From contig CM074804.1 in assembly GCA_037447605.1 (NCBI GenBank), forward strand, positions 8,037,909-8,101,908: a stretch of 64,000 nucleotides of DNA, written 5' to 3'. The notes beneath the pieces were generated by a model, which was not told where the DNA came from, did no database searches, and saw only the letters and a list, made by a program, of their open reading frames with translations. A program made the position numbers and the translations under genes. Of this stretch, positions 1 to 64,000 are shown piece after piece (position 1 is the stretch's first letter; each line of letters opens with the position of its first letter). The stretch comes from Zygnema circumcarinatum SAG 698-1b. Taxonomy: Eukaryota > Plantae > Zygnematophyceae.

Positions 1-684
1 TCAGTGTGAGCGCAAGATGAGGGTGAAGGGGTTTTGGTTACTTCTCTCCCTCTTGCTCTTTCTACCTTTCTCTCGCTCTTTCTCCCTCGCTCTCCCACTC
101 TCTCTCTCTCTCTCTCACACCACACACATACACACAAAACGAGTTTGTAGGATGATGCGTGTATCATGGTCTCCTTCGCTGTAGAATAATGGTGGACGTC
201 CTTCCCATAGGTCGTAAGTTAAAGCAACTCAAGGGAGTGCTGAGGAAGGTATATTGTTCCTCTGTTCATTCTCTTAAGCTGTTAGTCTCAAAAGAAGGGT
301 GTCCAACCCACAATGTACGAGGGCGATTTCCATCTTGCAAGGTAATGATCGAAAGGAGGAGAGCCCTTCTTGGTGCTCAAGCTGATTATATTACTTTTCT
401 TTGTTCATGTTGGGTTGATCGGCCGTCATCCTTGCGAGGAAAGCCCTAAATGATTACCATTTTCACCATGGTGTGCTCGATGATGTCCCATGAGTTGTCC
501 CATGTTCACCATGATGTCCCATCTTTAGAACGGGACCGAATCTGCTCCTGTTGGAGCTTTTAAGATCCATTGAGTCAAGGGGCCAAAGATATGGCCACAA
601 GCGCCGAGGACCTGAAAGAGTAGCCTATACAACTTCCTGAATCACACCATAGTTTACGGCACAGCAGCTGCATATTCCGCCAGT

Positions 685-3600
685 TCAGACGTCGTGAAGT
701 CTCTGCCTCATCCTGTGCGCAAGAGTGGCCGGGGCGCAATCTATAGCTGTCTCTCCTGCAAAACAAACATAAAACAAACATCAAACCAATAAGTCGAGGC
801 CAGAGAAGCAGCCACACACACAGCCAAGGGGAAAGAGTTCAGATTCGAGATGCCAAAAATGCACGTGTTTATGGATTGAATAAGATTCAAGCTGGAGACA
901 TGCCTCGAAATGAGGATAAGTCAACTGTGACAGAAAAAACAGAGGAAAGGAAGGAAGCGCACCTTGCGCATTTTGGGCTTGTGGATTGGCTCCTGCATCG
1001 AGGAGGAGAAGCACGATCTCTGTCTGATTGAACATGGCTGCCTGCAATCCAGCCCAGCGTTTCCATTCATGCAAACATGCCTAGAATAGCAGTCATCAGA
1101 AAGAGACACTAAGAATGTCTGGGACTCCGGTTATACGTTTCAATGCCATAACCAGACAACCCAGCCATAGAAATCATAGGAATAGCACCTCCTTTTGCAG
1201 CAGCAACTTCCTATCATAAGATGTTGACATGCGTGAGTTTCATTGGTGACTAGAATACAGCAAAGGTCACTTACATGTAAACCCAAACCAGGCCAAGAAA
1301 TCTACCAAAACAGAACAGAGAAGTACTCACCAAATGCAGCAGCGGGAGGCCCTGCCGATCAACGTAGTGAGGACTCACCCCCTGTAAATGCATGATTACG
1401 ACTATCAATTATTCATTAGATTAATCGAAATTGTGCTCAAAGGGCACCTATAACACGAAGTGCTTGGTTGCACTCCTCATCCATCATCACGATAAAGCCT
1501 CCAGCTCACAGTGCAATTATGCATAGGACAGATGTTCAACAAGACAATTGTCACTAAATAACAATATAGTTCAGAAAGAGACGCGATATGCATGTGTGTT
1601 GGTCTGACCAAGCTCACGAATGCAAGATTTTTAAGGTTAACGTATGTGGATCCAACTGTGACCACCTATCACAAAATGCAGCCCAAACCACCTTCTTATT
1701 TGTTTGCTTCCCTCTGATTTCCGTTGGCGCAAACAGGTCTCGCTTACTCGCTCCAGAAGGCTCTTCACTCCAGACAAGTCCCCGTTCTTCACCGCTTCTC
1801 TCAGCCCCTGCCATCCTCCTGTTTTATGCTTCAGCCACTACTGGGGCCTCCATTCATCAACATTGCCAGCATTCAAAGTGAACATTCCCCACCATTGGGC
1901 AGTTATGAAGCCCCGGCCGGGCTCTACTGCTCCAATCTTCAACCTTAAAGTTCAGCCTTACCGTAGGCAAAGCGATCCTCGCTAAATTGTGTTGCAAAGA
2001 ATGGGAACGATGGTTTCTGGGAATGACAGTTCTAGCATTAGTCTTATCCGATATGGGAAAGGCCCTACCTCGCCTGTCGCTTCATAATCTTGCGAAGGAG
2101 TGTGATTTAGGGATGAGCTACTAGTACTCCCGCCTGTGAAAAACAGGCTTCAATCCCCACCCAAACTCAGCAATAATCAGCTTCAGGTCTGTACACGCAT
2201 GCTCCATGCTTCTGCTTCTTCACGTCAGCGACGAACAAGTCCTTATTTTCTCCCTCAACAGTTTGGATGGATACCTGGGTAGGCCATTGCTTGTGAAAGA
2301 TGAAGAGGGTGGAGGGGCCACCGCAGTTCTCTTTGGTTTAACTGATAGTCCAGCATTTGTTGCGGTGGGTTCCGGCACTGCTTCCTGCCACAGAACACTC
2401 GACAGGTTCAGAGAGAGCCTATCCCACCACCCTGCAATTGGAACACCGCAGTAGTAACGACATCAACAGGAAGGGACTTCAATAACCTTTTTAAGGCACC
2501 CTGCCCATCCCCAAAATCAGCGATGCTATTCAAATTCATCAAGCACCGGATTAGGGCTTTCAGAATCTGGATCAGGGTTTTCTACGGCGAAAAGGTCAAA
2601 ACCAAGCTACCAAACCTTACCTGGATTGGTGGCGGTGCTTCACAGATGCAGAGGGGCATTCCACACGTGCACAGGAAATCGGGCTCTGCTGGTTTTGGCA
2701 GTTCAGTGCCCATCTTTCGTCGGCCGCGTGACCGAGTTTCTTGCTCTATTGATGATGGACCGCCGGCAGGTGCCGTCGAGGGCTCGGTTCTCGCTTGAAC
2801 TGAAAGAGGATCTGACGATGCTGGCATTGTGCTGTCATGCAAGGGGCAGAGACACCATTGAGAGTATCTCCACAAAGCAAGCAGAAAAGGCAAGGTGATG
2901 CAGAGAACATTCGAAGCAGGCATCAACGCAAAGAAAAGCCTTCCATTCATTGAATATGAAAAAGAAAATGAGGGAGATAATCTTGTTTCAGAAATGCACG
3001 AACAGAGAGAAATAGATGAGGAACACATGGAACATTTACATAAGGAATAACTACGGCTTGCAAATCAGTTTATTCAATTCTACGAAGTTGGCAGGGCGCT
3101 TACCCGACTGGGTCATGATAACAGTTGTCACAAATCCGCACAGGAAAATTGAGGCCATATTGCGGAAGAGTCTGCTTTGAATGGCAAAAGAAGTCAGCCT
3201 TCTGCCATATACCTTGGAAGTGATCTGGCTAACGGTTTGAGGATGACGGAAATTTTTTGGCAATAACTACGATACAAGTCGCCTTAAATCGTTTTTATTG
3301 AGCACAGCCTGCTCGCAATTTAAGGCATTCACAGTACACAATTTGTTGCATGTAAAAAGTGCATGCATCAGTACGCATACCTTCGAATGTGCTGAATGGT
3401 CTGCGCAGACAGTTCTTCCACAAGCCCTGCAATGGTGCTGCAGAGGGCAGGAGGAAGAAGGTTGTTACTAGTGTAACGCGGAAAAGAAATAACGACGGGT
3501 GAGTGCCTTCCAATCAAGTTCACTCTGTGAAACATATTCTTTTTTTTTTTAACTGTGCAGGAGGTTCAAGAATATCGATTTTGTCAAGGATTTCCTTAAC

Positions 3601-4076
3601 CAAAGACGTTCACGAGAAATTAGGAAACAAAAGAATTACAAAAGGAAGACTTTCCAAGTATAAGCTGAAATCCTGCAACGCATGGTTTGCAAATCTGCAA
3701 AGGCGGCTTCAACGGTGCAATGGAGCCAGCACAAGGCAAGATCAAGTCGCTCGGTTCCATCGCCCTGTTACTTTCTCCACTAACCGTTCTATAATAAATA
3801 TATTGATTTCTTTTCAAGAAGGCAGCATAGAGCATTCGCTATACTACAATGTTGCATGCCTGCATCTTGCTGATTGTTCTAGCAAAAGAAAACATTACCC
3901 TGCCTTGTATGAGAACTTGTTGGCGTGCACATCACAGTTACAGATCACATCTAATATCAGAATAAATCCCTTCGCTTTTCACATACCCGACGCCGAAATG
4001 TGGTGAATGTGCACTTGCAGAATGAGCAATTTGCAGATTCTTGGAACGGAGGAGGCTCCTCTACTGTTGCCATCAT
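685..4076 (-). CDS. FYVE zinc-finger + C-terminal ankyrin-repeat protein (plant FYVE-ANK family), multi-exon
   Basis: Spliced at GT-AG sites: MATVEEPPPFQESANCSFCKCTFTTFRRR|HHCRACGRTVCADHSAHSK|QTLPQYGLNFPVRICDNCYHDPVG (FYVE R(R/K)HHCRxCG and RVC motifs), then FLCTCGMPLCICEAPPP, then GLREAVKNGDLSGVKSLLER|GVSPHYVDRQGLPLLHL|AAMFNQTEIVLLLLDAGANPQAQNAQG|ETAIDCAPATLAHRMRQRLHDV* (ankyrin). Stop at 685-687. One internal junction near 2130-2270 is ambiguous. Confidence 0.9.
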
Positions 4077-5374
4077 CCGCTTGCGTGTTCACCTTCCCCC
4101 TCTCTGCTTCCAATACGTCCTCTGTCACCCCTAAGCCTTATCTCATATCTTACTTTCCCTTGCCCTCCTGCTGCCCTGTAGCCCTGCAGCCAGGAAGCCC
4201 CCCTCCTCCTGCTTGCAGGAGGGCTCCTGGAAGTTGCACAGCTTCAGACTTTGAACTTGGGGCCAAACGGAGGGTGCCTTCTCCGTGCCTCCTCCTCTCA
4301 TTAAGCGGGAGCCACTCATGGCGTGCCACGTGTAAACGTAATCCGACGTGGCTAGTGGTGATTGGGCGACAAGAGACAACGAAGAGTCGCGCTGACTTGA
4401 TTTGTTGGGAAGTTGGTCTTCGTCACGTGGACCAATCATAGTCCATCACGTGGCGCCAGGTCAGCAAGGTTCGAGCCGAGCGAGGGCGGGCTTCAAACCG
4501 GCGGCTGGGGACCGGGCGGGATACTTTAGCGGTATCTGCGTCGAACGGCGACTGACGGACGAGGACGGCAGCGAGACGGACGGTGGAGCACGACGCCGGT
4601 GGACGCATGAAGTACGGAGAGAACAATGTCCTTGTGAATTTCTACCTTGTGGATGCTCATACAGTACAGTAGGGCGTATCAGACTTCAACAAGATGTTAC
4701 GAACATCGAGTTGTTAGCAGTGCTAAAGTCGAGGTTACGTCAACTGATCAATGTTGCAAAGATTAGACTGGTCACCACACGACGATGCCGGCAGGCCAAA
4801 TCTCATGTAAAGCTCATAGGTTCCCTCCTTTGAACAAACAGATATGTTGTTAAACATAAAAGTACAACTCAAAGACTGAGACTGCGATCCCAGAACAATG
4901 TTGACATCAACAAGATAGCAAAGCGCTACTTGAAAGGTCTTAACACTTGAATAACTCAAAAAAGGAAAGTAGGCCAAAAACTGGAACCGAGTCCAGCACA
5001 TGGTGTCCATGCTCCACCCCCCCTCCCCCTTTCCTACTAAAAGCGTGACACCTCACCACAACTGCATCCCACAAACAGACATAGAACAAAGGACTCCGCC
5101 TCCTCCTAACATTCAACAACTAAGACTAACAACCACTAACCAACTCTGTCTAGTCTTGACTATCTCCATTACTTCGACTGAGCATTAGCAGAGCTATAAA
5201 AATGAAAGAGAGTACTTACTCCTCAAAAAAAATATGTCACAAATAATTACATTGCCCCTAGGTAAGAGCAAGTACTCCTCATTTTTTGCCTTTCAAGCTC
5301 TTGCATTTTCGTGTAGTCGAAGGTTGCAACCTGTTCCTTTTGTTACAGCCGCGCTAACTCTCTCCAAATGACAT

Positions 5375-8300
5375 TTATTGGGCCTTTGCATTCCTCGGCC
5401 CACCCTTTTGCAGCGTGCCGAACAATGAATACATCGCCTTCTCAATTTCGTCGCAAGGCCCCATTTGGCCCTCTTGTGCATCAAAAGAGTTCAATCCAAA
5501 GGCCTTATTTTTCGTTATTTTCCCTCACTTCGTTTCGAGGTATCAAATCCAAACATTTACATCTGAACTCTCACCGCCTTTTTTGAGAATCCGGTTTCCG
5601 ATCCCTCTCTGCTTTTAGCAATGGTGGGAATATAACGACTATTGGTTTCGATGCAGCCATTTTTCAAACTCGGGCGATTGAACCAAATCACTCAACGCTG
5701 CCTGCGTGCATGCGTGAGAGACGCGAGCAGCTTCTTCTGAGCTTTGGAATCGTCGACGTTGCGAGCGATGAAATGTTGAGACACATACTTGCTCTTGGAT
5801 ATACGCGGGAATAAAATCTTTCCCATAATCACCTGCATGAGCACCAAAACATGCACCAAAACAAGATTCAGTTCAAGCGCCACTGCAATAACCAGCAAAG
5901 ACCGAGAAAAATCTCAGACTATCTCTTAGAAGAAGAAAAAATGACACGTAAAAAAAAAAAAAAAAACAAAGAGCAGCCACATCCAAGTCGACTTCAAACT
6001 CGATTTTAACACATCTACATCCATATAAATCTTACGAATTCAAGCGCATCTTCAATACAAGAATGAATGAATCGCAATGTCGTGCAAGAAGAAGACAGGT
6101 CTTGTTCCGTTGAAGACCTACCGCCAATGGCAGGATCAAAATCGTTTTGCTGACAAGCATTCCGTTGCTCGGAGAGGGTCCTCCTGCACACAACGGAAAC
6201 ATCCACGAATACAAAGAGAGTAAATTCAATATCCAACACAATGAGCCATAAGAAAATACGATTGCGAATGTCTCTTCAATTGTCCGGTTCCTCCAACATG
6301 GTTCAGCCCCGGGCCAAAACAACAGAAAGGCAGTTTTGCGGGAACATACCAGAGTAGTGCATGAAGCAGATATGAGGCAGTAGCCACCAGTAAAATGGCA
6401 AATGCAGAGTCTTCGGGATCGTAAGAACTCTGCAATCCTCACACAAAAATATATCGCGAATGAGAACACTAGACATGCTCAAATTGTACACTGAACCCAA
6501 CACTTAATCTACAGTTTAAAGTTTCACTTCAAGTTGCTTCTGCCTCAGAAAAAAGAGAGCATGAATTCTACGATGAAGCAGCTGCATGCAAAGAAAAGGA
6601 AAGGGAAAGAAGTACCTGACTGAGGAGAATTACAGACATGATGCGCATTACCCACTTCAAGAATTCAGCAATTGCAGGATCCACTATCCCGTCGAGTGTC
6701 AATACGACGCTTCGAGTAACCCAATAGCCGAGACCAGCTCCGATCGCAAGAAGCATAACGATTGATAATACAAGAACCTATACAGCAAGAAATCCAGTAA
6801 AAACACAACAAATAATGTCAGTTTTTTTTGGTCACAATTTCTTATGCTGTAAGGCAGGCAGCCCGATGTTGCGAGGCAGAAGAGTGGGCAGAAGAGTGGG
6901 CAGAAGGAGATTACCGAGAAGCCTGCCTCTCCATTTACACCTAAGCTGTGCAGCGCTCTGAATGCTTGAAACAACCAAAAAAATTGGCCAATAGAGCCGA
7001 TTGCCGTCTGCCACAAAAATAAAGAAAGGAACAAGGAACCCACGTTTTAGGACATCTTTACAAAGATACGACGATCAAACAAATAGCCAAACTGAGATTC
7101 ACCAATCAGTTCAGATAGTTAACCGCAATACATCAGAATCTAAAACTACTGTAGTCAACCCTTCAGTTACTTTAAATGAAGTTTTCCTCTAATCGAATGA
7201 AGTAGACAATCTCTAGCCCTTATTCTCCAGTTTTCAAAAAAAAAAAAAAAAAGCGTAAAACAAGGCATATCAAAGTAGCGACAGGATGATGATGAAGTGC
7301 GACGAGAGATTAGCAACTTACAACGAACCCGAAAAACATAATATACCATAGACCTTTCCCAATAGTTGGTGCCCGTAAAGCCTGCAAACATACCCTCATA
7401 CAGACCAGGTCAATCCTGTGTACCGAAATGTTCCGGTTGGCAATCGGAATTGGGTGGTTGCATGCATGGATCAAGAGCTAAAAAACTCACGGATCAAGAA
7501 ACATGACAACATGTCTCGATTGGTTGGTTGAAGAAAGTACCTTATACGGTAGAATCAATGCAATAAAAGCGACTCCAGAAAGCATTCCGCTGCTGTAATA
7601 AAAAAACAGCGATTGGCTTAGGATCGGAGCCATGACGAACAAGACGACGCCCAACAGGAAGAGATATACGCGAAACGTACGGAATTCTGCAAACACCGGA
7701 AATCCCCACAGAGGAAGAAAGGGATCAGCCAGAAATTCAAGCAAACCGAAGGTCTACCGATTTATTCCAAATAGAGCCTGTTTCTCTTCTTCCAAAGCCT
7801 CCCCTGCAACTCCTACCCGTGACGGTTGTCAACACATACCTTCTGTGAGTTGGACCTGCAACTTGCCGTTGGAGAGTCCTCGAGTTAAAGGAATCTTAAT
7901 GTCCACAATAGCTGTTGCCGATCGATACACACGGAAAGTCGAGATTCCCGTCTTATCTGAAGGAATCCAAATATGAGGGCAGGAGCCAATTTCAAATTTC
8001 TCATCCCTGCCACAAAAATGCGAGAAAAGACACAAAGAAGCAGCCAAGTAAACAGTTAAACAATTGACAAGTAAAAAACAATTCAACAAAATACGGCAAA
8101 TCTTGACGCTGTCACACTAAACGACAAAAGACGTTTTTGAAAGCTAAGGAAACGAGCAAGAATTCAGCATGCCCTCTGCAGCCGTAAGTGCATGCCAAGA
8201 AACTAAAAAGAAGCCAGAGAATAGTGCAGCAAGCAGTGAGCTCACCTCTGCAGACAGATCTCCGCGGTCGAGGAAGTCGTAAGCAATCGGCTGAAATAAG

Positions 8301-8832
8301 AAGTCTTCGTCTCATCGGTGAACGATGCAGTCACCTTGCTGACAAGAAAGTACTTCATTGCACGCGCATGCAGCGAGCAGGCAGGGACTCTGAATCGAAT
8401 GACCGCCGAATTCTCTCCATACACGTATTTTGAATCCAAAATTTCAATGGGAGCACTTACAGTAAGATCACCTGTATGCCACGAAATAAAATCATAGACT
8501 CAAACGTTAAGGAAGATATTCTTGCAACGCAGCAAAATCTTGTTGAAAGCTTCCAGTCAGCTTGAACAAAGACTGGAAAGGAAATACTTACAGCAAAAAA
8601 CACCACAAGGAATCAGAAAACGGCACAGTTTCCAAGAGCTGCTTCTGCAATCAACTCTGCTGCTGCTATCAAGCAGGGAAAAGCGCAACAGGCAAGCACA
8701 ATAACTGGACTCACCGGTTCCCACGAAGTTTGGCATGCCTTCAATAAGTGTCTCCGACACGGCATCATTCCCGCTCACCAAAGCCGCGCAAAGGAGCAGA
8801 AAGCTGGATAGAAATATCGCTGCGAACGCCAT
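5375..8832 (-). CDS. NEMP/TMEM194-family nuclear envelope integral membrane protein, multi-exon
   Basis: N-terminal signal-like MAFAAIFLSSFLLLCAALVSG (ATG at 8832). Exons EFRTFRVYLFLLGVVLFVMAPILSQSLFFYYSSGM and GAGLGYWVTRSVVLTLDGIVDPAIAEFLKWVMRIMSVILLSQ|SSYDP match the recalled plant NEMP core (FYYSSxM; GYWxxRxxVLxxDG; QSSxDP). The C-terminal exons and stop (~5375) are tentative. Confidence 0.78.
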
Positions 8833-8972
8833 GGCTCGAGAGAAGCAAGCAGAAGGTCCGCCCGTGGGTCTGTCCGCTCGCCTCAGAAGAAGAAGATGAA
8901 GAAGTAGGTGAAGCTGTGGAGGGCAGGCGCCTTTTGGCTCCCTGCCGTGCCAGGGACGGCAGCCAGGCTGCG

Positions 8973-9836
8973 CCGTCCGATCAAATCGGATGCAGTTTGG
9001 GCCGTCCGATTTCGAACAGAGACTCCTGTCCGCTTAATGGGCCCGAAGGCGGCCCGATAAGATTGGGACTGCGGGCGCCGTTCGCTGTTGGTGAGGCTGA
9101 CGTGGCCGTCGGGTAGAACTGGAAATGCCTGTGCCGATCGATGCACGTAGCGTTCACGGCAACCGTTCGATGGTCACGGAACAGTTAGTGCCGGCCGATG
9201 TGTTCGTCCTTCGAAGACCGTCCGATGGAACCGGCACTTCTTCGCATGAGTTTGTTGGCACCCTGTTAGGGCGCATTGTTTGGGTTCTAGCAGAAACCAA
9301 AGCATCATATCCTCATAAGCGTGTACGTGCATGTGAGTACAGTACAATGTCATGTTGTACCATAACCATGCACGATGACATTGTCTTCTACTCTATTGAA
9401 TGCTCCATGTAGTATGTTTATCGGCTCGCTCTCGCTGTACCGTCCGATGCAATCGTCGCACACACGTACCGTCCGATTTCGACGGTGTTTCGTTTGCGCT
9501 TTTTACACGGTCTTGTGTCGCCATCCCTTGACAACAACTTTAGGGTTCTCATCTTTGAACAAGCAAACACTCGTCAATAATGAAGCTTCTAGCTGCTCAG
9601 CTCAGCCCAAAGTCATGCAATTTTTTGTTGGGTCAAGAATCGTAGTTCAGTTGCATAGCGTTTTCTGATTGTTTCTAGGCCCTATGTGACCAGTCCCTTG
9701 TGGTTCTCCATGTTGTTGTTGAATATGCACCATTCATGCCATCGCCATCGCTGTTGGTGAAGCTGACGTGGCCGTCGGACAGAACTGGAACTGGACTCGC
9801 TCTTCCGTGGTTTCAGGGTGTGCCAGCGTCGGACGG
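8973..9836. promoter_or_regulatory. Divergent promoter (NEMP / DExH helicase) with repeated CCGTCCGAT and TGACGTGGC motifs
   Basis: CCGTCCGAT at 8973, 9002, 9218, 9440 and 9469, and inverted GTCGGACGG at 9828. TGACGTGGC occurs twice, inside a 43-bp direct repeat. Lies between head-to-head start codons at 8832(-) and 10083(+). Confidence 0.5.
9082..9790 (+). repeat. 43-bp direct repeat pair (9082-9124 and 9748-9790)
   Basis: tcgctgttggtgaGgctgacgtggccgtcggGTagaactggaa vs tcgctgttggtgaAgctgacgtggccgtcggACagaactggaa: 40/43 identical, 666 bp apart. Confidence 0.85.
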
Positions 9837-10082
9837 TTCCCTGTGCGCCGTAGCGTCAAAATGTGTGCCACGCCTGCGGACGGCACAGTGGCAGAAAATT
9901 TGAAACGCATGGAACTTGAGTGGTTTCTGCACTAGCGCAGCTCTCCCTCCACACTCTCTCGCGCGCTCTCTCTCGAACTCGCCCTGTCTCCCCTTTGCTT
10001 TCGCCAACTCTCCGCCTCCGCCTCTCAGGCTGTCCAGGCGGCGGCATGCCTGGAGCCGCCCTCCCTTCCTCCTTACTCCACC

Positions 10083-21067
<10,985 letters not shown>

Positions 21068-22455
21068 TGTTTTTGCTCACGTGGTGCTTTTTTAAAGAGC
21101 GAGAATTAATCGTTTTATCTTCGTTTTTTTTGTTTTTTTTTTTTTTCTATTGCTGAAGAAAAGATCATCTCATTGTTGGAGGTAGAACGCAGACAGGGAG
21201 GGAGTCGGGGCACGCTCGCAGCTCCAGAATCAAAGGGAAGGGTACTGTATGGCCAGTCAGTTGGGTAGTCTTGATTCTGAACTTGATTAGTCAGGCTTGT
21301 GGGGCTGTCTGTGCTTGCCATCTGTGAGTCCATGAAATTATTTCCATTGATCTTTATGAGCATGGACTCCAAAGGAAAAGTTCGTGCAGGTGTGAGGGCC
21401 CACTGCAAGCTGATGTCGATCGAGCACGTTCCAATGAAAATGTGCACGTGCAGATTTTTGCATACGTGGCGAGTCGCCATTGGGAGATGCTTGACTGGTT
21501 TAGTTTAAAGATAGGCCATTTGTTGTTGCTGCATTTCGATAGTGCAGACTGGACAGCAGCAGAGGCCACAACAGCTTCAAGGTGCTGAAGTATATGGGCC
21601 TATGTGGACAACAACCCCAACAACTAGGGAACCACGAGGAGCCAACCGCTCACGAAACTTTGGCTTGTAATAGGAAGACAGCGAGATAGTGGCCATGGAA
21701 CCCTCCCAAGAAGTATCCAACATCTCACCTAAGGCCATGAACCATGTCATGTCATTGACTAACATAAACCATGTTCAACAACGACAGGCGCGTGCCCCAA
21801 ACTGGCCGGCCGCCGGTCGGCCCCGAAAGCGTGTTGACCGGACCAGGAGGGACCAGGATCGTAATAACTTCCATCCGGACAATGTTGGGGCATTGTACGG
21901 ATATATTTATTATCCAACCGTACGGTAAGAATGGCATCCGTACGAACTTCATACAAAACTGTACGAAAACCTGCAAGTCCAAATGCTGGACTTTCGAACG
22001 AGCTGCAGAGGCTGGCTGGGAGGGAGGGAGGGAAAGGGAGAAAGAGTGGGGGCGAAGGGGGGGAGGGAGAGAGGAGCAAGAGGGAGAGGAGCGGTATTCC
22101 TGCCTGCTAGAGCCATTTTTTTTTTTTAACCTAATTCCTTTTTATTTCTTGCGTTTCTCGTCGTTGTTAACTGTGAATGTGTGCCGCTGGTTCTGTTCAG
22201 CTCCGAGCAGCAGCCATGAGGGCGGGCATTTGAAGCAGATTAGGGCGCAGGAAGCAAGAGGACGGCAAGGGGCAGTCTGGGCTGTGCCTGAGTCTGAGGG
22301 CAAACTTCTAGAGAGGAGAAGGAGAGCAGGAGGAAGGAGAAAAAGGTGAGGAGAGAGTTAGAGGAGGAGGCAGAGAAAGTGGGAGTGAGTGGGGGAAGAG
22401 AGAGGAAGGGTGACCTCTTCCTCTATCGTATTCCTTATCATTAGAAGCTGCAATC

Positions 22456-24494
22456 ATGAGCTTCATATTCGGCAAGCGGAAGACTCCGGCAGGTGCGTGC
22501 AGCCGCCCTGCCATCTGGTCCCTGCCTCCATATTCCCTTTGACCTATACTCTTCGCTTTACTTAAAAACGTTCGTTTGCATCTTGAACCATTTCTTCTTA
22601 AGGAATCAGGAAGGTGGTGGAAGAGTCAACTTGGTTGCCAAACATTGAACAGGAAAGTGGAGTTTGGCTGTGGCTATTGCAGAGCTCCTGCGAGAAAACA
22701 AGCGCATGCTGGATCGCTCCATTCGGGACATCGAGCGGGAGAGACAGCAGTTGCAGGCGCAGGAGAAGAAACTGATCGCAGAAATTAAGAAGACTGCAAA
22801 ACAGGGGCAGATGGTGGGCCCTTTGCTTTTTTGTCGCTCCCGCAATGAGCCATTTGTTCAGTGCGTGCATCATGACGAAGTGCAGGGTTCATCATCTTAA
22901 TTTATATGCCTTCTTTTTTAGTTTTGGATGACGTGTATTGTTTGCATTCATTCATTGCCAAATGTCGATACTGTGTACGCGAAATATGCATGTGATTATG
23001 TATTCTTTATCGAATGAATAGAGAGGTCTGCTTTATCGCCTTCTTTCTGCAGAAACGTTTCGCTTGCCTAGTTGGATAGTTGTTCTGCACTTAACATGAC
23101 TAGTTTTGCCATTTTGTGTTTCAATTTACGTCGAAATTCTTATTTTTCTCCCACTGCTTTGCTCAGAAAACTCGACTGTGTAAAGGCGTCTGTGTTTTCC
23201 GTACTAATGCTCTCGCAGGGAGACCGGTTTGCAGGGAGCTGTGAGGGTTATGGCAAAGGATCTTATTCGAACAAGGCACCAAATAACAAAGTTTTATGGG
23301 CTGAAGTCTCAGCTGCAGGGCATTTCATTAAGAATACAGGTAAGAAGGCAGCTTTTTATCCAATACTCAATATCCATTTTAGGTGCATTTTGGTAAAGCA
23401 AAAGCTTGAGCCTCTCAGGCAAGCATTAGAAGCGGATCAGCTCCAACCTGATGAGACGTTTTTGCATTTGAAGGGCGTGTTCTGCCAGCTGTTGAAAGTT
23501 TTGTGTTTGTGTACAGACTCTGAAGTCGACACAGGCCATGGCGGAAGCCATGAGGGGAGTCACGAAGGCCATGGGCCAAATGAACAAGCAGCTCAACCTG
23601 CCCGCGCTCCAAAAGATAATGCAGGAGTTTGAGCGTCAGAATGAGAAGATGGAAATGACTTCGGAAATGATGGGGGATGCCATTGATGATGCCTTGGAAG
23701 GAGACGAGGAAGAGGAGGAAACGGAGGAGCTCGTGAATCAAGTTTTGGATGAAATTGGAATTGATTTGGATCAGCAGGTTCGTGCTCTCTTCTTTGGAAT
23801 ACGATATCTTGTCAATTGCTCAATATGTTACAAAAATTCAAGGGTTGGACGCTCGATCAAATTACCTGATCCATGTCATTGGTTGAAGTTGCTGCGAGTC
23901 CCCATGAATTCAGCTCATGCCGTCGTTAGTGCAAAAAGTTGGGTCAGTTAGGTCCATCAGCAGACTCGGATTGACTTCAAATTCACTTACTCTCTCCCAA
24001 TGCAAAGACCATTCCTTCTATCTAAAAGGCACATACACTTAATTATCGAAAGCACTCACCCGCATGTATGGTCTAGTAAAGCAGAAGGTCATATTGCTGC
24101 TGTTCAGTAGATGCGGTAAGGCACATTCGTCTGTATATAGTCTAAGCGGGGGGGAGATGGGAAGGGAGGAAGAGAGAGAGAGGGATTCCTGGGATTCCAC
24201 TTTTCCTTCTCCCCACCCTCCTTCCAGATGCATGCGGCCTGTCTCCCATGCTGCCAATAATCTCCATTAGCAAGCCCCTGAATCTCTTACTGACGGGAAT
24301 TTAAACATTTTTCTGCCTTGCCCCTCCTTCCGCAGCTTGTCAACGCTCCTGCGGTTGCCGCCCAGCCCCAGGTGCAGGCCACAGCCGCCAAAGTTGCTCA
24401 GCCGGCGGGAGCAGGGGGAGGAGGCCCGCCCCCTGAAGGCGACGGCATAGACAGCGACTTGCAAGCTCGGCTGGACAACTTGAGGCGGCTGTAA
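22456..24494 (+). CDS. VPS2: ESCRT-III subunit VPS2/CHMP2 (Snf7 family), 5 exons
   Basis: MSFIFGKRKTPA|ELLRENKRMLDRSIRDIERERQQLQAQEKKLIAEIKKTAKQGQM|GAVRVMAKDLIRTRHQITKFYGLKSQLQGISLRIQ|TLKSTQAMAEAMRGVTKAMGQMN...|...DSDLQARLDNLRRL* (MIM1 motif). All introns are GT-AG. Confidence 0.97.
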
Positions 24495-24974
24495 AGGCGC
24501 AATGTACATATATATGTATGGCTAGTCGTGTGATGCTTAACGGGGAGTGATATTTTTTACGCTCATGGAGCACCTGATTATAGTCCTCGAATGACTGGGT
24601 ACTGAGTGGTGGGGCCAACATAAGTAGGCTGTGTGGGAGGAGTTTTATGTTCCAGTGCAAACATTTGTTTCAAGAGCTGTTGATTCTGTTTTCACGGCGG
24701 AGGGCGACCTTCCCTTCCCCACCCCCCTCCATCCCTCTCTCTCCCTCTCCCACCACCTGGACAATCACTCTCGATGCAATACTGTCAGAGAAGGTGATGA
24801 CAAGGTTACAAAGACAAGTGCTGGCGATTCAGCCAACCAACTCCTAATCATTTCTATCACCTCAGTGCAGTGATGATGCAAATAGACCAATGCGCATGCC
24901 AACAGGCCATGTAGATTGAAAAGCCCATGTTTCAAAAGATTCCGCCCGCACGTTGGTTCTCGACCGACCAACCA

Positions 24975-25135
24975 TACCAACGGTTTCAGTCATTGGCAAT
25001 GGCTGGCTTGGTAGCCAGCCAATGGTTGCGACCATTGGCAATAGTTGGGTGGGGCGGGAATCAATTGGTCCAATGGTTGCATTAATTGGCAACTTTTGGC
25101 TGTGTAGCCAGACCAATGGTTGCAACCGTTGGCAA
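24975..25135 (+). repeat. Palindromic CCAATGGTTGCAACCATTGG minisatellite, diverged copy
   Basis: Same 42/50-bp alternating units (…tagccagccaatggttgc…cattggcaat / …gggtggggcgggaatcaat…) as at 27330-27760 and 28640-28850, in the same orientation. Confidence 0.85.
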
Positions 25136-25444
25136 TCTACACGCAGGAGCAGCAGAAACATACCAACATAGTGCTGCAAAAAACAGGTATAGAGAGAGTC
25201 ATACAATCAAAAAGACCCTTTTTCATCCAAAAGGACAGCCTTTTAAGGCAACAAAATTACAACTGACAATTTCTGACACAGTTATTGTGCTACGTGGACT
25301 CAAGGACTGTGGACCACTACAGAGCGTGACAATTGTCACTTTGTGCTTCAATTCGAAACAAAAAAGCCAAGCATCATGCAAGAGATGCTTCTGTAGCGGG
25401 CCACACTTCTCTCCAACCAAAAAAGAAAATTGCCTTATTGCCTC

Positions 25445-26453
25445 CTACTCTATTTTTACAACCTGTCTAAATCAAGGACACAAAGGACATTTGAAGCCCT
25501 GGCCATCCTCTGATGGCAAAAACACTCCTCTGGGATCAGTCCACATCGGATGGAGAGGCTTCACTTGCAGCGATTTGTCCAAGCGGGCGAGTGACTCGCG
25601 CAGAAGAGCCGATTCACGCGCCAAGGCCGCATTGCTCGCCTCGATATCCCAACCGCTGTTCAGCCTTTCATGGATGGTAACCAAATCTTGGAGGTCGCTT
25701 CCCAGCTTCCGTTTCCAAGAAGAGGAGCTCTGCAAATTTCTTCCCACTCCCATTTTCCCTTCCCCGGGACCATTGCGGCGGCGGCTGTACTGCGGCTCAC
25801 TGAATGCATTTTGGCTTGCACTGAACACTGGCGAGGAGTCGCGGAACAGAGGGCGCCTCGCACTGAAGAGTGGCTCAGGCTCATCATAGAGCGGCGCCTT
25901 CAAGTTCGGGTAATCCAAGGACTTGGCATAATAATTCGAGTGGCGGACATTGGGATATGTCTTTACAATCTGAGGAGGCTGTATTGCAAGCAAGAGATCA
26001 GAAAACGCCAAATCAGTCAAAGGGATGCATACAAACCCTCAAAACTAGCCCATACAAAAGCAAGCAGCACCAACGCAAAAGGCACTTTCCGATGCTAACA
26101 ACCCTTAAAACAAAAAGCTTGAAATCTTTGAAAGGTGCAGCAAGTCATACCCGGCGAGGATTCGCTAACTCCTTTGCGAACTCCTCGTGCAACCAGTCCA
26201 CCGCGAAAAGGTAGGCCTTTCCGAGTTCCGTGGCGCCCACAAGCAGCCACGCCCAAGCGCTGTATCCAAGCACCGCCATGGCAGCCAGCGCATGCCAGGA
26301 GACGCTGCAAAAAACGAAATAAAGGTTTTCCAGGTGCGGGCGGGCGGCTGCAGCAGCCTTCAGCCCGCCGCCCAACGCCGCTCCGAGCAGCTGCATCACT
26401 TGAAGCCAGAGGACGCAGAAAGCTGCCGCCGTGGCAGCACCTGGCACAGCCAT
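25445..26453 (-). CDS. Unknown ~245-aa protein: two N-terminal hydrophobic segments, a Ser/Pro-rich linker and a C-terminal coiled coil; 3 exons
   Basis: Exon 1 MAVPGAATAAAFCVLWLQ...LAAMAVLGYSAWAWLLVGA...ELANPRR|GTATGA. Exon 2 after aatacAG: PPQIVKTY...IEASNAALARESALLRESLARLDKSLQ|GTGAAG. Exon 3 after tagacAG: VVKIE*. All junctions are phase 0 and in frame. A CT-rich leader lies upstream. No family recognised. Confidence 0.6.
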
Positions 26454-26539
26454 GGATGAGCAGGAGAGAGAGAGAGAGCGAGAGAGAGAGAGAGAGAGCG
26501 AGAGAAGAGAGGGAGGGTGAGTGAGCGAGAGAGAGAGAG

Positions 26540-28850
26540 AGAGCGGGTGGTCGGTGAGGGAGGGAGGGAGGGAGGGAGACATGACAGCCCGGGCCGCGGG
26601 CGAGGCCTTGGGGAGGGACCCGGGCAGACCAAACCTATTACAGGCTGCCCCATATGCGAGGCAAGCGTCCGCGATTGGGCGAGCGTCGGCTGGGCAGCTC
26701 AAGTTTGGCAGCGAGCTGCCCGGACGACAAAGGGGTGGCCCAAAATGGCTGGCCGCTCGCCTACCTCATCTCCCCTGTGGATCAGACAGTACGGACGGAC
26801 AGGTGGCGCCACCGCCGTGGGGGAATGCTGACGTACGGAGCGCGCGACGTGACGGGACGCGCCGTAGGGGGGCTGCCCCTGATCGGAATCAGGGCGACGG
26901 AGGACCAGAAAGAATTGCAGCTGCCCGGCCGCCGCTCGCCCAATCGCGGACGATTCATTCGCTGGGAAGGTAAAATAAACCATTTGAATGCTGCCCGGCG
27001 CCAAACTTGAGCTGCCCGGCCGACGCTCGCCCAATCGCGGACGTTTGCTTCGAGGACAGGGCAGCAGAAAACAGTTTATGGCTGCCAAGGACTAAACCTT
27101 CAGCTGCCCGGACGACGCACGCCCAATCGCGGACGTTTGCTTCACGGTTGGGGCAGCCAAAACCATTTCCGATCTGCCCGTGAACAGACTTCAGCTGCCC
27201 GGCCGACGCTCGCCCAATCGCGGACGTCCGCGAAGGGTAGCCGAAAACATTCCGGGCCAAGGGCTGGACGGACGACCATGGGCTGGATCAACCATTGGAA
27301 TGGTCGGGATTTGCAAACCGTTGGTTCCGGATCTAGCCAACCATTGGATCCAATGGTTGGGTGGGGCGGGAATAAATGGTCCAATGGTTGCAATCATTGG
27401 CAATGGTTGGCTGGACAGCTAGCCAATGGTTGAAACCATTGGCAATGGTTGGCTAGATAGCCAGCCAATGGTTGCAACCATTGGCAATGATTGGGTGGGG
27501 CGGGAATCAATGGTCCAACGGTTGCAGTTATTGCCAATGGTTGGCTTGATAGCCAGCCAATGGTTGCAACCATTGGCAATGGTTGGGTGGAGCGGGAATC
27601 AATAGTCCAATGGTTGAAGTTTCTTGCAATGGTTGGCTGGGAAGCTATCCAATGGTTACAGCCATTGGCAATGATTGGGTGGGGCGGGAATCAATGGTCC
27701 AATGGTTGCAGTTATTGGCAATGGGTTGCTGGGAAGTTAGCCAATGGTTACAACCATTGAGAGGGGGGAAAAGGAACAGAGAGCGAGAGAGCGAGAGAGA
27801 GCAGGTGGTCGGTGAGGAAGGGAGGGAGACATGACAGCCCGGGCCGCGGGGCGAGGCCTTGAGGGACCCGGGCAGCCCAAACCTATTACAGGCTGCCCTC
27901 TATGCGAGGCAAGCGTCCGCGATTGGGCGAGCGTCGGCCGGGCAGCTCAAGTTTGGCAGCGAGCTGCCCGGACGACAAAGGGGTGGCCCAAAATGGCCGG
28001 TCGCGCGCCTACCTCATCTCCCCTGTGGATAATACTGTACGGACGTAGAGGTGGCGCCACCGCCGTGGAGGAATGCTGCTGTACGGTGCGCGCGACGTGA
28101 CGGGACGCGTTGTACGTGGGCTGCACCTGATCGGAATCGCGGCGACGGAGGACCAGGAAGAATTTCAGCTGCCCGGCCGCCGCTCGCCCAATCGTGGACG
28201 GTTGATTCGCTGGGAGGGCAGAATAGAACATTTGAGTGCTGCCCGGCGCCAAACTTGAGCTGACTCGGCCGACGCTCGCCCAATCGCGGACGTTTGCTTC
28301 GAGGATGGGGCAGCAGAAAACAGTTTAGGGCTGCCCTGGACCAAACCTTCAGCTGCCCGGACGACGCACGCCCAATCGCGGACGTTTGGTTCACGGTTGG
28401 GGCAGCCAAAACCATTTCCGATCTGCCCGTGAACAGACTTCAGCTGCCCGGCCGACGCTCGCGGAATCGCGGACACTTGCCTGGCGTATAGGGCAGCCCG
28501 TAATAGTTTTGGGCTGCCCGGGGTCCTCACCAAGGCCTCGAACCGCCGCGAAGGGCAGCCGAAAACATTCCGGGCCAAGGGCTCTACGGACCATGGGTTT
28601 GGATCAAACATCGGAATGGTTGCGATTTGCAAACCGCTGGTTCCGATCTAGCCAACCAGTGGATACAATGGTTGGGTGTGGCGGGAATCAATGGTCCAAT
28701 GGTTGCAGTCATTGGCAATGGTTAACTTGGTAGCCGCCAATGGTTGCAACCATTGGCAATGGTTGAATGGGGCGGGAAGCAATGGTCCAATAGTTGTATT
28801 CATTGGCAATGGTTGGCTGGATAGCCAGCCAATGGTTGCAACCATTGAGA
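26540..28850. mobile_element. Tandem duplication of a ~1.25-kb composite repeat unit (putative non-autonomous element) flanked by GA-rich tracts
   Basis: Unit starts ggtggtcggtgagg...gacatgacagcccgggccgcgg (atgacagccc at 26581 and 27831, offset 1250). Both units end caaccattgagagggggaaaa (~27752, ~28839). Each holds the 92-bp repeat array and the CCAAT satellite. No coding capacity recognised. Confidence 0.6.
27852..28540. repeat. Fold-back module: ~95-100-bp inverted repeats enclosing a ~92-bp tandem array with a conserved 34-bp core
   Basis: 27852-27947 is the reverse complement (roughly 85% by eye) of 28442-28540. The core AGCTGCCCGGCCGACGCTCGCCCAATCGCGGACG starts at 28167, 28258, 28351 and 28442 (unit B) and at 26919, 27010, 27102 and 27193 (unit A), with one inverted copy at 27914-27947 and 26666-26699. 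Confidence 0.85.
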
Positions 28851-29158
28851 GGGGGAAAAAGGGAGCGAGGGAGAGAGGGAAAGGGGGAGAGGGAGAGTGA
28901 GGGAGGGGGTGAGAGAGTGAGGGAGAGAGAGATAGAGGGAGAAAGGGGGAAATGACATTGATAGAGGCATATTTCCATTTCACAGAATGTGCTGAGAACA
29001 GAGGTAGAGGCTTGCTGGTTGCTTTTGAAACCCCTGCTTGGAACCTTCTCTTTGATAAACAACAGTTTGGAAAAGCTGAGGCCAAGAAGATAAGAAGACG
29101 ATATTCAGCAGCTTCTGTACCGAGGGATGAGGAACTGCGATCCTAATGAGAGCTAGCA

Positions 29159-30228
29159 CTATCCGCCGGTCTGCTGAGGCCACGAAGAAGAGTCCCTGTC
29201 AGTTGAAGCATAGTAATGCGCTTCAAGCTCAGCCATGGCCACCGCCGCCTGCTCTCCGAGCTGCTCCAGGCTCCTCCCTACATCCTCCGTGTGTTCCTCG
29301 AACTTAGAGCTGCGCTCTGCAATGGCGGCGTTCAAAGAGGCGAAATCGGCAAAAACTGCGCTCTGCTTCAGTTCGGAGACTAGACGCAGAAGCGCCTCTC
29401 CTGCATTTACCTGCAGACAAAAGTATACATTTTCAAACGGGTGAGCCCTTAGATTAAAATCTGGGCCTGCGAGAGCGTTAAGATTAAAATGACGGCCGAC
29501 TTGGGCAGAGATTGAGACAATGCTTAGAATTAAAGGGATGGCTGGAGGTAGAAATTAAGTTTGAAAATGATTAGAATGATTAGGGGGTCAGTACGCTCGT
29601 AACGAAAAATTAGGGCACGCACCACTCTGGCAGCATGAACTTGGATTTGGAAAACTTCTTGAGCGTTCCTTACTGTGTCATTTACCTGTCATTTTCGGCA
29701 GCCCCCTCCAAAAAAAAAAAAAAAAAAAAAAATGAATGCCATCATCCGAACCTCGCTCTTGAGTGCCTTATTGACAAAAACCAAAACGTTCGCTGAGGGA
29801 GGAAAAGAACCTCTCGCATCAAAGACTAACCATTGCAAAGATCCATAACTTGCAGCCCTTCTCCTAAGAGCCCTAGAATCAGAACATTGCAGCTGCATCT
29901 CACTCCCAGTATCACCCAACCTCCGAATAACACAACTATCACAGCTCTACTTGTGGCTCATAAAAAACATCTTTTTCTTTCCTTCCGAAGGCTTCCGAAG
30001 AAAGCAAAGCTAGAGTTTGGCACGAAAGGATTAGCCTGCGAGTGCTGGTGCATTGCCTGCCTGCGCAGCCTTCATCATGTTCTTCACGTTGTCCACCATG
30101 GCGGCTATGTCCGCATCTGCTCTCTGCTGCATCGCTCTCTGCCTTTGAGCAGCGCCTGTCTGCGAGACGCCCATCCCCGCTACCACCGCCATGGCGCCGC
30201 CAGCTGGACCCGGCGCCTTGCTCATCAT
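29159..30228 (-). CDS. MED22: Mediator subunit 22 (Surfeit locus 5 family), 3 exons
   Basis: MMSKAPG...QRQRAMQQRADADIAAMVDNVKNMMKAAQ|VNDTVRNAQEVFQIQVHAARV|VNAGEALLRLVSELKQSAVFADFASLN...AMAELEAHYYAS...*. This matches the recalled plant MED22 motifs (LLKLVSELKQ; ELEAHYY). Intron 1 needs a GC donor. Confidence 0.9.
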
Positions 30229-31628
30229 CTCTTTTGCCTGCAACAGCCTCCCTATTGCTCTGCCTGCATCGCAGACACTCCTCTGCAGATCCCTCTCTCC
30301 CAAGCTATGCACATCACACGCTGCAAGATAACGATTTCACAACACTGACATATCTCTCATGTATTTTCGTTGAAGATTTGCAGGTGTTATCTTTTAGGGT
30401 TTTGTAATGATAGCTCTTCTGGAGCAATGCAAGTTTGCAAATTCGCGTTTGCTGATCAGCCCTCGCCCTTGCCCTGAGGACTCGAAAAAAAACCCTACCG
30501 CGTGTCCCTGTGCGTTTCCATGCTGAACTCGGTACTTACTCATTTCTGAGTTGAACGGTCTATCACAGTTCTGTGCTGCCGCCAGTTCGGCCGGAGGCTG
30601 CGCTCCCTCGATAACGAACTAGTGTTCAAAATGTGAACTTATTTCATAATCACAACAAAAACAAAGGGCACTGCACAACGTGAGCTGCTTTTGCTTCCCT
30701 TTTGTTGCTGTGTTTTATAATTTCTGTTTTTGGAGAGATTCCTTGCGAGGGGTCTTGCAAACCACCACTCTTACCAGGCTGTCTCGTCATAAGCATTTGA
30801 AAAAAAACAGCCCTCTTAGTTATGCAGAACTGCCTAGTGCTAAGATCCCCCTACACATCATGCCGCGAGCATCATTCCAACATTGAGAAAACACGTATAT
30901 GACCACTTTGCCGACTTAACAGGACCAAAAAGTAAACAGGTGCGCAGACATAACATAACAGAGAACCCATTCCAAAACTCGGTAAAACACTTGGCCCACC
31001 CCAGCCTGTCCATAATGGCCCCTCCTAAGACCAGGAACCACGAGCACCAGCCGCAGTCCACCTACACTCTGCTAAGCGCATGTATGTATGTATGTATGTA
31101 TGTGTGCGTGCATGTATGCATGCCCTGCAGCAGGCCCCCATCGTAAGTCTTCAGTGGCCTCGCAGGCACCAGCCTCTCCCTCACTCCTCCCCCCAGCCCT
31201 CCCCACTTCTTCTACACAGGTGGCCATTCTAACTCATAAACCATCGTTAAGCTGTCAAAACAAGTACTTCCCAAGTGCCTCGCTCTTTCATTCATATTGA
31301 TTTTTGACCCAAGTCGACCCGCTTCCACTGCAGGTCCAGCGCTTTCCAGGAATTCTCTCTTCACCCTCAAGCTACACCCCCACACTCTATGCCGCCTCCA
31401 AATAGGACTGCCAAAGTAGTGAAGCCAACATTCGTCCAAAAGGACCTTCCACTTCCAGCCAACCATTTCCTTAGGTAGGATAATAGTCTTACAGGGATGT
31501 CCATGCGTCCATTCAGATCATTCGGATTTGTCTCTCATGTCAGCCTCTCCCTTCCAAGGCCCATGAACGACCGCCCCGTGCATTCCAATGACAAAAAGCC
31601 CATCCCTTGTCTACGTATCATGGCTTTC

Positions 31629-34600
31629 TCATGTGGGCCGTGATTTGGGCCTCCATTTCCCATCACTTGATGCCCCACCAGTGCTGGCAGGGGCCGGCCT
31701 CTCCGGTTCACGGGGGGGTTCACCGCGAGCAGGTCCACCCCCCCACCTATCGTCCACACGCCTAGGTCCACTCGTCCACTCTCGGCTATCTCTGCCTGCA
31801 GTAGAACCACTCCAGCTTGGGCGATCAGCAGGGGGGCGGTCCGAGGGGCGATCAAAAGTAGGCCTCCTCGGGCCCTCATCCCTGGCAGAGAGAGGACCAT
31901 CTCCTCGTTGAATTGACGGTCGTTGCCACCTGTCATCAGCCCCTCTTGGAGTCTCCTCGCGTTGTGCCTCCATAGGCGTCCTCCTAAAAGGCATAGATTT
32001 GTCACTTGCCTCTCTACGAGCTGGAGGAACAAACTTGTTATTTCCAGCAGCAGCAGCAGCAGGTCGCTCCGGTTCCGATATCCTTTCTCTCGCAGATTCT
32101 CTCTCTCCCCCGCGATCTTCAGTGCTGCGAGTCCAGCGTTCGGGCTCCCTTGCAGGCTCATCTCCCCTCCTTACCGATGGTACAAAGCGGGACGACCTTT
32201 CAGCCTCTGCGCGAAGGGCCTCCGCCTTCTCTTTACGCAGCTTCTCTTCCGCTTCTTGTTCACGTTGACGCTGCTTGGCAGCGATCTCGTCCAGCTTTCG
32301 CAGTCTCTCCTCTTCCTCCTTGCGCTTGCGTTCCTCCTCTGCAGACGAGAAATAAGTAATAGAAATAAGCAAATAAACCCAGGGGCAGTGTTGACTAAAG
32401 CCTTCCGTGCACAGTATGAACGTACAGGAGGATAAAACAGATGGGAAAACCAAGATGAGGAGACAGAAGAGAACTGAAGTTTTACCAAACGAGGAGGCTG
32501 TATCAGACTTCTGATAACTAACACCAGAACAAAGCGGCCTGCCTTTAACTTTCACTGTGCCAATCACTTGTAAGGAGACACAGGACCCCGAGAGAGTTCT
32601 CTCAGCTATCCGATTGTAAATAAAGTCTTTATGAACCTGCGTATGCGTTCAAGCGTGCATCACTGTGAGAGAGGGGCAATGAAGTTACCCTCTCGCTTTC
32701 GCGCCCTCTCCTCTTCAATCTGCTTCCGTACACGTGCCTCTTCCATCCGTTTGTAATACTCCATCTTTCGAAGTTGCAACCTTTCTGTCCGCTTCATCTC
32801 TCGAATCTCTGCCAGCTTCTCCTCCCTCTCGCGTTTCAGCCGCTCAAACTCCCCACGACGTCTTGAGATGACCTGCTCTTGGAACTCCTCCTGATGCACA
32901 GTGACGCAGCGACCACAACTCAGCGGAGGCACATCCCTAAAACTATTGTCACATGAAACAGAGCATTTCTAAACAGTTCCCAAAACTAATCATTTCAAGA
33001 TTTCAAGTTGCATCGTTAACCGTTGGTCTGCAAGCATGGCATCAATGGGATAGGAGTAAACTGGTTGTAGAACCTCAGGACGTACAGATTCGTTTCTTGT
33101 GAACGCAATGAGAATCAAAGGTTGAAAGAACAAGCCATGTTTGTCACGAAGACATGGCCTTCACAAATAGTGGCGCACTAACCTTGTCTGCAAGCATGCG
33201 TGATAGGCGATGCTTCTCTTCAAGATCCAAAGCATGTTGCTGCTTGCTTTGTTCAAGCAAAATCTGCAAGAAAGAGACCACCGAAAATAAGGAAATAAGG
33301 CAAAGGTTTATCATATACAAACCCGCTATAGATTGAAGAACAGGCCTCCTCCCAGAGATGCTCTTCACGAGACGTAGTCTAGAAATTGAGGTGATTCCAC
33401 TACCATATATTTGCTCACTCTATAAAACATAAGCACTGTACTTACTTGTTGCTGTTGTTCGTGGTAAATACGGTCATCCACCAGCCTTTGTTGATACGCT
33501 GCATCAATCAGAGGCCTCTCCTCCTCTCGTTTGGCTCGCTCCAAATAGTCCATCTGTTTCGCGGTCTTTTGGAGCTTCCTCTCCATTTCCTGCTTTTCCT
33601 TGATTTGCTCCTCCAATGCAGCTTGCAGTAGAGACTGCTTGTCCAACTTGCCATCCTGTTTCATAAGAGGACATCCACTCCGCGACTCTGATGAGAGTCT
33701 TGAACCAAATGGTTATCAAATCTCATCGCTCTTTAACCCCTTCTCAGTTTGCTACTCTCCTTAATCCTCACCTCTCTCATCTCTGTTCCCCTTTCCACTC
33801 TGCTCCTTCCTCTCCCAAGTTCAGTAAACTGATAGCCAATCAGCACGACTCGCAACTCTTAAGGTACAGTAGAAAAGACATCGCCTGAACATCTGAACAA
33901 ACATGAAAATGACGAAGGCTGAAAGGTCAAAGAGAAGCAAGGTAAGTCTACAAGTGCTTGATTACCACTTCCACTTTCGGCTTCTTGCCCTTTTTGTTTG
34001 CCTCACGTTTCCGCTTCTCCTCCAGTAAAGCGAGTGCTTCTGCCAATTCTTTCTCTTCCAACTCCTTCCGGATGCGCTCCTCCAGGCGCCTTGCTTGCTC
34101 TGCTTGAAGCCTCTTAGCCTCAGCTTCCTCTGTGAGACGCTGCTGCTTCATCTTCTCAGTCTTCTCCTCTCGCTCCTGCATTACCATCAACCACAACGAA
34201 AAGAAATTGCCCAAAATAGCCCAATTCATAGCTAGCAGTGGTTACGTCTCTGAATGACCAAAATCAGTCTCTAACGTGATTTTTGTTTCTATTAGTGTGT
34301 ATGGTAGACACTGGCCAAGCTCAAGGTCTTAGAGAGGGTCTGACGTGGCATTGAGCTTCACTGTACGTGCAACTGCCAATGGAAGAATTTCCACACCTTC
34401 TCAATAATCTCTCGCTCCGCCTCCTCCTTACGCCGTTCAATAAGAATCTTCCGTGCCAGTAGTTTTTGGTGCTCTTTCTCCACTGCAATCTGCAGCTCCT
34501 TGAAAGGCATTCGATTCTTTGCTGCCTTAGGTACTGGCGTAGGTGGATGAATAAGGCTGACAGCCTTGTTCAGGCGACGAGTCATGACCACTAAGTGGTT

Positions 34601-37600
34601 TCGCACTTTTTCAGATTCCAGATCCTGCACATTGAATGATATAAGTCCTTTAGGCCGACAAGAATGGTAACGAATCAACACCTGGTCAGAAGCAGTGGTT
34701 GCTTCCAAGCAACTTGCTGTTCGAAGTTTGCTACACACACACCTCCACCAGTAATCAATAAGCAAAAGCAAAAACATAAACATACACACTACAAAACCTT
34801 GTACTGTTAACGTCTATTCAAAACGTCTATTCTAGGACCGGGTCTTGGGCGCGAATCCAATAGCCATTCTGAAATAAAAAACATTCAACTGCACGATTGA
34901 GAAACTCACTTACCTGGCTACCAAAGTGGACAGTGCCATGCTGATAGTCCAATTTCATCTGCACAAAGTTATACTTGACAGCATCCACTACCAGCCTCTC
35001 CAGATAGTTCAACCCTCCAAAGGTGATCATCTGAGTAAGGCTGCGCAGCTTCATAGTGTCGTACACTTGAGATGCCTGCACCATCAAACAAATGGAAGAC
35101 ATCAAATGGCAAAGCCAGATAACGACCATAGAAAAAGACGTATAGAGAACTGAATGTCTTGAGTAGGACACTAAAGAGTCGTTGACCCACGATAAGGCAA
35201 CCACAGAACTGCTGCAGAACAAAAAAAGTTTCACTCAAGCTAAGACAAACAGAAAGCTTTCTTTGTATACGTGGCAATAACTGACCCACCTGCTGTAGGA
35301 GACGCAGAGAAGTAAGCTTCTCCAGTGCAGGTACATACTGCTCTAGTTGAACTTCCGGAATAGGGGAGGCGGAAGAAAGTTTATCGCTCAAACCAGCGAG
35401 CTTGCTCAGAAGGGGTTGGACCCTGGTTGCAAGATCAAGGGGGTGGAACTCTGTCTCCACCACGTTGTGAAGCTCCCTCACCTCAGGTGGGACATATGCC
35501 ATGATACCCTTAGAAATCTGCATGCCCAAATCGCAACAGGATTCAGAAGAAACTCGATAGCCTTCTCAAAGTTCAATGACAAACGGTAGAATGGTAATTT
35601 AAAGTCAGCATTTCCACGGACATTGGCAAAGGTGCAAGAATCCCACAAGAAAGGGGTAGTAAAAACAAACGAGGTATTACTAGAGAAACTGTCGCCCTAG
35701 AGATTCTATCGCCCTCAAGTTCAGGCTCAATCTCAGACCAAATAAAGAAAATGGACTACCTTGAACATAATGCAACAGACAAGGAGTATGCAAGAGGCAG
35801 ATACACTACTTCAGATAGTTGTAGGTGGACACTTACCAGCTCCTGTAAGAGCGCAGACCTTGACAGCTGTATCAACCACCAAAAAAAAAACAAAATTGTT
35901 ATGTGAGTTTCAAATACAAGCAAAGGGCAAAGTCATTGCAAACCTATGGTCAATCCAAAGGGGCAAATTGACAAACAGCAAACTGTATGAGAAAACAAAC
36001 AAAAATTACTGAAATATATAGTCATACATCACCGACTATATGTCGGCTGTTTGCTCACCAGTTCCCGGCTATCCCTCTTCGGATCCAGTGTGAAACCCAG
36101 TAAGTTTGCCATTCGTATGTTGCGATCCTTCTCCATTTCAAGCTCAAAGTGATGCGCACCATATTTGTGGTCATACGGGGCAACCGACATAGTAGCTAAA
36201 ATGACAGACGAGGCCATCAGCTGCAAGTCTTTCTCCTTGAGATTCTTGTTGTAACTCTTCTGCAGGTTGTAAAGCTTGTACCACGCGTATGCATGGTAAA
36301 GATGACTCTCAGACATCCAAAAAATCTTCGTGAGTTTCGCATAGTAAATTGCCATCATTTGCGGCTTAGGAGACTTCTTGACTAGCGTCATGAGGCCATG
36401 AATATCTTCTATGGAACGGAAGGCCTCCTGGAAGTATCAAGCAACGAAAGCAACATGTCAGCATGGTCGACATTCAAAGGAAGTAATAAAATGGAAGGAA
36501 AAGTTATGTTCATGACCTCGAATCCTTTTATTACCAACTAGATAATTCTCATGTACAATCAAAATGACGGCCAATGTGAAAAATTTCATAGAGCAAACAA
36601 ATATGCGTTTGACGAAAATATTTCAAGCAGACTTAAAGAGGAATCAGCGATTCAAAACACAGGAGACACAAACAACAAATCCAACAATAAGGTGATCCGC
36701 AATCTTGTGCAGAGTGAGCTTGACAGTGGTCTGCAATTTTCAAGGAAGATGGATATAGAATTAGCTTCCAAGTACTGTGTTTTTTGTTTTTGTTTCGCGA
36801 GAACACCTTTAAGCTGGCAGTCAATTAAAGAAATTTTCCAGAGGCCACAGCTGGACTCAAAGGAAGCTCCCGTCGAAGGGCAAGACGGCTGGTTTACCTG
36901 CCATAACTCCAATTCCGTTGCTACCTTCAGCTGTTCAAACCTTGTCTCCAAGTAAAGTTGTAAGCTTTCTGGCTGAGAAAGGTCCGGCCTGTCGCGTTGA
37001 TCCCTGTATTTGTTCAAGTTTGCCAAATGATTCCGAAGGATCTCACAAAGGCGGCGAAATTCTGTTGTTCGCTTGTACTGCAAGCAGAACTGAAATGCTC
37101 GATGTGCAGTCATCTGCACAAGGTAAAAGACTTGAAATGACGACATCGAACACCGAACAGGCGAAACAAACTAAATCTTCTCATCACTCCACAGGTTCGT
37201 AAGGCTTTGAGGGGGGGCTGAGACTTTTGCATTGCTATTTTGAAAAGACCTCAAGGTAGGCGAGCTTCAGAATGTGTCCAGCTGTAACTGTCCTTGGAAA
37301 AAAGGCACATGCTGCAGAAAGTGCTAATTTTTCCAAATTCAAGTTCAGGACTGGGCAAGAATAAAAAAATGGCAAGAAACGTTCCTTGAACATCATCTCA
37401 CATGAATACATGTGGGCGGAACCAAATACTCTATCCCAATCTAAAGTAAAAAGCCAGATAACAAAAACTGCCTAGAAGGGAAGAAGTCGTGTACAAAAAC
37501 CGTTTTGCAGATTCCAATAAAAAGAAACTCCAAAGCAAAATTGAGACAAAAAAGGCTTCACTTACAGCGTAGAGCGTCTCCAGCTTCGAGTTGTTTCTAA

Positions 37601-38548
37601 GAATTTCCAAAACTGTCCTGTAAGTCTCCCATAAAAACTTAAACCAGGGAGTAACCAGCTCTCGATCTGCACGATCTTTCCCCTTTTCGCCACTCACAAA
37701 GCTCAGCATCAAATCCTCCGGCGTTTTGTCCTCTTCTAAATCCTTCACATCCAGCGACGTCACCTCAGCCGCTGCTTGTGCCTGAGCTTCCTCCGCCTTC
37801 TCTGTGGACAGCTTCATGAAGTGCTTAATGACCTCTTCTAAGGAACTAACATTCACTTGTTGGCAGACTATCCTGTATTGGATCAGACCATCCTTTGCAA
37901 AACGGCCTTTGCGCATGTCGACGCATAGTTCCACATACTTGAACATGATCTTCTCCAACGTTTTCTGCCATGTTCGATATCGTTTGGAGGTGATAAGGTC
38001 GTGAAGAGCCTGCAGGGCCGCCTGCTTCTGGCCGACATTCATCAACTCTGCAACGAGACAGCAGACGAAGACGTTACCAAATTGTATTGAAGAAATATAC
38101 GTTTACCACAACCTACAAACCTTGAACGACTCCAAACCGAACATGAAATTCACCATTTACATGTTCCACTTGCAGCCGACCTTGCAAGAATCATGGCCAA
38201 CTGCACACAAAAGTGTCTGCGTCGCTTTAAGGAGAAAACAGGCGTCCCAAAGCTCGCACTTCAGCATGCAACCTGTCGACCATGAACGCAAGAGTTTCCA
38301 ATTCTCTGTCACAGCCATGAAGGCCCGTCCAGGACTCTCTCAAATAAAACAATCCCATTCTAATATCACAGATTCCACCACTCTCTCCCTCCTTGCGACG
38401 TGGCCGAACCGCCAGAAGCAGAATTCGCACACTCATCATCCAAAATCCAAAATTCCCCTCTTCCCCCTTGCGCCGCCATAGCCACCACTCTCTCCTCCTC
38501 ACCTTCCGCACGCTTGAGCGCATTCTCGGGCTTCGCAAAGGTTGCCAT
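31629..38548 (-). CDS. EIF3A: Eukaryotic translation initiation factor 3 subunit A, multi-exon
   Basis: [15 protein letters not shown]|[48 protein letters not shown]...[28 protein letters not shown] region (ATELELWQ|[12 protein letters not shown]), long coiled coil ([17 protein letters not shown]) and an RGD/W-repeat C-tail ending KWRPKSRPT*. Includes a 30-nt exon [10 protein letters not shown] near 35838-35867. Confidence 0.97.
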
Positions 38549-38633
38549 GGCTGCCCCCGCTGCGCGCCGCCCTGGCCGCTCCTTGCGGAGAGGGAAAGAG
38601 GGCGACGAGAGAGAGAGCGCGCCGGCGAGTTCC

Positions 38634-39145
38634 AAAACCCTAACCCCTCCGACGCGGCCCGGGAACCGGCCAAGCCGCAAGCTGCAGCGCTGCCATCAAA
38701 GCATATGGGGCTCCATGCGGTGTCGCTGTTGCCAATTCCGGTGGCGAATCAGGGCAGTCTCTTCGAGCCCAGAAAGGGCCCAAACTCCGTTTTTTTCTTT
38801 CTTATTTTGTGCGCTAAAATAAAAACTTAACTCTTAACAGCGATCACGGTACGGCTCGAATTCTTTTTTGATTTCGTCATCAAACATCAACAAGAAAAGC
38901 CTTGATGCGAGCTGACGACTGTACGGAGTATGTTTAGTACCAAGCACTATGCATGGCTGACCGCTGACATGGAAAGGGCACACAGGGTGACGTCATTCCA
39001 GCTTGCGATCGAGAAATGTTTTTTCTGAACCAGTTGGCGGTGCAAACCGGTCTTGGGCAGCGAATCAACAAATCCAGTGACGTCATAGTTTTGTAGGTGA
39101 GTGGCAAACTTGACCCCCTAATCCCCTATAAGAAAATGACGTCAT
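38634..39145. promoter_or_regulatory. Divergent promoter eIF3a / RRM gene: telo-box plus three perfect TGACGTCA (CRE/C-box) palindromes
   Basis: AAACCCTAA at ~38635-38643, within 100 bp upstream of the eIF3a ATG. TGACGTCA at 38988, 39078 and 39137. Confidence 0.6.
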
Positions 39146-39447
39146 CAAGCTGGCCACTTCTGATGGGTTTCAGACGCAAAAGCTGCGAAACGACAGTTGA
39201 ACGGCCAGTCGAACTGTCACAAAAACTGTCATAGAACCGGTTGCATAGAATCTAACGGAAGGGCGTTGCTGCCACAATAGAGTATTTTCCGACCAATGAA
39301 AAATTGGCACGTGTGCACCTAGTACACGCGGCAAATATTTAGTGGTGGATGCTTTGCCATATTGAGGGGGCATTTCCAGTGCTGAGGAACCCCCTGCTGA
39401 GTTCCTGCATGAAAGGAGAGCTCCTCCAGAAGGAGAGGCTGGCAGCC

Positions 39448-42400
39448 ATGGCGGACCCGGACGACCCCTGCGCCGTTTACGTGGGAGGCCTCTCCTTCAG
39501 CACCGACGATGAAAGCCTTCGGAAGGAATTCTCCGACATGGGTGAAATTGCTTCCACAAAGGTGCGGCCTTTATTGAACTCTCAAAGGTGCACCCCTGTC
39601 CCTATTGTTTGTGGATCTTGATTTGATGATGAGGTGATAGCATGAAGACAGCAGAGCCTGGTTTGAGCCTGGATTTAGGGCCGGAGATGAGGCTGGGTGA
39701 AGAATGCGCAAGCGCATTGGAATGAATGTGCCTCTGCTGAATGGGTCCAGGGTATCCTGCAAGGGTTTGCAGGGAGGGCCTAGAAGCATAAATATTGAAG
39801 AAGAAGGGAACTTACTGGCTGCGTTTCAAGGCAGGCATACAGATTTGTGAGCCGGCGGAGAGGCCATATTTGGCAGCTCAGTGAGAACCGGTGCAAGATG
39901 TTGCAGGGAATGCTCTTGATAATGTCAAGCAAGGCGGCAAATCATTCGTAAATTAAGAGAGATTCAATTATTTCGTAATCATCTGGATCGTCTTCGTGTC
40001 TTTTTCTTTTCCTGGGAGATTATTCCGTCCTTCAAATGGACATACTTCTTATTCTGAGAAGGCGTATCGTCCTTGCTATGGCAAACTTGGCGATATGGAC
40101 ATACTTTGAACAATTTTTGGACATACATTGAGCAATTTTGGGACATATTTTGAATATATCTTGATCAGAGAGCGTTGTTGAGAAAGGTTTCATGGTTCCT
40201 GAGCTCATTTGCTACGGTTTGAAAGAAATGACGTCTCTGCTACACATTGTTTCCCCTTTCATATTCATGAGGTCAGTCCGTGATCATCCACGCTACCGTG
40301 GGGCTGACACGGTTTACTTCACTATTCAGTTTCTTGTTGATTTGTTAGCACTCGTGAACAGTTTGCACCACTTGAATAGGCACGCGAACTGCTCCCCCTT
40401 CCCCATCCCTCTCCTCTTTCCCCTTTCCCTCTCTCCCTTCTCCGGTTATAGAGAGCCCACGCTGCGAAAAGAAAGGCAATGGGCAGTACACATTAGCGTC
40501 TCTCTATGCATGTCCAACGGCATTGTGTATTTGTATTTTTGCTCTAGTTATCGAGTGGTGTATTCTCTGCATAGCTTTGTGATAATTCAGCGTTCATTTT
40601 TTGTCCGTCTTTGCAATTGTTCAATGCAGGTCATATATGATAGAGATACTCGTCAACCGCGCGGCTTCGGGTTTGTCGTGTTCACAAGTCCCCGGGCAGC
40701 ACAAAATGCAATTCGAAAAATGGATGGCCAGGTGATTCAGTCCTGCTTAGAACTTTTCTGCACAAATCACTTTATGGAAAGTCCTCACATGCCTTTTTTG
40801 GAAGCGTGTGTTGAGTAATTGATAAGTGAGTCTCAGTCCTTAATGCAAAGGTACGGAATTCTGCTCTGCAGGTCATTGATGGTAGGCAGATTCGGGTGAG
40901 CGAGGTGAGAAAGAAAGAAGATCGTGCTTATGTTCGAGATGCTTTCAGAGGGGGGAACAGAGATCGGGACCGCGATCGCGATCGTGATCGAGATCGGTAA
41001 GCTTCTTTGGATGTTTATGTATTCGAGAAAAGCTCGACAATATTAGTTTTTGTAAGCAGTTTATCAATGTACGAGTCAATATACTGGGGAATCCCCTTTT
41101 GCTGTGTTCTTATTTTGTCCAGTTTGTCCTCCTCTACTCTCCCTCTCCCTTGTGAGGTAAACCTTTCTCAGTTTCGGACTGAGTCAGATTATTGTTAAGT
41201 GATCAGTTCGACATGTGAATTACTTTGCTGCAGCTTTAATAGACGGTCACCTGGACCAATGAGAGGCCGAGCTCGTTCTCCTTCTGATTACAGACGGAGC
41301 CATTCCCCTCGTGAGTCCGTACAACTCCTTCATTGTTCTTATCTGTTAATGTGAAGCCTTCCTCTCCATATTACAGCTGGTATTGGGACTTTGTTCAACT
41401 CTGCATTCCAATGTTACCGGCTCATTTGCCGAACATGAGATATTTTGTTTTGTTGTGCAAGGCAGGTCGAAGTCCACGGCCCTCTTCCCCAGGCAGAAAG
41501 CCGAGTCATACTCCTCTCTCACGTTCTCCAGAGAGTCCTGCAAGGTATTGAAGAGAGTGAGTGAAGTTTTAGATTTGGAATGAAGATTTACTTTTAGCTT
41601 GCACTTTATCTGCATCGTTAGTTAGTGCTATGTTCCGGGTCGCTATTTTAACTTATGGGTTCGGTCAAAATGTGGCAAAGGAAGGTGGGAGGGAGTTGGT
41701 GGGAGTGAGGGAGGGTGAGGGTGTGGGTGGTTGAGGGAAAATTCTTGTTAGCATTCGTTGTTGCTGCTTGTATCATCTTATGTGACTAGCTAGTGGTTGA
41801 GGTTAATGATTGATGGTTGACTTGCAGGAAAGGGCAAGATCAGAAGCAAGATGGGGAGCAGGATGCGGGTGTCAATCCTCTAGATGGTGACGTCAGAGCT
41901 GAAAAGATGGCTACAGACGATCGAATAGCTGAACCAGAACGGGTGAGATCAAACCTCACAGTTTTTATTTGGAATAAGACTAGCTAGTTTTTCTCTTTTT
42001 TGGCAAGGTTAAGCAGTGCTTATGTTGAAGGAAGTGCAAATTGGGTCTCTTGGTTATGGGCTACAAATGCTTCAACTGTTGAATCCCCTTCTTGATTGAG
42101 CTCGGTGCTTGGCTGACTGTTTGACAAGAAGCAAGAATGCTCTGTGAATTTGTTTATAGAGGGGCCATAGTTAACTGTTTGCATCATCTTCACCATGTTT
42201 CATGCCTTAGCTTCATTCTTTACTTCAAATCTAAACTTAGCTTTTCTGAGGAATCAGGTGGGCCGCGAATATGATGATCTCCAGTCTGAGGTCGACCGGT
42301 TAACAGCAAAACGCAATGAATTGAATGAAAAGGTGAGATTCCGTCTCCATAGCATGAAGACGCAAATCTCAAAAGTACTTGCCTTGAACAATCTCGGAGC

Positions 42401-43816
42401 AATCATCATTGGAGTTTACTGCTTTCGTGGAATTGAGTAAGCCTTATCCAGATGTGATGGAAACAATTGAAAGCCATTGGTAGCCAGTACTCGTTTGGAA
42501 TCCCATTTCTTTTCCATCCCTTCATCCTTTCGTCTTCTTTTCTTTCCCTTCTTTTCTTCTCCTTTTTCTTTCCCCATTTCTTTCTTCTTTTTCGCTTTCC
42601 ATCCGTCTATTGTACTGAAACGTTTCCTTAGGGTTCCTTTTCAGGTCAAGGCTCTTGAGGCAAGCTTGGATCGAAGTGCTTCAGCGGAAGCGACCTTGGA
42701 AGCAAAAGTGCAGGTATTGGATATCTCCTTCTCTTTCTTGTCTCCCTTCGTCTCTCGCGGGAAGATTGCCTTTCGCCCTTCCACTCCGATTCTTTCACAG
42801 TGCAGTTAATCCACACCTTGTACTTGGGACTACTTTCAATTTCATTGGAGTGTGTATTGAGGGAATTCACTTCTCTTTCCCTGTTGTGTGCTATTTTTTC
42901 TCGTTCTAAAGAGCAAAGAGGAGGTTGTCTTGTTCGAGATTCTTGCAGAAACTTGAGCAATCCTTGAAGGAAGCTCTTGCAGTGCGGCAACAGAGATCGG
43001 GCAACTTCACAAAGGTGAGCTTTGATAATGAGGAGGGACATAGACCGTTTTGAGTTTTCTCGTACTCTCTTTCGCATGAGAGGGGGATTTTGTACAGGAT
43101 CGTCATTACATGTCTTAACTAACTTCGACTGCTCAACTTTTACAAAGGGTTTGTAGGGGCTTGTAGTTCTTCTTCGTCACATATTAATGCTGCGAGAATA
43201 TCTTGATGGTTGTAGTTTGTGGAGAAAGAGTCTCAGCCTGTACTCGTATTTGAGGTTCTTTCGTTCTTCCATTGTTCTGCAATCTGTCAGCCTCTAATGC
43301 CTCAAATGATGCATGTTGCAGATTCGACGTGCTGTCATTCGAATTCAGGACGCCGAGGAGCAGCGGAAGGAGAGCGAGAAGGAGCTAAAGGTGAGCCGTT
43401 TTACATGCATTTGGCCCGTATGGTGATATGTGTTTGGTAATTTTCTCCTTTTTTGTGCCTCACTTAGGGGTCGGTGTTTCAATTGAAGGTGCGCAAATCC
43501 CAAGTTGCCGCGTGTGCTTTCTGATGTGGCGAGCTATGGTTTGGATCATGAGTTTAGTCTGTGCCCTCAATGGATACTCACGCTGCCCTCAATGGGTATC
43601 AGAAACTCCCTATACCCGGGGATTCTTTTAAGTAGCATGCAGTTTGTGAACTTGCATAAGCGAGTCTTACTCACCCATTCCTTGTTACCTCGTCTATGTT
43701 ATCCCCTTCAAGTGGACACACCATATTCTCACCATATTCATCACTTGTTGGATGGTACGCAGGCTTTGATGACCAGCGTGGCTTCAGAGATAGAGCCTTT
43801 GGATGGTGAAGGCTAG
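39448..43816 (+). CDS. RRM RNA-binding protein with RD/RS-rich linker and C-terminal coiled coil (putative splicing-related), ~10 exons
   Basis: MADPDDPCAVYVGGLSFSTDDESLRKEF (RNP2)|VIYDRDTRQPRGFGFVVF (RNP1)...MDGQ|VIDGRQIRVSEV...RDRDRDRDRDRDR|...RSPGPMRGRARSPSDYRRSHSP|...EYDDLQSEVDRLTAKRNELNEK|VKALEASL...|KLEQSLKEALAVRQQR...|IRRAVIRIQDAEEQRKESEKELK|ALMTSVASEIEPLDGEG*. Confidence 0.82.
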
Positions 43817-44545
43817 TGGACATTCAGATAGTCACATATGGGCGATGGAAGGGTTGTGTTACTTCTATGGGGCCATGTACTCGTGCATGGGCCGTCTCTC
43901 CATCCCACGGGATAGTGCTGCTCGGTTTCCAAGGTCACCTCTCTCCTGTCAAGGGGTTGTACTGGACGAGTTTTTGTCATAAGGTTTTCTCCATTAGTTG
44001 CTGGAAGGTCAGCAGGGCATTGTGTGGCTGCATGTGCTCAAAAGGTCAGCATATGGCCGTGGAACGTGGGAGCCATTTTGACAAAGGCGACATGCTTTGA
44101 ACGAGAAAGATTGATTCCATTGTGCTCAGTAGGCTGTACAATGAAGGTGAAGGTGAAGGTGAAGGTGTGCAACTCGTCTCCCTTCCTGCTTAAAGCTTCT
44201 AGAGACACACGTACAGGTGAACACAATCTCACACGAGCACATATAGGTATGTGCATCTATGCATATCCATGCACGCAACGGACATACATACTCCCCCTCA
44301 ACCACCTCATCAACCATCATACTTTTCCACTGATTATATACAGTTCTTAATGGAACGTCAACAATCTCTCACCCAAGCGAGCGCGTCAACCAATGCAGCT
44401 CAATGTAGCCACAAGAATTACCTCTATTCACAAACAAACAACTTTGACACAACAAACATATCCCTAATCAACAGAAAAAAAAAAAAACTAAACTCTCTCC
44501 TCTCCTCACATGAAGAAGACACAGCCCATAAGCGACACAGACAGC

Positions 44546-46756
44546 CTATGGTATGAGAACTGTAGAGCCGGTGGTCCTCCTCCCTTCGAGGTCTGCTTGC
44601 GCCTTTGAAACATCAGAAAGAGCATACCTCTGGTCGATGCGGACCTTCAAAAGGCCTCCTCCCACAGCTGCAAAGAGCTCTCCGGCGCTCTCAAGCAGGT
44701 CCCTCCTCTTGGCGGTGTAGTCAAGGAGAGAGGGGCGAGTGAGGAAGAGGGATTTTGCGGCTAAGGCAGAAAGGGGGATAGGGTCTGGTGTCCCTGAAGA
44801 CTGCCCATAGCATATGAGGTAGCCGAAAGGGGCCAAGCACTGCAAGGAGCCCTGCAGGACATCCGGCAGTTGAAACAGAGATTTTAGAATTTTGAAAATT
44901 TAAGGGTTTCAGAGAGTCATACAGGAAGGAGGAGTGGACTGGTTCAGATTCCATATGGGAGTTTCTGCGTCTGTTAAATTATACAGTAATGATGAAGATG
45001 AAGATGACATAAAGGATGAGATTACTGTTCGTTTACCTGAACTGTGTCCTTCCCAACAGAGTCATATACAACAGCCACTCCTTCTCCGCCAGTTATCTCC
45101 TTCACTCGTTCCACAAAGTTCTCAGATTTGTAGAGGATTATATGGTCCGCCCCATCCTCCTTCGCCTGCTTGGCCTTCTCCTCCGTAGAAACCGTTCCAA
45201 TGACAACAGCTCCCAATGCTTTCCCCCACTGAACAAGTAACGATCCGACCCCCCCCGCCGCTGCATGAACCAAAATCGTTTGCCCCGGCTGCACCTGCAA
45301 GGCCAAAAAGAGCAAAAGCAAAGTCCAGCATTCTCTCAGTGGAGAAGAGCTAAGAAACCAGTTTCTTCCTTAAAACTCTCTTCCGAGCAAACCTAATTCT
45401 GCAAGTAAAACCCTGCCAACCCACTGACTTAAAGACCTGTTCGACCCCAGCCAGGCTTACAACCAAACTCTTCGTACTCAAACTTTGCACCTTTTTATGC
45501 ATATAAAAACCACTCTATTTCGGCAAAATTCGTTCTATTTGAACGCACCTTGAAGCAGCGCCGCAAGAGGAACTGCGCAGTCATCCCCTTGAGCAGCATG
45601 GCGGCTGCCATCTCATCGCTAATATTGTCCGGAATGGGTATGAGTTTCTCTGCATCTATGAGTCTCTCTTGAGAATATGCACCCATAGGGCCGGCTGCAT
45701 AGCCGACTCGGTCACCTACCATCCTGCCGGTCAATCCGGAGCCGACACCTGTCACTACTCCCACGGCCTCAAAGCCTGCACGGCCCATATCCAGCAAAGG
45801 GCAAAATTTGTTTGCTCAATAGTAGAGCATAGGGGAGGATGAAGGGTTTCGGAGAACGGCAGAGATTGAAGTTCGAGGTCAGTGAAGTGGTTTAGAGGGA
45901 GTGGGGTTGAGTGGGGAGAGTCTTAGAATACGAATTTGATTGAAATTTCCTTGTTCTCAGTGCGCTTCTACTTTGAAGGAGGCAGTACAGGTGTAGATTT
46001 TGAAGTTCAGAATGCAAAGGCCGATTAGGGTTAGCATTGAAGGCTCACCGGGGATAAAAGGGAATGAAGCTGGCTTGTAGACTCCTGTGCGAAAGTAAAC
46101 ATCAATGAAATTAAGCCCGATAGCAGTGTGCCGGATCTTTACTTGGCCGGGGCCAGGCTCGCCCACCTCCACATCTTCCCATTTCAAAACCTGCATGCAA
46201 AATTAATAAAAGGAAAGAAAAGAAAAAATAAATGAGGATAGAAGCAATCACAAGCCGAAGGGTGAATACAGCGACCACCAATTCTTGAAAGTTTGAAGCC
46301 GAAACTATTTCAACAGGAGAGCTTCTATCCCTCCTCCCTTTCCTTATCAAAGGACGAACCCATCAACATATAAAAGCAATCTCAAATAAGCATGGACTCA
46401 ATCCCATGCATCCAAATTTCTGCGAGATTTTTGCTACAACTCTTTTTTCCAGTAAAAATGATCTCACACATCACCTCGGGTCCTCCAATTTCATACACTT
46501 TAATCGCTTTCGACATTGCTCCACGAGAAGCTTTCGTCCTATCGCCTGCCTCCTCCCTGCTTGCAACGCCACTCCCTTCCAGACCCCCTACTTCCGCCTG
46601 TTTGCTGACAGCTCTCACAACCCTAACGAGTAGCCGTCCTCTCCCTCTCTCTGAACCCCTCGCTCTCACTCTCCCTCCCGCCCAAAATGCTGTCAGAGAG
46701 TCCGTCTGCCTGCACGCCAAGCCAAATCGGGAGACTACAGTAGAAAGAGCGCTCAT
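44546..46756 (-). CDS. NADPH:quinone oxidoreductase (zeta-crystallin/MDR family) with a putative transit peptide, 5 exons
   Basis: MSKAIKVYEIGGPE|VLKWED...HTAIGLNFIDVYFRTGVY...|GFEAVGVV...LLKGMTAQFLL...|VQPGQTILVHAAAGGVGSLLVQW (AAxGGVG NADPH motif)...|GSLQCLAPFGYLICYGQSSG...SLFLTRPSL...RRTTGSTVLIP*. An 80-aa Arg/Ser/Ala-rich extension runs from ATG 46756. Confidence 0.95.
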
Positions 46757-47156
46757 GAAGGAGCTTGATGGGCTGCTCGCCCTCTTAATAGGGACCTTTA
46801 CTCTTTACCTCACTCTCCTCCTGCTGCCTCTTCTTCGCCTGTCTGAAGGAGGGGCCATGGCTGCCATGCGACGAAGGTGCCCAAGGTTGTGACGTTAGCG
46901 TCACTGAGGATGACGTAAGTGATACGCGTGGAGATGGTGACACGTTGCATTGCATTGCACTTTCCTTTGGCCCCTTTTTCCCTCCCTTGGGGTTCGCACC
47001 TGCTTATGGAGTGTGATGAAACTTGGGGAAGACTTGGGAAACTGGTTCTCTCAAAAGTTGGGAAAAGGTTTTGCTTTTTCGAGAGAGGCCATGTAAGGGG
47101 AATGTGTCGACTTGTGGAAGAATTGAGAACAGTTTTGACATTATTTTTTTCTTTGT

Positions 47157-47215
47157 CAATGATTGCAACCATTGGACCATTGATTCGCAACCACCCACCA
47201 ATGGTTGTAACCACT
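47157..47215 (-). repeat. Short dispersed copy of the CCAAT palindromic satellite, in inverted orientation
   Basis: Reverse complement reads ggttacaaccattggtgggtggttgcgaatcaatggtccaatggttgcaatcattg, matching the 27.3-27.8 kb satellite. Confidence 0.75.
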
Positions 47216-47893
47216 AGCAGCAATCACCCTTCAAGGTCTGGATGTCGATAAAGGCCAACTCTTTTGCAGCTTCCCCACTGACAAAAAAAGCAAGAAGAGC
47301 CTAAAACGACCCCCCCCCGCCCCTCCCCTCCCTCAGTTTTTCCACATTGACTTATGTACATGTCACATGTTTTGTTTTGTTTTTGTCTCTTTCCTTTCCT
47401 TGTATGGAAGAGGCATTGCCTTGCCACGCCCTGCAGAACCCTCTACATGAGAAAACGAAGAAAGGAATGATGTAAAGAACAGGATGAACACATGGCAACG
47501 CATCACATCATCACCCATTCGACAAGGCAAAAAGTGACGTATCCGGGTCTTCTCTTTATTTCAAAAGGGACAGCGTTGGCATTGAAATTTTAAAAAAAGT
47601 TTGAATTTTCAATTGTGCCTACAAAAAAAAATGTGCCGAAAATAACCTGCCAGTGAAGGTAGGTGCAAAAAAAGAATCTCATGTGTCCCCCTGTCAGAAA
47701 GTTAAGAAAGAGAAAATAAATCCAAGGCGAGCCATGCCTTGCTTCCTGCCTGCCATGCAATTAGGGTTAAACAGCGACTGAATTCAGCGAAATTTCTGTC
47801 CAGGAAATGGCCCAACATGTAAAGGAGCAAGTGCTCGCATAGCCCCCAAAATTAAACATTTAATCTGTCGAGAATTCGAAGTCGATGATCTGA

Positions 47894-52836
<4,943 letters not shown>

Positions 52837-53098
52837 GGCGGAAATTCTAATTGCAGTTACCGCGAGGTTACTGCCCTGTGGGGCTTCCAACAAACCGCCA
52901 AACAAGGGAAGAGGGAAGCAGAGCTCTTCAAGCAGCAGGTCCTCCTCCGCGGGCCCTCACATTCATACACTCCGTGTCTTTTGTTTCCCTCTCTCGCTCC
53001 CCGTCTCTCCCTCTCCCTCTCCCTCTCCCTCTCCCTCCAACTCCCCTCCCTCCCACTGCCTCCTCCCTTGCCCCCCCTCCCCTCTCTCAGGGCACACT

Positions 53099-55572
53099 AA
53101 AACCCTGCAAACCCTAAACCCTACAAACCCTAAAACCTGTGCCTGTAGGGAGCCTTGTGTTTCCATTTGCGAGTCGAGCCTCATGCAATGGTAACACGCC
53201 ACGTGTACACATGTATCCACGTGGCGCATTCCCATTAGCAGATGCTCGACGCAAAAAAAAAGTCTCCATGACAGCGGCGCCGTACCGTAAGGCAAGTATT
53301 TTCGTACAGTAATACCACTTCGTACGGTACGGTGCCCCATTCGTACACATTTCGTACAATTCTTTTGTCGCTCCTTCTGCTCGTTAACGCTGTTCCTGGC
53401 CGTCGATGCCCTCCCACTGCGCCACGTGGCAACATCCTAGCCGTCCGATCCCCTCAAAATGCCGTGCTGTTGTTTGGGCCCGGAAACGGCCCATGGGCTT
53501 CTCTCATGCCTTGCCAATGGGGCCGGCGGCCGACCGGCTCCTCGTGGTTTCCCATTCCCCCCTGCCGCGGCTGCTGCTGCTGCCGCTGCTGCTGTGGCGC
53601 CTCGGAGGGCACCTCGCCATGGCTAGTGAGATCAATTATACAATGGAAACATATTTATTTCTTTCTTTCTTCCTTTCTTTCGTCCTTCTGCCGCATGAAC
53701 GACGACGACTGTAGAACATTTTTCTAGCAGATAAAAAAGAAAAAAAGACCTCGTTTTCTCTGCCTCGTCTTCCCCCAACGCTTTCCCGGTTCAAGATGGG
53801 TCTGAACACTCATCGGCACATGCATGCATGCATGCGTCTTCATCGGCACATGCCATGTGCGGGATCATCGAAGCGGGCATAGCCTTTGCATTTGAGTTCC
53901 GCCGAGTAATGGTGCACGTGTGTTGATTGGCGCATGCTGTCACATCATCATGTCAAGTGGCAGATAAGAGTAATCAGATTTTTTTTTCGAAAAAAAATCG
54001 AAAGATGCCCCCCAGAATCGGTTCCTGCACGCTTGTCCGGCCTGCTTTTTTTTTTAATGTAAGGGAGAGGCTTGTGATCGCGCTGTTTCTGTTGCGCTGC
54101 GCACTCTTGCTGGAATGCAGCAAACTTGAAGGGCTCGGCTTCTGCCTGTGCAGATGTGCAGAGTCCTGATGTGATCAATAGACGCACCAAAGCGGCTGCC
54201 AGTTGACAGCAAACCGCCACGACCTATCCTTCTCACACAAGCAGTGAGCAAAAAATTGAAGCTGGCGTCAGCAAACGTTGGAATGCCAATTCCGGCAGCC
54301 ATCTGCATGCAATTATGCCCTGTATTCTTGCTAGCAGCAGCAGCGACATGGATGTGCTACTGTTAATAGAGCGGAACTCGCATTAGAAAACGATGCATCC
54401 ATGGCTATCCATGGCTGTCGCTGTAAGCTGCCCGCCATGGCCGCCATCGTCAAATCTCCTTTCTGCGTTTCTGCATCAAAGGGAAAGGAGAGGGTGATTA
54501 TTCATGCGAGTCGTCAACCCTTTGTGATATTTTCTCATTGACATCTTTTTCTTCCAGCCGTTCAGTTTGCGGTTTCTTATGAAAAACTTGGGAGCCAATC
54601 TGCGAGAGGAGAAACCTTCCAGGTTTGCGTTTTGCGGTACGTCGTTGTATGACGTCATGAACATATGGGCGGCACTTGGTTGACACGAGTGATTCCACGT
54701 GGAATTCCAAAACTGCTGCCTCGTGCTGCCAGCCTGGAGTCCACCGATCCTACGTGGCAGATCGTGCCTGCCACGTGGAAAGTTGCTCAAAAAGCGCGCT
54801 CGCCACGTAGCAAATGTCGGTGAGGGCACCGACAAAATGTCGGTTGCTGGTTCATAAATGCCTTGCTTCAGAAATCCGCAAGATATGTACGAAAGATACG
54901 ACAAGGGCGGTGCCACTGTACGAATAAAAGCGAAAAAATCCAAAAAGGACCGCCTTTGTCGCATCCTGCCAGATACCGAGATACGCCGCAATGTGTCGCA
55001 AAGTATCGCACGAAGTCGCATAGTAGCTTTTACGGCCGCGATTGGTTGTAAGAAGTCGCACAAAGTCGCAGAGCCATTTCGCGGCCCCGCGTGGCAGCCG
55101 GCGAAGCAGCGGCGGCGAGCGAGGGCGCGCTGCCAGCGTGGCAACCATCAGCCAATCAGGGGCCTCCACGCGGTCAAGCTGAGTCAAGCTCTCCTGGGCC
55201 CAGGTCACGCCACGTCGCGCCGCAGCCTTCTGACACGCCCGAGGGCCTCCTCTGGAGCAACTTGGTACACGTGGCAACACCTTGGCCGTTACGTTTAACA
55301 CCAACGTCCCAGATGTGTCCACGTCACATGGCTGCCGTTGGCTTGGCAGCATTTCTTAGGATGTGACTTTATCAAGGCTTTGGCCCTTGGGTTTTCGTGA
55401 CGGGTTGCCACGTGGCAGCACACGTGTGGCCGTGTAGTTATCCGTACGGTTCAGGTCGCAGGGAGTCGCAAGGAGGTCGCATGGCCAATCGGGTGCGTCG
55501 GAGGCTGTCGTATGAACCTGTCTAGAGTCGCAGTACGTCGCAGTAGGTCGCATGCAATCGAATGGCGTCGCA
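53099..55572. promoter_or_regulatory. Divergent promoter DiT2 / SEP2: telo-box-like repeats, CGTAC cluster, multiple G-boxes, RY repeat, TGACGTCA and phased GTCGCA arrays
   Basis: aaaccct repeats at 53099-53135. CGTAC cluster at 53281-53357. CACGTG at 53200, 53218, 53423, 54696, 54772, 55268, 55409 and 55421. ATGCATGCATGCATG at ~53820-53834. TGACGTCA at 54650. Twelve GTCGCA copies at 54958-55572. Confidence 0.6.
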
Positions 55573-55928
55573 CGGCGCCCTTTTTGAGTTTATTGACCTT
55601 TCTCCGACTTTATTGGAAAGCTAGCTTTGGGAGTTGGGAGAAAGAGAGGGAGAGCGAGAGTGGGAGAGAGAGAGAGAGAGAGGAATACGCAGAGAGAGAA
55701 AACGAGCGTGGGAGATCCAGATAGTGAAGGGGGAGAGGGGGGTGAGGAAGAGAGGCGTTGATCCAGAGAGAGAGAGAGAGTGAGAGAGGGGTTGATCCAG
55801 AGAAAGAGAGAGAGAGAGGTGGGGAGAGGGCGGGAAGTGTAGAGAGGTAGAGAGGTCTCTACTTTCTATTGCCTTGACACCACCATTTGGCGAAGGAATC
55901 CTAGAAACAGTTTCTGGGTTGCAGATTA

Positions 55929-56823
55929 TGGCTGGATCGGTCATGCAGTCGGCCCATATTGTGGCTCTGAAGCCTCTCGAGCTTTGCTTTGCTCCCTCGA
56001 AATCATTTGCAAGGAAGTCGGCCACTTTGAAGAAGGTGCCGGTTGCTGCTGCTGCTCTGAGGACCCAACAAGGGGGAGGCGGCAGCGGATGGGAGGAGGG
56101 GAGCAGTGCTGCGGAGGCTGTCTATGTTCCAAGAATTTGCACATTGAAAGAGTTTTCAGATGGGGTTTCGAGCTTTGAAGTTGCGGGGAGCAAGGAGAGC
56201 GATGATCGATCGGTTGCAGAGCTTCTGCTGGCCTGCGTAGAGGCCTCTGCTCAGACCGCGGATTTTGAGACTCTTTCAGGACGTCTAGCAATGGTACGTT
56301 TCGCTTGATTGAGATTGCTTTCCTTCCCGAATTCTTTTTGCTTGGTGTGAAATTGCAGATATCGGTGCAGTTTGATCCAACTGTTGGAGCATTTTCTCAG
56401 ATCCATATGATGATACCATCCCTCAATTCCCGCTTTCTTTGACTTTGAATGAAATTCGTGATAGGGTTTCATTCATTGTCCATTGTTCTAACTGCCCTAT
56501 TCTCTCCCAATTCTTTACCGAACGTTGTGCAGGTCGGATTTGCCGCCGCATTGTCTATTGAATTTGTGACAGGGAACAGCATTTTCCGTGGTCTGGATGT
56601 GGCGAGCCTCGCCAAGGTGCTCGGCCTCTGCCTCCTCGCAGCCGGAGCTGCGGCGGGCTTTGCCATTGGATGGAGGTCAAAAAAGCATGTGTCAGATACT
56701 CTTGCATCGGGCTGCAAGAGCCTCATGGATTCCGCCGTTGATAGTATGATCGAGGGGCTCTTTTTCGACGATAAAACGGATCTGATGTCCTTGAAATCAA
56801 GCGTCGAGAAGACCGGGAATTGA
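55929..56823 (+). CDS. SEP2: Stress-enhanced protein 2 (two-helix LHC-like protein), 2 exons
   Basis: Transit peptide, then DFETLSGRLAM|VGFAAALSIEFVTGNSIFRGLD (LHC motif ExxxGRLAM) and SGCKSLMDSAVDSMIEGLFFDD, which matches the recalled SEP2 C-terminus (SCNSFIDSLVDQIVDGLFYD). Confidence 0.88.
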
Positions 56824-57960
56824 GCGGTTCGGAGGTGGCAGAGAGAAGGAGGGAGGAGGGTTCTCATCTGATAATCATGATGCGGAAAGACGGGTTCGCT
56901 GAAATGGGTTTTGAGCGGTCTACAGGCGAGACCAAAGCAGCAATTCATTATGCTTCAGTTGAGTTCAGAACTGAGCTGGTTGAGACGCTTATCGTGGGTT
57001 GCTGGAGATTTTGGGTAATGGAAACATGATGGTCCATGTTCGAACGGTTTCAAGTTCTGAGGCGGAAGCAGCGCTTGGCGAAGAATTTCTTAAGGGATGA
57101 AGCAATTGCCGATGTTTCCCTTTGTACATTCATTAAGCCGGGATTCAGAAGGCTATGGCTGAAGTCCTTTTACCACTTTACTTTGCGATTCGTGGCGGGA
57201 GTGTTCGATTCGCCATCAAATCTTCGCAAGTCTGTACGGCTCGGAAAGGCGCCTGAAGGCGTGGACGCTGTTATTTCTATCTATGTGAATTAATTGTTTG
57301 GTTTTTGTGTGCTAGGAGTAGAAACTGGCTGCTAGCAAGCAATCTTGTTACAGCGGGTTTCTGTTTTCTTATGATTTTTCTGTTGAAGGCGAGGCGGGGG
57401 TGGGGAGCCCCTTTGTGTAGATAATTCTTTGGAATAATGATTCAGCTAGGGTTTGCTTGTATATAATTTCTGGTCATTCCTTTCAGGAGCCTGCAAGAGT
57501 GGAGTGCAGATTCATGATGATGAAGAGGAAGATCAGATAGATTTGAGTTTAGTGTTGTGGTAGGCATCCGCTGTAACCACACCACATATTGAAGATTGAT
57601 TACGTAACTTTCGTTTTGGCACCTCTCTCGGTCGTTTTATTCTGAAGGTCTTATCTGGTTCTCATTTCACATGGCTGATGGTGCCCCTTGTGCACAATAT
57701 GAATGTTTGTTCCATGCAGTAAACACAGACGTGACAAGCCGAGAAACTCGAACAGCTGCATTCAAAATTTGCACAGAAAATTTCGATAAGACTTTACACA
57801 TGACAGCTCCTATCTTCTATGACTTCAGAAATTAAACCTAATTTTCCTAAACTGCTCCTGTACGCGATATATATCTACACAGGAAGAAAATGGAAGTACG
57901 TTTCATATCTTTCAAAGAGTACAGCAGACTGTGCTCTCTTCATGAGACCCCTCCCTCCCT

Positions 57961-60743
57961 CTAATAGCCATGATGATGATGATGCCCATGACGAGCTCGG
58001 CGGCGCCCCCCATGTGAAGAAGCATGATGGAAAGGATAACCCTGCCGCATGTAATCCTCCGCCGACCCATATCCCACCACGATGCCTCTTGGGTCTATGT
58101 GAGGGCCCCATCCATGAAAGCCAACATTCGGCATGCCCCCATTCATGGCAGCCATGCCATGGCGACCCATGACAGACCCATGAGGGGCATACCCCACATT
58201 GAACTCATGCTCCATCTCCTCCTCCCCATGCCGCATGGAGCTGCTGCTCCCTCCAAGGGCACCTCCTCCCCCCCCAGCTACTACCCCCATACCCTCCCTC
58301 CCTTCACCCGAGTCTCTCTCCCAGCCCCTCTCTCCTTGCGGCCCGTTCCGTCTCCCGTCATCATGTAAAGAAAGACCCACATGGAACGAGCTTCTTCCTG
58401 TACCGTTCTCGGGCACACTGCCTCTGTTTCTCTCAATTTGGGGCTCACCTTCCGCGAAACCCATGTGCGGAACTGAGCCTACATTATGACCCATGTGACC
58501 CATCATCCCCTGCCCATCCATCATGCCCCCTCCTCCCCCCTGCTGCTGCTCCACACTCTCTCCTCCATCCATAAGAGGAAGACCTCCTCCTCCATGAGCA
58601 TCTCCTGGGAAAGTCCCTTGACTCAAAAGGAAGTTGGGAACAGAAGGTCGGAACCCTTGCGGAACACGAGATTCAAAGAGCATTATTCCATTGGTTTCAA
58701 TGAGTTGCCCTCCGAAGGTAGGTCTGACTTTAGCTCGCCTCTTCCCCTCCCTCGCATAGAGTGTCTTGTTCGCCGCCATGGATGGGTTTCTCACCCTCTC
58801 GTTCGTCACTTTCTGCGTTGTCTGTTTCTGTCGCCCTCCCTCCGTCCACTCTCTCCGTACGTCTCCCCCACCCCCACTTACCATACCTCCCACTTTTGCT
58901 CGGTCCATCTCCACAAAGAACGATTTCGACTCCCTGTCATTTCTCGCCTCTCCTACTTCTCTACCAGAGCAATTCTCTCCCTCTCTTTGCTCCTCTCTGC
59001 CCCCAGCTACGCTCCCTCCTTCCCAACCTTGCCTCCCCTGTTTTCCTCCATTTCCCAACTCAGCCCTAACCACACCTTCTCCACTCCCTCTTCTCCCAAC
59101 CACCCCTCCTTCACCCTCCCTCCCTCCCTCTCTCACACCTCCTGCATCTTCCTCCGCATCCAATCCCCCTTCATGCATTATCCCTACTTCCACTCCATCC
59201 ACCCACATCTCCTCTCCCTCTACACTCCCATACCTAACCCTTTTTCTCGGCTTCTTGTCCTTTGCCCCCGCCGGCCTTCCCGGCTTCCTTTTCAGCACTT
59301 CTCCAGTCCCATCAACATTCTCCATATAGCTCGCATTATAGGCCTCTCTAATTCCCCCCAACTCCCCCCCCCCACTACCCCTCCCTCCCCCTCCCACACT
59401 CGCCCTCCCCACCCCTAAGTTTCCACCCCCTTCACTCTCTACCAACCCACTTTCTCCCGCCATTGCCTCCTCTTCTCCCGCACTGCTGCTTTCACCCTCT
59501 GTTTCTTCACTCTCTTCCTCTGAATCTGACTCTAAATCCAAAGAAGCGACGTCTTTAGCACTCAGCTTCTTAGAGGAACACTTTTGTAGAGCAAAAATTC
59601 TTGCTAATAAACTTTGCCGCTTTAGCGGCTTTCCTCCTCCCTTCTCCGTAGTAGAGCCATTAAGAGTTATTTTTCTCCCTTCTCCCACAGTCGGATCCTT
59701 CAAACCATAATTTCGCAAAGCAGCGCGAAGCATTTGAATGTCTTCTTCCTTTGCTTTGAGAGATGCACGAAGCTCGTTCCGACTCTTTTGAATATCCCTG
59801 CAGAAAAGGAGTGTGGCTCACTCATCATTTCTGCTACTTAATTAGCTAAGATTTAAATCATGTACAACCTTAAGCCACCCAAATTTACTCACCTCGCCTT
59901 CCGACAGTCTTGAGCATGGAGGGCCATATCGACTGCATTTCGACCGGTTCGAGAAAACGTTTCCCAACTCACAAACATGATAGGTCTCTTTCCAGCATCC
60001 AAATCCACCTGCCCCCCACATGCTTCCCCCCACCTCAATTTAACCTCCTCTGGTCAACACAAGGGTCCTTTCCTATACCTCCTAATGCATCGAAATTTCA
60101 CTTATTGTCTAGGCGAACCCCTACAAGCCCTTTCATCCTTACCTTATCGTTTTTCGTCCTCTTGACATTGGAATCCTCTGTTTCCATAAGGGGGTATTCA
60201 TCCAAAGTGGCCCACCACCCTGCTTTGCCCCTTGGACCTCTCCTCCTCTTCCCACAACCTTCAGGAGCCATCACCATCACTCTTGGCCTTCCTCTTGACT
60301 TCTCTGCATCTGCCGGAGCAAAGGCAGTCATTTCCGCCGCTTTACTACTACCACCCACTTCCTGCTCAGAGGGAACTAAAACTCCATTTTCTTTTCCTTT
60401 CCCATTTCCGCTGCTTGTGATTACTCGCGTTGCTGCAGTTTGACACTCGCTGCACAGCAGAGGGAGAAGCTCCTTCATGAAAGCAAGAGGAGCACTCTGA
60501 GGAACAGACGAGTCTGTGGAAGGAGGGGGGGTTTGTAAAGGTTGTTTCTGAGGGGTTTCTTGAGCTGGGGGAAGAGCACCCTTCGCTTCCACTACACTTG
60601 GAATTGGTGCAGTGTATGGGTAGTGAGAAGTAGTGTATGGGAACGAACCACCTGCAGCGGGATAAGGGTAGGAGGACACAGGAGGAGTGTAGGTAGAATA
60701 AGAAGCTGACCCAGTAGAGGGGTTTGCAGAATACCAATGCCAA

Positions 60744-60778
<35 letters not shown>

Positions 60779-62140
60779 AGACTGTTCATTAGAGCTCGGC
60801 GGAGGTTCATCCTGCTGTGGACTTTGTTTGGAAATTGAGAAATGCAGCTCCTGCGGAGGAAGAGCAGGGGCTGCTTGCTGTTCATTGAGAGGCAGCTGCA
60901 ATTGCAGAAGAGAAGTCATTGACGTTCCAGGTGGACAGAACAGTAGAGGGGTTTGAGTAGAGTGGGAGAGAGGAGGTAGTGCTTGCTGCCGTTCTTCCGG
61001 CAAGCTGCGGGACGGAGACTTCTGAACTTTCGGAGGTTCTAAGCAAAAATTTATCTCTTGGATGTTGTTCCCAACTAGCAGCTCCTGCTCTCCTTGTGCA
61101 TTTTCTTGACCTGCAGTTCCCAAGTTGCTGGTAGTAGCTTCGTTTACTATCGCTGGTGACTGAGAGTCTTTTTCGCCGATTGTATCAGATGCGGAAGGAT
61201 CAGTACGCCCCTTTCTCCTAATCTCCTCTTCTTTATTTACAAAATTAGGGTTTCCATGCTTATTCTGCTGCTGAAGCATCCTCCAAGCATCGCTATCTGC
61301 TGACCTGATGTCATCCTGTGGGGTCCACACCATTTCTGGATGACCCTCTCCCTCCAACCCTATTTTTTCCCGAGAGTCTTCAATTCTAACAACACTCCTC
61401 TCCTCCTCCTTATCCCCCTCTCTCTCCCCCTCCTTCAACACACCGGTCCCCTCTCGCTCCTCCCACTGCACCAAGTTGTCACCCGGCCGACTGACATCAC
61501 CACCATTCTTCTGCTCGTCAACATCACTCATTCCCCTCTCTTCTTCCTCCCTTCTAACATCATTCCCACTCACCCCAACAACCTCACTACCTTCTCTCCC
61601 ACCATCTCTCCCTCCACCCTCACTCCCACCCCCTTCTCTCCACGCCTCTCTCCCACCTTCTCTGCCTCCACCCTCACTCCCACCTTCTCTGCCTCCACCC
61701 TCACTCCCACTCCCTTCTCTCCACGCCTCTCTCCCACCTTCTCTCCCTCCACCCTCCCTCCCACCCCCTTCTCTCCACGCCTCCCCCACACCTTCTCTCC
61801 CTCCACTCTCACTCCCACCCCCTTCTCTCCACGCGTCTCTCCCTCCTCTCCCTCCACCCTCACTCCCACTCCCCTCTCTCCACGCCTCTCTCCCTCCTCG
61901 CCCTCCACCCTCACTCCCACCCCCTTCTCTCCACGCCTCCCCCCCACTTTCCCCCACATTCTCTTCCTGCTGCTCCTCCCTCTCCACCGCCTGCAGGAGC
62001 CCCTCCACTCTCTCTATCCCCCCGGACCCTCCCTTTGCGTTGATCATCTCCACAGCCTCATGACCCATCACATCCGCCGCCGCCACATCCTCCTTTAAAT
62101 CTGTAAAATTGCCACTCTCAGGCCCCATCACAGCCCACAA
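57961..62140 (-). CDS. Unknown ~1,350-aa largely low-complexity protein with a short conserved-looking core, coiled coil and AT-hook-like motif; 3 exons
   Basis: 680-codon ORF ending ...WWATLDEYPLMETEDSNVKRTKNDK|GTAAGG. Exon 2 after gggcAG: VDLDAGKRPIMFVSWETFSRTGRNAVDMALHAQDCRKA(R)|GTGAGT. Exon 3 after ctgcAG: DIQKSRNELRASLKAKEEDIQMLRAALRNYG... continues as the 590-aa ORF, containing KRKPGRPAGAKDKKPRKR, to HHHHHGY*. Splice phases (0, 2) are consistent. Confidence 0.72.
61590..61940 (-). repeat. Coding tandem repeat (~51 bp; (E/D)AWREGxGSEGGGRxGG) x6
   Basis: Six (E/D)AWREG motifs in the 60098-62140 ORF; the + strand shows repeated cccttctctccacgcctc. Confidence 0.85.
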
Positions 62141-63040
62141 ATTATACCCAAATCTGGCCCTTAAGGAGCATGCTGTCCCTGCCTATCTCCCACCTTTTTT
62201 AACGCCCAGCAAAACCCTGCCCTGCTTTTCTAGTCCTCAAAAATGTAGGGTTTCAAAACACCCTAATTGGTTTTTTTCAAAACACCCTAATTTTAATATT
62301 TTTAGGTTTTCCCCTCGCCTGGGAAAACCAGCCTCGCTCTGAGCTTTGCCTGGTTAGCCATTTGACAAACCCTAAAAACGCAGTGGAGGACGGTCTATGG
62401 AGATATTTCAACCAATCATATGGGTCTATTATTCCACGTGGTCACTCATTGTTGGATTAAAGAAAATGGCAACTGCGCGTTAACGGCGGAGGCTGCATGT
62501 GAAAGCAGGCAATCGCATAGAGTGGATCCGTGGATCACTTGGGATCAACTGGGTCTACTGAAGGTGATCAACACCAAAACAAATGACTGGGTGCAGTGTA
62601 CTGTAGGTCCAACGGCGATCCAGCATTTTTGTGGATCAGGATCAACCCCAACAGACTGTCAGCGTGAACAAAATCACTTTGTCGAAGGTCCATTAATTGT
62701 ATCGAGTGATTGTGTAACTTTATCAAGGGACTTTCTCCTTAGGACTGCAGCGCGCAGCCGCCTGCAAACTGATAGCAATTGCAGCCTTTGAGTTGTGGGG
62801 GGGGGGGGCGGAGGGGTGGAGAGCGGGAGAGAGGGGGCTAGAGAGAGAGAGAGAGTGGGAGAAAGAGAGGGAGAGGATAGGGAGAGAGGCCTGGAGGGAG
62901 AGAGCACGGGGGAAGGTGGCGAGGGGAGCCGGAGAGAAAGCAGGGAGGAAGGAGAGCACAGTGAGAGGGGGAGAGTGTGAGTGATAGTGTGGGAGAGAGA
63001 GAGAGAGAGAGAGTAAAGAGAGAGGGAGAGATTGTTAGAG

Positions 63041-64000
63041 ATGGATGTTGACACGCCATCTTTGCGAGGAGACTTGGAGGCGTCAGCTGTCCTTTCCAAT
63101 GAAGGGGAGGGAGGGAAGAAAGCGCATGTACAGAATGGAGGTGAGCTGCTTTCTATTAAACCCCAAAATTCTAATTTAGAATTCTTGAAACACGTTTTAA
63201 AAATGTCAAATTTACGATTTGGGTTTGTGGCTTTCCTTATATCTTTTAAATGGGTCCGTTGAAGATCCCATACATCTTCTTTCCCTAAGCTTTTTTTCCG
63301 TAGCAGAGGAATTCGCCTCATTTTCAATTATAAACCCATAGACGTACTCATTACAATTTTGCGGCTCAGAGTTCAAAATGGAGAATTTGAAGGATTCAAG
63401 CTGCTCTGAACCCTGCAAACTTTTTAAATTAAGATTCCCAATTTTACTTAAGAGGTTGAAATCTTCGTTTTCAATGAAGTCTTAACTGCCTTTGTTTTAA
63501 AAATCTTGAAACAAGACTCTGTAAGCCCAACAGAAATTTAACCCTTGTGCCCATTGAGACACCATCCAGAATTGAGCCTGAGTCTTATGCGCCCTCTCTT
63601 ACCCCCTTTCGCTCTCTCTCACTCACTCTCTCTCTCCCTCTCTTACTCACTCTCTCTCTCCCTCTCTTTCCCTCTCTCTTCCTCGTCCCTCCTCGCCCTC
63701 TCCCTGTTCCGGCTTCCTCTCTCACTCTCCCTCTCTTTCCCCCCCTCATGCCCTCCTTCTCCTCGCCCGGGTCCTCTCTCTGCCACTCCCTCTCTCTCTC
63801 CCTCTCTCCCTCTGTCTGGATGCTTGCAGCTCCGCAATTTAGAGCAGGAGCTGAAGAGGAGGAATTTGCGACGGCTTTTGCGAAAATTATGAACCGAAGA
63901 ATAGCTTCGCATGCTCCGGTAAACTACAACTGCAACAGTGACATGGACCAGTACGGAAAGAACCTCAATGACATGTGTGAAGGGGGGAGAGGGAGAGAGA
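63041..64000 (+). CDS. 5' part of an unidentified gene running off the window
   Basis: ATG at 63041, 100-nt exon (MDVDTPSLRGDLEASAVLSNEGEGGKKAHVQNG) and GAG|GTGAGC donor. A long pyrimidine tract and ttgcAG acceptor at 63829 give an in-frame phase-1 join to APQFRAGAEEEEFATAFAKIMNRRIASHAPVNYNCNSDMDQYGK. Confidence 0.45.

Follow-up and report, generated by a model that had tools for sequence, protein, structure and literature searches.

What kind of repeat is the block that lies at 26464-28947 of a 64,000-nucleotide stretch of Zygnema circumcarinatum SAG 698-1b DNA (the window, to which all coordinates refer), and how did it come to be there? The first-pass annotation saw a duplicated composite element and offered two readings, a non-autonomous fold-back or MITE-like transposon associated with microsatellites, or a highly structured non-coding RNA locus. 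We conclude that the locus consists of two old tandem copies of a modular non-coding block of ~1.25 kb and that it is neither a gene nor an RNA gene. As the best explanation, and one to which we give about an even chance, we propose a decayed fold-back-type cassette that carries tandem repeats, probably belongs to a dispersed family, and was doubled by unequal exchange. The mobility of the block is putative.

Results

The region is repetitive DNA without coding capacity and is built from two head-to-tail units, A and B, offset by 1248 bp. Identity between them is 91.5% (914 of 999 aligned nucleotides), and the 85 substitutions, 44 transitions and 41 transversions, are accompanied by eight indels of 8, 1, 3, 1, 69, 2, 1, and 43 nt. 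Both units have the same order of parts: a GA microsatellite, a fold-back module, a junction, and a minisatellite of CCAATGGTTG palindromes. The GA-rich tracts are found at 26464-26580 (identified from the sequence and by TRF, with periods of 2 and 33), at 27761-27830, where the tract marks the A/B boundary, and at 28849-28947. The outline given by the first-pass annotation, namely two head-to-tail units ~1250 bp apart with GA-rich tracts at their starts and ends, is therefore sound; its statement that unit A lacks part of the right arm also holds, except that the loss is 69 bp and not ~80 bp. The AATGACA that follows GA tract 3 resembles the ACATGACA found after tracts 1 and 2. Judged by its sequence, the region of tract 3 may be the partial start of a third unit, in which case the tandem would slightly exceed two copies.

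Tandem repeats are error-prone in assemblies, and a falsely duplicated repeat has to be considered as an explanation of the two units. Repeats that were collapsed or falsely duplicated are near-identical, however, and with 85 differing positions and eight indels, those of 69 and 43 bp among them, we regard an assembly artefact as scarcely credible. The combination of 91.5% identity with eight indels means that the duplication is old and real. Head-to-tail copies and diverged monomers, as seen here, are the marks of a local minisatellite or tandem segmental duplication. We rejected the idea that A and B are two insertions; they represent one old tandem duplication of a block that includes a GA tract and the second minisatellite.

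The fold-back module spans 0.64-0.71 kb (707 bp in unit B) and is made from a 92-bp unit, itself composed of a conserved 34-bp core and a variable 57-bp linker. Each module has one inverted 92-bp copy, a unique centre of 190 bp, and four direct copies. In unit A, the left arm (26593-26707, minus strand) holds the single inverted 92-bp unit, with its core at 26666-26699, and some flank; it is followed on the plus strand by a 15-nt direct core start (26714-26728) that together with the inverted core makes a head-to-head palindrome (26692-26721). The centre (26729-26918) has a GC content of 66%, and the plus-strand direct array A1-A4 (26919-27227) is cut short by the 69-bp deletion, which truncates A4 after 27227. 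Junction A (27228-27337) contains a perfect CCAACCATTGG-type palindrome of 24 bp. The layout of unit B is the same: a left inverted arm of one 92-bp unit (27843-27955, minus strand; core 27914-27947), a 15-nt direct core start (27962-27976, plus strand) with its head-to-head palindrome (27940-27969), a 190-bp centre (27977-28166), the plus-strand array B1-B4 (28167-28549), and a 103-bp junction (28550-28652), the first part of which (28550-28593) is a degenerate half linker.

Allowing up to three mismatches, the 34-bp core occurs nine times in the 64-kb window, against none expected: twice on the minus strand (26666 and 27914) and seven times on the plus strand. A profile search built from these copies recovered a tenth at 28258-28292, which carries a 1-nt insertion, and found no copies in the window beyond this locus. 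The one inverted and four direct cores that the first-pass annotation counted in each unit are thus all accounted for, and TRF gives the array a period of 91-92 bp, in agreement with the core spacing of 91-93 bp reported there. That annotation also placed inverted repeats of ~95 bp in unit B (27852-27947 and 28442-28540). They are present and slightly longer, running from 27843 to 27955 and from 28434 to 28549 (113-116 nt), with 98 matches, 15 mismatches, and three gap columns. Only 42 nt of the inverted repeat remain in unit A (26666-26707 and 27185-27226). The two arms are not alike in extent, the left consisting of one unit plus the 15-nt core start and all four direct units lying on the right side.

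Units at matching positions in A and B are 88-99% identical, whereas paralogous units within the array share only 52-75%, and the 92-bp array must therefore be much older than the duplication of the block. The last direct unit, B4, is the one nearest to the inverted copies, with 84-86% identity, and from these sequence relationships the formation of the arms appears to predate the block duplication as well. The identity matrix lends no support to a 184-bp higher-order structure in the GCTGCCC array.

Conservation within the 92-bp unit is uneven. Among paralogues the core is 84.7% conserved versus 62.1% for the linker, and since the A/B split the core has changed at 7 of 171 positions versus 22 of 229 in the linker, a marginal difference (Fisher p = 0.05). 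The only invariant linker positions are those of the GGGCAGC and CTGCCC motifs. The pattern GGGCAG-N(11-19)-CTGCCC is found nine times in the 64-kb window, always within this locus, where 0.11 occurrences were expected; seven of the palindromes belong to linkers, and the other two form the head-to-head junctions following the inverted copies. The conserved GCTGCCC/GGGCAGC motifs noted at first pass, and taken there as protein-binding sites, are therefore real. Binding of a protein to GCTGCCC is possible, and gene conversion would explain the same pattern equally well.

A third of each unit is occupied by a second minisatellite, also with a 92-bp period, which is composed of CCAATGGTTG palindromes and lies at 27338-27760 in unit A and 28653-28848 in unit B, on the plus strand in both. 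The first-pass annotation omitted this array. Its length differs between the units, with ~4.6 periods of 92 bp (sub-repeats of 42 and 50) in A against ~2 in B. Beyond what shuffled sequences give, there is no homology between the two 92-bp units, and that two unrelated minisatellites should have an equal period is a small puzzle.

Within the 64-kb window, the CCAATGG minisatellite is the only part of the block to recur elsewhere. One separate fragment of ~2 periods (24964-25136, plus strand) is 86% identical to array B, and another of less than one period lies at 47153-47226 on the minus strand. Both have ragged ends and neither carries any sequence of the fold-back module. A match of the junction sequence within the fragment at 24964-25136 was considered and dropped, as the array periods align better there. 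Because of these extra copies, the lack of homology to the other 92-bp unit, and a different CpG content (below), the CCAATGG minisatellite is a separate piece that has been dispersed independently.

With respect to coding capacity, Pfam gave no match for seven ORFs in or beside the element, and a 155-residue ORF that runs across array B has no protein relatives. The repeat length cannot be divided evenly by 3, indels have altered the frame, and units A and B contain different ORFs; the frame-shifting indels and differing ORFs rule out a conserved protein. We therefore agree with the earlier view that the element codes for nothing. The window itself is eukaryotic, with GT-AG introns and a Snf7-family gene that ends at 24495. 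The left edge of the block adjoins a putative minus-strand ORF, whose ATG is at 26453 and whose two exons are separated by a canonical intron. No Pfam domain was found in this ORF and its exon 2 has no relatives, so that a real gene start is not established at this position. The CCAATGG fragment at 24964-25136 is ~470 bp away from the Snf7-family gene, beyond its 3' end, and ~340 bp past the stop of this minus-strand ORF; it sits between two gene ends and not at a promoter.

The first-pass annotation spoke of hairpin repeats and, as an alternative to a transposon, of a structured non-coding RNA. The palindromes exist; hairpin repeats is too strong a name for them. Taken as a whole, the fold-back module has a much stronger fold than shuffled sequence (z = -10.3), and this is because of the long arms. 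For single 92-bp fold-back units the fold is no stronger than in shuffled sequence (z from -1.5 to +1.1), and the GGGCAGC of several units pairs with the GCTGCCC of the core itself and not with its partner in the linker. The 190-bp centre is unstructured as RNA, with z values of +0.8 and +1.2 on the two strands. The linker palindromes show no compensatory changes, their stems being either invariant or broken. The CCAATGG units are true hairpin-formers (z about -3.5). Rfam at gathering scores gave no match in the whole window, and at E<=1 only four sub-threshold matches between 24800 and 29100 (E 0.08-0.8), none of them credible. A search for tRNA genes found none, and an origin from a tRNA or SINE was rejected for this reason. 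Apart from the inverted repeat itself, nothing thus supports the structured RNA reading.

It could still be argued that the locus is a source of hairpin or small RNA, since a transcript of the unit B arms would form a stem of ~113 nt with a 478-nt loop that could be diced, and both the long imperfect inverted repeat and the z score of the whole module are in keeping with this. However, the mismatches between the arms are mostly transversions (10), with three G:U-compatible transitions on the plus strand and two on the minus strand; without a G:U bias, pairing is favoured on neither strand. Unit A, moreover, has lost most of one arm, the centre and the single units fold at the level of shuffles, and Rfam offers nothing but noise. 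We consider such a source very improbable.

The composition of the fold-back modules suggests a different possibility. Their GC content is 64% and their CpG observed/expected ratio 1.06-1.08, which places them in the top ~5% of 700-bp windows; the median ratio for the window is 0.64, and that of the adjacent CCAATGG arrays is 0.22-0.28. The module is thus CpG-island-like. A repeat of this age that has kept its CpGs is probably unmethylated in the germ line, to judge from its sequence, and the retained CpGs are a better fit to a promoter-side element in open chromatin than to a silenced transposon. The block might therefore be a promoter-side, cis-regulatory cassette, in which the cores, the GCTGCCC palindromes, and the CCAAT/ATTGG dyads are clustered transcription-factor sites in open, unmethylated intergenic chromatin. 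In addition to its composition, the greater conservation of the core, the restriction of invariant linker positions to GGGCAGC and CTGCCC, and the position of the block next to the ATG at 26453 all speak for this. Against it, the adjoining ORF lacks both a Pfam domain and relatives, gene conversion can yield core conservation for which the statistical support is in any case marginal, and the fragment at 24964-25136 is not at a promoter. On balance we consider the cis-regulatory reading improbable, though it is compatible both with a decayed fold-back cassette and with an origin in place.

If the block has moved, its ends might be expected to carry the signature of a known class of element. As the first-pass annotation suggested, we looked for target-site duplications; none of 2-10 bp was found around the inverted arms. 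The flanks of the arms, ACAGCCCGG and GAAGGGCAG, do not match each other, and the only string that they share is the GC-rich, near-palindromic 6-mer GCCGCG (27843-27848 and 28545-28550), which can be read equally well as the tip of the inverted repeat and would thus be ambiguous as a target-site duplication. For Helitron ends (5' TC and 3' CTRR), no CTRR is present within 20 nt of either boundary on either strand. The unit ends in a CCAATGG hairpin followed directly by AGAGGGG. A Helitron- or Helentron-derived element, in which a hairpin should precede the 3' CTRR end by 10-12 nt, was rejected because such ends are absent.

Compared with fold-back (FB-type) elements, the block has long terminal inverted repeats in unit B (98 of 113 positions; unit A keeps 42 nt), does not have tandem sub-repeats in both arms, and shows no 8-10 bp target-site duplication. 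Compared with MITEs, the 707-bp module of unit B falls within the size (less than ~800 bp) of a non-coding element with terminal inverted repeats, while there is neither the target-site duplication of any superfamily nor a high copy number, with one locus in 64 kb. The transposon proposed at first pass is accordingly supported in its architecture and finds no support in target-site duplications or in a second copy of the module within the window. The association with GA microsatellites on which it also drew is not specific to the element. GA/CT microsatellites occur at at least ten sites in the 64-kb window, and tracts so frequent make the GA flanks a spacer property of this genome and no evidence for a target preference. 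The many simple repeats seen here fit, without proving, a Zygnema-type genome (PMC11096116).

Searches beyond the window were limited in what they could reveal. An exact scan with a degenerate core pattern gave no hits in viral, metagenome, and prokaryote-genome contigs, collections that do not hold the genome of this alga. Likewise, a 30-nt CCAATGG palindrome pattern had no match in the viral contigs and a 25-nt CCAATGG pattern none in the metagenome and prokaryote-genome contigs, none of which include eukaryotic algal genomes. A full-text search of the literature for two long motifs gave no match.

These results bear on the possibility that the locus is a purely local product. According to this explanation, slippage and fold-back template switching beside a pre-existing CCAATGG array generated both the 92-bp minisatellite and its inverted copy on the spot. 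Unequal crossing-over then doubled the block, and the module never moved and exists only here. The module is indeed confined to a single locus in the window and lacks a target-site duplication. The head-to-head palindromes after the inverted copies (26692-26721 and 27940-27969) resemble an inversion-duplication breakpoint, flanking GA DNA has clearly been duplicated in tandem together with the rest of the unit, and the frequent GA/CT tracts are likely substrates for unequal exchange. Against this, no two units are more alike than the outermost ones, as would be expected of functional termini. We regard a local origin as unlikely, if by no means far-fetched.

Discussion

Our preferred explanation, the decayed fold-back cassette, can be set out as a series of events in the order that the levels of divergence suggest. 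First, a 92-bp unit, consisting of the 34-bp core and the 57-bp linker with its GGGCAGC/GCTGCCC palindrome, would have expanded by unequal exchange or slippage. Inverted copying of the outermost unit would then have created the terminal inverted arms of 113-116 nt around the 190-bp centre. Such arms and centre make up the anatomy of fold-back elements and of non-autonomous DNA elements that bear tandem repeats. In a third step, the block would have been doubled head-to-tail together with the adjacent CCAATGG array and a GA tract; unequal crossing-over, either between GA tracts or between arrays, is the simplest route to this. Finally, a 69-bp deletion would have shortened the right arm of unit A, and the CCAATGG arrays would have changed in length to the ~4.6 and ~2 periods now seen. 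A dispersed family of this kind would spread either by means of a transposase that acts in trans and binds arms and cores, or by recombination.

Several observations stand against this explanation. The arms are not flanked by a target-site duplication, and the fold-back module is found at one locus in the 64-kb window. The extra CCAATGG copies have ragged ends, unlike the precise termini of a transposon. The arms are not the symmetric arrays of classic fold-back elements, having one unit on the left and four on the right. Lastly, loss of CpG would be expected of a transposon that is old and silenced, and the ratio here is 1.06-1.08.

A bolder form of the proposal can be put forward. The block may belong to a genome-wide non-autonomous family that seeks gene starts in a streptophyte alga and acts as an unmethylated, mobile cassette with promoter or enhancer function. 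Every member would bring transcription-factor sites in arrays, CCAAT/ATTGG dyads in one and the 34-bp cores with GCTGCCC palindromes in the other; these cores would at the same time serve a transposase as binding sites, and the ~92-bp period would reflect a structural constraint common to unrelated repeats. We offer this as a speculation with little chance of being correct in full.

At the least, the block documents an undescribed repeat family of well-known architecture, and its value is mainly for annotation of repeats in this genome. Should it turn out to be dispersed, to land at gene starts, and to bring clusters of CCAAT-type sites with it, the block would exemplify how repeats can distribute promoter components in the algae related to land plants, and it would also give a handle on the birth of satellite-like arrays inside small mobile elements outside animals. 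That an old repeat should be CpG-island-like is a further small puzzle.

Fold-back elements known from plants include Hairpin and SoFT. The fold-back transposon Tetris of Drosophila virilis has tandem repeats in its arms (PMC4079207); these arms are up to 1.7 kb long, repeats are present in the two of them, and the element is flanked by 8-10-bp target-site duplications (PMC4079207). The block described here differs in that its arms are 113-116 nt, its repeats are one-sided, and no target-site duplication is seen. In common with fold-back transposons such as Tetris, it is non-coding, has long terminal inverted repeats derived from a unit that can be tandemly repeated, and has a unique middle. 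Array length is also variable in both, and such elements can seed satellite-like arrays.

A second comparison is with the DTC84/pearl-type tandem-repeat MITEs of bivalves (PMC3879986), to which the satellite-like arrays borne by Helentrons in oyster are related (PMC7492417). DTC84 is a high-copy element; its repeats are ~160 bp long, its microsatellite is ACGG, its inverted motifs measure only 11 bp, and AA is its putative target-site duplication (PMC3879986). By contrast, the block has 92-bp units, a GA microsatellite, long inverted arms, and a second unrelated array, shows no target-site duplication, and resides in an alga and not an animal. When judged as a pearl/DTC84 element, it resembles them in layout, while it has neither their termini nor the AA target-site duplication, and its repeats are unrelated to theirs in sequence. 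Membership in Tetris or the DTC84/pearl-type families fails on target-site duplication and termini. The block resembles the DTC84 type in its modular plan, in which a flank is followed by one to five core repeats whose variants keep a fixed order, then by a microsatellite at one end and a second flank, with a palindrome near each unit junction and an array length that varies between copies. In architecture, the block is a close parallel to both Tetris and the DTC84/pearl-type MITEs.

Sequences flanking and within the composite repeat

The plus-strand Snf7-family (CHMP2/VPS2-like) gene at 23538-24495 ends at 24495, and downstream of it lies a repeat-rich spacer. A putative two-exon ORF on the minus strand (25472-26453), with a GT-AG intron at about 25985-26151, is flanked on one side by a separate partial copy of the CCAATGG palindrome minisatellite (24964-25136) and on the other by the composite repeat, the two head-to-tail units A and B (26464-28947). 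No Pfam domain was found in this ORF, and a word search found no relatives of its exon 2.

Within the composite repeat, the direct array of the fold-back module (26919-27227 in unit A, 28167-28549 in unit B) and the CCAATGG minisatellite (27338-27760 and 28653-28848) lie side by side and have a period of about 92 bp in common; sequence comparison of the two repeat units found no homology between them.

Other tandem repeats in the window

At 48495-49072, some 580 bp are taken up by a C-rich tract, (CCCCT / CTCCCCTCCCC)n, with a GC content of 66% and a GC skew of -0.67. A (TCTCTGT) heptamer array occupies 18008-18185 (25.7 copies, 93% matches). The minus-strand ORF at 60098-62140, which is 680 aa long and has no Pfam match, contains a nested 54/81/135-bp CT-rich tandem repeat (61589-61951). 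Within 19722-21067, an ORF of 384 aa carries a double-stranded-RNA-binding motif (PF00035, E = 4e-9), and a pure (GA)60 microsatellite is located upstream of this ORF, at a distance of about 70 bp.
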